Below the pieces are notes generated by a model that was not told the origin of the DNA, ran no database searches, and saw only the letters and a list, made by a program, of their open reading frames with translations. A program made the position numbers and the translations under genes. This document shows positions 1 through 64,000 of a stretch of 64,000 nucleotides of DNA, piece by piece. This stretch comes from Escherichia phage ECO4. Numbering within the stretch: the stretch's first letter is position 1; each line of letters begins with the position of its first letter. The DNA lies in sequence record NC_054911.1. The stretch is one strand, 5' to 3'.

Positions 1-1
1 C

Positions 2-2371
<2,370 letters not shown>

Positions 2372-2399
2372 TATTAAAGCATATTAAAGAGGATTAAAA

Positions 2400-4379
2400 A
2401 TGACTTTATTATCTCCGGGCATTGAGCTCAAAGAAACTACGGTTCAAAGCACCGTGGTTAATAACTCTACTGGTACAGCAGCTTTGGCCGGTAAATTCCA
2501 GTGGGGTCCTGCTTTTCAGATCAAACAGGTTACAAATGAAGTAGATTTAGTTAATACTTTTGGTCAACCTACAGCTGAAACTGCTGACTATTTTATGTCT
2601 GCAATGAATTTCTTGCAGTACGGAAATGACTTACGAGTAGTTCGTGCTGTTGATAGAGATACCGCTAAAAACTCATCTCCGATTGCTGGTAATATTGAAT
2701 ACACAATTTCTACCCCAGGTAGTAACTATGCAGTTGGAGATAAAATCACGGTCAAATATGTTTCAGATGATATTGAAACTGAAGGTAAAATTACTGAAGT
2801 AGACGCAGATGGAAAAATTAAGAAAATTAATATTCCTACTGCAAAAATTATCGCTAAAGCAAAAGAAGTTGGTGAATATCCAACACTAGGTTCTAATTGG
2901 ACTGCAGAAATTTCTTCATCTTCTTCCGGTTTAGCTGCAGTAATAACTCTTGGAAAAATTATTACTGATTCCGGTATTTTATTAGCTGAAATCGAAAGCG
3001 CTGAAACTGCTATGACAGCAGTTGATTTTCAGGCAAATCTTGAAAAATATGGAATTCCAGGAGTAGTAGCTCTCTATCCAGGCGAATTAGGCGATAAAAT
3101 TGAAATTGAAATCGTATCTAAAGCTGACTATGCGAAAGGCGCTTCTGCATTACTCCCAATTTATCCAGGTGGTGGTACTCGTGCATCTACTGCTAAAGCG
3201 GTGTTTGGATATGGACCACAAACTGATTCACAGTACGCTATTATAGTTCGTCGAAATGATGCTATTGTTCAAAGCGTTGTTCTTTCAACTAAGCGTGGTG
3301 AAAAAGATATTTACGATAGTAACATCTATATCGATGACTTTTTCGCAAAAGGTGGTTCAGAATATATTTTTGCAACTGCACAAAACTGGCCAGAAGGCTT
3401 CTCTGGAATTTTAACTCTGTCTGGTGGATTATCATCAAATGCTGAAGTAACAGCAGGAGATTTGATGGAAGCTTGGGACTTCTTTGCTGACCGTGAATCT
3501 GTTGACGTTCAGTTGTTTATTGCGGGTTCTTGTGCCGGTGAATCTTTAGAAACAGCATCTACTGTCCAAAAACACGTCGTTTCAATTGGTGATGCTCGCC
3601 AGGATTGCTTAGTATTGTGCTCACCACCGCGTGAAACTGTAGTTGGAATTCCTGTAACCCGTGCTGTTGATAACTTAGTCAATTGGAGAACTGCAGCAGG
3701 TTCATATACTGATAATAACTTTAATATTAGTTCAACCTACGCAGCAATTGATGGTAACTACAAATATCAGTATGACAAATATAATGATGTGAATCGTTGG
3801 GTTCCATTAGCAGCTGATATTGCTGGTTTATGCGCGAGAACCGATAACGTTTCTCAGACTTGGATGTCTCCAGCTGGTTATAATCGTGGCCAGATTCTTA
3901 ACGTTATTAAACTTGCTATTGAAACTCGCCAGGCTCAGCGCGACCGTTTATACCAAGAAGCTATCAACCCGGTAACTGGTACAGGTGGTGATGGTTACGT
4001 ATTGTATGGTGATAAAACAGCTACTTCTGTTCCTTCTCCATTTGATCGTATTAACGTTCGTCGTCTGTTTAATATGTTGAAAACGAATATCGGACGTAGT
4101 TCAAAATATCGTTTGTTCGAATTAAACAATGCGTTTACTCGTTCTTCATTCCGTACAGAAACTGCTCAGTACTTGCAAGGAATTAAAGCTCTTGGCGGAA
4201 TTTATGAATATCGTGTAGTTTGCGATACAACAAATAACACTCCGTCAGTAATTGATAGAAATGAGTTTGTTGCAACATTCTACATCCAACCGGCGCGCAG
4301 TATAAATTATATCCAGCTTAACTTCGTTGCGACTGCTACTGGTGCAGATTTCGATGAGTTAACTGGTCTTGCTGGTTAA
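2400..4379 (+). CDS. 18: tail sheath protein gp18
   Basis: 659 aa as in T4 gp18; follows terminase. Confidence 0.9.
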   Translation: MTLLSPGIELKETTVQSTVVNNSTGTAALAGKFQWGPAFQIKQVTNEVDLVNTFGQPTAETADYFMSAMNFLQYGNDLRVVRAVDRDTAKNSSPIAGNIEYTISTPGSNYAVGDKITVKYVSDDIETEGKITEVDADGKIKKINIPTAKIIAKAKEVGEYPTLGSNWTAEISSSSSGLAAVITLGKIITDSGILLAEIESAETAMTAVDFQANLEKYGIPGVVALYPGELGDKIEIEIVSKADYAKGASALLPIYPGGGTRASTAKAVFGYGPQTDSQYAIIVRRNDAIVQSVVLSTKRGEKDIYDSNIYIDDFFAKGGSEYIFATAQNWPEGFSGILTLSGGLSSNAEVTAGDLMEAWDFFADRESVDVQLFIAGSCAGESLETASTVQKHVVSIGDARQDCLVLCSPPRETVVGIPVTRAVDNLVNWRTAAGSYTDNNFNISSTYAAIDGNYKYQYDKYNDVNRWVPLAADIAGLCARTDNVSQTWMSPAGYNRGQILNVIKLAIETRQAQRDRLYQEAINPVTGTGGDGYVLYGDKTATSVPSPFDRINVRRLFNMLKTNIGRSSKYRLFELNNAFTRSSFRTETAQYLQGIKALGGIYEYRVVCDTTNNTPSVIDRNEFVATFYIQPARSINYIQLNFVATATGADFDELTGLAG

Positions 4380-4395
4380 TACGGTGCATTCTAAA

Positions 4396-4413
4396 GGCCT
4401 GTTTCGACAGGCC
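4396..4413 (+). terminator. stem-loop GGCCTG-N6-CAGGCC downstream of gene 18
   Basis: Inverted repeat seen directly; no strong U-tract, so weak terminator or RNA-stability hairpin. Confidence 0.35.
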
Positions 4414-4473
4414 ATATAAATACACTATATCCTTAATTCTTTAATTCTATATGCCCTAGGTTAAACATAGGGA

Positions 4474-4481
4474 TATAAATA
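4474..4481 (+). promoter_or_regulatory. late promoter TATAAATA upstream of gene 19 (second copy at 4415..4422)
   Basis: Exact TATAAATA 15 nt upstream of gene 19 ATG. Confidence 0.65.
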
Positions 4482-4495
4482 CTACAGAGGCTAAT

Positions 4496-4987
4496 ATGTT
4501 TGTAGATGATGTAACACGAGCGTTTGAATCTGGTGATTTTGCTCGACCTAACTTATTCCAAGTAGAAATTTCTTATCTTGGACAAAATTTTACGTTCCAA
4601 TGTAAAGCCACTGCTTTACCAGCTGGTATTGTAGAAAAAATTCCAGTCGGATTTATGAACCGTAAAATTAACGTAGCAGGTGATCGTACATTCGATGACT
4701 GGACTGTTACAGTAATGAACGATGAAGCTCATGATGCTCGCCAGAAGTTTGTTGATTGGCAAAGCATTGCTGCTGGTCAAGGAAACGAAATTACTGGTGG
4801 AAAACCTGCAGAGTATAAAAAGAGCGCTATTGTTCGTCAATATGCTCGTGATGCTAAAACAGTAACAAAAGAAATTGAAATTAAAGGTCTGTGGCCTACT
4901 AACGTGGGTGAACTTCAATTAGATTGGGATTCAAACAATGAAATCCAAACCTTTGAAGTAACTCTTGCTCTCGATTATTGGGAATAA
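4496..4987 (+). CDS. 19: tail tube protein gp19
   Basis: 163 aa as in T4 gp19; between sheath and portal genes. Confidence 0.9.
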   Translation: MFVDDVTRAFESGDFARPNLFQVEISYLGQNFTFQCKATALPAGIVEKIPVGFMNRKINVAGDRTFDDWTVTVMNDEAHDARQKFVDWQSIAAGQGNEITGGKPAEYKKSAIVRQYARDAKTVTKEIEIKGLWPTNVGELQLDWDSNNEIQTFEVTLALDYWE

Positions 4988-5019
4988 AATGAATGGGGAG
5001 AAATCCCCATCCTGCTTAA

Positions 5020-6644
<1,625 letters not shown>

Positions 6645-6645
<1 letters not shown>

Positions 6646-6893
6646 TGGAAGGTTTAATTGAAGCTATTAAATCAAACGACCTCGTAGCCGCTCGTAAATT
6701 ATTTGCTGAAGCCATGGCTGCAAGAACGATTGATTTAATTAAAGAAGAAAAAATCGCTATCGCTCGTAATTTCTTAATTGAAGGTGAAGAACCTGAAGAC
6801 GAGGATGAAGATGATGACGAAGATGGTGATGATAAAGACGACAAAAAAGACAAAGACTCTGACGAAGATGACGAAGACGAGGATGATGAATAA
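6645..6893 (+). CDS. 67: prohead core protein gp67 with acidic C-terminal tail
   Basis: 82 aa, Asp/Glu-rich C-terminus; position between 20 and 68. Confidence 0.8.
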
Positions 6894-7318
6894 TGCTTCT
6901 GATCCCTGAAACTCATGAATTAGTTCTCGAGAATGTCGAAGCACTTATTCCTGAAGCACAGGGTCGCTTTGACGAATTGTCTTCTGCTTTAAATAAAGAC
7001 GATATAAATACAATTGTCGAGAATATGCTTGATGATGAAACTGATTTAGCAGTTGCATTAGCTTCTATTAATGAAAATATGCCGTTAAATGAATTCATCG
7101 TTAAACATGTTTCTGCCCGTGGTGAAATTACTCGCACTAAAGATCGCAAAACCCGCGAACGAAATGCATTTCAAACCACCGGGCTGTCTAAAGCAAAACG
7201 TAGACAAATTGCTCGTAAAGCTACCAAAACGAAGATTGCCAATCCAGCAGGTCAATCTCGTGCTCAGCGTAAGCGTAAAAAAGCTCTTAAACGCCGTAAA
7301 GCATTAGGATTAAGCTAA
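6893..7318 (+). CDS. 68: prohead core protein gp68
   Basis: 141 aa, basic C-terminus; position before protease gene 21. Confidence 0.8.
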
Positions 7319-7956
7319 TGAATGAACCCCAATTACTAATTGAAACTTGGGGTCAACCTGGCGAAATTATTGATGGTGTGCCAATGCTTGAATCCCACGA
7401 TGGAAAAGACCTAGGTTTAAAACCGGGTTTATACATCGAAGGAATATTCATGCAAGCGGAAGTCGTCAATAGAAATAAACGTCTTTATCCAAAACGCATA
7501 TTAGAAAAAGCGGTAAAAGACTATATCAATGAGCAAGTTTTAACTAAACAAGCTCTCGGAGAATTAAATCATCCTCCACGCGCTAATGTTGACCCGATGC
7601 AAGCCGCTATCATTATAGAAGATATGTGGTGGAAAGGAAATGACGTATACGGACGAGCTCGTGTTATTGAAGGTGACCATGGTCCTGGAGATAAATTAGC
7701 AGCTAATATTCGTGCCGGATGGATTCCAGGAGTTTCTTCTCGTGGATTAGGTTCATTGACTGACACAAATAAAGGTTATCGTATCGTAAACGAAGGATTC
7801 AAATTAACTGTAGGTGTTGATGCAGTATGGGGTCCAAGTGCTCCAGATGCATGGGTAACTCCTAAGGAAATTACCGAATCACAGACGGCGGAAGCCGATA
7901 CAAGTGCCGATGACGCCTATATGGCTCTCGCAGAGGCCATGAAAAAAGCGTTATAA
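7318..7956 (+). CDS. 21: prohead core protease gp21
   Basis: 212 aa as in T4 gp21; position. Confidence 0.9.
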   Translation: MNEPQLLIETWGQPGEIIDGVPMLESHDGKDLGLKPGLYIEGIFMQAEVVNRNKRLYPKRILEKAVKDYINEQVLTKQALGELNHPPRANVDPMQAAIIIEDMWWKGNDVYGRARVIEGDHGPGDKLAANIRAGWIPGVSSRGLGSLTDTNKGYRIVNEGFKLTVGVDAVWGPSAPDAWVTPKEITESQTAEADTSADDAYMALAEAMKKAL

Positions 7957-7959
7957 ATA
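7952..7959 (+). promoter_or_regulatory. late promoter TATAAATA upstream of gene 22
   Basis: Exact TATAAATA overlapping gene 21 stop, 28 nt before gene 22 ATG. Confidence 0.6.
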
Positions 7960-7986
7960 TTATTATCTAAACAACAGGACTACAAA

Positions 7987-8796
7987 ATGCTTAAAGAACA
8001 ACTGATTGCCGAAGCGCAGAAAATTGATGCTTCCGTTGCTCTTGATAGTATTTTCGAATCAGTTAATATTTCTCCGGAAGCAAAAGAAACTTTCGGCACT
8101 GTATTCGAAGCTACCGTCAAGCAGCACGCCGTTAAATTAGCTGAATCTCATATCGCTAAAATTGCTGAAAAAGCAGAAGAAGAAGTAGAAAAAAATAAAG
8201 AAGAAGCAGAAGAAAAAGCTGAGAAGAAAATCGCTGAGCAAGCTTCTAAATTCCTTGACCATCTTGCAAAAGAATGGCTCACTGAAAATAAATTAGCAGT
8301 AGATAAAGGTATCAAAGCCGAACTGTTTGAATCCATGCTTGGTGGATTGAAAGAGCTCTTCGTTGAACACAACGTTGTTGTTCCAGAAGAATCAGTTGAT
8401 GTTGTAGCTGAAATGGAAGAAGAGCTGCAAGAACATAAAGAAGAATCAGCTCGTCTGTTCGAAGAACTCAATAAGCGTGACGCATATATCAATTATGTGC
8501 AGCGTGAAGTGGCATTGAGCGAAAGTACTAAAGATCTGACTGAGTCTCAAAAAGAAAAAGTCTCTGCTCTGGTCGAAGGTATTGATTATTCAGATGCATT
8601 CTCAAGCAAATTGAGTGCCATCGTAGAAATGGTGAAGAAATCTAATAAAGATGAAAGCACTATTACTGAGAGTATAAATACTCCTGATACTGAAGCAGCC
8701 GGACTGAATTTCGTCACTGAAGCTGTAGAAGATAAATCTGCACAAGGTGCAGAAGATATTGTAAGTGTATATGCGAAAGTCGCATCTCGTTTCTAA
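7987..8796 (+). CDS. 22: prohead core scaffold protein gp22
   Basis: 269 aa, Glu/Lys-rich coiled-coil-like; position before gene 23. Confidence 0.9.
   Translation: MLKEQLIAEAQKIDASVALDSIFESVNISPEAKETFGTVFEATVKQHAVKLAESHIAKIAEKAEEEVEKNKEEAEEKAEKKIAEQASKFLDHLAKEWLTENKLAVDKGIKAELFESMLGGLKELFVEHNVVVPEESVDVVAEMEEELQEHKEESARLFEELNKRDAYINYVQREVALSESTKDLTESQKEKVSALVEGIDYSDAFSSKLSAIVEMVKKSNKDESTITESINTPDTEAAGLNFVTEAVEDKSAQGAEDIVSVYAKVASRF
8673..8680 (+). promoter_or_regulatory. late promoter TATAAATA inside 3' end of gene 22 (candidate P23)
   Basis: Exact TATAAATA about 135 nt upstream of gene 23 ATG. Confidence 0.5.
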
Positions 8797-8814
8797 TTTT
8801 AAAGGTTAACACAA

Positions 8815-10380
8815 ATGACTATCAAAACTAAAGCTGAACTTTTGAACAAATGGAAGCCATTACTGGAAGGTGAAGGTTTACCGGAAATTGCTAATAGCAA
8901 ACAAGCGATTATCGCTAAAATCTTTGAAAACCAGGAAAAAGATTTCCAGACAGCTCCGGAATATAAAGACGAAAAAATTGCTCAGGCATTCGGTTCTTTC
9001 TTAACAGAAGCTGAAATTGGTGGTGACCACGGTTACAATGCTACCAACATCGCTGCAGGTCAGACTTCTGGCGCAGTAACTCAGATTGGCCCAGCTGTTA
9101 TGGGTATGGTACGTCGTGCTATTCCTAACCTGATTGCTTTCGATATTTGTGGTGTTCAGCCAATGAACAGCCCGACTGGCCAGGTATTCGCGCTGCGCGC
9201 AGTATATGGTAAAGATCCAATCGCTTCCGGCGCTAAAGAAGCATTCCACCCAATGTATGGTCCAGATGCAATGTTCTCTGGTCAGGGTGCTGCTAAGAAA
9301 TTCCCAGCTCTGGCTGCTAGTACTGAAACTGTTGTAGGTGATATCTATACTCACTTCTTCCAGGAAACCGGTACTGTATATCTGCAAGCTTCAGCTGTTG
9401 TGACAATTGATTCTAGTGCAAATGATGCAGCTAAATTAGATGCTGAAATTAAGAAACAAATGGAAGCAGGTGTACTGGTAGAAATCGCTGAAGGTATGGC
9501 TACTTCTATCGCTGAACTCCAGGAAGGTTTTAACGGTTCTACCGATAACCCATGGAATGAAATGGGCTTCCGTATCGATAAGCAAGTTATCGAAGCTAAA
9601 TCTCGTCAGCTGAAAGCTGCTTACTCTATTGAATTAGCACAAGACCTCCGTGCTGTTCACGGTATGGATGCTGATGCTGAACTGTCTGGTATTCTGGCTA
9701 CCGAAATCATGCTGGAAATCAACCGCGAAGTTGTTGATTGGATTAACTACTCAGCTCAGGTTGGTAAATCTGGTATGACCCTGACTCCAGGTTCTAAAGC
9801 TGGTGTATTTGACTTCCAGGATCCGATTGATATTCGTGGTGCTCGCTGGGCGGGTGAATCCTTTAAAGCTCTGTTGTTCCAGATTGACAAAGAAGCAGTT
9901 GAAATTGCTCGTCAGACCGGTCGTGGTGAAGGTAACTTCATTATCGCTTCCCGTAACGTAGTTAACGTTCTGGCTTCAGTTGATACCGGCATTTCTTATG
10001 CTGCACAGGGTCTGGCTACCGGCTTTAACACTGATACTACCAAGTCAGTATTTGCTGGTGTTCTGGGTGGTAAATACCGCGTATATATCGACCAGTATGC
10101 TAAACAAGATTATTTCACTGTAGGTTATAAAGGTCCGAACGAAATGGATGCTGGTATTTACTATGCTCCATATGTAGCTCTGACTCCGCTGCGTGGTTCC
10201 GATCCGAAGAACTTCCAACCAGTAATGGGATTCAAAACTCGTTACGGTATCGGTATCAACCCATTTGCAGAATCCGCTGCTCAGGCTCCGGCTTCTCGCA
10301 TCCAGAGCGGTATGCCTTCTATCCTGAACAGCCTTGGTAAAAACGCTTACTTCCGCCGTGTATATGTTAAAGGTATCTAA
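8815..10380 (+). CDS. 23: major capsid protein gp23
   Basis: 521 aa as in T4 gp23; higher GC and codon bias typical of a highly expressed gene. Confidence 0.95.
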   Translation: MTIKTKAELLNKWKPLLEGEGLPEIANSKQAIIAKIFENQEKDFQTAPEYKDEKIAQAFGSFLTEAEIGGDHGYNATNIAAGQTSGAVTQIGPAVMGMVRRAIPNLIAFDICGVQPMNSPTGQVFALRAVYGKDPIASGAKEAFHPMYGPDAMFSGQGAAKKFPALAASTETVVGDIYTHFFQETGTVYLQASAVVTIDSSANDAAKLDAEIKKQMEAGVLVEIAEGMATSIAELQEGFNGSTDNPWNEMGFRIDKQVIEAKSRQLKAAYSIELAQDLRAVHGMDADAELSGILATEIMLEINREVVDWINYSAQVGKSGMTLTPGSKAGVFDFQDPIDIRGARWAGESFKALLFQIDKEAVEIARQTGRGEGNFIIASRNVVNVLASVDTGISYAAQGLATGFNTDTTKSVFAGVLGGKYRVYIDQYAKQDYFTVGYKGPNEMDAGIYYAPYVALTPLRGSDPKNFQPVMGFKTRYGIGINPFAESAAQAPASRIQSGMPSILNSLGKNAYFRRVYVKGI

Positions 10381-10394
10381 TCTTTGACGATTTA

Positions 10395-10420
10395 AGGGAC
10401 CTTCGGGTCCCTTTAGTTGT
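10395..10420 (+). terminator. rho-independent terminator after gene 23
   Basis: AGGGACC-TTCG-GGTCCCT hairpin followed by T-rich run. Confidence 0.7.
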
Positions 10421-10428
10421 TTTTATGG

Positions 10429-10436
10429 TATAAATA
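10429..10436 (+). promoter_or_regulatory. late promoter TATAAATA upstream of gene 24
   Basis: Exact TATAAATA 28 nt upstream of gene 24 ATG. Confidence 0.6.
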
Positions 10437-10463
10437 AATCATATAAACTGAAAGGAAAGCGCA

Positions 10464-11747
10464 ATGGCTAAAATCAACGAACTTCTGCGCGAATCAACCA
10501 CAACGAATAGCAACTCAATCGGTCGCCCAAATCTCGTTGCTTTGACTCGCGCTACCACTAAATTAATATATTCTGACATTGTAGCAACGCAAAGAACTAA
10601 TCAACCTGTTGCTGCTTTTTATGGTATCAAATACCTTAACCCAGACAATGAATTTACATTTAAAACTGGTGCTACTTATGCTGGCGAAGCTGGATATGTA
10701 GACCGAGAACAAATCACAGAATTAACGGAAGAGTCTAAATTAACTCTTAATAAAGGCGATTTATTCAAATATAATAATATCGTTTATAAAGTATTAGAAG
10801 ATACACCATTTGCTGATATTGAAGAAAGTGATTTAGAATTAGCTCTTCAGATTGCAATTGTTCTTTTAAAGGTTCGTCTATTTTCTGACGCAGCGTCAAC
10901 AAGCAAATTTGAAAGCTCTGATAGTGAAATTGCGGATGCTAGATTCCAGATTAATAAATGGCAAACCGCAGTTAAATCTCGTAAACTTAAAACTGGTATC
11001 ACAGTTGAATTAGCACAAGATTTAGAAGCAAATGGATTCGATGCTCCTAATTTCTTAGAAGATTTGCTTGCAACTGAAATGGCAGATGAAATCAATAAAG
11101 ATATTCTGCAGTCTTTGATTACAGTATCAAAACGTTATAAAGTTACAGGAATTACTGATACTGGATTCATTGATTTGAGTTATGCATCTGCACCTGAAGC
11201 TGGTCGTTCATTATACCGAATGGTATGTGAAATGGTTTCGCATATCCAAAAAGAATCAACTTATACAGCAACGTTTTGTGTTGCTTCAGCTCGTGCCGCT
11301 GCGATTCTTGCTGCATCTGGTTGGTTAAAACATAAACCAGAAGATGATAAATATCTTTCACAAAATGCCTACGGGTTCTTAGCTAATGGTTTACCGCTTT
11401 ATTGCGATACTAACAGCCCATTAGATTATGTAATCGTTGGCGTAGTAGAAAATATCGGTGAAAAAGAAATTGTTGGATCAATTTTCTATGCTCCGTATAC
11501 AGAAGGTCTCGACTTAGATGACCCTGAACATGTAGGTGCATTTAAAGTTGTTGTTGATCCAGAAAGCTTACAACCGTCTATCGGTTTATTAGTTAGATAT
11601 GCTTTATCTGCAAATCCTTATACCGTAGCAAAAGATGAAAAAGAAGCAAGAGTAATTGATGGTGGAGACATGGATAAAATGGCGGGTCGTTCAGATTTGT
11701 CTGTTTTATTAGGTGTTAAGCTACCAAAAATTATTATCGATGAATAA
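10464..11747 (+). CDS. 24: capsid vertex protein gp24
   Basis: 427 aa as in T4 gp24; follows gene 23. Confidence 0.9.
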   Translation: MAKINELLRESTTTNSNSIGRPNLVALTRATTKLIYSDIVATQRTNQPVAAFYGIKYLNPDNEFTFKTGATYAGEAGYVDREQITELTEESKLTLNKGDLFKYNNIVYKVLEDTPFADIEESDLELALQIAIVLLKVRLFSDAASTSKFESSDSEIADARFQINKWQTAVKSRKLKTGITVELAQDLEANGFDAPNFLEDLLATEMADEINKDILQSLITVSKRYKVTGITDTGFIDLSYASAPEAGRSLYRMVCEMVSHIQKESTYTATFCVASARAAAILAASGWLKHKPEDDKYLSQNAYGFLANGLPLYCDTNSPLDYVIVGVVENIGEKEIVGSIFYAPYTEGLDLDDPEHVGAFKVVVDPESLQPSIGLLVRYALSANPYTVAKDEKEARVIDGGDMDKMAGRSDLSVLLGVKLPKIIIDE

Positions 11748-11752
11748 AACAA

Positions 11753-11778
11753 AGGGACCTTTCGGTCCCTTTTTATTT
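11753..11778. terminator. bidirectional terminator between convergent gene 24 and rnlB
   Basis: AGGGACC-TTTC-GGTCCCT hairpin flanked by A-run upstream and T-run downstream. Confidence 0.75.
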
Positions 11779-12781
11779 AGCTCACCAACTCAATCCAAGC
11801 CGGACGAAGTACATCTTGTACCATTTTAACTAATTCCTTTTTAATCAAAGAAGGATTATCTGCTTGAGTTAGAGTAATACCTTCACGAGAAGTTTCTTCC
11901 AAAATATCTTGGACAGTTAGCCCCATCACCTTTCCAAAATCCTTTGGACCAATTTCGCCAATTTTAGAAATAACGTTATTTACTCGGTTCAGTGTAACGT
12001 AACAAGCTAAAATTCCCACCAATTTGTTATCAGCTTCTGACAATTCAACTTTAGCTTTAATAGGCTTATCAGACTTTTTCTTTTCACTAAATTTAGAATT
12101 CTTGCATTTGATGGCTACACGATTGCGATTAGGCAGCCAAGAAGGCTAACAAGGTTTCAATACATATCCTTCAGCGGTAAATACTTCGCCTTTGGCTTCG
12201 GCATTCCAAACGCATTTATTTGCATCAACTAATCCAGCATGGTCTACTGTAAAATTATAATCTTGGACGACAGAATCTAAATCATTTGGCAATTTAATAA
12301 GCTCTTCAAATTTACCGCGACCTAAAAGTGGAGCCATTTTAAATTTAAATGTATTGCAGAATGATTCCATCATATAATCATCGACATAAGTCACGTCACC
12401 ACTTTCTGTAGTGACAATAATGTCAAATACATAAAAATCTTTATCACCATAATCAACATTCTTCTGAATGCCAGGTCCAGCGAATTCGCCAAAAACTTGA
12501 TAAGTCACAACAGCTGAAGTTTCCATAATATCTTGTACTGCTTTAATGGAATCAGCGTAATTCTTTAGAATAATTTCATACCCAAAGAAATCTTCAGCAG
12601 GAAGAATCGGTCCAGTACGTTTAGCGCAAGTTACTTTATCACGCTCAATAATCAATGAGAAATTTGTGCCGTGAATCTTTTCACGAGCTACCCATTCGCC
12701 GCCAGTCAATCCCAAGCTATAAAGTTTTTCAATAAATTTAGAGTTGTAATGATTTTCAAGACTGCTATACTTTTTAAACAT
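11777..12781 (-). pseudogene. rnlB: RNA ligase 2 (rnlB) interrupted by an in-frame TAG at 12146..12148
   Basis: N-terminal 211-aa ORF (KIHG nucleotidyltransferase motif) and C-terminal 88-aa ORF are in one frame separated only by a TAG; read through gives 334 codons. Confidence 0.75.
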
Positions 12782-12790
12782 AATTAATCC

Positions 12791-13069
12791 TCAAAATGTA
12801 ATTTCTAACCAATCACCATCACGCTGATCACTATTGACTTTAAAATTAAATCCTTCTTTTCTCAGCCAATCACCAATTTCTTCAGTAATCAATTTATCAC
12901 GAGCAGTACAATAATAACTAAAATATGTTTTACCTTGTTCAGCTGCTTTATTAGCAAGTTCTGAAAAATCTTTAATAAAACACTCTAGTTTAAACTGTTT
13001 ACTTTTTAATGCTTTTTCACGTAATTGATTAGCAAAAGATTCATTTTCATAAAGATCATACTGTTCCAT
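12791..13069 (-). CDS. hypothetical protein (positional equivalent of T4 24.2)
   Basis: 92-aa ORF in tight early-gene array; no motif recognised. Confidence 0.55.
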   Translation of the reverse strand: MEQYDLYENESFANQLREKALKSKQFKLECFIKDFSELANKAAEQGKTYFSYYCTARDKLITEEIGDWLRKEGFNFKVNSDQRDGDWLEITF

Positions 13070-13271
13070 TTTTCACCTTTTTATTAATGTGTCTTTTTCT
13101 ATAGACAACTTTTTCTCGAGTCTCAAATTTATTCTTTGCAGTCATAGCTCGAGCCCATAATACAGCCACTTCTTTCGCCTGTAAGTTTAATTCACGAGCA
13201 ATTTCAATGAATGACTTTCCAGACTCATGAAGTGTAAACACCACAACTTCAGTTCTCATAATCAATCTCAT
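13056..13271 (-). CDS. small putative helix-turn-helix protein
   Basis: 71-aa ORF; segment GKSFIEIARELNLQAKEV resembles an HTH; start uncertain. Confidence 0.5.
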   Translation of the reverse strand: MRLIMRTEVVVFTLHESGKSFIEIARELNLQAKEVAVLWARAMTAKNKFETREKVVYRKRHINKKVKNGTV

Positions 13272-13327
13272 GTTATCGAGTTGGTGCCATTATATACATC
13301 ATTTTCTGATTGTGTTTTGTGTGCTTT

Positions 13328-13355
13328 CAAAATGAAGAAAGGGGCCGAAGCCCCT
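13328..13355 (-). terminator. rho-independent terminator downstream of hoc
   Basis: GGGGC-CGAA-GCCCC hairpin followed by T-rich run on the minus strand. Confidence 0.65.
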
Positions 13356-13360
13356 TTCGA

Positions 13361-14779
13361 TTATGGATAAGTATAGATGATACCAGTTTCTAAAGCAGTT
13401 TTATGGATGATGTATCCATTACGTGATTCTTGAACATCAACTTCTGGATAATCTTTCATCATCTTCTGAAGCGTATAACGATGCAAGTAGTACTTACTAT
13501 CTGGATCTTCAGTTTTCCAATCTTTACCTTCTTCAGTCATTTTTTGGATTTCATCCATAACCCACCAACCGCACCAGATATAAGCTGAAGTACGATGTGG
13601 AAGAGGATGAACATAAGGCAATTCACCTTCTGGTTCCGGAGCAACTTTATCAGTTACCTGAACTTGACCTGTTGTTTTAACTGTTTTGCTATCATAGTCA
13701 GTTGCTGTAACGACAGCAGTAACTTCAATAGTTTGACTTCCAACAGATGAGGTATCAACAGTATATACGTTAGTTGACCCTTCTACAGGAGAAGAATCTT
13801 TCTTCCATGAGTAAGTAATTTGTGCTTCTTCTGGAGCATCCGTAACATTAGCAGTAAATGTAGCCGAAGCATCTTGCTGAACGTTAATAGAAGGAGGAGT
13901 CAATGTAACCTGTGGATTCATTGTCTTCTTATTAACTGTCAATGATACTTCATTAGAAGTAACTTCCTTTTCATTGTAATTTTCTGCTGTTACTTGGGCT
14001 ACGCATTTAATTCTTTTTACTCCACTTGTAGTTGGAGTATAGCTAAATGTAGAGCTAGTTTCTCCACCAACTTGTGAATCATCTACATACCACTGATACG
14101 TAGCAGATGCTCCATCAGGTTGAGAAGCTAAGGCAGCAGTAAATTGAACTGGGGTTCCAATTACTCCAGCTGAAGGACTAGCAGGAGTTACTGCCAATGT
14201 AGTTGTCTGTGTCTTTTTATTAACAGTCAGTGATACTTCATTAGAAGTAACGGTTTTTTCATCATAATTTGTCGCGGTTACTTGAGCTACACACTTGATT
14301 TTTTTAACTCCGCTTGCGGCAGGAGTGTAATTGAATGTAGCAGAAGTCGCTTCGTCTACAGGAGAACTGTCAACGTACCATTGATACGTAGCAGATGCAC
14401 CTGATGGCTGCGAAGCTAAAGCAGCGGTAAATTTAACAGCTGTTCCAATTACTCCTGCTGGAGGACTATTGGGAGTTACGGCTAAGGTAGTCGTCTGAGT
14501 TTTGTTTTTGACTGTGATAGTTGTAGTAGCTTCTGCTGTTTCAGCTTCAGATTCTGGAACTGTATTTGTTGCAACAACTTTAATAGTCTTTTGACCAGCA
14601 GGACCTTTTAATACATAATCAAAAGTTGCTTCAGACCCATCTTGTGGAGCATTATCTACACTCCAAGCATAAGTAATAGTTCCACCTCCAGTTTCACCAC
14701 TAGGTGCAGCAGTAAACTGCTTGGTTTCATCAATAACTCCTGACGGTGTTTTAGGAGTTATATCAACTGTAAAAGCCAT
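13361..14779 (-). CDS. hoc: Hoc outer capsid decoration protein, four Ig-like domains plus C-terminal capsid-binding domain
   Basis: 472 aa; conserved C-terminus (YIWCGWWVMDEIQ...); four roughly 95-aa Ig-like units, two of them near-identical. Confidence 0.9.
   Translation of the reverse strand: MAFTVDITPKTPSGVIDETKQFTAAPSGETGGGTITYAWSVDNAPQDGSEATFDYVLKGPAGQKTIKVVATNTVPESEAETAEATTTITVKNKTQTTTLAVTPNSPPAGVIGTAVKFTAALASQPSGASATYQWYVDSSPVDEATSATFNYTPAASGVKKIKCVAQVTATNYDEKTVTSNEVSLTVNKKTQTTTLAVTPASPSAGVIGTPVQFTAALASQPDGASATYQWYVDDSQVGGETSSTFSYTPTTSGVKRIKCVAQVTAENYNEKEVTSNEVSLTVNKKTMNPQVTLTPPSINVQQDASATFTANVTDAPEEAQITYSWKKDSSPVEGSTNVYTVDTSSVGSQTIEVTAVVTATDYDSKTVKTTGQVQVTDKVAPEPEGELPYVHPLPHRTSAYIWCGWWVMDEIQKMTEEGKDWKTEDPDSKYYLHRYTLQKMMKDYPEVDVQESRNGYIIHKTALETGIIYTYP
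13928..14509 (-). repeat. tandem direct repeat of about 291 bp x 2 inside hoc (approximate ends)
   Basis: Two adjacent, diverged copies encoding KKTQTTTLAVTP...YQWYVD...EVSLTVN. Confidence 0.8.
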
Positions 14780-14788
14780 AAGTTATCC

Positions 14789-15469
14789 TTATTTTAATGT
14801 TACGAAAGAAGAATTGCGTGTTTCACGAATTAAAACTGATCCGTCGCGATTAATGTAATAAATTAAGCTAAACAAAGTTTGGTGTGCTGACGCGTGTTCA
14901 AAACTAGTTGGGTGAGATTTCCAATCCGGAGTTTCAGCAATCCACTGGTAAATCCACCAAGGAACGGTACAGAATCCTGGATTTTTTCCAATCAACTGAA
15001 GATTCGGACTAAAGTTTTCCGGAAGAGTAAATACAGACGGCTTTTCAGATTCAATAATCTCAGCTACAGCCTGTTCGAATTTTTCTTCAACAAAAGGAGT
15101 ATCTTCAATTAAAACAGTAGTATTTTCAGGAATTTTATCCGTTTCTACTACTTCAATTTTAATGTCAGATTTAACCGGAGAATCAATCAGAAGTGCTGCC
15201 TCTGGATTGACTTCTTCATCGTCATATTTTAATCCGTCTGCGGCATCAGCAGCATCAATTAAGTCTTTAATAGATAACCCATCAGTCTCTGGCATAGGTT
15301 CACTAGCGAGCTTCTGGAGAGCTTCTTCAATATCATTAACGATATTATCAAAAGATTTATTCTTTTTGACCTTTATACCAAACTGTTCAGCGTATTCAGC
15401 TAATTTAGCTTTAGCTTCTTTATTATCATCAAGAGCCTTCAGCTCTGCAATATAATCTTTATCTATCAT
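14789..15469 (-). CDS. inh: Inh, inhibitor of prohead protease (hoc.1 position)
   Basis: 226 aa as in T4 Inh; adjacent to hoc. Confidence 0.7.
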   Translation of the reverse strand: MIDKDYIAELKALDDNKEAKAKLAEYAEQFGIKVKKNKSFDNIVNDIEEALQKLASEPMPETDGLSIKDLIDAADAADGLKYDDEEVNPEAALLIDSPVKSDIKIEVVETDKIPENTTVLIEDTPFVEEKFEQAVAEIIESEKPSVFTLPENFSPNLQLIGKNPGFCTVPWWIYQWIAETPDWKSHPTSFEHASAHQTLFSLIYYINRDGSVLIRETRNSSFVTLK

Positions 15470-15482
15470 AATATTTCCTCAG

Positions 15483-15490
15483 TATAAATA
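15483..15490 (+). promoter_or_regulatory. late promoter TATAAATA upstream of endonuclease gene
   Basis: Exact TATAAATA 29 nt upstream of 15519. Confidence 0.5.
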
Positions 15491-15518
15491 TAGATATATT
15501 TATTACTCGGAAAATAGT

Positions 15519-16136
15519 ATGTACCACTTTGTATATGAAACAACAAATCTAATAAATGGTAAAAAGTATATAGGAAAACACTCTACTGATGACTTGAATG
15601 ATGGTTACCTTGGTTCCGGTAAGGCAATTCAGCAGGCTATAAAGAAATATGGTGAAAACAATTTCTCTAGAACAATACTAAAAGAGTTTAAAACTTCCGA
15701 AGAAGCGTACATGTATGAAGAAGAAATTATAACTCCTGAAATAATAAAAAGCAAAAATTATTATAATATGAAACCTGGTGGAATTGGTGGAATTGTTATG
15801 ACTACAGAGGTTATAGCAAAGATGAAAGAATCTTCCGCTAAGAGATTTGAAAACTCACCGGGCACGGTATTAGGTACAACTTGTTACACTAATGGAACTA
15901 AAAATATTTTTATTAAACCTGGAGAACTTGTTCCAGAAGGATTTGTAAAAGGGATGGTTCATCCTAATAGAAAGTCCAGAAAAGGATGTAAAGTCAAACC
16001 AACTACCACAGGAACTTTTTGGGTCAATAATGGTGCAATAAATAAATTAATACAACCAGACGGTATTATTCCCGACGGATTTATTAAAGGTCGTCTCATG
16101 AAAAGAGATTCTAAAGGCAAATTTAGTAAGGCATAA
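15519..16136 (+). CDS. segE: GIY-YIG homing endonuclease (SegE-like)
   Basis: 205 aa; N-terminal GIY-YIG module (KYIGKH...YLGSG); sits between inh and uvsW where T4 carries segE. Confidence 0.75.
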   Translation: MYHFVYETTNLINGKKYIGKHSTDDLNDGYLGSGKAIQQAIKKYGENNFSRTILKEFKTSEEAYMYEEEIITPEIIKSKNYYNMKPGGIGGIVMTTEVIAKMKESSAKRFENSPGTVLGTTCYTNGTKNIFIKPGELVPEGFVKGMVHPNRKSRKGCKVKPTTTGTFWVNNGAINKLIQPDGIIPDGFIKGRLMKRDSKGKFSKA

Positions 16137-16138
16137 TT

Positions 16139-17647
16139 ATGGATATTAAAGTACATTTTCACGACTTCAGCCATGTACGCATCGATTGTGAAGAGAGCAC
16201 GTTCCACGAATTAAGAGATTTCTTTTCGTTTGAGGCCGATGGATATAGGTTTAATCCTCGCTTCAGATATGGCAACTGGGATGGACGAATCCGTCTTTTA
16301 GATTATAATCGTCTTCTTCCATTCGGCTTAGTCGGGCAAATTAAAAAGTTCTGTGATAACTTTGGCTATAAAGCCTGGATTGACCCACAAATTAACGAAA
16401 AAGAAGAATTATCAAGAAAAGATTTTGATGAATGGCTTTCTAAATTAGAAATCTATTCAGGAAATAAAAGAATTGAACCACACTGGTATCAAAAAGATGC
16501 AGTGTTCGAAGGATTAGTTAATCGTCGTAGAATTCTTAATCTTCCAACATCTGCAGGTAAATCTTTAATTCAGGCTCTGCTTGCGCGATATTATTTGGAA
16601 AATTATGAAGGTAAAATTCTTATCATTGTTCCAACAACTGCTCTGACAACTCAGATGGCTGATGACTTTGTTGATTATCGTTTATTCAGTCACGCAATGA
16701 TAAAGAAAATTGGTGGCGGAGCATCAAAAGATGATAAATATAAAAATGATGCACCAGTCGTTGTTGGTACATGGCAAACTGTAGTAAAACAACCAAAAGA
16801 ATGGTTCTCACAGTTTGGAATGATGATGAATGATGAATGTCATCTTGCTACAGGAAAAAGTATTTCATCTATCATATCAGGTTTAAATAACTGCATGTTC
16901 AAATTTGGTCTATCTGGTTCATTACGTGACGGCAAAGCCAATATCATGCAGTATGTTGGAATGTTTGGCGAAATATTTAAGCCAGTAACGACTTCTAAGT
17001 TAATGGAAGATGGGCAAGTAACTGAGCTAAAAATTAATAGTATTTTTCTTCGTTATCCTGATGAGTTCACTACTAAATTAAAGGGAAAAACTTACCAAGA
17101 AGAAATAAAAATTATTACTGGGCTCAGTAAAAGAAATAAATGGATAGCTAAATTAGCTATTAAGCTTGCGCAAAAAGATGAAAACGCTTTTGTCATGTTT
17201 AAACATGTATCACATGGTAAAGCTATTTTCGATTTAATTAAAAATGAATACGATAAAGTTTATTACGTATCAGGGGAAGTTGATACCGAAACCCGCAATA
17301 TAATGAAAACCTTAGCTGAAAATGGCAAAGGAATAATTATAGTAGCTAGTTATGGTGTATTTTCTACTGGTATTTCAGTTAAAAATCTGCATCACGTTGT
17401 TTTAGCGCACGGTGTTAAATCAAAAATCATTGTATTACAAACAATCGGTCGTGTATTACGTAAGCATGGTTCTAAGACAATAGCAACAGTCTGGGACCTC
17501 ATAGATGACTGTGGTGTTAAGCCAAAATCTGCTAATACGAAAAAGAAATATGTTCATTTGAACTATCTTTTAAAACACGGCATTGATCGTATTCAGCGCT
17601 ACGCAGATGAAAAATTCAATTACGTAATGAAAACAGTTAATTTATAA
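16139..17647 (+). CDS. uvsW: UvsW recombination/repair helicase
   Basis: 502 aa; Walker A (SAGKS) and DECH box; position. Confidence 0.9.
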   Translation: MDIKVHFHDFSHVRIDCEESTFHELRDFFSFEADGYRFNPRFRYGNWDGRIRLLDYNRLLPFGLVGQIKKFCDNFGYKAWIDPQINEKEELSRKDFDEWLSKLEIYSGNKRIEPHWYQKDAVFEGLVNRRRILNLPTSAGKSLIQALLARYYLENYEGKILIIVPTTALTTQMADDFVDYRLFSHAMIKKIGGGASKDDKYKNDAPVVVGTWQTVVKQPKEWFSQFGMMMNDECHLATGKSISSIISGLNNCMFKFGLSGSLRDGKANIMQYVGMFGEIFKPVTTSKLMEDGQVTELKINSIFLRYPDEFTTKLKGKTYQEEIKIITGLSKRNKWIAKLAIKLAQKDENAFVMFKHVSHGKAIFDLIKNEYDKVYYVSGEVDTETRNIMKTLAENGKGIIIVASYGVFSTGISVKNLHHVVLAHGVKSKIIVLQTIGRVLRKHGSKTIATVWDLIDDCGVKPKSANTKKKYVHLNYLLKHGIDRIQRYADEKFNYVMKTVNL

Positions 17648-17660
17648 GGGCTTCGGCCCT

Positions 17661-17906
17661 TTGGAGAAAAAGATGTTACTAGAATTTAAACAATTTCTTT
17701 ATGAAGCTTCTATTGATGAATTTATGGGTAAAATTGCCTCTTGTCAAACATTAGAAGGTTTAGAAGAACTTGAAGCTTATTATAAGAAAAGAGTCAAAGA
17801 AACTGAATTAAAAGACACTGATGACATCTCTGTGAGAGATGCTTTAGCAGGAAAAAGAGCTGAATTAGAAGATTCAGACGATGATGAAGTAGAAGAAAGC
17901 TTTTAA
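17661..17906 (+). CDS. uvsW.1: UvsW.1 small acidic protein
   Basis: 81-aa ORF directly after uvsW with its own RBS. Confidence 0.7.
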   Translation: MEKKMLLEFKQFLYEASIDEFMGKIASCQTLEGLEELEAYYKKRVKETELKDTDDISVRDALAGKRAELEDSDDDEVEESF

Positions 17907-17961
17907 ATTAAAAAAGGCCCAACCGAAAAGGAAGGGCCAAAACTATAGACTAAAGGTCACA

Positions 17962-18129
17962 CTATAGCAAAAGTTGTGTTTCATTTAATTGTTCTTCCGA
18001 ACTTTCTGAAACTGGTAGTTCTTTAATGTAATTATAGCAAGGCCCAGGATGTACAGGACCTTTGTCTGTTTCAACAACCAATGCAGAATCGATTGGAGTT
18101 TTACAGACAACACAAATCTTATCTGACAT
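17962..18129 (-). CDS. 55-aa small protein with CxxC...C motif (not in ORF track)
   Basis: ATG at 18129..18127 preceded by AGGAGA RBS; translation MSDKICVVCKTPIDSALVVETDKGPVHPGPCYNYIK...; fills the gap after the next ORF. Confidence 0.5.
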   Translation of the reverse strand: MSDKICVVCKTPIDSALVVETDKGPVHPGPCYNYIKELPVSESSEEQLNETQLLL

Positions 18130-18157
18130 GATTGTCTCCTCTGAATTATATATCTAT

Positions 18158-18382
18158 TTATACAACTCTCATATGCATATCAATGCCCATATCTTTAGAA
18201 TAAAAATATTCATCAAGATATCCGGCAAATTTTCCTTTAACATAAAGGACATCTTCACCGCATGGATGGTCGGCCAGGATACGAATATCCTGACGCTTAA
18301 GATTATGCTTTTTCATTAAGAATTGAATCTCAGTTTCAAATTCTTCTTCATAATTAAAAGCATCATCAATGTTATATCTCAT
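18158..18382 (-). CDS. hypothetical protein downstream of uvsY (uvsY.-1 position)
   Basis: 74-aa ORF abutting uvsY stop. Confidence 0.6.
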   Translation of the reverse strand: MRYNIDDAFNYEEEFETEIQFLMKKHNLKRQDIRILADHPCGEDVLYVKGKFAGYLDEYFYSKDMGIDMHMRVV

Positions 18383-18795
18383 TATTTTCCAGCCTCAAAT
18401 GCCCGCATGTCTTGAATATGCTTAATAGCAAATCCGCGTGATTTGATAGCATCAAGAGCTCCGCTACAGAAATCTAATAAAATTCCCCAATATTGTAATG
18501 AAGTATCAACCTTTAAAACATCCTTATCAGCTGATAGAACTGTTTTCATTTCTGATTTCTCGTAACGATCCATACTAAATTCATCACCATCTCCTCGTCC
18601 CGAGTAGTAGTCTAATTTAGCTTTAAGAGCAACTTTTTTCTGTGCTTCAATTCTAAGCATTTCCTTTTTAATACTTGAATGCTTATTAAGCCATTTACTA
18701 TATAACATCACATTATTAGCTGCTTCATACTGTAATTTAGTCGAATCTATAAACACATCTTTCTTCAATTCTTCTTGAAGATCTTCTAATCTCAT
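18382..18795 (-). CDS. uvsY: UvsY recombination mediator
   Basis: 137 aa as in T4 UvsY; position. Confidence 0.85.
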   Translation of the reverse strand: MRLEDLQEELKKDVFIDSTKLQYEAANNVMLYSKWLNKHSSIKKEMLRIEAQKKVALKAKLDYYSGRGDGDEFSMDRYEKSEMKTVLSADKDVLKVDTSLQYWGILLDFCSGALDAIKSRGFAIKHIQDMRAFEAGK

Positions 18796-18835
18796 ATTGT
18801 TCTCTATTCAATTGTTATTGGATGGACTTAGATTC

Positions 18836-18863
18836 ATTATACCACGTTTTAACGTGAAGCATT
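18836..18863 (-). promoter_or_regulatory. MotA-type middle promoter for uvsY
   Basis: Minus strand reads AATGCTTCA (MotA box) - 13 nt palindromic spacer CGTTAAAACGTGG - TATAAT. Confidence 0.5.
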
Positions 18864-19260
18864 ATACCCTATTACTGGAAGCCAGTTGCAGTTTTATCTG
18901 CTCAATATCATCAGGATTATCGATGACTGAAAAGCGTATTTCTACTATCAAAGTATAATCATCATAAACCGGTATTACATTAACTGCTAATTTATCAATA
19001 CGTGGCTCATAGTTTCTTACTGCGCTTTCGATATTACGCTCAACCGTGTCAGCAGTAAGAGGAGTCATATTCTCAAAAAGTTGGTCAGATAAATCGCATC
19101 CAAATTCAGGGTCAAACGGTCTTGAACCTTTTCTTGTTGTAATAATTCCTAAAAGACTATTTTTAATTGACCTTAATCCAAGTGATCTTGAAACGTCTTT
19201 GTTCCAATCCATTTTCATCTCTGGGTCAATATCAGAATAAAGCTTATTAATATTTGCCAT
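18862..19260 (-). CDS. 25: baseplate wedge protein gp25
   Basis: 132 aa as in T4 gp25; position. Confidence 0.85.
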   Translation of the reverse strand: MANINKLYSDIDPEMKMDWNKDVSRSLGLRSIKNSLLGIITTRKGSRPFDPEFGCDLSDQLFENMTPLTADTVERNIESAVRNYEPRIDKLAVNVIPVYDDYTLIVEIRFSVIDNPDDIEQIKLQLASSNRV

Positions 19261-19886
19261 TACAATAGCTCAAAGAATTCTTTGAGTCCTCTTATTACAT
19301 GAGCGTGGGTTTTTCCACACTCTGGACATTTAATTGGAACAGCCAAATAAACAGTAGGCTTTAAAAGCATATCTTTTATAGCTACAATATCTGACTCTGT
19401 GATGATAGAATATAAATCTTCCAATTCTTTTTCATTTAAGTCTTCAACTGGAATGCTTTCACCGTTAGCATGAATCGTTTCTATACATGATACTATCATG
19501 TGGGCTATATTTTTATCATCAAAAATTTTAGGGTAATGGAATTTAATTTTAATGTCACCCAGTGTATACCAGAGGTCTTCTGGTGCATCTATTTGTGTAT
19601 GTAATAGATTTATATGGGTTGGTATTTCAGTTCCACAGGTGCACTTCCAGGAGTTTTCGTGATTAACTTCTCCAAGAGAATGCGCCCATAAATGAATCAG
19701 TAATAGTTCTGATTCTTGGCGGTTTAAATCTTTTGCATTTGTGCAGTCTTTGATTAGCTTTTTAACAATTACTTCTACGGAACCATTATTTTTGGCAGTA
19801 ATAAGTTCTAGATATTCTTTAAGAGTAAATGCACGACAGTTGATTATTTTAGAACCAACTCTCACGTCAAATTTGTATTCATACAT
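19260..19886 (-). CDS. 26: baseplate hub protein gp26
   Basis: 208 aa as in T4 gp26; position. Confidence 0.8.
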
Positions 19887-19907
19887 ATTTAGCTCCTTTA
19901 TTTATCA

Positions 19908-19919
19908 TATTTATAAATA
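19908..19919. promoter_or_regulatory. overlapping divergent late promoters (TATTTATAAATA) for genes 26 and 51
   Basis: TATAAATA on plus at 19912..19919 and on minus at 19908..19915. Confidence 0.55.
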
Positions 19920-19936
19920 GAATAAAAGGAGCATCT

Positions 19937-20686
19937 ATGGCAAACATTATTCGTTGTAAATTACCTGATGGTGTTCATCGTTTTAAACCATTTACGGTAG
20001 AAGATTATCGAGATTTTTTGTTAGTTCGAAACGATATAGAACATCGGTCATCACAAGAACAAAAAGAAGTAATTGCTGATTTAATTGCTGATTATTTTGG
20101 AGACTATCCAAAGACTTGGCAACCATTTATATTTTTGCAGGTATTTGTAGGTTCAATAGGTAAAACTAAAGTACCAGTCACATTCATATGTCCAAAATGT
20201 AAAAAAGAAAAGACAGTTCCATTTGAAATATATCAAAAAGAATTAAAGGAACCTATTTTTGATGTAGCTAATGTTAAAATTAAATTAAATTTTCCTTCTG
20301 AGTTTTATGAAAATAAAGCAAAGATGATTACTGAAAATATTCATTCTGTTCAAGTAGATGAAATGTGGTATGATTGGAAGGAAATTAGTGAATCAAGTCA
20401 AATAGAACTTGTTGACGCCATCGAGATAGAAACATTAGAAAAAATTCTCGATGCAATGAATCCTATTAATTTAACATTGCACATGTCGTGTTGTGATAAG
20501 TACATTAAAAAATACACTGATATAGTAGATGTGTTTAAGCTATTAGTTAATCCAGATGAGATATTTACTTTTTATCAAATTAATCACACGCTTGTAAAAA
20601 GTAATTATAGCTTAAATTCAATAATGAAAATGATTCCTGCCGAGCGCGGATTCGTATTAAAACTGATTGAGAAGGATAAACAATAA
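19937..20686 (+). CDS. 51: baseplate hub assembly protein gp51
   Basis: 249 aa as in T4 gp51; AAAGGAG RBS. Confidence 0.8.
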
Positions 20687-21858
20687 TGAGTATGTTGCAA
20701 CGCCCCGGATATCCAAATCTCAGCGTTAAATTATTTGAGAGTTATGACGCTTGGAGTAATAATAGATTTGTTGAATTAGCTGCTACTATTACCACATTAA
20801 CTATGCGTGACTCTCTTTATGGTCGAAATGAAGGAATGCTACAATTTTATGATTCTAAAAACATTCATACAAAAATGGATGGAAATGAAATAATTCAGAT
20901 TTCTGTAGCTAATGCAAACGATATTAATAATGTTAAAACACGAATTTATGGATGCAAGCATTTTTCCGTGTCAGTAGATTCAAAAGGCGATAACATCATT
21001 GCTATTGAATTGGGAACTATTCATTCTATAGAAAATCTTAAATTTGGTAGACCATTTTTCCCTGATGCCGGGGAATCTATAAAGGAAATGCTTGGTGTCA
21101 TTTATCAAGACCGCACATTATTAACTCCAGCAATAAATGCTATAAATGCTTATGTTCCTGATATTCCATGGACTAGCACATTTGAAAACTATTTGTCATA
21201 TGTAAGAGAAGTTGCTCTAGCGGTAGGAAGCGATAAGTTCGTATTTGTATGGCAAGACATCATGGGAGTTAACATGATGGACTATGATATGATGATAAAT
21301 CAAGAACCATATCCAATGATTGTGGGTGAGCCAACTTTAATAGGTCAATTCGTCCAAGAATTGAAATATCCATTAGCATATGATTTTGTTTGGTTGACTA
21401 AATCAAACCCGCATAAACGTGATCCAATGAAAAATGCTACTATCTATGCTCATTCATTTTTAGATTCTTCATTACCAATGATTACTACAGGAAAGGGTGA
21501 AAACTCTATTGTAGTGTCAAGGTCAGGTGCTTATTCTGAAATGACTTATAGAAATGGATATGAAGAAGCTATTCGTCTTCAGACTATGGCGCAGTATGAT
21601 GGTTACGCTAAATGTTCTACTGTCGGTAATTTTAACTTGACTCCTGGCGTTAAAATTATTTTTAATGATAGTAAAAACCAATTTAAAACAGAATTTTACG
21701 TTGATGAAGTTATTCACGAATTATCAAATAATAATTCCGTAACTCATCTTTATATGTTCACTAATGCAACGAAACTGGAAACAATTGACCCAGTTAAGGT
21801 TAAAAATGAATTTAAAACTGATACTACCACTGAAGAAAGTAGTTCTTCCGATAAGTAA
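20686..21858 (+). CDS. 27: baseplate hub protein gp27
   Basis: 390 aa; position. Confidence 0.85.
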
Positions 21859-22339
21859 TAAAGAAGTTTCTATTCCTAAGATGGGTCTTAAACATTATAA
21901 CATTTTAAAAGATGTTAAAGGTCCTGATGAAAATTTAAAGCTTCTTATTGATTCTATTTGTCCAAATTTATCACCGGCAGAAGTTGATTTCGTTTCTATT
22001 CATTTGCTAGAATTTAATGGAAAGATTAAATCTCGTAAAGAAATAGATGGTTATACTTATGATATTAATGACGTTTATGTATGTCAAAGATTGGAATTTC
22101 AATACCAAGGAAATACATTTTATTTTAGACCTCCTGGAAAATTTGAACAATTTTTAACTGTAAGCGATATGTTATCCAAATGCTTGCTTAAGGTCAATGA
22201 TGAAGTTAAAGAAATTAATTTTCTTGAGATGCCAGCATTTGTTTTAAAATGGGCAAATGATATTTCTACAACTTTAGCAATTCCTGGCCCTAATGGTCCA
22301 ATAACCGGAATTGGCAATATTATTGGATTATTTGAATGA
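21806..22339 (+). CDS. 28: baseplate hub distal protein gp28
   Basis: 177 aa from internal ATG 21806, overlapping gene 27 end; ORF track start at 21764 is probably too far upstream. Confidence 0.65.
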
Positions 22340-24108
22340 AAAAGCCACAAGAAATGCAAACGATGCGTAGAAAAGTTATTTCAGATAATAAACCAACACA
22401 GGACGCGGCTAAATCCGCTTCTAATACTTTATCTGGTCTTAATGACATTTCTACAAAATTAGATGATGCTCAAGCTGCTTCTGAATTAATAGCTCAGACT
22501 GTTGAAGAAAAATCAAATGAAATAGTTGGAGCAATTGATAACGTTGAAAGCGCAGTAAGTGATACTACTGCCGGTTCTGAGTTAATTGCTGAAACTGTTG
22601 AAATTGGAAACAATATTAATAAAGAAATCGGTGAATCGCTCGGAAGCAAATTAGATAAATTAACAAGTTTACTGGAACAAAAAATTCAGACAGCTGGAAT
22701 TCAGCAAACTGGAACGAGTTTAGCAGTAGTCGAAAATGCTATTCCTGTTAAAGTCGTCGAGGATGATACAGCTGAATCTGTGGGTCCTTTATTACCGGCT
22801 CCTGAAGCAGTTAATAATGATCCTGATGCTGATTTTTTCCCTACTCCTCAGCCAATTGAACCAAAACAAGAGTCTCCAGAAGAGAAGCAAAAAAGAGACG
22901 CATTTAACTTAAAATTATCTCAAGCTTTAGATAAATTAACAAAGACAGTTGATTTCGGATTTAAGAAATCTATTTCAATTACTGATAAAATATCTAGCAT
23001 GCTATTTAAGTATACCGTCAGTGCTGCTATTGAAGCTGCTAAAATGGTTGCATTGATAATGGCTGTTGTTATTGGAATAGACCTGCTGATGGTTCATTTT
23101 AAATACTGGTCAGATAAATTTTCAAAAGCCTGGGATTTATTTAGCACTGATTTTACTAAATTCTCTAGCGAAACCGGAACATGGGGTCCTTTATTACAGA
23201 GCATCTTTGATTCTATTGATAAAATTAAACAACTTTGGGAAGCTGGAGATTGGGGCGGATTGACAGTAGCTATTGTTGAAGGGCTTGGAAGTGTTCTTTA
23301 TAATTTAGGAGAGCTTATTCAATTAGGTATGGCTAAATTATCTGCAGCAATTCTTCGAGTCATTCCTGGCATGAAGGATACTGCTGATGAAGTAGAAGGA
23401 AGAGCATTAGAAAATTTCCAAAATTCTACTGGAGCATCTCTTAATAAAGAAGACCAAGAAAAAGTAGCAAATTATCAAGATAAACGAATGAATGATGATC
23501 TTGGCCCAATAGCAAAAGGATTAGACAAAATTGCGAACTGGAAAACTCGTGCATCTAACTGGATTCGTGGTGTAGATAATAAAGAAGCATTGACTACTGA
23601 CGAAGAACGTGCAGCAGAAGAAGAAAAATTAAAACAACTTTCACCGGAAGAAAGAAAAAATGCTTTAATGAAAGCTAATGAAGCTCGTGCTGCGATGATT
23701 CGTTTTGAAAAATACGCTGATTCAGCTGATATGAGCAAAGACTCGACAGTTAAATCAATTGAAGCTGCTCATGAAGACCTTAAAAAACGAATGAATGATC
23801 CGGATTTAAATAATTCACCAGCAGTTAAAAAAGAACTTGCTTCTAGATTTGCTAAAATTGATGCCACTTATCAAGAGCTCAAGAAAAATCAACCTGAAGC
23901 AAAACCTGAAACTTCTGCTAAATCACCAGAAGCAAAACAGGTCCAGGTGATTGAAAAGAACAAAGCACAACAAGCTCCTGTTCAACAAGCATCTCCTTCA
24001 ATCAATAATACTAATAATGTTATTAAGAAAAATACTGTCGTTCATAATATGACACCTGTCACAAGCACAACTGCTCCTGGTGTATTTGGTGCGACGGGAG
24101 TTAATTAA
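22336..24108 (+). CDS. 29: baseplate hub / tail length determinant gp29
   Basis: 590 aa as in T4 gp29; position. Confidence 0.85.
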   Translation: MKKPQEMQTMRRKVISDNKPTQDAAKSASNTLSGLNDISTKLDDAQAASELIAQTVEEKSNEIVGAIDNVESAVSDTTAGSELIAETVEIGNNINKEIGESLGSKLDKLTSLLEQKIQTAGIQQTGTSLAVVENAIPVKVVEDDTAESVGPLLPAPEAVNNDPDADFFPTPQPIEPKQESPEEKQKRDAFNLKLSQALDKLTKTVDFGFKKSISITDKISSMLFKYTVSAAIEAAKMVALIMAVVIGIDLLMVHFKYWSDKFSKAWDLFSTDFTKFSSETGTWGPLLQSIFDSIDKIKQLWEAGDWGGLTVAIVEGLGSVLYNLGELIQLGMAKLSAAILRVIPGMKDTADEVEGRALENFQNSTGASLNKEDQEKVANYQDKRMNDDLGPIAKGLDKIANWKTRASNWIRGVDNKEALTTDEERAAEEEKLKQLSPEERKNALMKANEARAAMIRFEKYADSADMSKDSTVKSIEAAHEDLKKRMNDPDLNNSPAVKKELASRFAKIDATYQELKKNQPEAKPETSAKSPEAKQVQVIEKNKAQQAPVQQASPSINNTNNVIKKNTVVHNMTPVTSTTAPGVFGATGVN

Positions 24109-24116
24109 GGAATAAT

Positions 24117-25211
24117 ATGGCAATTGTTAAAGAAATAACTGCTGATTTAATTAAAAAGTCCGGTGAAACAATTTCAGCCGGACAGAGTACTAAATCAGAA
24201 GTAGGAACTAAAACATACACAGCCCAGTTTCCAACTGGGCGTGCTAGTGGTAATGACACTACAGGGGACTTCCAGGTAACAGATCTATATAAGAATGGAT
24301 TATTATTTACTGCATACAATATGTCATCTAGGGATTCTGGAAGTCTTAGAACGATGAGATCTAACTACTCTTCTTCATCTTCGAGTATTTTACGTACAGC
24401 CAGAAACACTATCAGTAATACAGTATCAAAACTATCAAATGGACTAATATCAGATAATAATTCAGGAACAATAAGTAAAGTTCCTGTTGCAAATATTCTT
24501 TTACCTAGATCTAAATCTGACGTCGATACGTCATCACATAGATTTAATGATGTTCAAGATAGTCTTATTACAAAAGGCGGAGGTACTGCTACTGGTGTGC
24601 TAAGTAATATGGCTTCAACTGCAGTATTTGGTGCGCTTGAAAGTATAACACAAGGAATAATGGCTGATAATAATGAACAGATCTATACAACAGCTAGAAG
24701 TATGTATGGCGGTGCTGAAAATAGAACAAAAGTGTTCACCTGGGATTTGACTCCGCGCTCAACAGAAGATTTAATGGCTATTATTAATATCTATCAGTAT
24801 TTTAACTATTTTTCTTACGGTGAAACTGGTAAATCTCAATATGCTGCTGAAATAAAAGGATATTTAGATGAGTGGTATCGTTCTACATTTATTGAACCAT
24901 TAACGCCAGAAGACGCGATTAAAAACAAGACGTTATTTGAAAAAATGACATCGAGTTTAACGAACGTTCTTGTAGTTTCAAACCCGACAATTTGGATGGT
25001 GAAAAACTTTGGTGCAACTTCTAAATTTGATGGAAAGACTGAAGTATTCGGTCCATGCCAAATACAGAGTATTAGATTTGATAAAACACCAAATGGTAAC
25101 TTTAATGGATTAGCTATTGCTCCTAACCTTCCAAGTTCTTTTACACTCGAGATTACTATGAGAGAGATTATTACGTTAAACCGTGCTTCTTTATATACGG
25201 GGACTTTCTAA
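24117..25211 (+). CDS. 48: baseplate tail-tube junction protein gp48
   Basis: 364 aa as in T4 gp48. Confidence 0.85.
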   Translation: MAIVKEITADLIKKSGETISAGQSTKSEVGTKTYTAQFPTGRASGNDTTGDFQVTDLYKNGLLFTAYNMSSRDSGSLRTMRSNYSSSSSSILRTARNTISNTVSKLSNGLISDNNSGTISKVPVANILLPRSKSDVDTSSHRFNDVQDSLITKGGGTATGVLSNMASTAVFGALESITQGIMADNNEQIYTTARSMYGGAENRTKVFTWDLTPRSTEDLMAIINIYQYFNYFSYGETGKSQYAAEIKGYLDEWYRSTFIEPLTPEDAIKNKTLFEKMTSSLTNVLVVSNPTIWMVKNFGATSKFDGKTEVFGPCQIQSIRFDKTPNGNFNGLAIAPNLPSSFTLEITMREIITLNRASLYTGTF

Positions 25212-26176
25212 TGTATTCTTTAGAGGAATTTAATAATCAAGCAATAAACGCAGACTTCCAACGTAATAATATGTTCAGCTGTGTTTTTGCTACAACTCCA
25301 TCAACTAAAAGCTCATCGTTAATAAGCTCAATTAGTAACTTTGCTTATAATAACTTGGGTCTAAATTCAGATTGGTTGGGATTAACTCAAGGTGATATTA
25401 ATCAGGGAATTACCACGCTAATTACCGCTGGCACACAAAAACTGATAAGAAAATCAGGGGTTAGTAAATATCTTATTGGTGCCATGAGTCAACGTACAGT
25501 TCAAAGTTTATTAGGCTCATTTACAGTTGGTACATATTTAATTGACTTCTTTAACATGGCATATAACTCATCTGGATTGATGATATATTCTGTAAAAATG
25601 CCAGAGAATAGATTATCCTATGAAACTGACTGGAACTATAATTCTCCTAATATTCGTATAACTGGAAGAGAATTAGACCCTTTGGTTATTTCATTTAGAA
25701 TGGATTCAGAAGCTTGTAACTATCGTGCAATGCAAGACTGGGTTAACGCTGTTCAAGACCCAGTAACTGGATTGCGTGCTTTACCGCAAGATGTCGAGGC
25801 AGATATTCAGGTCAATCTTCATTCTCGCAATGGATTACCACATACTGCGGTGATGTTCACTGGCTGTATTCCAATATCTGTGAGTGCTCCTGAGTTATCA
25901 TATGATGGAGATAACCAAATAACTACATTTGATGTTACTTTCGCGTATAGAGTCATGCAGGCTGGAGCAGTTGATAGACAAGCTGCCCTTGAATGGCTTG
26001 AATCTGCTACTATAAATGGTATTCAAAGCGTTCTCGGAAATAGTGGAGGTGTTACTGGACTATCTAATTCGCTTTCACGACTTAGTAGATTAGGGGGAAC
26101 TGCAGGAAGCATTTCAAATATTAATACTATGACAGGAATTGTCAACTCGCAAAGTAAAATATTAGGAGCAATATAA
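25211..26176 (+). CDS. 54: baseplate tail-tube initiator gp54
   Basis: 321 aa; position. Confidence 0.85.
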   Translation: MYSLEEFNNQAINADFQRNNMFSCVFATTPSTKSSSLISSISNFAYNNLGLNSDWLGLTQGDINQGITTLITAGTQKLIRKSGVSKYLIGAMSQRTVQSLLGSFTVGTYLIDFFNMAYNSSGLMIYSVKMPENRLSYETDWNYNSPNIRITGRELDPLVISFRMDSEACNYRAMQDWVNAVQDPVTGLRALPQDVEADIQVNLHSRNGLPHTAVMFTGCIPISVSAPELSYDGDNQITTFDVTFAYRVMQAGAVDRQAALEWLESATINGIQSVLGNSGGVTGLSNSLSRLSRLGGTAGSISNINTMTGIVNSQSKILGAI

Positions 26177-26180
26177 CAAT

Positions 26181-26210
26181 GGGGACCGAAAGGTCCCCAT
26201 GTTTTTATTT
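26181..26210. terminator. bidirectional terminator between convergent gene 54 and the alt region
   Basis: GGGGACC-GAAA-GGTCCCC hairpin followed by T-run. Confidence 0.8.
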
Positions 26211-26495
26211 ACGGAATGAAATAAAAGCAGCAACTGAAGCAACAGAGGTTTCTTCAATATAAACCTCAATTTTTATCGGAGCTTCTGACTCAAATTTACC
26301 TGTTACTACACCCTGAAAAATACTTTCAGTCTGTTCTGGCTTTGAAAAATTTTCAGAAGGAAAAATTCCGAACTTTTTATCTGTTCCAAAAATTTTGATA
26401 AATTCATCGTAAACTGCTTCATTGAAAGCGTTATCAGCGGGAATAACGCCTTCAACGACGAGTTCTTGACCTAAAAAGCGCAAAGAAGATTTCAT
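26205..26495 (-). CDS. hypothetical protein downstream of the Alt genes
   Basis: 96-aa ORF with GAGGA RBS, immediately downstream of promoter cassette 26503..26556. Confidence 0.6.
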   Translation of the reverse strand: MKSSLRFLGQELVVEGVIPADNAFNEAVYDEFIKIFGTDKKFGIFPSENFSKPEQTESIFQGVVTGKFESEAPIKIEVYIEETSVASVAAFISFRK

Positions 26496-26502
26496 TTTGT
26501 GT

Positions 26503-26556
26503 TCCTCATGTTATGTCAGTAAGACTACTATAACACAACACGAGGGACTTGTAAAC
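26503..26556 (-). promoter_or_regulatory. early-type promoter/leader cassette, copy 1 of an exact 54-bp repeat
   Basis: Minus strand GTTTACA - 17 nt - TATAGT with TGn, then leader ending in GAGGA RBS; identical to 41827..41880. Confidence 0.6.
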
Positions 26557-28613
26557 TACATTTTGAACTTTTTAGACATTCCGTTGATGTTAACCAAAGA
26601 AGCTAAGATTTGAGAAACTTCGTTTTCCTCTTCTTTTGATTCTTCTACAAGGAATTGATTAAATCCAGCCATTGGACGAACTTCACCAGTTTCCATTAGA
26701 TGGTCGCCATCATATACTGATTCTTCTAATTGTTCAGAAGGAGGAACGATTGTACCTTCGATTAGATACTTGTTATAAGCAGTTTCTTTCATAAAGTAAG
26801 TACTTACTTTATTAATCTTCAGTAAAATTCCACGTGGTAGAATAACTTCAGCTTCTGATGGAAATCCTGACAAATGACCTGGAACGATAACTTTAACTCG
26901 TTCAGCTCCTTTAATTACCATACCCACGCTAGTTTCAGCATCTTCATTAGCATATGTAGAATGACTACCCATATGCATCAAATCTTCTGCATCAACGGAA
27001 CCTTCTCCTTCACCAGAAAATACTGCTCCGGAATCATCTAAGGCCATATAATTTTTACCATACTCACCAAAGATATTTGGTTTAAGTGATGTAGATACGA
27101 AGTTCTTGAAATAGAACATTTTATTTTCAATGTTATGACGCAAAGTTTTAAAAGTAACTTCTTGTCCACGGTAAAGTGTAGTTCCTGGAGGAAGAACTGA
27201 ACCTTTAGCAAACGCAGAATCCATAGTCTCGATGTGCTTAATAGCGCGCTCCATGTATTCTTCACGTGTAGAATCAGGTTTACCTAAAAGGAATGAGTTC
27301 ATTTCAACATACGAATCTGCACAATAATCTTCAATTACATCAGATTCAGCCTGAGTCAATCCTTTTGGAGTTACTTCAGTGCTTGCATATTCATACGCCT
27401 GAGCAGCGGATTCATCAATTAATTTATAAATGCCATTCATGACAAATTGAATAATAGCTGTCTTTTCATCTGGCGTAGCTTTAGAACCTTTAACTAAATC
27501 ATTGACAATTTTCTTAATAACATCAAAGCTATTAGAAATATTAATGTCAGCAAGATCGCTTAAAATTTTATCAGTTTTATAATCAAAAAATTCTTTATTC
27601 TTTAAATATTCTTGAGAACTTTGATATGTTATATCGCTCTGCAACTTGATAGATGGATCACGTAAACGTGCATGGGCTAATGCAATATGATTTCGGAAGC
27701 TTTCTAGTTCATAATCACTAGATTTAAAACGAGAAGCACTCCTCATACCACCGATAGCTCCTTTGCCGAAGTTTGAACCAATCTGAATAACGCCAGAGTT
27801 CATTGGTCCTTCTGCTTTATATACCGGAACTTTAGATTCAAACTCTTGATATTTCTTAGCAGCAAAGCTATCACCCTGAAGTGAAGCATCAACAGTAGAA
27901 TATTGAGCTTGTGCTGCTAATCGACGACTAATTTTAGTTTTCTGAATAACAGCTTGATCCGTACGCTTATCATTTTCTAAAGCAATAGAAGCAGCAACTG
28001 CGACAGCTTTAGGAACAGCATTACCTGTTTTAACGTCTACATAAACATCACCGACTTTCGATTCAACTTTTGTGAATAACTCAGTTGAAATAGGAGGTAC
28101 ACCTGGAATGTCTTCTAAATTGGCATTTTTACGGTAAACCATAATATATGCATATTTCTTATCATAGTCCCAGATTTCCTTTAAAAGAACATATCGACCT
28201 GCTCCTTTAGTACGTACTAAACGGTCAGCAATAACTTGCATTTGACGAGCAGCGCCATTTGTTTTACTTTTTAGTACGCGGAATAGGCATGCATCAATTT
28301 TATACTGTTTCATTGTTTGAAGAGCAGTATCAAAAACCGCATTAATGACACCAATTGGATTTCCACCCAAATTTTTAAGCTTAACTAACGATAATTTCTC
28401 ATTAACACCTATCATTACGATATGCATCATTTTGTCGCCTGGCTTAACGTTTTTATTCGTATCACCGCCAGAGGTGTATGTACAAAATCGAAATCCAGGA
28501 AGAACGCTTTCTTCACCGGCTTGAATAGCAAAAATTTGAGGTATTTTATGCTTAGGATTTAAGTTAACAACCGGCGCCGAAGCGCCGTCAAATAATTCTG
28601 TAATAAGTTCCAT
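26556..28613 (-). CDS. Alt-family mono-ADP-ribosyltransferase, paralog A
   Basis: 685 aa; shared N-terminal region MELITELFD...; R-S-E type motifs (YRGQ, FVSTSL, EAEVILPRG). Confidence 0.85.
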   Translation of the reverse strand: MELITELFDGASAPVVNLNPKHKIPQIFAIQAGEESVLPGFRFCTYTSGGDTNKNVKPGDKMMHIVMIGVNEKLSLVKLKNLGGNPIGVINAVFDTALQTMKQYKIDACLFRVLKSKTNGAARQMQVIADRLVRTKGAGRYVLLKEIWDYDKKYAYIMVYRKNANLEDIPGVPPISTELFTKVESKVGDVYVDVKTGNAVPKAVAVAASIALENDKRTDQAVIQKTKISRRLAAQAQYSTVDASLQGDSFAAKKYQEFESKVPVYKAEGPMNSGVIQIGSNFGKGAIGGMRSASRFKSSDYELESFRNHIALAHARLRDPSIKLQSDITYQSSQEYLKNKEFFDYKTDKILSDLADINISNSFDVIKKIVNDLVKGSKATPDEKTAIIQFVMNGIYKLIDESAAQAYEYASTEVTPKGLTQAESDVIEDYCADSYVEMNSFLLGKPDSTREEYMERAIKHIETMDSAFAKGSVLPPGTTLYRGQEVTFKTLRHNIENKMFYFKNFVSTSLKPNIFGEYGKNYMALDDSGAVFSGEGEGSVDAEDLMHMGSHSTYANEDAETSVGMVIKGAERVKVIVPGHLSGFPSEAEVILPRGILLKINKVSTYFMKETAYNKYLIEGTIVPPSEQLEESVYDGDHLMETGEVRPMAGFNQFLVEESKEEENEVSQILASLVNINGMSKKFKM

Positions 28614-28616
28614 GAT

Positions 28617-30713
28617 TTATCCTTGAACGAACTTGTAAGGCATGTTTGTAATATCTATGCAAGACGCAATAATTCCAAGAGATGATTCTACTTTCTGTTT
28701 AACATTTGATGAAACAAATGATGCAAAGTCAACTCTATCTTCTATTTCAATATCACCTGTCATTGCAACTACTTCACCGGTTTCCATTAAATGGTCTCCG
28801 TCATAGATTACCGATTCGGTGAGCTCTTCCGTGGTCATAACTTCAGCTTGAATGAGTTTTGTATTATTAGATGTTGTTCCGTCATTATTAGAAGCATCAG
28901 TTATTTTATTAACTTTGACCATCAATCCACGCGGTAGAATAACTTCAGCTTCTGTTGCTATTCCGAGACTTCCTGGATATACAACATTAACTTTATGAGC
29001 TCCATCAATTGCCCATCCTATTTGAACTTTAACGTATTCAGGATTTTCTTTATACGCTCTTATTTCGTTTGGATTAATAGTTATTCCTTCTTCATTTTTA
29101 TCAACTGTTAATTCATTGCGAGCTTCTGGTTCTAAAAGACCAATACCAGCATGTGTGATTCCAAAACGTCCAAAAATGATAGGAGTTAAAGAAGTAGATA
29201 CAAAATTTCTGAAGTAGAACACTTTATTTTTAACTAACGCTTCATATATAGGAGCAGTCATACTTTGAGCACGATAAACTGTAATGCCTTCTGGTATACG
29301 GTCACCATTTTCAAAAGCTGAATCTAAGTTATTTATAGCAGATTCAATTTCTTTTTCACTCATTACATCATATCGTTCTGGATTGTAACGACCTAAAAGA
29401 AGATTATTGATGTCAGTATATCCTGAACCGCAATATTCTCTAATGCCACGCTTTTGTGATGGAGTATATTTAGAACCATCGCGGGCAATAGTAATATCAA
29501 TCATTGGACCAGCACCAATTCCAGAAAAACTGTAAATCATTCGTTTGAGGAATTTAGTTTTTGCTGCGTTCCAGGAATTTTTAGTTATTTCTTCCCAGAC
29601 TTCATCTGGTTGTCCTTTACGATTTTTATTATGATTAGCAAGCCATTTATCTTTATAATCTTCAAAGAATTGATTTACAGCTGCTGCGTATTTCTCTAAA
29701 CATTTTATTGAAGTAGTTGGTTCATTTTTAATTGCATTAAAAATTACTTCTTTAATTTTTTCTGAAACTTCACCGACTTGACTCATTGGAAAGAATTTAT
29801 AATCATAGTGAAGTTCATCTGCCGTTCCTTCAGCAATAATTTTTGCTGCCTTTGTTTTAGAAGCTAATGAATTAATTCCAATTTTCATTTCTTCTGCTTC
29901 GGGAATTAAAGGTGCAGTAGCTGGTTTATTAAAATTAGCTGCTGTAGATTCATACTTCTGGAATAATTCACTTTCAAATCTAGAAGATTCCAATGACTGA
30001 CTTTGTGCAATTGCTCTACGGGAAATTTTAACTTTAACGATTACGGCTTGGTCAGAACGTTTATCATTTTCTTGTGCAATAGATGCAGCAATTGCCTCAT
30101 TTTTGGTTACTTGAGCTCCAGTATCTTTATTGATATAAACATCACCGACCTTCGATTCAACTTTAGTAAAAAGCTCGGTGCTAATTTCTGGAACTCCTGG
30201 AATGTCTTCTAGTGATACATTTTTACGATGTATAAGAATATATGCATACTTTTTATCGTAATCCCAGAGTTCCTTAAGAAGGACGTATCTGCCACCTGAA
30301 CGACTGCGGATGAGTCTATCAGCAATAAGTTGAATTTGTCGAGCTTGACCGGCGGTTTTAGACTTAAGAATACGAAGCATGCAGGCATCAATTTTATATT
30401 GACGCATTGTTTGCATTGCAACAGTAAAAACTGAATTGATATAATTAATCGGGCTTGGACCAAGACCTTTTAATTTAGCAATTGAACCTTTAGCAGTTAA
30501 TGTAAAAGGAACAATGTGCATCATTTTATCGCCCATCTTTAAATCACGATTAGTATCACCTCCAGATGTATAGGTACATAAACGAAAGCCTGGTTGTTCA
30601 ATTGCATCATCAACATGAACTGAAAAAATTTGTGGTATTTTCTTCTTTGGATTTAAGTTTGTAATCGGAAGAGTAGTATCTTCGTCAAATAATTCTGTAA
30701 TGAGTTCCATCAT
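28617..30713 (-). CDS. alt: Alt-family mono-ADP-ribosyltransferase, paralog B
   Basis: 698 aa; same N-terminal and catalytic motifs (YRAQ, FVSTSL, EAEVILPRG), diverged middle; which copy is the alt ortholog is not resolved. Confidence 0.85.
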   Translation of the reverse strand: MMELITELFDEDTTLPITNLNPKKKIPQIFSVHVDDAIEQPGFRLCTYTSGGDTNRDLKMGDKMMHIVPFTLTAKGSIAKLKGLGPSPINYINSVFTVAMQTMRQYKIDACMLRILKSKTAGQARQIQLIADRLIRSRSGGRYVLLKELWDYDKKYAYILIHRKNVSLEDIPGVPEISTELFTKVESKVGDVYINKDTGAQVTKNEAIAASIAQENDKRSDQAVIVKVKISRRAIAQSQSLESSRFESELFQKYESTAANFNKPATAPLIPEAEEMKIGINSLASKTKAAKIIAEGTADELHYDYKFFPMSQVGEVSEKIKEVIFNAIKNEPTTSIKCLEKYAAAVNQFFEDYKDKWLANHNKNRKGQPDEVWEEITKNSWNAAKTKFLKRMIYSFSGIGAGPMIDITIARDGSKYTPSQKRGIREYCGSGYTDINNLLLGRYNPERYDVMSEKEIESAINNLDSAFENGDRIPEGITVYRAQSMTAPIYEALVKNKVFYFRNFVSTSLTPIIFGRFGITHAGIGLLEPEARNELTVDKNEEGITINPNEIRAYKENPEYVKVQIGWAIDGAHKVNVVYPGSLGIATEAEVILPRGLMVKVNKITDASNNDGTTSNNTKLIQAEVMTTEELTESVIYDGDHLMETGEVVAMTGDIEIEDRVDFASFVSSNVKQKVESSLGIIASCIDITNMPYKFVQG

Positions 30714-30733
30714 ATCCTCTCTAGTGTTTATTC

Positions 30734-30741
30734 TATTTATA
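30734..30741 (-). promoter_or_regulatory. late promoter TATAAATA upstream of Alt paralog B
   Basis: Exact TATAAATA on minus strand about 20 nt upstream of the ATG at 30713. Confidence 0.55.
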
Positions 30742-30748
30742 AAATTAA

Positions 30749-30762
30749 AGGCCCGAAGGCCT
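30749..30762 (-). terminator. stem-loop after the ligase operon
   Basis: AGGCC-CGAA-GGCCT hairpin followed on minus strand by TTTAATTTTAT. Confidence 0.55.
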
Positions 30763-30951
30763 TTAATAATCTATTGGTAATAGAGTACGATATATTTCAA
30801 ACTTTGGACCTTTTTCATAAGCATCAAAAGTTTCTGTGAATTTATTATAAGCATATGCATCTATAAATTCAATCATGATTTGCGATACAGAAGTAGAAAC
30901 ATCTCCACCTTCTTTTTGAGCCACGACAATTGTTTCTAAGTAAGCTTTCAT
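30763..30951 (-). CDS. hypothetical protein downstream of DNA ligase
   Basis: 62-aa ORF whose ATG overlaps gene 30 stop (ATGA). Confidence 0.5.
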   Translation of the reverse strand: MKAYLETIVVAQKEGGDVSTSVSQIMIEFIDAYAYNKFTETFDAYEKGPKFEIYRTLLPIDY

Positions 30952-32411
30952 AAACCAGTTACCTCATGAAAATCGCCAAATACATCTTCGAACGTATTAG
31001 CTTTAGTTTTATCTTCACGTAAACGAATCGCAATTGGAAGAAATAATTTAACGTAATCGGTGCGGCCATCAGATTTTAACCAACCGTTGCATTCACACTC
31101 TAGAATTTTTCCAATATAATAATTTTGGTTTTCCATAATGCGAGTACGGTCAAGTTCATGCGATTTTACACCAGCTTTATCTTTTAAGCCTGAACCAGCA
31201 TTTACTTTAATTTTTCCACACTCTGACTCAAGAATAAATCCACCCGCTTTAGTAGGGTCTTTACGGTGAGGATAAATTCCTACAATTTTTAAATCAACAT
31301 CAATTACTTCTTTAAATTTATAAAGATTTTTTGAACGAGCATTTTCCCATAATCCATCGATATTTTTGAGAATAATACCTTCAAGACCTTGGTCAATATA
31401 CTTTTTATAAATTACCTTAGCTTCATCTAGGTTATTTACTACCTGGTTTTCAATTAAAATTACTTTATCATAACCTGATGTCATTTGTTCTAGTTTAGAA
31501 AAACGTACATCATATTTCAAACGAAATGCAGGAAGACCGTATATTTCTACCAACGGGACATAATCCCAGACCTGAAACTTCATGCATTGTGCTTCTTTTT
31601 CAGAAATGGTTCCCTTTAAAGATTTATTAGCGATTCCATTAGAAGTAGTACGTGATTCAGCTACTTCGGCGAATTCTTTAGCTTTACTAATTTCAGGATA
31701 AGCATCAAAAAGAAAATCTAGGCCTTCTGGTTCCTTTTCAACTTGCTCATGGTATACCAATTCGCCATCAATTAACACACCTTCTGGATGAATCTGGCGA
31801 GCTTCTGCAGTCATTTTGATTAACTCTTCCTTGAGAAGATCTAATCCTAGATATTCATTACCAGCTCGTGATAAAAGACGAACATCATCTAATTCATCAC
31901 CTCTGACTTCAGCAAAGCACCGAGCTCCATCAGCTTTTAATTGGGCAAAGGCTGGAAACTTGATATTCTTACTAATGCCTTTTTCATCATAAGAACTTGC
32001 CAGCATTTGAGGTTGTTCAGGAATTAAACCTGGCCAAACTTTGTTTGCAATAGATACTGAAGCACCGCATTCAAGGTCTCGCATCATCACCCGACGCAAA
32101 ACTTCAACATCATCTTTTTTACCGTCAGCAATATATCCAGTTAATTCCTCAATTGCCGCATTTCCGGTCAATTTCCGAGTAGCTAACGTGAATTCAATGA
32201 AGTCAAGCATATCGGTAAGAGTCAACATTCCAAAACTCTGGGTAGCAATACCAGGTTTAGGCCATTTCTTGATATAATACTGTAACCCACGAGAATAAGT
32301 CAGACGATATACTCGTTTAAGCAATTCATTATCTTTATTCTTTTCAAGAATTGCTTGCTTCTGCTTAGTTGAACCAATAGATGCTATTTCGTTCAGAATT
32401 TTAAGAATCAT
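30948..32411 (-). CDS. 30: ATP-dependent DNA ligase gp30
   Basis: 487 aa; N-terminus MILKILNEIASIGSTKQKQ... and KADGARC adenylation motif recognised as T4 DNA ligase. Confidence 0.95.
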   Translation of the reverse strand: MILKILNEIASIGSTKQKQAILEKNKDNELLKRVYRLTYSRGLQYYIKKWPKPGIATQSFGMLTLTDMLDFIEFTLATRKLTGNAAIEELTGYIADGKKDDVEVLRRVMMRDLECGASVSIANKVWPGLIPEQPQMLASSYDEKGISKNIKFPAFAQLKADGARCFAEVRGDELDDVRLLSRAGNEYLGLDLLKEELIKMTAEARQIHPEGVLIDGELVYHEQVEKEPEGLDFLFDAYPEISKAKEFAEVAESRTTSNGIANKSLKGTISEKEAQCMKFQVWDYVPLVEIYGLPAFRLKYDVRFSKLEQMTSGYDKVILIENQVVNNLDEAKVIYKKYIDQGLEGIILKNIDGLWENARSKNLYKFKEVIDVDLKIVGIYPHRKDPTKAGGFILESECGKIKVNAGSGLKDKAGVKSHELDRTRIMENQNYYIGKILECECNGWLKSDGRTDYVKLFLPIAIRLREDKTKANTFEDVFGDFHEVTGL

Positions 32412-32677
32412 TGTTCATCCTTTAGAGTTTGGTTTACAGCTCTATTATAAATCAATTCATCATTAAGCTCAGGCAAAGACTTATGATATGTAGTTCTAAC
32501 TTTATTTCCTTGCATCCAGTGCTTAACGTAAATGAAACCTTGCTCTACACATTTTTTAAAAATTCGTTCGTCTTTTTGAGCTCGGAATTCTGGATTACAT
32601 CTAAAAAATTGATTTACGTGACCGTAATCACGTGTAGTATTACCTTCATTTTCATAAATAGTGTGAATAACAAACAT
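32408..32677 (-). CDS. hypothetical protein (30.1 position)
   Basis: 89-aa ORF overlapping neighbours by 1..4 nt. Confidence 0.55.
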   Translation of the reverse strand: MFVIHTIYENEGNTTRDYGHVNQFFRCNPEFRAQKDERIFKKCVEQGFIYVKHWMQGNKVRTTYHKSLPELNDELIYNRAVNQTLKDEQ

Positions 32678-33513
32678 TAGAATGCTCCTTGGAAAATATT
32701 ATCACCACTAATAGGTCTATTATACAAATACTCTATGCCACCAGGTTTAATATAGTTCCATGTCTGAAACGGATGTGTCTGATATGGATGATATAGATTA
32801 TAAGGATTAAATCCAGGCGTTCTCCAGGTAGTGTTCCAAGGAAAAGAATCGTTTTTAACCATCTTCTCAATTAAATCTTTTATAGCTTTTTCACTATCAA
32901 AACTTTCTTTATTTTCCTTCGGCGAAAAAAGCTTATTTTCTACATCATTCCATGTATAAACTCGCTGCGCAGTTTTTGGAATATTGTCACGCTCTCCTCG
33001 AGCCATCCAATAAACCGGAACATTTAATATTTCACTCGCGTGGTCGCAGTGGTGAGCAAGATCGTCAATATAACAAATTACGTTATATTTCTCTTTTGCC
33101 TTTTTGAACAACTCTTCTTTTGAAGAATCATGACCACACATCATTACTTCTGAGAAGGCACCAGGAAAAAGAGCATTCAAATTAAATTGACGATTCAGCA
33201 GAGCGTCAATAGAATCACCCAATGCTGTAACAGCTACAAAATTATAATCTTCTTTTAATTTGTTAATTACACACAGGGCATCTTTATATGGAGACAAGTA
33301 ACGAATAAAATCTGATCGATTGTATTTTTCAATTAGCTTGACACCAAGTTCTTCATCACAATTAAAGAGTTTACCTGGAGAAATAAATTTCTCATCTTGG
33401 ATCATTTTTAAAATATGTTCTAACGGAAGATTATATTTCTGAGCAAAATAAGGAAGACCTGATTGCCAGCTTAAACATACTCCATCAATATCAGTTAAAA
33501 TAGTAGGCTTCAT
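32677..33513 (-). CDS. HAD-superfamily hydrolase-like protein (30.2 position)
   Basis: 278 aa; N-terminal DIDGV motif typical of HAD phosphatases/nucleotidases. Confidence 0.6.
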   Translation of the reverse strand: MKPTILTDIDGVCLSWQSGLPYFAQKYNLPLEHILKMIQDEKFISPGKLFNCDEELGVKLIEKYNRSDFIRYLSPYKDALCVINKLKEDYNFVAVTALGDSIDALLNRQFNLNALFPGAFSEVMMCGHDSSKEELFKKAKEKYNVICYIDDLAHHCDHASEILNVPVYWMARGERDNIPKTAQRVYTWNDVENKLFSPKENKESFDSEKAIKDLIEKMVKNDSFPWNTTWRTPGFNPYNLYHPYQTHPFQTWNYIKPGGIEYLYNRPISGDNIFQGAF

Positions 33514-33974
33514 AGAGAGTCTCTTAATAGGTTTAACACATCAATAAATTCAGCTTCGGTTAGTATTGTATCATCTTTTGTTAGACCACTAGCCATGCTA
33601 TGCTTCAAAACTTTTCCTTTCGAGGCTAGTAATGCATCACGAAAGCCCTTGTTTTGAATCGCCGCTTCAAAATATGCATTTGTGTACAACTCTTTCCACG
33701 CTGGTGAGTATCTTGAAAACGGAACTCCAAGCCAGAAGAGGGTCCCACGGTCCTGAGCTCTAGCATAAGACCTTCCAGCTTGTTGGGCGGCAAGCCCGGA
33801 TAACCCAAATACACGACGTTGCTGTTCAACATTTTTCACCTTACATCCTTGGAGAAATCCTTCAAGACCTCCAAATTGGATACCATCCATAACAAAAGGC
33901 CATTGGGCGAAATTACTTAATGCACACGATGGCCATCTAAAATTACTTCTAATCTCTAACTCAGGCATTTTCAA
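33510..33974 (-). CDS. NADAR/YbiA-like (DUF1768) protein
   Basis: 154 aa; ALSNFAQWPFVMDGIQF...EGFLQGCK aligns with the YbiA signature FSNF..WP...DG....EH.FQA.K. Confidence 0.6.
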   Translation of the reverse strand: MKMPELEIRSNFRWPSCALSNFAQWPFVMDGIQFGGLEGFLQGCKVKNVEQQRRVFGLSGLAAQQAGRSYARAQDRGTLFWLGVPFSRYSPAWKELYTNAYFEAAIQNKGFRDALLASKGKVLKHSMASGLTKDDTILTEAEFIDVLNLLRDSL

Positions 33975-34167
33975 TACTTATAATTTCAACATCAGCCCAA
34001 TGACCATAGCAAGGAAGACGAAATTCAACTGGCCAGTTAGGGTCCTTTTCTAATATAATAGACTTAACTTGTGGTTCTTCATGTTCATCAGTATATGGAT
34101 TTTTATCTGTTACTTTATATGTGACCTTAATGTACTGAATTCCAAAAATCTTATTAATTATATTCAT
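33961..34167 (-). CDS. hypothetical protein
   Basis: 68-aa ORF in overlapping early-gene array. Confidence 0.5.
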   Translation of the reverse strand: MNIINKIFGIQYIKVTYKVTDKNPYTDEHEEPQVKSIILEKDPNWPVEFRLPCYGHWADVEIISIENA

Positions 34168-34361
34168 ACTAATTCCTTTAATCCGTAAATAGGAGATAAT
34201 TCATCACCCATACGAAGGTCTTCATTTCCATCTACCCAGGAAACAATATAAGCCTCTTTTATTTGAACACCACTCCATTTAAATGGAGGTAGAACCTTAG
34301 AAATTAATCCAGGTATACCAACTCCCTTTAATTCAACAGTTTGACCTAAAAAGAATTTCAT
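34164..34361 (-). CDS. hypothetical protein
   Basis: 65-aa ORF in overlapping early-gene array. Confidence 0.5.
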   Translation of the reverse strand: MKFFLGQTVELKGVGIPGLISKVLPPFKWSGVQIKEAYIVSWVDGNEDLRMGDELSPIYGLKELV

Positions 34362-34648
34362 CAGAACCTCATCTGAAAGCCGTGTGATTTAACATTACCG
34401 CCGCCAATATCAGAAATATTAATTTCACGCGCAATTGAAGGGTCAATGTCAATTTCACGATTAAGTTTAGCGATAGCTAAAGTATCACGCCCATTTACTG
34501 TACGGAATTCTAAAGGACAAACCACATCAACATAATTTTTAATCGATTCACTGGTAGGTTGCAAATGAGCAGGAAGGTCTTTAGGCGCCTTAGAGAAAAC
34601 AACTTCACAGAAATTTTTGCGGGTATCAAAATAAGTAGTCATAAACAT
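34361..34648 (-). CDS. hypothetical protein
   Basis: 95 aa from ATG 34648 with GAGGAAAA RBS; ORF track start 34699 is a TTG overlapping a hairpin at 34665..34680. Confidence 0.5.
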   Translation of the reverse strand: MFMTTYFDTRKNFCEVVFSKAPKDLPAHLQPTSESIKNYVDVVCPLEFRTVNGRDTLAIAKLNREIDIDPSIAREINISDIGGGNVKSHGFQMRF

Positions 34649-34688
34649 AGTATTTTCCTCAGTAAGGGGCCGAAGCCCCTGTTTTATT

Positions 34689-35054
34689 TTAAATATCAAA
34701 TTCGTTAAGAACTACATCAAAGATTGCTTCAAGATGCTCAGGTTTAGCTCTGTTACTCAAAATATGACGAATCCAAGTTTTAACCAGAAGCTTACGATTA
34801 GCGCCATTCCAGCAAGGATGGGTCCCTAAATCGCGTTGACGAAAATCATCATCCAGAGCGATTTTGAAGTTTGAACCTTCCATTGTGATTGAAACCGTGA
34901 TGCCATTTTCAAATCGCATATAAACGTAGTTAGGAGTCATATACTGTTCAATTTCGCATACTGATCCATTTTGATGTTTCCAAAGGCAAATAGTATCAAT
35001 AGAACCTGCAATACCATTAGAAACATATTTACGTTCAAAGTTGATGTAGTTCAT
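34689..35054 (-). CDS. hypothetical protein
   Basis: 121-aa ORF downstream of promoter 35081..35120. Confidence 0.55.
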   Translation of the reverse strand: MNYINFERKYVSNGIAGSIDTICLWKHQNGSVCEIEQYMTPNYVYMRFENGITVSITMEGSNFKIALDDDFRQRDLGTHPCWNGANRKLLVKTWIRHILSNRAKPEHLEAIFDVVLNEFDI

Positions 35055-35080
35055 TTTTATTCTCCGAGATGTTTAATTGC

Positions 35081-35120
35081 GGTACAGGTATATAATATCA
35101 TATCCTGTACCAAAGTAAAC
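35081..35120 (-). promoter_or_regulatory. early-type promoter with overlapping stem-loop
   Basis: Minus strand GTTTACT - 17 nt - TATTAT with TGn; inverted repeat GGTACAGG/CCTGTACC brackets the -10. Confidence 0.55.
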
Positions 35121-35122
35121 AA

Positions 35123-35455
35123 TTATTTTACTACTTTCCAGTGCTTCATGTCAAGTTTACCAACTTTTTTCATCTTCTCAATCAAACGTTCGGCACGTTG
35201 GCGAGCTGTAACATAATACCATTCGCCTAATTCATTTTGTTCAATTTTTCCAACGATTACTGTATTCAATTCATAAATCCAACCAGTAAAGAAATTATGA
35301 ACTTGAATTGTAAAGGTGAAATCTGTTCCCATACCTTCTGTTGTTTCTACTTCAATAATATCACCTTCAACTGCCATTAAGAACCACATAGTTTCATCAT
35401 ATTTACCATTGAAGCATTTAGTTTTAACTGCAGCGTTCAGATTAATCGTTTTCAT
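35123..35455 (-). CDS. hypothetical protein
   Basis: 110-aa ORF with AAGGAGA RBS. Confidence 0.55.
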   Translation of the reverse strand: MKTINLNAAVKTKCFNGKYDETMWFLMAVEGDIIEVETTEGMGTDFTFTIQVHNFFTGWIYELNTVIVGKIEQNELGEWYYVTARQRAERLIEKMKKVGKLDMKHWKVVK

Positions 35456-35469
35456 TTTATTCTCCTTTG

Positions 35470-35512
35470 TTTGTGTAAGATAATACTATCACAAAGGAAC
35501 CATACTGTAAAC
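35470..35512 (-). promoter_or_regulatory. early-type promoter with overlapping stem-loop
   Basis: Minus strand GTTTACA - 17 nt - TAGTAT with TGn; inverted repeat TTTGTG/CACAAA. Confidence 0.5.
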
Positions 35513-35542
35513 AACTTTGTGCAATCTTTGGAAAATAAAAAA

Positions 35543-35562
35543 AGGACTCCCGAAGGAGTCCT
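35543..35562 (-). terminator. rho-independent terminator
   Basis: 8-bp stem AGGACTCC/GGAGTCCT with CGAA loop, followed on minus strand by TTTTTTTTATTTTC. Confidence 0.8.
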
Positions 35563-35566
35563 CAAC

Positions 35567-35743
35567 TTATGCTTTCTGCTTACCAAAACGAGAAGCATCA
35601 TCTCGAAGAACCGCACGTGCTCGGCGCATGATCTTCTCAACAGTTTGATTGATACGAGAGTTCGACCCACGCTTGTAACCAGCGCGTTTAGAATCACCAA
35701 CTTTCTTTTCAACTGCTTTCTTTGCTTTAACTTGTTTTGCCAT
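35567..35743 (-). CDS. small basic protein, 58 aa
   Basis: ATG at 35743 (MAKQVKAKKAV...); Lys/Arg-rich; followed by the terminator. Confidence 0.5.
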   Translation of the reverse strand: MAKQVKAKKAVEKKVGDSKRAGYKRGSNSRINQTVEKIMRRARAVLRDDASRFGKQKA

Positions 35744-36032
35744 TATAAATTCTCTTTTAAATGAAAATGCAGGACTTATTGGCATTGCCTGCGCAAGCCC
35801 TCAAGGGGGAACATAGGTTTTGTATATTTACCGACAGGATAACCATAAACCTCGTCAACATACCACCAAGACTTACACAGATAACACTTTTCTGACGCAT
35901 GATAGTAACATTCAAGAGGTACACCGTAAAACTGCCGGGGTCTTAAAACTATAATGATTCGCAAATCATTAATCAGACAGTTCGACGGCTCCTCGATTTT
36001 AGCTCACACTAAGGCAGTGAATCTCCAATAAA

Positions 36033-36281
36033 TTACTTCAGTGTTACCACAAAGTGACGAACTGCTTTTCGTGCAGCAGAAGCCAGAGGCTTAGCATACT
36101 TAAGTTCATCTTTTTCCTGAAGCTCAGCAGCTAATGCAGTTTGAGCAGGATTTAGATGTTTGAAATAACGCAGGATTTCAAGAGCTTCGGCTTCAACATC
36201 AATAGATGCGCCATAGTTTTCGTGACCATTATTCCATGCGTTTCGTTGCAGTTCAAGAGCGTGTTGTAATTGTTTAATCAT
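36033..36281 (-). CDS. rIII: rIII lysis-inhibition accessory protein
   Basis: 82 aa as in T4 rIII; immediately downstream of gene 31. Confidence 0.7.
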   Translation of the reverse strand: MIKQLQHALELQRNAWNNGHENYGASIDVEAEALEILRYFKHLNPAQTALAAELQEKDELKYAKPLASAARKAVRHFVVTLK

Positions 36282-36419
36282 TTAAAAATTCTCGTTAGAG
36301 ATTAAAACTCGGTAGTCACGTTCTTCTGAATTTCATCTTCTTTCGACAGATCTCTCAGTTGTAGACTACCACATAGAATTGTTCGGTTAACTTATTATTC
36401 CGACACCCAATTCATATTA

Positions 36420-36427
36420 TTATTTAT
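36420..36427 (-). promoter_or_regulatory. late promoter TATAAATA upstream of rIII
   Basis: Exact TATAAATA on minus strand in the 31-rIII intergenic region. Confidence 0.5.
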
Positions 36428-36428
36428 A

Positions 36429-36764
36429 TCACTTATAAAGACACGGAATAGCTTTATAGTGACAAGTAACGAATTTTTGTTTAATTTCTTTTGGCTGCTT
36501 AAGACCCAGAGCTACAAAAGGATGCGGAACATTTCGAATTTGACCAACTGGAAGAGAAGTCAAATCACCAACTTCGCAGAAACCTTCAGGAACATCAGGA
36601 CCGACAGAGTGAACTACACACAGTTCAGGAACTTCACCTTGAACACGTTTACCGATAATAAGTCCTGATTCTGTAACTTCTTCATCACCGGCTTGTGCGG
36701 GTTCAGAAACTAAAATAACATATTCACCGACAGCACGAATTGGTAGCTGTTGTACTTCAGACAT
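36429..36764 (-). CDS. 31: gp31 co-chaperonin (GroES-like)
   Basis: 111 aa as in T4 gp31; position. Confidence 0.9.
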
Positions 36765-36794
36765 CGTTTTTCCTTTTTGTTAACAGATGAATTA

Positions 36795-36821
36795 ATAATA
36801 ACAAATAATTCTTAAAGCATT
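36795..36821 (-). promoter_or_regulatory. candidate MotA-type middle promoter for gene 31
   Basis: Minus strand AATGCTTTA - 12 nt - TATTAT. Confidence 0.4.
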
Positions 36822-37129
36822 TATTTACCAATAAATTGGAGTAAATGCTCAACTTTCATACCATTAACAGAAATCAATTTGTCAATAGAAAAACCTCGCC
36901 ATGCACCAAGTTCAACATCAAATACTGGAATCATGTCAGTAGATTCTTTCCGAGTCGATTCAGTCAATTTACCAGTTTGCATGGTTGGCATAAAGTCAGC
37001 ATCGCGAGTACCTTTCATAGTACGAATAGTACCATCAGACTTTTCAAAAACTACGTTTGAAATACCCATGGACAATTTAGTTTTCAAAATTTCACGAATT
37101 GCTACTTTCTGTTCAGTTGTCAGTTTCAT
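36821..37129 (-). CDS. hypothetical protein (31.1 position)
   Basis: 102-aa ORF. Confidence 0.55.
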   Translation of the reverse strand: MKLTTEQKVAIREILKTKLSMGISNVVFEKSDGTIRTMKGTRDADFMPTMQTGKLTESTRKESTDMIPVFDVELGAWRGFSIDKLISVNGMKVEHLLQFIGK

Positions 37130-37366
37130 TTATTTACCTATTACAGTTTTAATATGAGTTCTTCCACGTTCTTTAAGGGTGGAAAGTAATTTTTGGCATT
37201 TTTCTAAATCAGATTTCCAACTATATGGTCTATCAATACTAGTCCAATCAGTTTTATAATACTGTTTCCATTTAGAGAAAAAATATTTCTTATACTCTAC
37301 AGCAAACGAGATGTTCTCGTTAGAATAAGAACTAATTGCTGTAAGCTTTACCAAACGAAATTTCAT
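37130..37366 (-). CDS. hypothetical protein (31.2 position)
   Basis: 78-aa ORF. Confidence 0.5.
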   Translation of the reverse strand: MKFRLVKLTAISSYSNENISFAVEYKKYFFSKWKQYYKTDWTSIDRPYSWKSDLEKCQKLLSTLKERGRTHIKTVIGK

Positions 37367-37947
37367 TATTCACCACAGAATTCGTTGATATTTTCCCAGT
37401 TTAACTTATTCAAGTTTTTCTTAGGAACATTAAACACTTCAATACCTGCATTTCGCAGAATATCATCCCAGCCAGGTTTATTTTTATCGTATGTTTCGCA
37501 ATAAACCAGTTTTTTAATACCAGATTGAGCTATCGCTTTTGCACAATCTGGACAAGGAGAAAGTGTTACATACATAGTAGCACCTTCAATAGAAGAACCA
37601 TTTCGTGCAGCAAACAAAATTGCATTTAGTTCAGCATGAATTTCATTTTTAGACGACCATTCAGAGTGAGCACTACGATGTTCTTTAGCCAAGACAAAGC
37701 GATCAGTTGAACCAAATGATACGCATTCAGGTTTATGGCCTTGAATGATAGTGTGTTTAGGCTTATTCAACAACCAACCTTGCTCAGCAGCATAATCACA
37801 ACAGTTCACACCACCAGCAGGTGAACCATTATATCCGGTAGAAATAATACGTCCATTCTTTTCAATTACTGCTCCTACCTTCCAGGAGCAACATTTTGAT
37901 TCCTGCGATACTAAATATGCAATTTGAAGTACTGTACTCGCTTTCAT
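37366..37947 (-). CDS. cd: dCMP deaminase
   Basis: 193 aa; zinc-binding deaminase motifs HAELNAI and PCPDCAKAI. Confidence 0.9.
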   Translation of the reverse strand: MKASTVLQIAYLVSQESKCCSWKVGAVIEKNGRIISTGYNGSPAGGVNCCDYAAEQGWLLNKPKHTIIQGHKPECVSFGSTDRFVLAKEHRSAHSEWSSKNEIHAELNAILFAARNGSSIEGATMYVTLSPCPDCAKAIAQSGIKKLVYCETYDKNKPGWDDILRNAGIEVFNVPKKNLNKLNWENINEFCGE

Positions 37948-38282
37948 TTCATAATCACCAGATAAGCAGATTTAGCAGTTTCAACACGATAAATTTCGTG
38001 ACGAAGTTTAGTTATACTTTTAATAACAGAACTAATTATATTCTGCCCATCTTTAAAGCGGTTTTTCTTATCAATAAAAACTGCGCCAGTCATCTTTTTG
38101 TGAAGCTCAACTGGATACTTCGTCACAATAATAGCATCATATACAGAAGGATGAATACTATTTACTAGAGTGTCATTCATTAAAGTTATTCTAATGAACT
38201 GTGCTGTTTCAGAGTCAAGCGCTCTATGATCGCCAGTATCATTTTCAAGACAATTATCAATTATATCAGTTAAATTCATCAT
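37944..38282 (-). CDS. hypothetical protein (cd.1 position)
   Basis: 112-aa ORF. Confidence 0.5.
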   Translation of the reverse strand: MMNLTDIIDNCLENDTGDHRALDSETAQFIRITLMNDTLVNSIHPSVYDAIIVTKYPVELHKKMTGAVFIDKKNRFKDGQNIISSVIKSITKLRHEIYRVETAKSAYLVIMK

Positions 38283-38518
38283 AGTACGCCATACACCCTT
38301 TGTGCTTCAACTAATCCATCAAAATCTAATTTAAGATGCGATATTTGATCGCCATCACCTGGATTCACAATTACTAATACTGAACGAGGAGTTTCAGTAA
38401 TAACACGAACCGATGTTTCAGGAAATCGTTCAGAAACCTTATTTACCAATTCCTGCGCAAATAGCTTAACTTTTTCTTGGAATTCTTTAACAGTAATCGG
38501 TTTTTCACTTAGCAGCAT
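38279..38518 (-). CDS. hypothetical protein (cd.2 position)
   Basis: 79-aa ORF with GAGGAAAA RBS downstream of promoter 38538..38577. Confidence 0.5.
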   Translation of the reverse strand: MLLSEKPITVKEFQEKVKLFAQELVNKVSERFPETSVRVITETPRSVLVIVNPGDGDQISHLKLDFDGLVEAQRVYGVL

Positions 38519-38537
38519 TTTGTTTTCCTCATTTGTT

Positions 38538-38577
38538 TGGTAGAGCTATAATATCACAACTCTACCGTAAAGTAAAC
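38538..38577 (-). promoter_or_regulatory. early-type promoter with overlapping stem-loop
   Basis: Minus strand GTTTACT - 17 nt - TATTAT with TGn; inverted repeat GGTAGAG/CTCTACC brackets the -10. Confidence 0.55.
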
Positions 38578-38579
38578 TA

Positions 38580-38885
38580 TTAAATTGCTTTGAATTCTGA
38601 TGTCTGTGATTCAAAACGAATGTCGCCTTTGATAACTAGCTCAGCATCAAGACCGAATACAACAATGATATGCGCGGAACCTGGATACAACGTGATGGCA
38701 ACAGAATCCACCTGGTCTGGAAGCAAAGTGTTCAATACATGAGTCACTTGAGCATGAATTCGAAGCTCGGCTGCGTTATCAAGCTTTTCAAACATATTAT
38801 TAGCGATAATTTGACTAAACACTACTTCTACAATTTTAGAATAAGTCGGAAACATATTTACCTCACATAATTTTCTTCGAGCCAA
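38580..38885 (-). CDS. hypothetical protein
   Basis: 101-aa ORF; start may be the internal ATG at 38855. Confidence 0.45.
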   Translation of the reverse strand: MARRKLCEVNMFPTYSKIVEVVFSQIIANNMFEKLDNAAELRIHAQVTHVLNTLLPDQVDSVAITLYPGSAHIIVVFGLDAELVIKGDIRFESQTSEFKAI

Positions 38886-39050
38886 TCAATAACATCCAAC
38901 GCATTATCAAAAGTTGAACCATCTACTTTGTCTTCTGTTTCATAATCAAGAACATCTAAACCTACTCTTCCATCAACAATAGGCCATAAACAAAATAGAT
39001 ATTTCTTTTCTTTTTCAATTTTATCACAAAGACGATAAATCTTTTCTATG

Positions 39051-39058
<8 letters not shown>
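38858..39058 (-). CDS. hypothetical protein
   Basis: 66-aa ORF. Confidence 0.5.
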
Positions 39059-40448
<1,390 letters not shown>

Positions 40449-40452
<4 letters not shown>

Positions 40453-40679
40453 TTATTTTTCTCAACCAATGATTGAATATAATCATGCAGGTCTTTAGAT
40501 GCTTTACCCCACTTATTTTGATATTCATTTTTGAGATTAGCGCGTGATTGAGCTAATAAAACATCATTAGTTGGAGGTAAAGATTCTAATCGTTGAATCT
40601 GTCGTCCATAAATCATTGCAGCCATCTCGGATTCATAAATTAATCCTTTTAGATGTTCAAATTGATACCATGAAATCAT
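40449..40679 (-). CDS. hypothetical protein
   Basis: 76-aa ORF. Confidence 0.5.
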
Positions 40680-40975
40680 TTACATTTATCCTCTTTTAGC
40701 TCTTGACGATAATAACATATCATAGTTTTCTGGTCATGTACATATCGTTTTACATCATTAAGCCAAATACGAAATTCCTGAGAATCTTCAAATGGCATAC
40801 CTACCCAAGCTTTACCATCAATAACTTTAACTTGCCAAGATAGTTTAGCTTCGTCATATGACTTTATTTGCACAGGCCAATTAGGATGAACTGTTTCTTT
40901 CTTTACTTCTAGAGGCTTTGTCGAACAACCAACTAGAAGACCAATAGATAATATTACTGCAGATAATTTAATCAT
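40676..40975 (-). CDS. pseT.2: outer-membrane lipoprotein, putative o-spanin
   Basis: 99 aa; signal peptide with lipobox LVGC; start overlaps upstream membrane protein gene. Confidence 0.6.
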   Translation of the reverse strand: MIKLSAVILSIGLLVGCSTKPLEVKKETVHPNWPVQIKSYDEAKLSWQVKVIDGKAWVGMPFEDSQEFRIWLNDVKRYVHDQKTMICYYRQELKEDKCK

Positions 40976-41325
40976 TTAGAAAGGTCCTGGATGTCTTCTG
41001 CGAACTTGTTGAAGGAGTTGTTGATTTGTTTTTCAACCAATCCTGGCTTACGAGCCACCACATCCGCCTTCTTTGCATCTTTGCGCAGTTTTTCATTTTC
41101 ACGCTCAATAGCAGCAATCGCCTCACGATTTTTATTATTCATCGCATCAATATAATTATACTGAATTCGCAAATTATTTAATGCTAAGGCGTTTTCATTG
41201 GCCGTTTTTGTAATTTCTACAACAGACGTTTCTAATCTTTCTACCTTATTTTTTAAAATAATAGATGTTCCGCCAAATGCTATTACAAGTAATAGCAATC
41301 CAGCTGTAAAATTACTTACATGCAT
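40972..41325 (-). CDS. pseT.3: N-terminal TM plus coiled-coil protein, putative i-spanin
   Basis: 117 aa; one N-terminal hydrophobic helix then a charged helical domain; paired with the lipoprotein. Confidence 0.6.
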   Translation of the reverse strand: MHVSNFTAGLLLLVIAFGGTSIILKNKVERLETSVVEITKTANENALALNNLRIQYNYIDAMNNKNREAIAAIERENEKLRKDAKKADVVARKPGLVEKQINNSFNKFAEDIQDLSK

Positions 41326-41819
41326 AAAGTTTTAATAACCTCTATAATATCGTCTTGAGAAAGACCGTTAATTAAAATATGATGTTCAGCCGGAGATTTA
41401 GAAATTTTAAAGCACGCCGCAACATCTTCTGCCATATCCGATGCGCTACGATTTGGATTACTAATTCCAAGACGATGCTTTCCTGTCAAAGGATTAACGA
41501 TGATATAGCATTTGCAGCTATTGATATGAACATTAGGTTGAGTCTGATTAATAAACACTTCACAATCATACTTAGCGAGTTGATTTTCTAAAAAGACTTT
41601 CATCTCCTCAACCGCATCAGGAAGCATATCACGGGCTTGCTCAAGACGACGATTTCGATATTCTTTAATGGTCGTTTTCCGCTTGACTTGCTTAGCTAAA
41701 TCTTTCTTAAGATCGGTGATATATCCAACTCGACGATTTCCTTTGAATACAGAAATCCCATCTGTAGTATCACCGTATGCTTCAACGACCATTTCAGTAG
41801 TAATAAGCTGCAAATCCAT
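41316..41819 (-). CDS. alc: Alc, inhibitor of host transcription
   Basis: 167 aa from second ATG; position between pseT region and rnlA. Confidence 0.7.
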   Translation of the reverse strand: MDLQLITTEMVVEAYGDTTDGISVFKGNRRVGYITDLKKDLAKQVKRKTTIKEYRNRRLEQARDMLPDAVEEMKVFLENQLAKYDCEVFINQTQPNVHINSCKCYIIVNPLTGKHRLGISNPNRSASDMAEDVAACFKISKSPAEHHILINGLSQDDIIEVIKTLCM

Positions 41820-41826
41820 CATAAAG

Positions 41827-41880
41827 TCCTCATGTTATGTCAGTAAGACTACTATAACACAACACGAGGGACTTGTAAAC
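41827..41880 (-). promoter_or_regulatory. early-type promoter/leader cassette, copy 2 of the exact 54-bp repeat
   Basis: Identical to 26503..26556; lies between rnlA stop and alc start. Confidence 0.6.
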
Positions 41881-41883
41881 AGC

Positions 41884-43471
<1,588 letters not shown>

Positions 43472-43479
43472 AATAAAAT

Positions 43480-43493
43480 GGGCCTTGCGGCCC
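43480..43493 (-). terminator. intercistronic hairpin between nrdB and denA
   Basis: GGGCC-TTGC-GGCCC followed by ATTTTATT; sits between an AAGGAG and the denA ATG. Confidence 0.5.
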
Positions 43494-43498
43494 ACTCC

Positions 43499-44677
43499 TT
43501 AAAAGTATTTTTTAAAACTCATCATAACTTTATCATCAACATCATTATCAATCTGTGCAACAAGATAAGATGACAGTTCTACTTCTTGCGGCGCGGATTG
43601 AACATTATCAGAATTAAGGTATTCACGAATCCAAGGATATGGATGTTTAACCGGAGCATCGGTAATCGGGCATGGAAGACCACACTGTTTCATACGAGAT
43701 ACAGTTAAGTAATCAATAAAGCTCCACATGCTATTTGTATTTAATCCAGGAACATCGCCATCTTTAAATAAATGAACTGCCCAATCTTTTTCTTGGCGGT
43801 TAACTTCCATGAAAATATCAACTGCTTCTTGTTCACACTCTTTGGCAATTTTAACCCATTCATCGCCATCAGTACCAGATTGAAGTTGACGAATAATATA
43901 TTGTGTACCTTTAAGATGAAGCTGCTCATCACGTGCAATAAATTTCATAATCTTCGCATTACCTTCCATGATTTCCATGTTCTTATGGAAGTTGAAAGTA
44001 CATGCAAAGGATACATAAAAACGAATAGCTTCCAATGCGTTGATTACATGCAGACAAAGGTAAAGAGAACGCATTAGTTCGTATTTGCATTCTTCTACAT
44101 GCATAAGGCTATTTGAATATGCGTCCAAATCATATTCATTCTCTGAAAAACACCTAAAAATTTCTTTTGCGTTTTCCCATTCACGAGTTTTCTCAATAAC
44201 ATCATCATAATAACGACCAATAGATTCAGCACGTTTCATGATAGCTTTATCTAATACAATCTCATCAAATACCTTTGACGGATCAGTATAAAGATTTCGC
44301 ATGATATGAGTATATGAACGACTGTGAATAGTTTCACTAAAAGTCCATGTAGCAACCCATGTATCAAGGCTTGGATCTGAAATTAATGACATAAGTACAG
44401 CAGACGGTGCACGACCCTGAATGCTATCTAAAAGTGATTGATACTTCAGGTTATTAGTAAAAATATCTTGCTGATACTGGGGAAGCTTGTTAAATTGTGC
44501 AGCATCCATCATCAAGTTTACTTCTTCAGGACGCCAGAAAAAACTGATCTGCCGCTCAATGAGTTCTTCAAATACTCGATGTCGTTGAATATCATATCGA
44601 GCTAAACCTAATCCAGAACCAAAGAACATTGGTTCGTTCAAAACATCGACTTGTTGTGTATTAAAAACTGTACTCAT
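43499..44677 (-). CDS. nrdB: ribonucleotide reductase beta subunit, uninterrupted
   Basis: 392-aa continuous ORF; no intron. Confidence 0.9.
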   Translation of the reverse strand: MSTVFNTQQVDVLNEPMFFGSGLGLARYDIQRHRVFEELIERQISFFWRPEEVNLMMDAAQFNKLPQYQQDIFTNNLKYQSLLDSIQGRAPSAVLMSLISDPSLDTWVATWTFSETIHSRSYTHIMRNLYTDPSKVFDEIVLDKAIMKRAESIGRYYDDVIEKTREWENAKEIFRCFSENEYDLDAYSNSLMHVEECKYELMRSLYLCLHVINALEAIRFYVSFACTFNFHKNMEIMEGNAKIMKFIARDEQLHLKGTQYIIRQLQSGTDGDEWVKIAKECEQEAVDIFMEVNRQEKDWAVHLFKDGDVPGLNTNSMWSFIDYLTVSRMKQCGLPCPITDAPVKHPYPWIREYLNSDNVQSAPQEVELSSYLVAQIDNDVDDKVMMSFKKYF

Positions 44678-45372
44678 TTAGAATCCTTAAATTTACATTT
44701 ATCATAATGCCATCTTAGAGCATTGCCTTTATTAACTTTCTTGCCACAATGCGGACAAGGTGGATATTCAGTACTTTGCTTAGTTCTCAAAGAAATCAAA
44801 TCACGAGTTTCTTTAGTATGAGGAACATCTCTTGTTGGAGATATTGTACCATACATAGGATTAAGCACGCCGACTTTAGCAGCAGCTATATTCTTTTTAG
44901 CTTCTTCAGTTTTAGGCTTTCTCATCTTTTTCTTAGTTTCTTCGCTTTTAGCCCTTCCTTTGGTTGCCGCCGATATTTTGTGTTTGGTTTCTTCTGTTAA
45001 ACGCAGACCTGTTTTCGCTTTTGACATTTTCAGTCTCGTTTCTTCAGAAATGACCGTACCTTTGCGAAATTGTGAATTTAACTTCTTTGCATGGGCATAT
45101 ATTTTAGAATGAACTTTATAATGACGTTTCTTAGTTCCTTTCATATTGCACATCATGAAAAATGCGAATATAACAGATTTTACCGGATAAATCTTTGATA
45201 AAATAGCATGCGCTATAAAATGTTCTCTAGCTGTTAATTCAACTAAATTTTCTTTATCATCAGAACCTCCCATGCATCTAGGAACTATATGATGTGTCTC
45301 TTTATATTCAGATAAAGGTTCCCGAGCCTGAGCTCGGGAAATTAGGTCGTTATAGATTTTTTGATAATTCAT
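44674..45372 (-). CDS. HNH homing endonuclease (MobE-like)
   Basis: 232 aa; HNH motif HHIVPRCMGGSDDKENLVELTAREH; repeated EET(K/R)xK(M/I)S motifs; between nrdA and nrdB. Confidence 0.8.
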   Translation of the reverse strand: MNYQKIYNDLISRAQAREPLSEYKETHHIVPRCMGGSDDKENLVELTAREHFIAHAILSKIYPVKSVIFAFFMMCNMKGTKKRHYKVHSKIYAHAKKLNSQFRKGTVISEETRLKMSKAKTGLRLTEETKHKISAATKGRAKSEETKKKMRKPKTEEAKKNIAAAKVGVLNPMYGTISPTRDVPHTKETRDLISLRTKQSTEYPPCPHCGKKVNKGNALRWHYDKCKFKDSK

Positions 45373-47636
45373 TACAATTTACACGCTGCACAATCTTCAG
45401 CTTTAGGTGTTTCTAATTCATAGTCATCTGTACCTGACCCATCACGAGTGTTATGATAGTAGAGGTTTTTTCCGCCAAAGTACCAGAAGTAAAGTAGATC
45501 GTCAAGCATTACTGACATTGGTACTTTACCTTTCTCAAATACCGCAGGGTCATAATATGTATTCGCTGAAGCTGATTGACATACCCATTTCAGCATAATA
45601 GCTACTTGCGTAAGATAAGGCTTATTACCTTTCTTAGCTAATTTCCACGTATAATCATACAGGTCTATGTTATGCTCAATATTGGGCACGACTTGATTAA
45701 AGGAGCCCTCTTTTGATTCTTTAACAGAGACTGGTCCACGTGGAGGCTCGATACCGTTTGTACTGTTAGAAACTTGGGAAGATGACTCACATGGCATAAG
45801 TGCTGATAATGTGCTATTACGGATGCCAAAGAGCTTAAGGTCTTCCCGCAGCGACGACCAGTCACAAACGTATTTTGGAGCTGCGATTTGGTCAATCTTT
45901 TTATTGTACCAGTCGATAGGTAATTCGCCTCGAGACCAACGAGTGTCTGAATAATATTCGCAAGGTCCTTTTTCTTTGGCGAGTTTAATGGATGCTTTAA
46001 TGAGTCCATACTGTAATCTCTCAAATAGTTCATGTGTTAAATCGTTAGCATCTTCATAAGAAGCAAAGTTACTTGCCAACCAAGCTGCATAGTTAGTAAC
46101 ACCTACACCGAGGTTACGACGCTTTTTAGCTTTTTCTGCTTCAGGAACTGGGTATCCTTGGTAATCCAAAAGATTATCAAGAGCACGAACCTGGACTTCT
46201 GCCAATTCATTAATTTTATCTTGGTCTTGCCAGTCAAAATTATCTAATACGAATGCAGAGAGAGTACACAATCCAATTTCAGCATCAGGACTATTCACAT
46301 CATTTGTTGGAATAGCAATTTCACAGCACAAGTTACTCTGACGAATAGGTGCCTTTTCACGAATAAACGGAGTATAGTTATTCGTATTATCAATGAACTG
46401 TACATAAATCCTTGCTGTTCCTGAGCGTTCAGTCATGAGCAATTCAAATAGTTCACGAGCTTTAATACGCTTTTTACGAATATTAGGGTCTTTTTCTGCG
46501 GCTTCATACAATTCACGGAAACGGTCTTGGTCTTTAAAATAAGAATAATAAAGCTCTCCGCCCATTTCATGGGGACTGAACAAAGTAATGTAATCGTTCT
46601 TTCCAAAACGTTCCATCATCAAATCATTCAGTTGAACACCATAATCCATATGACGAATGCGGTTTTCTTCTACGCCTTTGTTATTTTTCAAAACAAGAAG
46701 ATTTTCAACTTCCAAATGCCAAATAGGATAATAAGCAGTAGCAGCGCCGCCACGAATTCCACCCTGTGAGCATGATTTAACAGCAGTCTGAAAATGTTTC
46801 CAAAAAGGAATAACACCAGTATGGCGTACTTCACCCATGCCAATCTTAGAACCTTCAGCACGAATCATACCAACGTTAATACCAATTCCAGCACGTTTAG
46901 AGATATATTCAACAATTGAAGCGGAAGCCTTATTGATAGACTTTAATGAATCACCTGCCTCAATAACAACGCATGAACTAAACTGCCGAGTTGGAGTACG
47001 GCAACCAGCCATAATAGGAGTTGGTAATGAAATCTGTCGAGTAGATACTGCTTCATAAAAACGGATAACGTGTTTTAATCTATCAACAGGTTCATCTTGA
47101 TGCAATGCCATTCCAATAGTCATAAATGCAAACTGTGGAGTTTCATAAATTTGACCAGTGGTTTTATCTTTAACTAGATATTTTTCTTTTAATTGCATCG
47201 CCCCGGAATAAGTAAATTCCATATCCCGCTCGTGCTTAATTTTTGATTCTAAAAATGTAATTTCTTCTGCAGAATATTTTGACAACAATTCAGGGTCGTA
47301 TTTACCTTCATTTACACAGTAAGAAATATGGTCAATAAATGAACGTGGTTCATACTGCCCATAAACATGCTTACGAAGAGCAAACATTAAACAGCGTGCA
47401 GCTACATATTGATAATCAGGTTCTTCAACCGAAATAGAATTCGCAGCGGCCTTAATGACAATAGTCTGAATATCATCAGTTGTCATTCCATCACGGAGAT
47501 AAGATTTAATATTTTCATATAATTCATAAGGATCTACTGATGTTCCTTCAGCTGCCCAAGATAAAACTTTAATAATTTTTTGTGGGTCAAAGCTCTGAGA
47601 AACACCACTACTTTTGATAACATTAATTAATTGCAT
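45372..47636 (-). CDS. nrdA: ribonucleotide reductase alpha subunit
   Basis: 754 aa as in T4 NrdA; C-terminal CAACKL. Confidence 0.95.
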   Translation of the reverse strand: MQLINVIKSSGVSQSFDPQKIIKVLSWAAEGTSVDPYELYENIKSYLRDGMTTDDIQTIVIKAAANSISVEEPDYQYVAARCLMFALRKHVYGQYEPRSFIDHISYCVNEGKYDPELLSKYSAEEITFLESKIKHERDMEFTYSGAMQLKEKYLVKDKTTGQIYETPQFAFMTIGMALHQDEPVDRLKHVIRFYEAVSTRQISLPTPIMAGCRTPTRQFSSCVVIEAGDSLKSINKASASIVEYISKRAGIGINVGMIRAEGSKIGMGEVRHTGVIPFWKHFQTAVKSCSQGGIRGGAATAYYPIWHLEVENLLVLKNNKGVEENRIRHMDYGVQLNDLMMERFGKNDYITLFSPHEMGGELYYSYFKDQDRFRELYEAAEKDPNIRKKRIKARELFELLMTERSGTARIYVQFIDNTNNYTPFIREKAPIRQSNLCCEIAIPTNDVNSPDAEIGLCTLSAFVLDNFDWQDQDKINELAEVQVRALDNLLDYQGYPVPEAEKAKKRRNLGVGVTNYAAWLASNFASYEDANDLTHELFERLQYGLIKASIKLAKEKGPCEYYSDTRWSRGELPIDWYNKKIDQIAAPKYVCDWSSLREDLKLFGIRNSTLSALMPCESSSQVSNSTNGIEPPRGPVSVKESKEGSFNQVVPNIEHNIDLYDYTWKLAKKGNKPYLTQVAIMLKWVCQSASANTYYDPAVFEKGKVPMSVMLDDLLYFWYFGGKNLYYHNTRDGSGTDDYELETPKAEDCAACKL

Positions 47637-47953
47637 AAGTCCTCAACTTGAAAATCGTCTTTAAACAATCGGTTAACTATATGAGCTATTATATCACCAT
47701 GACACGGCTTTGGTTTACATGTGCATCCTAGCCTCATTCCACGTAAAGGCTCTAAATGTGCTTTAGTTATTTCTCCGGATTTAATTCGACGTATAAAATC
47801 TTTTTTGAATAATTCAATGGCAGCCTCCCGGCTGCCAGCATCTTTACCGACGTAATTTCCCCAAAATGTACCACGGTGAATATTAACATCAAAGTCGGAT
47901 TTATATTTATTCACTACTCGGCATATACGGCCTGCGCGGTTGTAAGTGTTCAT
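47627..47953 (-). CDS. DUF4326-like protein with C-x-C-x4-C-H-G-D motif
   Basis: 108 aa; GNYVGKD...[13 protein letters not shown] resembles the DUF4326 signature. Confidence 0.5.
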
Positions 47954-48182
47954 ATTGTTCTTCCGTTAAAACAGTAATATCGTAGTAACAGTCAGAAGAA
48001 GTTTTAACTGTGGAAATTTTATTATCAAAATACTCACGAGTCATTTTATGAGTATAATATTTTTTACCATAAATGATAATAGGCTGATTTGGTCCTGGAA
48101 CTTCTAGCTCACTTGGATTAGGAAGTGTAAAAAGAACTGCACCAGAAGTATCTTTAAATCGTAAAATCATATATCCTCGCAA
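47907..48182 (-). CDS. hypothetical protein
   Basis: 91-aa ORF. Confidence 0.5.
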
Positions 48183-48193
48183 TTAAATTGAAA

Positions 48194-48505
48194 TTACACC
48201 GCCATCTTTCCTTTAATTGGCGGGTGAGATACATAGTTGTTAAGAACAAAATTATGCGGCTTTGCGAATTGACTCAACCAAAATACCTGTGATTCTGTAC
48301 CCCATTCATCGAATTCATCTGGAAATTTTAATTGCAATTCGCATAAATCCATAGGTTCACGACGCAAAATTTCTTTACATTGTTCTACGTGATTCATATA
48401 GATATGAGTATTACCACCAGAAAATATCAAATCTCCCGGAATAAGATTACACATCTTAGCTACAATATGAACTAACGTAGCATATGATGCAATATTAAAT
48501 GGAAG
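48194..48505 (-). CDS. td: thymidylate synthase, exon 2
   Basis: Encodes LPFNIASYATLVHIV...; preceded by intron 3' end ...ACATAATG. Confidence 0.9.
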   Translation of the reverse strand, partial: LPFNIASYATLVHIVAKMCNLIPGDLIFSGGNTHIYMNHVEQCKEILRREPMDLCELQLKFPDEFDEWGTESQVFWLSQFAKPHNFVLNNYVSHPPIKGKMAV

Positions 48506-49521
48506 CATTATGTTCAGATAAGGTCGTTAATCTTACCCCGGAATTATATCCAGCTGCATGTCACCATGCAGATCAGACTATATCTCCAACTTGTTAAAGC
48601 AAGTTGTCTATCGTTTCGAGTCACTTGACCCTACTCCCCAAAGGGATAGTCGTTAGGCATTTATGTAGAACCAATTCCATTTATCAGATTTTACACGATA
48701 AGTAACTAATCCAGACGAAATTTTAAAATGTCTAGCTGCATCTGCTGCACAATCAAAAATAACCCCATCACATGAAATCTTTTTAATATTACTAGGCTTT
48801 TTACCTTTCATCTTTTCTGATATTTTAGATTTAGTTATGTCTGAATGCTTATGATTAAAGAATGAATTATTTTCACCTGAACGATTTCTGCATTTACTAC
48901 AAGTATAAGCAGAAGTTTGTATGCGAACACCGCACTTACAAAACTTATGGGTTTCTGGATTCCAACGCCCGTTTTTACTTCCGGGTTTACTGTAAAGAGC
49001 TTTCCGACCATCAGGTCCAAGTTTAAGCATCTTAGCTTTAACAGTTTCAGAACGTTTCTTAATAATTTCTTCTTTTAATGGATGCGTAGAACATGTATCA
49101 CCAAACGTTGCATCAGCAATATTGTATCCATTAATTTTAGAATTAAGCTCTTTAATCCAAAAATTTTCTCGTTCAATAATCAAATCTTTCTCATATGGAA
49201 TTTCTTCCAAAATAGAACATTCAAACACATTACCATGTTTGTTAAAAGACCTCTGAAGCTTTATAGAAGAATGGCATCCTTTTTCTAAATCTTTAAAATG
49301 CCTCTTCCATCTCTTTTCAAAATCTTTAGCACTTCCTACATATACTTTATTGTTTAAAGTATTTTTAATCTGATAAATTCCGCTTTTCATAAATACCTCT
49401 TTAAATATAGAAGTATTTATTAAAGGGCAGTCCTACAATTTAGCACGGGATTGTCTACTAGAGAGGTTCCCCGTTTAGATAGATTACAAGTATAAGTCAC
49501 CTTATACTCAGGCCTCAATTA
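48506..49521 (-). mobile_element. group I self-splicing intron in td (1016 nt)
   Basis: 5' junction TTCTTGGGT|TAATTGAGGCCTGAGTATAAGGTGACTTATAC and 3' junction ACATAATG|CTT recognised as the T4 td intron; carries I-TevI. Confidence 0.9.
48653..49390 (-). CDS. I-TevI intron-encoded GIY-YIG homing endonuclease
   Basis: 245 aa; N-terminal GIYQIKNTLNNKVYVGSA... GIY-YIG domain. Confidence 0.9.
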   Translation of the reverse strand: MKSGIYQIKNTLNNKVYVGSAKDFEKRWKRHFKDLEKGCHSSIKLQRSFNKHGNVFECSILEEIPYEKDLIIERENFWIKELNSKINGYNIADATFGDTCSTHPLKEEIIKKRSETVKAKMLKLGPDGRKALYSKPGSKNGRWNPETHKFCKCGVRIQTSAYTCSKCRNRSGENNSFFNHKHSDITKSKISEKMKGKKPSNIKKISCDGVIFDCAADAARHFKISSGLVTYRVKSDKWNWFYINA

Positions 49522-50070
49522 ACCCAAGAAAACATCTACTGATCGTTGATACCACTGCAAATCCAAATAGCCATTACGCACATTAAACTGATAGAACATA
49601 TGACAGGGCGGTAATGCCATTTGATTGATTTCAGCTGGATTCCATGCAGAAACAATTTGACGCCTATCATTTGGCAGTTTTTTAATACGATCAATAACTT
49701 CTATAATTTGATCTACACCGCCAAAATCACGCCACTGTTTTCCATAAATTGGACCAAGTTCACCGCTATGGTATCCTAAATCTTTTGCTTGATTTTCGTA
49801 ATTTTCATCCCAGACTGTTTTGCCTTGAATTAATGAATCGTGCTGAATTAATCGTAAATCATTGACATTTGTGCTTCCTGATAAAAACCAAAGCAGCTCA
49901 GCAATGCAAGCTTTCCAGGCGAGCTTCTTAGTTGTTACCGCAGGAAAACCTTTAGTTAAATCCCAGCGTAATTTAGTACCAAACAAAGCAATTGTTCCTG
50001 TGCCTGTTCGGTCATCGGTTTCATAGCCATTTTCAAAAATGTCTTTAATTAAATCTTGGTATTGTTTCAT
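49522..50070 (-). CDS. td: thymidylate synthase, exon 1
   Basis: 183 codons ending ...QRSVDVFLG; exon 1 plus exon 2 give 286 aa. Confidence 0.9.
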
Positions 50071-50115
50071 TTAGTACCTTATATAAATTATAATACATTT
50101 TATGAAGCTAAATAA

Positions 50116-50463
50116 TCAATACGGTTTAGCATCAAATTTTCTCTCAATTTCAGGCGTGAAATATAATTCTTTACCGCGTTTGGAAAAGCGACCAATAATA
50201 TGATAATTATTCTCATCAAACGTGATATTACCAATATCCATAGCTTTCAACCAAATATCGATATTTCTATCCAGCTTTATGTCAAAATTCCAATACGGAG
50301 AACTATTACCGAAAATACTACAAGCGGATTCAGTGAAACAACTGCTATAAATCTTGTCTTTAGGAACTACTAATTGATAGACACCTTTAATAAACTGAGG
50401 ACCCTGCCACTTTGGCTGTTTCTCATCTTTTTCTAATAGAATAGGGTAATAATTAAAATTCAT
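50116..50463 (-). CDS. hypothetical protein inserted between frd and td
   Basis: 115-aa ORF, ATG 20 nt after frd stop; no motif recognised. Confidence 0.55.
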   Translation of the reverse strand: MNFNYYPILLEKDEKQPKWQGPQFIKGVYQLVVPKDKIYSSCFTESACSIFGNSSPYWNFDIKLDRNIDIWLKAMDIGNITFDENNYHIIGRFSKRGKELYFTPEIERKFDAKPY

Positions 50464-50482
50464 ATTTCCGCCGCGCGTTATT

Positions 50483-51305
<823 letters not shown>

Positions 51306-51321
<16 letters not shown>

Positions 51322-51665
51322 TGAAAGGGGCCAGAAGCAAATCCGCTATCTTTAATCATTTTAACTAAAGTTACCATTCCTCTGTTAACTGCTTGCGAGA
51401 TTTCATCAAAAACTTCATCACTATCACCATAAAGATCGCTAAAAAGTTCTAACACGTTCTTCTGAACTTTTAATTTACAGCCAACAAATTCGCCTACAGT
51501 AAATTCGTTTCCGCCAACTCCAGCGTAAAACGTAATTACACCAGTTAATGGTCTTTCACTAGAACATAGGTCGTGTGATAAATTAATATAAGCCGTCCCG
51601 GGTGCAGTTTTAAGTTGGCAACGAATACTTACTCGAGCAATTCCAGCTACACGAATGTCAGACAT
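51306..51665 (-). CDS. hypothetical protein (frd.2 position)
   Basis: 119-aa ORF. Confidence 0.5.
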
Positions 51666-51675
51666 ATTATTTTCC

Positions 51676-51918
51676 TCAAATAGACTTTTTCACAATTTTC
51701 CAATCAGCTTTAAACTGCTCGACGTCAGAATGGTAAATCCAAAATCCTGCGCTTTCTCCATCCTCATAAAGAGGGCATCCATCACATTCATCTTCCCATC
51801 CCATATCGCGTAAAAGGTGTTCAGCTTTTTCAACAAGTTCAGAATCTTTACCGATGATATTAAAATACCATTTACCTCTAACTTCTGAATCTTTGATACT
51901 CTGACGTTGTAATCTCAT
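51676..51918 (-). CDS. hypothetical protein (frd.3 position)
   Basis: 80-aa ORF with AAGGAGA RBS. Confidence 0.5.
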   Translation of the reverse strand: MRLQRQSIKDSEVRGKWYFNIIGKDSELVEKAEHLLRDMGWEDECDGCPLYEDGESAGFWIYHSDVEQFKADWKIVKKSI

Positions 51919-51928
51919 TTTATTCTCC

Positions 51929-51997
51929 TTAGCAAGCTTTAATCAAAAGATATAAACAGACCAACATAACTGCTGCCATAATATAAGGTGCGAACAT
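51929..51997 (-). CDS. candidate 22-aa hydrophobic micropeptide (not in ORF track)
   Basis: ATG at 51997 preceded by GGAGAAAAG; translation MFAPYIMAAVMLVCLYLLIKAC; just downstream of promoter 52028..52057. Confidence 0.3.
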   Translation of the reverse strand: MFAPYIMAAVMLVCLYLLIKAC

Positions 51998-52027
51998 TTT
52001 CTTTTCTCCATTAGTTTTGATAGGGTA

Positions 52028-52057
52028 ATAGTATCACACTACTACCCCGTTGTAAAC
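52028..52057 (-). promoter_or_regulatory. early-type promoter
   Basis: Minus strand GTTTACA - 17 nt - TACTAT with TGn. Confidence 0.5.
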
Positions 52058-52059
52058 AA

Positions 52060-52320
52060 TTATTTTTGAATTTTATCGAGCCACTTACCAAGCTTAATCA
52101 TTTCTTTAGTAGCCTTTTCCATACTTCTGAACTTAACCAATAGAGGATAGGTATCGACACCCATAACTAAACTGGTTACAAGACTGTGTTCACCCACAAG
52201 CCATAACGAATACGTTTGAATATCGAGTCCGTAATTTCTGTCTTTATGGACCCGTACACCCATCACTTCAAATTTCTCACTAGCTTTTTCTACCGCATCC
52301 AGGAAATCATCTTTAGTCAT
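52060..52320 (-). CDS. hypothetical protein
   Basis: 86 aa from ATG 52320; ORF track start 52362 lies inside the upstream gene. Confidence 0.45.
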   Translation of the reverse strand: MTKDDFLDAVEKASEKFEVMGVRVHKDRNYGLDIQTYSLWLVGEHSLVTSLVMGVDTYPLLVKFRSMEKATKEMIKLGKWLDKIQK

Positions 52321-52321
52321 A

Positions 52322-52708
52322 TTAGGCCTTAAAAGTTTTTCGCAAAAGTTCAATGATTTCATCTACATTGTTTTCGTCAACAATGCAGTGAATTTTTGTT
52401 ACGCCAGAAACTATACCTTCATTAGCGGATTGAGGCTTTTCTAAAGTTACCTCAGTAAAGTATTTGAATTCTTCAGGGTAAATCTCAAAATACGTCTCAA
52501 GTGGGCCACCCGCCATGTATTCAGTGCCGTCTTCCATAGTTACACGTACCACACAGTCACCAGCACAATCATCACTTTCCATTTCATCTACAACAAAACT
52601 AGGTCCGTGCTTCTCTATTAAATTTAGCATCATTACATTGCAACGGCACTCGTTAGCAAAGTCATTTTTAAATAAAGGGTTAATGATATAAGTTTTTCCA
52701 ACTTCCAC
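52322..52708 (-). CDS. hypothetical protein
   Basis: 128-aa ORF. Confidence 0.5.
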   Translation of the reverse strand: MEVGKTYIINPLFKNDFANECRCNVMMLNLIEKHGPSFVVDEMESDDCAGDCVVRVTMEDGTEYMAGGPLETYFEIYPEEFKYFTEVTLEKPQSANEGIVSGVTKIHCIVDENNVDEIIELLRKTFKA

Positions 52709-52754
52709 TTTGATTTCCTCATTTTAACGGGGCTATCAAATAGCCCCTTGATAA

Positions 52755-52985
52755 TTATTGTTCAATCAGTCCCATGTAAAATTCTGCGTCTTCAGAATCC
52801 ATGCCATCGCAATATTCATTAGCCATAAAGCGGGTAAGGTCTTCAAGAGGACCTTCAATGACAATAGAAAAATTGCAATAATTGGGATCATCATGAATAC
52901 TTGTGATACTAAGTTCAGGATAACGATTACGAATAATCTCTTCAATATATTCAAAATCAACGATGTCAATATCAACTTTAGCCAT
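52755..52985 (-). CDS. hypothetical acidic protein (alternative start 53006)
   Basis: 76 aa from ATG 52985 with AAGAGGAAAA RBS; the ORF track's longer start overlaps a terminator and promoter. Confidence 0.5.
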
Positions 52986-53026
52986 ATTATTTTCCTCTTT
53001 AATCATCAGCAGTATTGCCGATAGTT

Positions 53027-53058
53027 GTATAGTACCATAAAGCCTTATGTTTGTAAAC
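53027..53058 (-). promoter_or_regulatory. early-type promoter downstream of gene 32 terminator
   Basis: Minus strand GTTTACA - 17 nt - TACTAT with TGn. Confidence 0.5.
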
Positions 53059-53077
53059 CGTTTTGTGAAAAAATTTT

Positions 53078-53109
53078 TGAAATAAAAAAAGGGGACCTCT
53101 AGGGTCCCC
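53078..53109 (-). terminator. rho-independent terminator after gene 32
   Basis: GGGGACC-TCTAG-GGTCCCC hairpin followed on minus strand by TTTTTTTATTTC. Confidence 0.8.
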
Positions 53110-53131
53110 AATTAATTAGTAATATAATCTA

Positions 53132-54040
53132 TTAAAGGTCATTCAAAAGGTCATCCAGGTCCGTGTCATCAGCACTAGATGAACTGCCAGAGCTTGAGCT
53201 CATAAAATCATCTTCAGTTTTTGTATTGAAGTCATCAACATTGAATGCATCCAAATCATCAGCAACTTTATCAGCTTTCTTAGCAGCAGTTGCAGCGGCA
53301 CCGCCAATCACAGCAGTTCCCATAACTTGACCGAATTTAGTATTCAGTTCTTCAAACGATTTGAATTTATCTTTAGAAGTCATTTCAGAAAGGTCAACCA
53401 TTTGTTCGAACAGTTCTTTCTGGAAAGATTCATCGTCAATGTTTGGAATCGCAGATTGATTCAGGAATTTAGATTCGTCGTAGTTACTAAAACCAGAAAC
53501 TTGTTTAACTTTCAGTACAAAGTTAGCACCTTCCCACGGACAAGTTACATCAACCGGAGTTTCACCCATTTCAACATCAACTGCAATCATTGCATTGATT
53601 TTATCCCAGATTTTCTTACCGAAACGGTATTTAAATACTTTACCTTCATTTTCTGGAGCAGCTGGGTCTTTTACTACAAGAATGTTAGCCCAGTAAGAAG
53701 TTTTACGTTTAACAAGACCGTACTCTTTATTGTCAGTGTTGTATAAATCATTTTTATTGATGTACTGACATACTGGGCAAGAATCGTAATCACCGTGGGT
53801 AGATGAACAGTTTTCAATATACCATTTACCATTTTTCTTGAAACCGTGATTTACAAGAATTGTGAATGGTGCTTGTTCATCATTTTTAGACGGAAGAAAA
53901 CGAATTACTGCTTGACCGTTACCTGCATTGTCGAGTTTCAGTTTCCACTCGCCTTTATCTTCAGAAGAAAAACCACCTTTATTTCCAGCCAGTTTAGCCA
54001 TTTGTGCAGCGAGTTCAGCAGTAGATTTACGTTTAAACAT
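53132..54040 (-). CDS. 32: single-stranded DNA-binding protein gp32
   Basis: 302 aa; N-terminus [17 protein letters not shown] and zinc site C-x3-H...C-x2-C; acidic C-terminus. Confidence 0.95.
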
Positions 54041-54063
54041 TTTTATTTCCTTTTTAATTTAAT

Positions 54064-54096
54064 TAACAGTTGGTGCTATGACGATGTATGACCTCA
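54064..54096 (-). promoter_or_regulatory. gene 32 translational operator: 5' leader H-type pseudoknot
   Basis: Minus strand TGACC AGCTATGA GGTCA TACATCG TCATAGC forms two interleaved stems, followed by an A/U-rich tract up to the ATG. Confidence 0.7.
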
Positions 54097-54123
54097 TAGC
54101 TGGTCAGTGAGATAATTATAATC

Positions 54124-54131
54124 TATTTATA
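54124..54131 (-). promoter_or_regulatory. late promoter TATAAATA upstream of gene 32
   Basis: Exact TATAAATA on minus strand about 85 nt upstream of the ATG. Confidence 0.55.
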
Positions 54132-54139
54132 ATAAGCAA

Positions 54140-54793
54140 TTAATACTTACAAGATTTCACAGTTTCAATAAAAACTTTTTTAGCTTCCTGTGAATCGATA
54201 TTTAAAATTTTTCTATAAGCCTTTAACTTTATAGAATAATTATTCCAGACTAAATTATCAGTCTGTTCATCATGTTTATCGATTATATTTAAAAACGAAT
54301 CAAGCAAGATAAACGTCTCAAACGAAATTATATTCGATTGCAGAAGTTTAAAAATATAACTTGACTGAACTTTTGGATTATACTCAAAGATTTCTTTAAA
54401 AGCAGAAACTTCAACTTTTTTACTAAAATAATAAATGTTGCGAATATCTTCTTCAAACTTAAATTTAATTTGCTTTAAGCGTCCGATATATTCACGATAA
54501 AACACAAGTGCATCAGCGTCAGAGATGTCGCCAATCCAAGCGTCTTGGTTAGCAACCAAATTACTTATAAAGATTAAAGCAAGTTCCTTTAATTTATATT
54601 TTTCTGATAACTTCTGGAAAAAATACTTATCCCTTCGCTTTTGATAAGCGGCATCAGACACCCGCATGCACCAATTATACTTAATAACATCATACTTTCC
54701 ATTCATATGTTGTTTTATCATTAAGTATAATTTATAAACTGATTTACCATCAATGTATCTTTCACCACCAGCAGGCATGCGGAGTTTAATCAT
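54140..54793 (-). CDS. 59: gp59 helicase loader
   Basis: 217 aa as in T4 gp59; position after gene 32. Confidence 0.85.
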   Translation of the reverse strand: MIKLRMPAGGERYIDGKSVYKLYLMIKQHMNGKYDVIKYNWCMRVSDAAYQKRRDKYFFQKLSEKYKLKELALIFISNLVANQDAWIGDISDADALVFYREYIGRLKQIKFKFEEDIRNIYYFSKKVEVSAFKEIFEYNPKVQSSYIFKLLQSNIISFETFILLDSFLNIIDKHDEQTDNLVWNNYSIKLKAYRKILNIDSQEAKKVFIETVKSCKY

Positions 54794-55128
54794 AGCAGAA
54801 AATCTAATGTATTAGTTTTTTCACAACGAACAACAGAAGGACGTAAAAGATTTTCGTCAATAGCTTCTGACTGAATTTTTTCAATTATACCCGAAGGAAT
54901 AAATTTAGCAAATTGAGTTTCAGGAATAGAATTTTCTTCTAAGAATGCTGTTGTAGCTTCAAGATAACTCATTCCAAACTCTTCTACCATTTTTTCAATG
55001 ATAAATCCATTTTCTTGTCGATCAAGAAGCTTTGCGATTTCATCTTTTTCCTTTTTAAGGGAAAGTTCTTTTTCTGAAAGCCCGGCCTCATCGACCGGAC
55101 GAATATCATTTAGAGAAAACTGTGTCAT
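54790..55128 (-). CDS. 33: gp33 late transcription accessory factor
   Basis: 112 aa from ATG 55128 (MTQFSLNDIRP...); position. Confidence 0.75.
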   Translation of the reverse strand: MTQFSLNDIRPVDEAGLSEKELSLKKEKDEIAKLLDRQENGFIIEKMVEEFGMSYLEATTAFLEENSIPETQFAKFIPSGIIEKIQSEAIDENLLRPSVVRCEKTNTLDFLL

Positions 55129-55375
55129 AAAGTTCAACTACCTCTTCAGTTTCAGCTTCAAACACATCACGGTTATCTTTATGATATAGAGCCAAAAGAC
55201 GATTAAACATCTTGCCATCAACACCAAGTTCATCTTTGGCACGAATTCGAATATCTTTAATCAATTCATTATAACCGGAAATTTTCAGTTTATGATCAGA
55301 TGCTTCTTTAATAAATTTAGCCAAGTCTTCGCCGTGGATAGCTTCATCAAATTCAACCATTTCTTTTTTAGCCAT
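55106..55375 (-). CDS. dsbA: DsbA double-stranded DNA-binding protein
   Basis: 89 aa; position between rnh and 33. Confidence 0.7.
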   Translation of the reverse strand: MAKKEMVEFDEAIHGEDLAKFIKEASDHKLKISGYNELIKDIRIRAKDELGVDGKMFNRLLALYHKDNRDVFEAETEEVVELYDTVFSK

Positions 55376-55383
55376 TATTCACC

Positions 55384-56301
55384 TCAAAATTCATTAATGC
55401 TATTAGTTAATTTAGAAAGACCCGCTTTTACAAAATATGAATAAATTTTGCCACGCGGTGGTAATTTATATGAATTATAGTAATTCACAATGTTTGAAGC
55501 AATATTATCAGGAATATAATCAAAATCAATTAGAACTAAATTTTCTTTATAACGATTATATTCAGATTCTGTGAGAAGCACCTTAGCTTGCTCACGGTCA
55601 TTAGCAATAGCTTCAACGATTGAAGTTTTCATTGAAGGAGTTCGTTCACCTTCAACTTTGGTAAACCAAAAGTCAGATCGTACTTTAACTGAAGCAACGT
55701 TATCCTTTTTGTCGCCTTTAAGGATTTTAGTCATACAGTCAATTTCAGCAGAACCGCTTTTAATTTTAACCCATTTCTTATGCATCGGTGACCATTGCTT
55801 AACATTTGGGTATTTGTGAAGCTGTGTAAAGTCACCATCCGACGAAATGATTAAAATTTTATGTCCTTCTAAAGAGAACTTTTTAACAAGAACAGCAATG
55901 TGGTCATCTGCTTCATACTTATCAATATCCATAACAATGTATGGCATATAAGCTTTCAATTCATCTATAACTTTATGACTGGATTCAAAATAACCTTCCC
56001 AGTCCCAAGTAGATTCTTCTCGTGCTTTTCCGCGGTTTTTCTTATAATAATACGCGAAATCACGACGCCAGTATCCAGATTTCGCGTTATCAATACACAG
56101 TACAATTTTAGTGTATCCAAGCGTTTTTGCTTTTTTAACATTAAACTTAATTGAGTTCAATATCAAATGACGAACCATTGATAAATTAATTTTTTCTTTA
56201 TCTGGGAAGTTTACCAAAGCAGTTGAAAGCGCAATTTGACTAAAGTCAATTAAGCAGATTCCTTCTTTGTAATCTTCATCCAACATCATTTCTAAATCCA
56301 T
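55384..56301 (-). CDS. rnh: RNase H (5'-3' exonuclease, FEN-like)
   Basis: 305 aa from ATG 56301 with GAGG RBS; position. Confidence 0.85.
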   Translation of the reverse strand: MDLEMMLDEDYKEGICLIDFSQIALSTALVNFPDKEKINLSMVRHLILNSIKFNVKKAKTLGYTKIVLCIDNAKSGYWRRDFAYYYKKNRGKAREESTWDWEGYFESSHKVIDELKAYMPYIVMDIDKYEADDHIAVLVKKFSLEGHKILIISSDGDFTQLHKYPNVKQWSPMHKKWVKIKSGSAEIDCMTKILKGDKKDNVASVKVRSDFWFTKVEGERTPSMKTSIVEAIANDREQAKVLLTESEYNRYKENLVLIDFDYIPDNIASNIVNYYNSYKLPPRGKIYSYFVKAGLSKLTNSINEF

Positions 56302-56323
56302 ATGAACCTCGTTCAATTAGTGA

Positions 56324-56359
56324 GATTTCTATTATATACCATCCGAATCTTAAAGTAAA
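56324..56359 (-). promoter_or_regulatory. early-type promoter for rnh
   Basis: Minus strand GTTTACT - 17 nt - TATAAT with TGn. Confidence 0.5.
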
Positions 56360-56363
56360 CAAG

Positions 56364-56371
56364 TATAAATA
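56364..56371 (+). promoter_or_regulatory. late promoter TATAAATA upstream of gene 34
   Basis: Exact TATAAATA 35 nt upstream of gene 34 ATG. Confidence 0.6.
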
Positions 56372-56405
56372 CTTATTATTGAAAACACAATAGGAGCCCG
56401 GGAGA

Positions 56406-59400
56406 ATGGCCGAGATTAAAAGAAAGTTCAGAGCAGAAGATGGTCTGGACGCAGGTGGTGATAAAATAATCAACGTAGCTTTAGCTGATCGTGCCGTAGG
56501 AACTGACGGTGTTAACGTTGATTACTTAATTCAAGAAAACACAGTTCAACAATATGATCCAACTCGTGGATATTTAAAAGATTTTGTAATCATTTATGAT
56601 AACCGCTTTTGGGCTGCTATAAATGATATTCCAAAACCAGCAGGAGCTTTTAATAGCGTACGATGGAGAGCGTTACGCACTGATGCAAACTGGACAACTG
56701 TTTCGTCAGGACCTTATCAATTAAAATCAGGCGAATCGATTTCAGTTAACACCGCAGCGGGTAATGACATTACATTTACTTTGCCATCTTCTCCAATTGA
56801 TGGTGATACTATCGTTCTCCAAGATATTGGAGGAAAACCTGGAGTTAACCAGGTTTTAATTACAGCTCCGGTACAAAGCATTGTAAACTTTAGAGGTCAA
56901 CAAGTACGCTCAGTACTAATGACTCATCCAAAATCACAGATAGTTTTAATTTTTAGTAATCGTCTGTGGCAAATGTATGTTGCTGATTATAGCAGAGAAG
57001 CGGCAGTTGTAACACCAGCAAGTCTTTATCAAGCGCAATCAAACGATTTTATCGTGCGTAGATTTACTTCTGCTTCAGCAATTAATATTAAACTTCCTAG
57101 ATTTGCTAATCATGGGGATATTATTAATTTTGTTGATTTAGATAAATTAAATCCACTTTATCACACAATTGTTACCACATATGATGAAACAACTTCAGTA
57201 CAAGAAGTTGGAACTCATTCCATTGAAGGCCGTACATCTATTGATGGTTTCTTGATGTTTGATGATAATGAGAAATTGTGGAGATTGTTTGACGGGGATA
57301 GTAAAGCACGTTTACGCATTATAACGACTAATTCTAATATTCGTCCAAATGAAGAAGTCATGGTATTTGGCGCGAATAATGGAACAACCCAAACAATTGA
57401 ACTTCAGCTTCCAACTGATATTTCTATCGGTGATACTGTTAAGATTTCCATGAATTATATGAGAAAAGGACAAACAGTTAAAATCAAAGCTGCCGGTGAA
57501 GATAAAATTGCTTCTTCAGTTCAATTGCTGCAATTTCCAAAACGTTCAGAATACCCACCTGAAACTAAATGGGTGACTGTTCAAGAATTAGTTTTTAATG
57601 GCGAAACCAATTATGTTCCAGTTTTACAGCTTGCTTATATCGAAGATTCCGATGGAAAATATTGGGTTGTACAGCAAAATGTTCCAACTGTAGAAAGAGT
57701 AGACTCTTTAAATAATTCTACTAGAGCAAGATTAGGCATAATTGCTTTAGCTACACAGGCTCAAGCTAATGCTGATCTAGAAAATTCTCCACAAAAAGAA
57801 CTGGCAATTACTCCAGAAACGTTAGCTAATCGTACTGCTACAGAAACTCGTAGAGGTATTGCAAGAATAGCAACTACTGCTCAAGTTAACCAGGATACTA
57901 CATTCTCTTTTGCTGATGATATTATCATCACTCCTAAAAAGCTGAATGAAAGAACAGCTACTGAAACTCGCAGAGGTGTTGCCGAAATTGCTACGCAGCA
58001 AGAAACTAATGCAGGAACCGATGATACGACAATCATCACTCCTAAAAAGCTTCAAGCTCGCCAAGGTTCTGAATCATTATCTGGTATTGTAACTTTTGTA
58101 TCTACTGCAGGTGCTACTCCGGCTTCTAGCCGTGAATTAAATGGTACGAATGTTTATAATAAAAACACTAATAATTTAGTTGTTTCGCCAAAAGCTTTGG
58201 ACCAGTATAAAGCTACGCCTACTCAACAGGGTGCAGTAATTTTAGCAGTTGAAAGTGAAGTAATTGCTGGTCAAAGTCAAGAAGGATGGGCAAATGCTGT
58301 TGTAACGCCAGAAACGTTACATAAAAAGACATCAACTGATGGAAGAATTGGTTTAATTGAAATTGCTACGCAAAGTGAAGTTAATACAGGAACTGATTAT
58401 ACTCGTGCAGTCACTCCTAAAACTTTAAATGACCGTAGAGCAACTGAAAGTTTAAGTGGTATAGCTGAAATTGCTACACAAGTTGAATTCGACGCGGGCG
58501 TCGACGATACTCGTATTTCTACACCATTAAAAATTAAAACTAGATTTAATAGTACTGATCGTACTTCTGTTGTTGCTCTATCTGGATTAGTTGAATCAGG
58601 AACTCTCTGGGACCATTATACCCTTAATATTCTTGAAGCAAACGAGACACAACGTGGTACACTTCGTGTAGCTACACAAGTTGAAGCTGCTGCTGGAAAA
58701 TTAGATAATGTTTTAATAACTCCTAAAAAGCTTTTAGGTACTAAATCTACTGAAGCACAAGAAGGTGTTATTAAAGTTGCAACACAAACCGAAACTGTTG
58801 CTGGAACATCGGCAAATACTGCTGTATCTCCAAAAAATTTAAAATGGATTGTGCAGAGTGAACCTACTTGGGCAGCTACTACTGCAGTAAGAGGCTTTGT
58901 TAAAACTTCATCTGGTTCAATTACATTCGTTGGTAATGATACAGCCGGTTCTACCCAGGACTTAGAGCTATACGAGAAAAATAGCTATGCAGTATCACCA
59001 TACGAATTAAACCGTGTATTAGCAAATTATTTGCCATTAAAAGCAAAAGCTGCAGATAGTAATTTATTGGATGGTCTAGATTCATCTCAGTTCATTCGTA
59101 GGGATATTGCGCAGACGGTTAATGGTTCACTAACCTTAACTCAACAAACGAATCTGAGTGCCCCTCTTGTATCATCTAGTACTGCTACGTTCGGTGGATC
59201 AGTTTCAGCAAATAGTACATTAACTATTTCTAATACTGGAACAGCAACTCGATTGATTTTTGAGAAAGGACCTCAAACTGGAACAAACCCAGCCCAAACG
59301 ATGACGGTTAGAGTGTGGGGAAATCAATTTAGTGGGGAATTAGATACAACACGTTCTACCGTATTTGAAGTTAGTGATGAAACATCTAGTCATTTTTATT

Positions 59401-60275
59401 CTCAGCGCAATAAAGCCGGAAATATAACATTTAATATCAACGGTACAGTAACACCGATAAATGTTAATGCTTCAGGAACATTGAATGCAAATGGCGTAGC
59501 AACATTTGGTAATTCAGTCACTGCAACTGGTGAAATTATTTCTCGAAGCGCAAATGCTTTCCGTGCTATTAACGGAAATTACGGTTTTATTGTTCGCAAT
59601 GATGGATCAGTAACGAATTTTATGCTTACTGCATCGGGTGATCAGACTGGTGGATTTAATGGATTACGCCCATTAGCTATTAATAATGCATCTGGCCAAG
59701 TAACGATTGGTGAAAGCTTAATCATTGCCAAAGGTGCTACTATAAATTCAGGTGGTTTGACTGTTAACTCGAGAATTCGTTCTCAAGGTACTAAAACATC
59801 TGACTTATATACACGTGCGCCAACATCTGATACTGTAGGATTCTGGTCAATTGATATTAACGATTCAGCTACTTATAACCAGTTCCCAGGTTATTTTAAA
59901 ATGGTTGAAAAAACTAATGAAGTGACTGGTCTTCCATATTTAGAACGTGGCGAAGAAGTTAAATCTCCTGGTACACTGACTCAGTTTGGTAACACACTTG
60001 ATTCGCTTTATCAAGATTGGATTACTTATCCAACGACACCAGAAGCGCGTACCACTCGTTGGACACGTACATGGCAGAAAACCAAAAATTCTTGGTCAAG
60101 TTTTGTTCAGGTATTTGATGGAGGTAACCCTCCTCAACCGTCTGATATCGGTGCTTTACCATCTGATAATGCTACAATGGGTAATCTTACTATTCGTGAT
60201 TTCTTACGAATTGGTAATGTTCGCATTATTCCTGACCCAGTGAATAAAACTGTTAAATTTGAATGGGTTGAATAA
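56406..60275 (+). CDS. 34: long tail fibre proximal subunit gp34
   Basis: 1289 aa as in T4 gp34; internal repeats; position. Confidence 0.95.
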   Translation: MAEIKRKFRAEDGLDAGGDKIINVALADRAVGTDGVNVDYLIQENTVQQYDPTRGYLKDFVIIYDNRFWAAINDIPKPAGAFNSVRWRALRTDANWTTVSSGPYQLKSGESISVNTAAGNDITFTLPSSPIDGDTIVLQDIGGKPGVNQVLITAPVQSIVNFRGQQVRSVLMTHPKSQIVLIFSNRLWQMYVADYSREAAVVTPASLYQAQSNDFIVRRFTSASAINIKLPRFANHGDIINFVDLDKLNPLYHTIVTTYDETTSVQEVGTHSIEGRTSIDGFLMFDDNEKLWRLFDGDSKARLRIITTNSNIRPNEEVMVFGANNGTTQTIELQLPTDISIGDTVKISMNYMRKGQTVKIKAAGEDKIASSVQLLQFPKRSEYPPETKWVTVQELVFNGETNYVPVLQLAYIEDSDGKYWVVQQNVPTVERVDSLNNSTRARLGIIALATQAQANADLENSPQKELAITPETLANRTATETRRGIARIATTAQVNQDTTFSFADDIIITPKKLNERTATETRRGVAEIATQQETNAGTDDTTIITPKKLQARQGSESLSGIVTFVSTAGATPASSRELNGTNVYNKNTNNLVVSPKALDQYKATPTQQGAVILAVESEVIAGQSQEGWANAVVTPETLHKKTSTDGRIGLIEIATQSEVNTGTDYTRAVTPKTLNDRRATESLSGIAEIATQVEFDAGVDDTRISTPLKIKTRFNSTDRTSVVALSGLVESGTLWDHYTLNILEANETQRGTLRVATQVEAAAGKLDNVLITPKKLLGTKSTEAQEGVIKVATQTETVAGTSANTAVSPKNLKWIVQSEPTWAATTAVRGFVKTSSGSITFVGNDTAGSTQDLELYEKNSYAVSPYELNRVLANYLPLKAKAADSNLLDGLDSSQFIRRDIAQTVNGSLTLTQQTNLSAPLVSSSTATFGGSVSANSTLTISNTGTATRLIFEKGPQTGTNPAQTMTVRVWGNQFSGELDTTRSTVFEVSDETSSHFYSQRNKAGNITFNINGTVTPINVNASGTLNANGVATFGNSVTATGEIISRSANAFRAINGNYGFIVRNDGSVTNFMLTASGDQTGGFNGLRPLAINNASGQVTIGESLIIAKGATINSGGLTVNSRIRSQGTKTSDLYTRAPTSDTVGFWSIDINDSATYNQFPGYFKMVEKTNEVTGLPYLERGEEVKSPGTLTQFGNTLDSLYQDWITYPTTPEARTTRWTRTWQKTKNSWSSFVQVFDGGNPPQPSDIGALPSDNATMGNLTIRDFLRIGNVRIIPDPVNKTVKFEWVE

Positions 60276-60283
60276 GAGGTATT

Positions 60284-61399
60284 ATGGAAAAATTTATGGC
60301 AGAGTTTGGACAAGGATATGTCCAAACGCCATTTTTATCGGAAAGCAATTCAGTAAGATATAAAATAAGTATAGCGGGTTCTTGCCCGCTTTCTACAGCA
60401 GGACCATACGTTAAATTTCAAGATAATCCTGTAGGAAGTCAAACATTTAGTGCAGGTCTTCATTTAAGAGTTTTTGACCCTTCTACAGGAGCATTGGTTG
60501 ATAGTAAGTCATATGCTTTTTCTACTTCAAATGATACTACATCTGCTGCCTTTGTTAGTTTCATGAATTCTTTTTCAAGCAATAGACTTGTTGCCATATT
60601 AACTAGCGGAAAGGTTAATTTTCCTCCTGAAGTAGTATCTTGGTTAAGAACGGCAGGAACATCTGCTTTTCCATCTGATTCTTTATTGTCAAGATTTGAC
60701 GTATCATATGCTGCCTTTTACACTTCTTCTAAAAGAGCTATCGCACTAGAGCATGTTAAACTGAGTAACAGAAAAAGCACAGATGACTATCAAACTATAT
60801 TAGATGTAGTATTTGATAGTTTAGAAGATGTTGGAGCGACAGGATTTCCTAAAAGAACATATGAAAGCGTTGAGCAATTTATGTCAGCTGTTGGTGGAAC
60901 TAATAACGAAATTGCACGTCTACCTACAGCATCTGCAATAAGTAAACTTTCTGACTATAATTTAATTCCTGGAGATGTTCTTTATCTTAAAGCACAACTA
61001 TATGCTGATGCTGATTTATTAGCGTTGGGAACTACTAATATTTCAATTCGTTTTTATAATGCGTCGAATGGATATATTTCCTCGACACAAGCTGAGTTTA
61101 CTGGACAGGCTGGGTCTTGGGAATTAAAAGAAGATTATGTAGTTGTTCCAGAAAATGCAGTTGGATTTACGATATACGCACAGAGAACTGCACAAGCGGG
61201 TCAAGGCGGTATGAGAAATTTAAGCTTTTCTGAAGTGTCAAGAAATGGTGGCATTTCAAAACCTGCTGAGTTTGGCGTCAATGGTATTCGAGTTAATTAT
61301 ATCTGTGAATCTGCTTCACCTCCGGATATAATGGTACTTCCTACGCAAGCATCGTCTAAAACTGGTAAAGTGTTTGGACAGGAATTTAGAGAAGTTTAA
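60284..61399 (+). CDS. 35: long tail fibre hinge protein gp35
   Basis: 371 aa; position. Confidence 0.85.
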   Translation: MEKFMAEFGQGYVQTPFLSESNSVRYKISIAGSCPLSTAGPYVKFQDNPVGSQTFSAGLHLRVFDPSTGALVDSKSYAFSTSNDTTSAAFVSFMNSFSSNRLVAILTSGKVNFPPEVVSWLRTAGTSAFPSDSLLSRFDVSYAAFYTSSKRAIALEHVKLSNRKSTDDYQTILDVVFDSLEDVGATGFPKRTYESVEQFMSAVGGTNNEIARLPTASAISKLSDYNLIPGDVLYLKAQLYADADLLALGTTNISIRFYNASNGYISSTQAEFTGQAGSWELKEDYVVVPENAVGFTIYAQRTAQAGQGGMRNLSFSEVSRNGGISKPAEFGVNGIRVNYICESASPPDIMVLPTQASSKTGKVFGQEFREV

Positions 61400-61404
61400 A
61401 TTGA

Positions 61405-61428
61405 GGGAGCCTTCGGGTTCCCTTTTTC
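61405..61428 (+). terminator. rho-independent terminator after gene 35
   Basis: GGGAGCC-TTCG-GGTTCCC hairpin followed by TTTTTC. Confidence 0.7.
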
Positions 61429-61430
61429 TT

Positions 61431-61438
61431 TATAAATA
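61431..61438 (+). promoter_or_regulatory. late promoter TATAAATA upstream of gene 36
   Basis: Exact TATAAATA 24 nt upstream of gene 36 ATG. Confidence 0.6.
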
Positions 61439-61461
61439 CTATTAAAATAAAGGGGCATACA

Positions 61462-62118
61462 ATGGCTGATTTAAAAGTAGGTTCAACAACTGGAGGCTCT
61501 GTCATTTGGCATCAAGGAAATTTTCCATTGAATCCAGCCGGTGACGATGTACTCTATAAATCATTTAAAATATATTCAGAATATAATAAACCACAAGCAA
61601 CTGATAACGATTTCGTTTCTAAAGCTAATGGTGGTACATATTTAAATAAAGTAATTTTTAATAAAGGAATGGCTGTTCCTGGTGCTGGGTCAGGTGACAA
61701 CGGTATTTTTGCCGGTCCTGGTGATAATGCTACATATGATACTACAAATATGGATATTGTTTCATGGTATGGTATCGGCTTTAAATCATCACAAGGGGCA
61801 GCAGGTAGAACTGTAGTAATTAACACACGAAACGGAGATATTAGCTCAAAGGGTGTAATTGAAGCATCACAAATACGCGCAACTTCGTTATCACCAGTAA
61901 ATAATTATGACCTTACGAGAAAAGATTATGTTGATGGAGCAATAAATATTGTTACAACAAATGCAAACTCTAGAGTATTACGCTCTGGAGACACTATGAC
62001 AGGAAATTTAACTGCGCCAAACCTTTTTTCACAGAATCCTGCATCTCAACCATCGCATGTTCCGCGATTTGACCAAATCGTAATTAAGGATTCTGTTCAA
62101 GATTTCGGCTATTATTAA
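61462..62118 (+). CDS. 36: long tail fibre distal connector gp36
   Basis: 218 aa; position. Confidence 0.85.
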   Translation: MADLKVGSTTGGSVIWHQGNFPLNPAGDDVLYKSFKIYSEYNKPQATDNDFVSKANGGTYLNKVIFNKGMAVPGAGSGDNGIFAGPGDNATYDTTNMDIVSWYGIGFKSSQGAAGRTVVINTRNGDISSKGVIEASQIRATSLSPVNNYDLTRKDYVDGAINIVTTNANSRVLRSGDTMTGNLTAPNLFSQNPASQPSHVPRFDQIVIKDSVQDFGYY

Positions 62119-62127
62119 GAGGACTTA

Positions 62128-64000
62128 TGGCTACTTTAAAACAAATACAATTTAAAAGAAGCAAAACGGCAGGTCAACGTCCAGCTGCTTCAGTATTAGC
62201 CGAAGGTGAATTGGCTATAAACTTAAAAGACCGTGTACTTTTTACTAAAGATGACCAGGGAAATATTATTGATTTAGGTTTTGCTAAAGGCGGTAGTATT
62301 GACGGGAATGTTATTCATACAGGCAATTATAACCAAACTGGCGATTATACTTTAAATGGCGTCTTCACTCAGACTGGTAATTTTAATTTAACTGGTATTG
62401 CTCGAGTAACTCGCGATATTATTGCCGCTGGGCAGATTATGACTGAAGGCGGAGAACTTATTACAAAAAGTTCAGGAACGGCACACGTTCGTTTTCATGA
62501 TTCCGCCGACCGTGAACGCGGTATTATTTTTTCTCCTGCTAATGACGGTTTAACTACACAAGTAGTTAACATCAGAGTTCAAGATTACAAAGCTGGTTCA
62601 GAAAACACTTTCGCTTTTAATGGAAATGGTTTGTTTTCTTCACCAGAAGTTTTTGGGTGGAAATCTGTATCAACTCCGGTAATTTATACCAATAAAGTTA
62701 TCACCAATAAAAAAGTTAAAGATGATTATGACATCTATTCGATGGCAGACAATGTTCCATTGTCTGAAAGCACTACTGCTATTAATCATCTTCGTGTTAT
62801 GCGTAATGCAGTTGGTTCTGGTATTTTCCATGAAGTTAAAGATAATGATGGAATAACATGGTATAGTGGAGATGGATTAGACGCTTATCTTTGGTCATTT
62901 ACTTGGAGCGGCGGAATTAAATCAAGTCACTCAATTTCCATCGGTTTAACACCCGGACCTAAGGATTACTCAATATTAGGACCGTCTAGTATCGCTTTAG
63001 GAGATAATGATACTGGATTTAAATGGCATCAAGACGGATATTATTTCAGTGTTAATAATGGCACAAAAACGTTTTTATTTAGCCCTAGCGAAACAACTAG
63101 CCTAAGAAAATTTGTAGCTGGATATTCTACTAATGGAACCGATTTAACTACTCCTCCGACTGAAAACTATGCTCTTGCTACTGTCGTGACATATCATGAC
63201 AATAACGCGTTTGGAGATGGTCAGACTCTTTTGGGGTATTATCAAGGTGGTAATTATCACCACTATTTCCGTGGTAAGGGTACTACAAACGTTAACACTG
63301 CAGGTGGTCTGTTAGTCACTCCTGGTAATATTGATGTTGTTGGTGGTTCTGTTAATATCGATGGTAGAAATAATGCCTCTACGCTGATGTTTAGAGGTAA
63401 CACAACTGGTAGCAGTTCAGTTGATAATATGACTATCAGCGTTTGGGGTAATACCTTTACTAATCCTAGTGAAGGCACCCGTAAAAACGTAATGGAAATA
63501 TCTGATGCTACTAGCTGGATGCAATATATTCAACGAACAACTGCTGGTAAAGTCGAATCGGTTCTAAATGGCACCCAGATTGTTAATGAAAACTTGACTG
63601 TAGTAAAAAATGCTACATTTGACGGTACAATCAGCGCAGCCGGTGAAATCGCGACAAATGCTGTAAATGGTCTTCGTATTTGGAACAATGATTACGGTGC
63701 CATTTTTAGACGTTCAGAAGGAAGTCTTCATATTATTCCTACCGAGTTTGGACAAGGTAAAACCGGCGATATCGGTCCACTTCGTCCATTTAGTTTGGCT
63801 TTAGATACCGGTAAGGTTGTTATTCCTGACTTAGATTTGAGTCATACGACTTTTGCTGAAAATGGTTTTATTAAATTTGGCGGTCATGGCGCTGGTGCAG
63901 GCGGTTACGATATTCAATATGCACAAGCAGCTCCTGTTTTCCAAGAAATTGATGATGACGCGGTAAGTAAATATTATCCTATTGTTAAGCAGAAATTCTT
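62128..64000 (+). CDS. 37: long tail fibre distal subunit gp37, 5' partial (runs off window end)
   Basis: ATG 62128; N-terminus MATLKQIQFKRSK...AEGELAINLKDR; frame open to window end. Confidence 0.85.

Follow-up and report, generated by a model that had tools for sequence, protein, structure and literature searches.

A 115-aa open reading frame (ORF) between frd and td of Escherichia phage ECO4 is probably an early accessory gene that is native to this slot and was lost in T4, and its product would act as a host-specific fitness factor, probably a binding factor in counter-defence. A probability of roughly 0.55 is assigned to this explanation. The ORF was analysed in the window, a stretch of 64,000 nucleotides (record NC_054911.1) from a Tequatrovirus whose best genome matches over 24 kb are 96-99% identical. 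Its sequence is already known, having been annotated since RB32 and RB51 and catalogued as a PHROG; nothing on the ORF was found in the literature, and a 2010 review of T4 genomes does not mention it. The present analysis reverses the insertion story to a loss in T4, defines the family together with its motif and tandem paralogues, supplies a confident structural model that lacks a known structural neighbour, and links the gene to a host-specific phenotype that had gone undiscussed. T4 is the reference of the group, and genes lost by T4 therefore tend to be overlooked.

Position and anatomy of the ORF

The first-pass annotation had placed an ATG-initiated ORF of 115 aa at 50116-50463 between frd and td, and the ORF listing agrees with it exactly. 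The protein begins MNFNYYPILLEKDEKQPKWQGPQF, and the ORF, frd and td are all co-oriented on the minus strand, with a gap of 19 nt from frd to the ORF and of 45 nt from the ORF to td. The end of the frd stop codon lies at 50483 and the td ATG at 50070-50068, as given by the ORF listing and the sequence. The features of the locus are as follows.

50483..51064, minus strand: frd (dihydrofolate reductase), the upstream neighbour, whose translation aligns with the annotated Frd of other T4-like phages
50478..50489, minus strand: left direct repeat TAAATGAAATAA, with 9 exact bases, TAAATGAAA, spanning the frd stop (repeat search)
50464..50482, minus strand: 19-nt spacer AATAACGCGCGGCGGAAAT from the frd stop to the ORF ATG (read from the sequence)
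50116..50463, minus strand: 115-aa CDS, stop codon included, a member of PHROG 1928 / RB32ORF229c and ortholog of bas37_0070
50071..50115, minus strand: 45-nt A+T-rich spacer from the ORF stop to the td ATG (sequence)
50062..50073, minus strand: right direct repeat TAAATGAAACAA, spanning the td start (repeat search and T4 alignment)
50074..50489, minus strand: 416-bp segment missing from T4 (T4 alignment; start-to-start spacing of the repeats 416)
49519..50070, minus strand: td exon 1 frame, the downstream neighbour, extending to the first stop within the intron (T4 and Bas37 annotation)

The 416-bp segment is thus made up of one repeat copy, the 19-nt spacer, the ORF and the 45-nt spacer, and its edges are ambiguous inside the repeat. 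In the 19-nt spacer, a GGA located 4 nt 5' of the ORF ATG may serve as a weak Shine-Dalgarno-like site. The same spacer contains a G+C-rich run, CGCGCGGCGG, which is atypical for this A+T-rich genome. The 45-nt spacer provides td with its own AAGG ribosome site at 50077-50080, which is absent in T4. A promoter-like TTGATT-N18-TATTAT at 50119 to 50090, with 9 of 12 consensus matches, is also absent in T4; a promoter and terminator scan around the ORF returned no more sites than expected from shuffled sequences. A candidate MotA box in the 45-nt spacer was discarded, since its fit, judged by eye, was poor.

A conserved gene family

Judged from sequence comparison, the ORF is a real, conserved and syntenic gene under purifying selection. 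It differs from its T2 counterpart by 15 synonymous changes and one non-synonymous change (dN/dS 0.012), and dN/dS amounts to 0.13 both against a 66%-identical relative and between two metagenomic relatives. Between the ORF and bas37_0070, there are two synonymous and two non-synonymous changes, with a protein identity of 98%. The product matches PHROG 1928 with an E value of 3.1e-36, residues 4-111 aligning to positions 2-125 of the 126-position profile. The hypothetical proteins of this RB32ORF229c / PHROG 1928 family in T2, T6, RB32, RB51 and Bas37 are 93-100% identical, lie at the same position and are flanked by the same repeat, and the family is catalogued with no known function.

A word-indexed protein search retrieved three relatives, or nine with a profile, and HMMER added about 30 more clusters. 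The exhaustive HMMER profile search of 1.84 billion representative proteins gave 42 matches, 40 of them genuine, and the profile built here reached 27 representative clusters at an E value of 1e-10 or better. The genuine matches are standalone short phage proteins, about 95-140 aa long, or fragments thereof; the two long matches, a YadA adhesin and an ankyrin protein, were discarded as repeat artefacts. By these searches, the family is confined to T4-like phages. A profile scan of all ORFs of the window revealed no paralogue. The impression that the protein has no recognisable motif was borne out, as searches of Pfam, NCBIfam, PADLOC and PDB sequences gave no match with either the single protein or a 44-member profile, and the PHROG 1928 match brings no function with it.

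Conserved residues and predicted structure

The product is a mildly basic protein of 13.7 kDa. Alignment of 44 family sequences showed that W19, G91, K95 and G97 are invariant and that G27, Y29, F93 and F102 are conserved in at least 90%, which defines the family motif W19 ... G-x-Y ... G-N ... G-R-F-x-K-x-G ... F-x-P, present in full in the window protein. Conservation in the family is confined to aromatic residues, Gly and Lys, and the proteins have a median pI of 8.7. Among the 44 sequences, not one Cys, His, Asp or Glu position is conserved, and the window protein has one His and two Cys.

An AlphaFold2 model based on the 44 family members reached a pLDDT of 90.1 and a pTM of 0.83, against a pLDDT of 76.6 with only 10 sequences. 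The predicted fold consists of one alpha-helix and several beta-strands in an OB-like strand order; the likeness of the model to OB-fold domains (HIN, Teb1, Cdc13, S1, RPA and PriB) remained below significance. Remote homology search and structure prediction, both proposed at first pass, have yielded family membership and a confident model, but no match among PDB sequences or known domains. Given the lack of conserved Cys, His, Asp and Glu and a conserved set of aromatic residues, Gly and Lys, an enzyme is unlikely, and the product is most likely a binding protein.

Orthologs in MZ501089, MZ501106, MZ501113, MZ501067, OK272473, OK274152 and OR125554 carry the conflicting labels 'putative homing endonuclease', 'dihydrofolate reductase' and 'putative glucose-1-phosphate adenylyltransferase', none of which is backed by any profile search. 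The first of these, given in GenBank to Bas37 and related phages of the BASEL records, would make the ORF a freestanding homing endonuclease, and its patchy distribution between conserved genes does recall the seg and mob genes, which likewise sit between conserved genes and vary among close relatives. Unlike seg and mob genes, however, the ORF has no nuclease motif, is half their size and keeps its locus from genus to genus, with purifying selection acting strongly on it. No GIY-YIG, HNH, LAGLIDADG or other nuclease profile of Pfam or NCBIfam was matched at E values up to 10, the few His and Cys residues are not conserved, and its 115 aa compare with 245 aa for I-TevI in the same window. The homing endonuclease was rejected for lack of a motif, and its probability is considered negligible.

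Probable loss of the gene in T4

The T4 reference has no gene between frd (145109-145690) and td (143235-145112), which overlap by 4 nt, in agreement with the first-pass annotation, and the absence of the ORF is seen in both the T4 annotation and the alignment. Pairwise alignment of T4 with the window around the junction displayed a single difference, one block of 416 bp. The T4 junction keeps exactly one copy of the repeat, which is why the frd TGA and the td ATG overlap there. T4 is well known to undergo deletions between short direct repeats. In the proposed event, 416 bp would have been lost between the two TAAATGAAA repeats, fusing the frd stop to the td start, and the stop-start overlap of T4 is best read as the scar of this deletion. 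In the RB51 record, the ORF already has the name RB32ORF229c and is described as 'flanked by 9 bp repeat'. The junction of RB69 (Mosigvirus) is empty and overlapping like that of T4.

Junctions were compared across T4-type genomes, as had been suggested at first pass, and the ORF was found in about two thirds of Tequatrovirus records and in the same slot elsewhere. A 601-bp query of the region had matches in 535 phage records, and in 357 these covered at least 80% of the query. By tblastn, the protein was located in 580 records, of which 361 show an identity of at least 90% and 219 one below 60%. The carriers include T2, T6, RB32, RB51, AR1, wV7 and BASEL phage Bas37 (KarlGJung). When 60 evenly spaced matches were sampled from the 513 of a T4-junction query, the flanks lay about 416 bp apart in 40, the uninterrupted T4-type junction occurred in four (about 7%; T4 isolates, vB_EcoM_112 and HY03), and the frd side alone was matched in 16. 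At least one record of this last class besides Yersinia phage fPS-2, namely phage a48, still has the 115-aa ORF. In fPS-2, the space between frd and td is taken by a 68-aa ORF (MSNKLKVKDVPNAMALF...; L009:2598-2804) that overlaps both genes, gives no Pfam match and is unrelated to the 115-aa family. The slot, which corresponds to 50071-50482 of the window, thus has at least three alleles.

Outside Tequatrovirus, at least eight T4-like genera have diverged homologues in the frd-td slot. In Kanagawavirus, Jiaodavirus, Roskildevirus, Moonvirus, Winklervirus and Muldoonvirus, these are directly flanked by the genes for DHFR and thymidylate synthase, homologues near frd or td were also found in T4-like phages of Proteus, Morganella, Providencia, Yersinia and Salmonella, and two metagenomic T4-like contigs carry the gene right after DHFR and before thymidylate synthase. 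The window ORF shares its frd-td position with all related loci that were inspected, including seven in other genera. Six genera were viewed in detail, and in each of them the gene overlaps frd and td stop-to-start with no spacers. In other genera, the ORF product is 27-47% identical to that of the window, compared with 39-54% for Frd and 77-85% for Td, so that the ORF has diverged roughly in step with Frd. Moreover, several genera hold two genes in the slot (L005:1059-1493 in Cronus, L006:1787-2134 in Moon, L003:1826-2185, L007:1814-2188 and L013:4332-4673). The second gene of Cronus and Moon is a tandem paralogue of the PHROG 1928 family, with hhalign probabilities of 99.0% and 99.7%, respectively, and represents a 'long form' in which a PTIxEYK-type insertion follows the conserved Trp.

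The claim of an extra gene wedged into the junction had to be turned around. Considering the same-slot homologues across genera, their Frd-like divergence, and the two thirds of carriers against some 7% of empty junctions, T4 appears to hold a derived, deleted allele; the clean 416-bp gap of T4 between repeats and the empty junction of RB69 also fit loss better than gain. The family would accordingly be native to the frd-td slot and the empty junctions of T4 and RB69 would be losses, a choice between loss and gain that was made from distribution and co-divergence.

The opposite course would be recent mobile cargo, a cassette that entered a T4-like ancestor at the frd/td junction and duplicated 9 bp of target, and the direct repeats of 9-12 bp around the segment, the seamless junctions of T4 and RB69, and the polymorphism of the slot with its unrelated 68-aa allele in fPS-2 are all compatible with it. 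Such a cassette is nevertheless hard to reconcile with homologues that keep the same position and a Frd-like divergence in at least eight genera, nor does the start-to-stop overlap with frd and td in other genera leave any cassette borders. No transposase, integrase, nuclease or other mobility protein and no meaningful inverted repeats were found, and the repeat itself is the shared ..TAAATGA.. stop/start context of frd and td, which equally permits deletion. Recent insertion was rejected on the strength of the synteny across genera and is regarded as very improbable.

Host-specific requirement of the Bas37 ortholog

The ortholog in Bas37 (MZ501089) is bas37_0070, and a saturated transposon library of this phage was competed on several hosts in the HIDEN-SEQ preprint (10.1101/2025.11.20.689424). 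In the K-12 library, 34 of the 36 TA sites of bas37_0070 carried insertions (0.944) and the gene was classed as 'Non-essential' (10.1101/2025.11.20.689424). The bas37_0070 row was taken from every table of Extended Data Table 7, where CFT073, CFE299, CFE303, CFE331 and CFE336 are uropathogenic strains (10.1101/2025.11.20.689424).

K-12 vs CFT073: log2FC +0.40, adjusted p 1
K-12 vs CFE299: log2FC +0.18, adjusted p 1
K-12 vs CFE303: log2FC -0.09, adjusted p 1
K-12 vs CFE331: log2FC +0.16, adjusted p 1
K-12 ΔRM vs cloned Mokosh type I: log2FC +0.02, adjusted p 1
K-12 vs CFE336: log2FC -4.62, adjusted p 0.00000

On CFE336, the mean count of bas37_0070 fell from 372.4 to 14.1 (p 0.00000), and the gene is one of 10 significant genes of that table (10.1101/2025.11.20.689424). 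In the first two thirds of the table, which are the rows covered, only beta-alpha-glucosyltransferase (-7.70) and pseT (-7.58) were depleted more strongly, and srd (-3.44) and cef (-3.37) came next (10.1101/2025.11.20.689424). The neighbouring genes were not depleted (frd +0.37, td +1.5, I-TevI +1.2; 10.1101/2025.11.20.689424), which makes a polar effect unlikely and renders the requirement independent of phage thymidylate and folate synthesis. This requirement derives from one transposon-pool comparison in a preprint supplementary table, and the CFE336 table contains jackpot noise in other genes, such as +5.1 with p 0.62 (10.1101/2025.11.20.689424). The main text of the preprint mentions neither bas37_0070 nor Lamassu, and no 'delta70' mutant appears in its text or supplements.

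Because the gene is dispensable on laboratory E. coli and its ortholog is strongly required on CFE336, a host-specific fitness factor is the most direct description, and non-essentiality on K-12 combined with strong depletion on one strain in a pooled screen could reflect counter-defence or a difference in host physiology. The first-pass suggestion of accessory or anti-defence cargo therefore gains from the depletion of a K-12-dispensable ortholog on CFE336, whereas the picture of cargo is given up. Counter-defence by binding is favoured by the company of bas37_0070 among the CFE336 hits, the patchy presence in close relatives, the third allele of the slot, and the lack of a catalytic signature. 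Most probably, the product would bind and neutralise an immunity component of CFE336 or mask the trigger of this component, and counter-defence would then be the reason for the CFE336 requirement. Counter-defence genes identified in the same HIDEN-SEQ screen are NrdC.1 of T4, which acts against Septu, and Bas37_0203, which acts against Druantia III; like the ORF, they are small early domainless genes that the phage can do without on K-12 and that were depleted on just one uropathogenic isolate, and NrdC.1 also lies among nucleotide-metabolism genes. They have no sequence relation to the ORF, and their defence systems were identified with clean knock-outs, whereas the ORF is known from a pooled screen.

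A different explanation is that the gene serves a function, such as replication, nucleotide supply or RNA handling, for which K-12 and most strains do not need it but which is limiting in CFE336, with no immune system involved. The data show only strain-specific depletion with no defence pairing, all genera examined have the gene within the nucleotide-metabolism cluster and co-transcribed with it, and an OB-like strand order is found in many nucleic-acid-binding proteins. A thymidylate or folate requirement is nevertheless argued against by the undepleted frd and td mutants, the other CFE336 hits are classic counter-defence or modification genes (beta-alpha-glucosyltransferase, pseT, cef and srd), and presence in some close relatives but not in others is what arms-race genes typically show. 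Host dependency is deemed unlikely.

The synteny could also point to an auxiliary subunit or regulator of Frd/Td or of the dNTP complex, with the CFE336 signal as an artefact of the pooled screen; stop/start overlap in six genera is an arrangement that often marks co-functioning proteins, and the jackpot noise of the comparison, for which no follow-up was reported, would allow for an artefact. Against such a partner, insertions in the gene were tolerated on K-12 (mean count 372) when those in td (29-31) and frd (117) were costly, T4 and RB69 live without the gene, and chance would hardly produce a depletion that extends across 36 TA sites and spares the neighbours. The cofactor was rejected because frd and td mutants differ from ORF mutants on both K-12 and CFE336, and it is held to be rather improbable.

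The counter-defence reading can be carried further. The only CFE336 system that the authors selected and cloned is a predicted Lamassu-Cap4 nuclease (10.1101/2025.11.20.689424), and no pairing of Lamassu-Cap4 with bas37_0070 is reported in the preprint. The T4 data sets cover neither CFE303 nor CFE336, and extra factors turned essential on strains that T4 does not infect (10.1101/2025.11.20.689424); on these grounds, T4, which is devoid of the ORF, presumably does not grow on CFE336. It is conceivable, though on balance doubtful, that the ORF founds a new counter-defence family with a fold absent from the PDB that stoichiometrically neutralises a CFE336 immune system, for which Lamassu-Cap4 is the obvious first candidate, and that the T4 deletion is one reason for the failure of T4 on such strains. 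The undiscussed CFE336 signal makes this anonymous ORF a testable candidate determinant of host range or counter-defence, with relevance to the choice and engineering of T4-like therapeutic phages and to finding the opposed defence system.

Additional observations around the locus

On the other side of frd, the interval to frd.1 contains two more ORFs that are absent in T4, both on the minus strand. The one at 51064-51321 encodes 85 aa without a Pfam match, and the one at 51306-51665 encodes 119 aa with a DUF7247 match (E 1e-29). The frd-frd.1 gap of T4 is short, so that T4 seems to hold the shorter allele on that side of frd as well.

The td gene of the window contains a group I intron with I-TevI (245 aa, GIY-YIG) at 48653-49390 on the minus strand, as in T4; in T2, the 115-aa ORF is present and td is uninterrupted. 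About 550 bp separate the frd/td junction from the td intron site, which is the I-TevI homing site, and intron homing could therefore co-convert the allele of the slot. In the HIDEN-SEQ tables, where bas37_0068, bas37_0069 and bas37_0071 are the td, I-TevI and frd ortholog rows, insertions in td (both exons) and I-TevI were enriched on several uropathogenic strains over K-12, with log2FC of about +1 to +2.6, suggesting that loss of the phage thymidylate synthase is apparently less costly, or even beneficial, on those hosts.

Follow-up and report, generated by a model that had tools for sequence, protein, structure and literature searches.

Is the short gap between an early promoter and frd.1 in Escherichia phage ECO4 a spacer, or does it hold a gene of 22 codons? 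An earlier note on this DNA had proposed that an ATG at position 51997 opens a gene for a hydrophobic micropeptide. Positions given here refer to the window, by which we mean the whole stretch of 64,000 nucleotides that was analysed (sequence record NC_054911.1).

A 22-codon ORF lies between an early promoter and frd.1

The micro-ORF locus lies on the minus strand, and the coordinates of its features were read directly from the window sequence:

52028..52057, minus strand: early sigma-70-type promoter of the PeSL kind (sequence and consensus scan)
52057 and 52056..52051, minus strand: a G, then the -35 element TTTACA (sequence)
52033..52028, minus strand: -10 element TACTAT, at a 17-nt spacer from the -35 element, the spacer ending in TGTGA
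52022..52048, minus strand: PeSL stem-loop with a 12-bp stem, embedded in the promoter (RNA fold)
51998..52021, minus strand: short 5' leader, its start point near 52021 inferred from the position of the -10 element
52009..52006, minus strand: SD GGAG, 8 nt before the ATG (sequence)
51997..51995, minus strand: start codon ATG of the micro-ORF (sequence)
51929..51997, minus strand: micro-ORF, 22 codons plus TAA, product MFAPYIMAAVMLVCLYLLIKAC (sequence and translation)
51931..51929, minus strand: TAA stop of the micro-ORF (sequence)
51676..51930, minus strand: cistron of the downstream gene frd.1 (DUF5417, 80 aa, ATG at 51918)
51936..52016, minus strand: 81-bp presence/absence segment comprising the SD and nearly the whole ORF (alignment with JLBYU24)
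52060..52362, minus strand: 100-aa ORF upstream, with its stop at 52060, annotated as 86 aa (AR1_247 / CAM-21_102)

Each element described in the earlier note was recovered, with all coordinates right. The promoter reads TTTACA-17-TACTAT both in the sequence and in the consensus scan, which flagged the site as promoter-like with a TG extension upstream of the -10 element; the ATG has GGAG 8 nt ahead of it as the proposed ribosome binding site; and 22 sense codons yield MFAPYIMAAVMLVCLYLLIKAC. The stop codon, placed by the note just before the ribosome binding site of the next gene, overlaps the frd.1 SD AAGGAG (51930..51925), and the distance from this stop to the frd.1 ATG is 10 nt. The boundaries of the 81-bp segment are ambiguous by a few nucleotides because SD-ATG-like motifs lie on both flanks.

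On the minus strand the gene order is gene 32, frd.3, frd.2, an AR1_247-like ORF, the promoter with the micro-ORF, frd.1, two small ORFs and frd. The 801 bp around the micro-ORF are 99.4-99.9% identical to the Tequatroviruses CAM-21, AR1, Sa45lw and RB27, all Escherichia phages; the window belongs to the AR1/CAM-21/RB27 type of Tequatrovirus.

The neighbourhood shows further differences from T4. T4 lacks any gene at the position of the 100-aa ORF, which separates frd.2 from the promoter; the annotators of AR1 found the best match of this ORF (AR1_247) in Dhakavirus JS98, a hint that genera have exchanged cassettes. A 71-bp gap is all that separates frd.1 from frd in T4, whereas the window has two ORFs on the minus strand in this interval, 51306..51665 (119 aa, AR1_245) and 51064..51321 (85 aa, AR1_244); for AR1_245 no database match was reported by its annotators. 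The start of the dihydrofolate reductase gene frd (50483..51091, minus strand) is annotated inconsistently, AR1 using an upstream ATG (609 nt and 202 aa, with an overlap into the ORF before it) and CAM-21, JLBYU24 and T4 a 582-nt form. frd.2, at 52322..52708 on the minus strand, stands two genes upstream of the micro-ORF in the window and directly upstream of it in T4; the CRISPRi-ART screen is reported to have found a fitness effect for it and for no other T4 gene of unknown function (PMC11879866). Relatives of Frd.1 (DUF5417) with about 42% identity occur in the Klebsiella phages KP36, Solomon and mtp10, whose genomes of about 50 kb contrast with the roughly 160-175 kb of the T4-type group, so that frd.1 travels well outside that group.

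Further upstream, just after gene 32, lies a hairpin with the look of a strong intrinsic terminator (GGGGACC-CTAGA-GGTCCCC, then TTTTTTT; 53091..53109, minus strand). It is followed by a second TTTACA-17-TACTAT promoter (53057..53029, minus strand), which feeds frd.3. The true start of frd.3 is an ATG near 52984 (MAKVDIDIV) and not the TTG at 53111 given by the ORF finder.

The product is predicted to be a single hydrophobic helix and is absent from the annotations listed

Length alone is uninformative for an ORF of this size, since the window holds 640 ATG-initiated ORFs of 15-40 codons. The hydrophobicity of the product sets it apart. Its GRAVY is 2.05, a value reached by 1.4% of those 640 ORFs. 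Of the small ORFs, 16 combine an SD-like motif with a position outside any longer ORF of the same strand, and it is by far the most hydrophobic of these, the next having a GRAVY of 0.93. From F2 to I19 the peptide contains no charged or strongly polar residue; K20 is its sole charge, within a C-terminal K-A-C. A hydrophobic segment needs about 18-20 residues to span a bilayer, and F2-I19 would form one segment of bilayer length, predicted to be a single helix. A reading of the peptide as a lipoprotein or signal peptide was rejected: there is no basic n-region, and the residues before C14 are M-L-V, with V at -1, where the lipobox ([LVI][ASTVI][GAS]C) requires G, A or S.

None of the records listed by blastn or tblastn, including those of T4 (AF158101 and NC_000866), has a CDS at the micro-ORF, and none is present there in phage 107, in which ribosome binding sites were annotated by its authors. 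The Lutter record places a predicted 'promoter' feature on the ORF, and the other listed rows carry none. In the T4 gene table of a genome-wide screen of 2025, frd.1 is followed directly by frd.2 (PMC11879866 supplement). An exact-match look-up among about 15 billion predicted proteins did not find the peptide, and a literature search covering the peptide string, frd.1/frd.2, and ribosome profiling or small ORFs of T4 returned no mention of the micro-ORF. Searches of Pfam, PHROGs, NCBIfam and PDB sequences with three variants of the peptide gave no match beyond a meaningless PHROG hit (E = 0.5), and the toxin family models of Pfam and NCBIfam gave none at E <= 10. As far as the databases and literature searched show, the micro-ORF is unannotated and undiscussed in T4 and its relatives.

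The micro-ORF is carried by a mobile promoter cassette

PeSLs (promoter-early stem-loops) have been described as mobile cassettes of promoter and terminator around which T4-type phages shuffle their small accessory genes, and the consensus of their promoters in the T4/PST group is TTTACW-N17-TAYWAT (Comeau et al. 2014, PMC4122927); a term search of that paper found no mention of the frd region or of the micro-ORF. The promoter of the micro-ORF, TTTACA-17-TACTAT, fits this consensus as given there. Its hairpin (52048..52022) has a predicted stability of -15.2 kcal/mol (z = -3.5), equalled by 0 of 200 shuffles, and five other promoter variants from relatives form stems of 10-11 bp with differing sequences (z = -3.8 to -6.4), so that a stem of 10-12 bp persists across T-even genera. 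A consensus fold of the aligned PeSL variants did not find a covarying stem; the stems stand in different registers, and an alignment-based fold therefore misses them. The stem-loop is located upstream of the putative transcription start and would therefore exist only in read-through RNA or in DNA.

All three sequence-based features of a PeSL are thus present: a consensus promoter, a stem-loop, and a site at the boundary of an indel or replacement. The upstream neighbour of the cassette is frd.2 in T4 and an AR1_247-like gene in the window, the 81 bp downstream are either present or absent, and the same presence/absence polymorphism recurs at the motB-cef locus of Dhakavirus. The locus behaves as a PeSL cassette, since both its upstream neighbour and the 81 bp downstream vary among close relatives.

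The stretch from the -10 element to the ATG, TATCAAAAC.AATG.GAG.AAA..AAAATG, is a recurrent module across phages. A leader of the type TATCAA..(A)AATGAGGAAAATAAAATG also precedes annotated genes, namely cef in WG01 and the frd.3-like gp160 in S16, and in one IMG/VR genome the module ends in the start codons of other ORFs. Because the module ends in the start codons of annotated genes in other phages, the ATG at 51997 is, by this comparison, the regular start codon of the cassette. Several copies of the promoter-leader-SD-ATG module were seen within 1-2 kb of a single genome (at positions 170 and 856 in one retrieved sequence, 387 and 708 in another), each before a different small gene; such multiple copies provide ample homology for shuffling of the module. 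Two similar SD-ATG motifs, GGAGAAAAGAAAATG and GGAGAATAAAATG, flank the module at the micro-ORF, and we infer that recombination between them would explain a clean loss or gain of 81 bp.

RNA comprising the leader and the ORF was less structured than 200 of 200 shuffles (z = +2.27). Such openness is in keeping with an mRNA that is initiated efficiently and speaks against an RNA element. In early mRNAs the T4 RegB nuclease cleaves at GGAG, and both GGAG ribosome binding sites as RegB targets would fit an early shut-off. Inside the micro-ORF, the plus strand holds an antisense promoter-like match, TAAACA-18-CATAAT with a TG (51953..51982), which is probably meaningless, as 17 such sites were found in the region against 13.4 expected.

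The ORF occurs in three genera and is gained or lost as a module

As one check on its candidate, the earlier note had named conservation of the ORF and of its hydrophobicity in relatives. Blastn with the 69-nt ORF returned 199 records, all with full coverage, and tblastn with the peptide returned 199 records with an identical breakdown by organism, all aligned over residues 1-22. No disrupted copy was detected among the 199 records by either search, about 20 of the copies having been read base by base and the others judged from BLAST summaries. The ORF is thus conserved, with none of its copies disrupted, across three genera: Tequatrovirus, Mosigvirus and Dhakavirus. Hydrophobicity is likewise kept, GRAVY ranging from 2.05 to 2.21 over all variants. 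In 129 of the 199 copies the DNA is identical; T4 itself has the promoter, the leader and the micro-ORF between frd.2 and frd.1 (AF158101, 146015..146083) with an identical coding sequence.

The distribution is patchy. frd.1 was found at an identity of at least 90% in 512 records, against about 195 with the micro-ORF, so that about 40% of Tequatrovirus-type loci carry it and about 60% do not. The short form differs by one clean 81-bp indel, the promoter being followed directly by the ribosome binding site of frd.1 (JLBYU24, TB37, ELT1 and two IMG/VR genomes). In Mosigvirus a single record, ESh15 (marked UNVERIFIED), has the micro-ORF, at the same locus and behind a local promoter hairpin of the Mosigvirus type; in typical members of this genus (WFK, LF82-8) the gap upstream of frd.1 is about 62 nt, too short for the module. 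Three Dhakavirus records (MN04, UP19 and Esco_phi_B-01) carry the ORF at another locus, between a motB-like gene and cef, and Dhakavirus WG01 shows the short form of that locus, in which the promoter feeds cef directly. Most Mosigvirus and Dhakavirus genomes are without it. Scans of IMG/VR and JGI metagenomes with back-translated patterns recovered only T4-like contigs with the identical peptide, and a back-translated pattern scan of 185,579 bacterial and archaeal genomes gave no match.

Judged from this distribution, the micro-ORF is dispensable in nature, because it is missing from about 60% of Tequatrovirus-type loci and from most Mosigvirus and Dhakavirus genomes. It is accessory cargo of a PeSL promoter cassette, gained and lost as a clean module.

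Substitutions in the ORF are biased towards synonymous sites

Among ten haplotypes, 19 sites vary, with 6, 2 and 11 of them at codon positions 1, 2 and 3; the whole coding signal rests on these approximately 19 sites, and the numbers drawn from them are indicative and not a formal proof. Relative to T4, pN/pS (Nei-Gojobori) ranged overall from 0.07 to 0.28, with values of 0.07 for OES_C-1, 0.07 for ESh29, 0.14 for ESh15, 0.24 for UP19 and 0.28 for MN04. When each lineage's own mutations were re-placed at random sites of the same base, the probability of as few amino-acid changes was 0.037 for OES_C-1, 0.041 for ESh15 and 0.0028 for MN04, values that are not independent, as the tested lineages are related and share some of their substitutions by descent.

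Individual comparisons follow the same pattern. KFS-EC3 differs from T4 by four changes in 69 nt, all four of them synonymous and at third positions; hardly any change is seen in its 60-nt promoter and leader. Seventy records differ from the window in DNA versus 39 in the peptide, and no more than two amino acids are altered in any of the 17 records that carry 4-6 nucleotide changes. The most diverged copies are those of Dhakavirus, with 13 of 69 nt (MN04) and 12 of 69 nt (UP19) different. They keep the 22 codons, the overlap of stop and SD, and a restriction to hydrophobic replacements, despite a different downstream gene (cef).

All replacements seen are hydrophobic or small (A/V/T/I, M/I, L/V, V/I and F/L). 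Across the ten peptide variants 15 of 22 positions are invariant (M1, A3, P4, Y5, I6, M7, V10, C14 to K20 and C22), which includes both cysteines, C14 and C22. Seven sites vary within codons 14-22 (CLYLLIKAC), six of them synonymously, with a double change from TTA to CTG among them; the one replacement is A21T in RB32. Between genera the leader has indels of 2-8 nt; the ORF always has 22 codons and always ends in TAA-GGAG. An ORF in an alternative frame, 51943..52011 (MEKRK...), was rejected: it is without an SD, and the leader indels put the corresponding frame of ESh15 and MN04 in another register, with an unrelated sequence.

The ORF stands upstream of frd.1 in Tequatrovirus and in Mosigvirus ESh15, and upstream of cef in MN04, UP19 and Esco_phi_B-01. 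The pattern of substitutions is indicative of a micro-ORF that evolves like a real protein-coding gene, its peptide being under purifying selection in three genera and two genomic contexts. The candidate gene put forward behind the early promoter thereby gains support from synonymous-biased substitutions, from the lack of indels and from the shared promoter-leader-SD-ATG module.

Discussion

We lean, without great confidence, towards the reading that the micro-ORF is a genuine early gene for a putative trans-acting accessory membrane peptide of 22 residues. The product is probably a tiny, dispensable membrane peptide. According to this model, host RNA polymerase would transcribe the ORF in the first minutes of infection, starting at about 52021, into a message of which the ORF is the first cistron and which runs on into frd.1. 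A peptide of 22 residues would be too short for co-translational targeting and would insert into the host inner membrane post-translationally, as a single helix from F2 to I19 with K20-A21-C22 most likely in the cytoplasm because of the positive-inside rule. It would then act in trans by helix-helix packing with a larger host or phage membrane protein, using as its contact surface two invariant blocks, APYIM at the N terminus and CLYLLIK-C at the C terminus, together with the two invariant cysteines, while positions 8-13 would serve as a generic hydrophobic spacer. The role would be accessory and dependent on niche or host (of the host takeover, exclusion or anti-defence type) and not core. 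As a side effect, ribosomes terminating 10 nt before the frd.1 ATG could re-initiate there. The roles in host targeting or superinfection exclusion that the earlier note mentioned are speculation.

In the CRISPRi-ART screen of T4, the dCas13d guide 146004-146034, directed at frd.1, scored 'Not Fit', as did frd.1 overall (PMC11879866 supplement). This guide covers the last six codons of the micro-ORF and would not block its initiation; the result is compatible with a non-essential gene.

Could the ORF be translated for the sake of its mRNA only? It would then load ribosomes onto the early message in cis, protecting it or feeding the frd.1 or cef start 10 nt further on, with the peptide as a by-product. 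The overlap of the stop with the SD of the next gene, whichever gene that is, and the constant position of the ORF as the first behind the promoter speak for such a role, which we nevertheless regard as unlikely: the downstream genes possess a strong AAGGAG themselves, and in most relatives this promoter drives them with no ORF in between, there are no alternative RNA structures for translation to toggle, and the synonymous bias, the invariant C-terminal half and the hydrophobic-only replacements are left unexplained. Improbable in a similar degree is a non-functional chance ORF that hitch-hikes as a spacer in the mobile promoter cassette and looks conserved only through close kinship. The abundance of small ORFs in the window of an AT-rich genome, the large share of copies with identical DNA, the dispensability of the ORF in nature and a length too short for strong statistics all agree with it. 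Against it, the changes in diverged copies are concentrated at synonymous sites, the Dhakavirus copies keep length, frame, stop and hydrophobicity despite leader indels, none of the 199 copies is disrupted, and the hydrophobicity is an outlier.

A third possibility retains the peptide and gives it no specific partner: it would damage the membrane in the manner of a type I toxin or holin and perturb the proton-motive force early in infection. The single hydrophobic helix, together with a size and composition resembling the Ibs/ShoB/TisB class, fits this picture, yet no toxin family model matched, no convincing antisense RNA gene was found (only a promoter-like match at 9 of 12 positions on the plus strand, and no Rfam match), the leader is open and not translationally locked, and the two short blocks and two cysteines, being strictly conserved, point to a specific contact, so we consider it quite unlikely. 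For the segment acting as an RNA element, either a small RNA or a structured leader, and not coding, points in favour were sought and none found; the RNA is less stable than all of its shuffles, there is no Rfam match at E <= 1 and the substitutions show codon periodicity, which makes this reading very improbable. A regulatory leader peptide or attenuator was likewise rejected, as the stop lies 10 nt from the next ATG, no terminator was found and the RNA is less structured than shuffles.

A bolder form of the favoured reading, that of a trans-acting membrane peptide, is more tentative, and we would sooner doubt it than adopt it: the peptide would be the smallest functional gene of T4, mobile cargo moving between PeSL slots across T-even genera and acting in the inner membrane on a specific target (e.g. 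a membrane-anchored defence or exclusion system, or a transporter), its patchiness reflecting host-specific selection.

T4 is the reference genome for T-even phages. If the micro-ORF is a gene, a conserved early gene is missing from the T4 records and the derived annotations listed, and would be an addition to the reference; genes of fewer than 30 codons would then hide in short 'intergenic' gaps behind T-even early promoters. Natural, isogenic-like pairs with and without the 81-bp module make the function of a minimal membrane peptide directly testable. If it is inert, the locus would still illustrate cleanly the birth and removal of tiny ORFs through PeSL cassettes and repeated SD-ATG motifs.

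Comparison with known systems

T4 Stp is an early peptide of 26 residues that acts on a host defence complex, and it provides a precedent for functional accessory T4 early peptides of fewer than 30 residues that act on host factors. It differs in being hydrophilic and soluble, unrelated in sequence, annotated and genetically defined, whereas the micro-ORF is neither annotated nor genetically defined. The type I toxin peptides Ibs (18-19 aa), ShoB (26 aa) and TisB (29 aa) share with the predicted product its length and extreme hydrophobicity. In contrast to them, the micro-ORF has no detected antisense RNA or family match, has an open leader and lies in an operon of a lytic phage.

Bacteria also encode single-pass membrane proteins of fewer than 50 aa, such as AcrZ, MgtS, KdpF and CydX. 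They resemble the micro-ORF product in being encoded by a short ORF that has an SD of its own, specifies one hydrophobic helix and was missed by annotation; the proposed binding to a larger membrane protein is a further likeness. For the micro-ORF we found the spacing of ribosome binding site and start codon, the hydrophobic segment of bilayer length and, in a small sample of related lineages, the purifying selection that mark small membrane proteins. There is no sequence relationship to the bacterial proteins, however, and the micro-ORF is phage-encoded and served by an early promoter, its 22 residues being at the extreme low end of size.

The cassette itself has its closest counterparts in the PeSLs, reportedly described by Arbiol et al. 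in 2010 as mobile cassettes of T4-type phages. The locus resembles them in its consensus promoter, in its stem-loop and in being a site where relatives gain, lose or replace small genes. Its junctions, by contrast, lie in the repeated SD-ATG motifs downstream of the PeSL and not in the PeSL itself, and the PeSL is the vehicle, whereas the micro-ORF is the cargo. This cargo belongs to no described family but is of a known kind, the very small hydrophobic peptides of bacteria and phages; its PeSL vehicle is already known.
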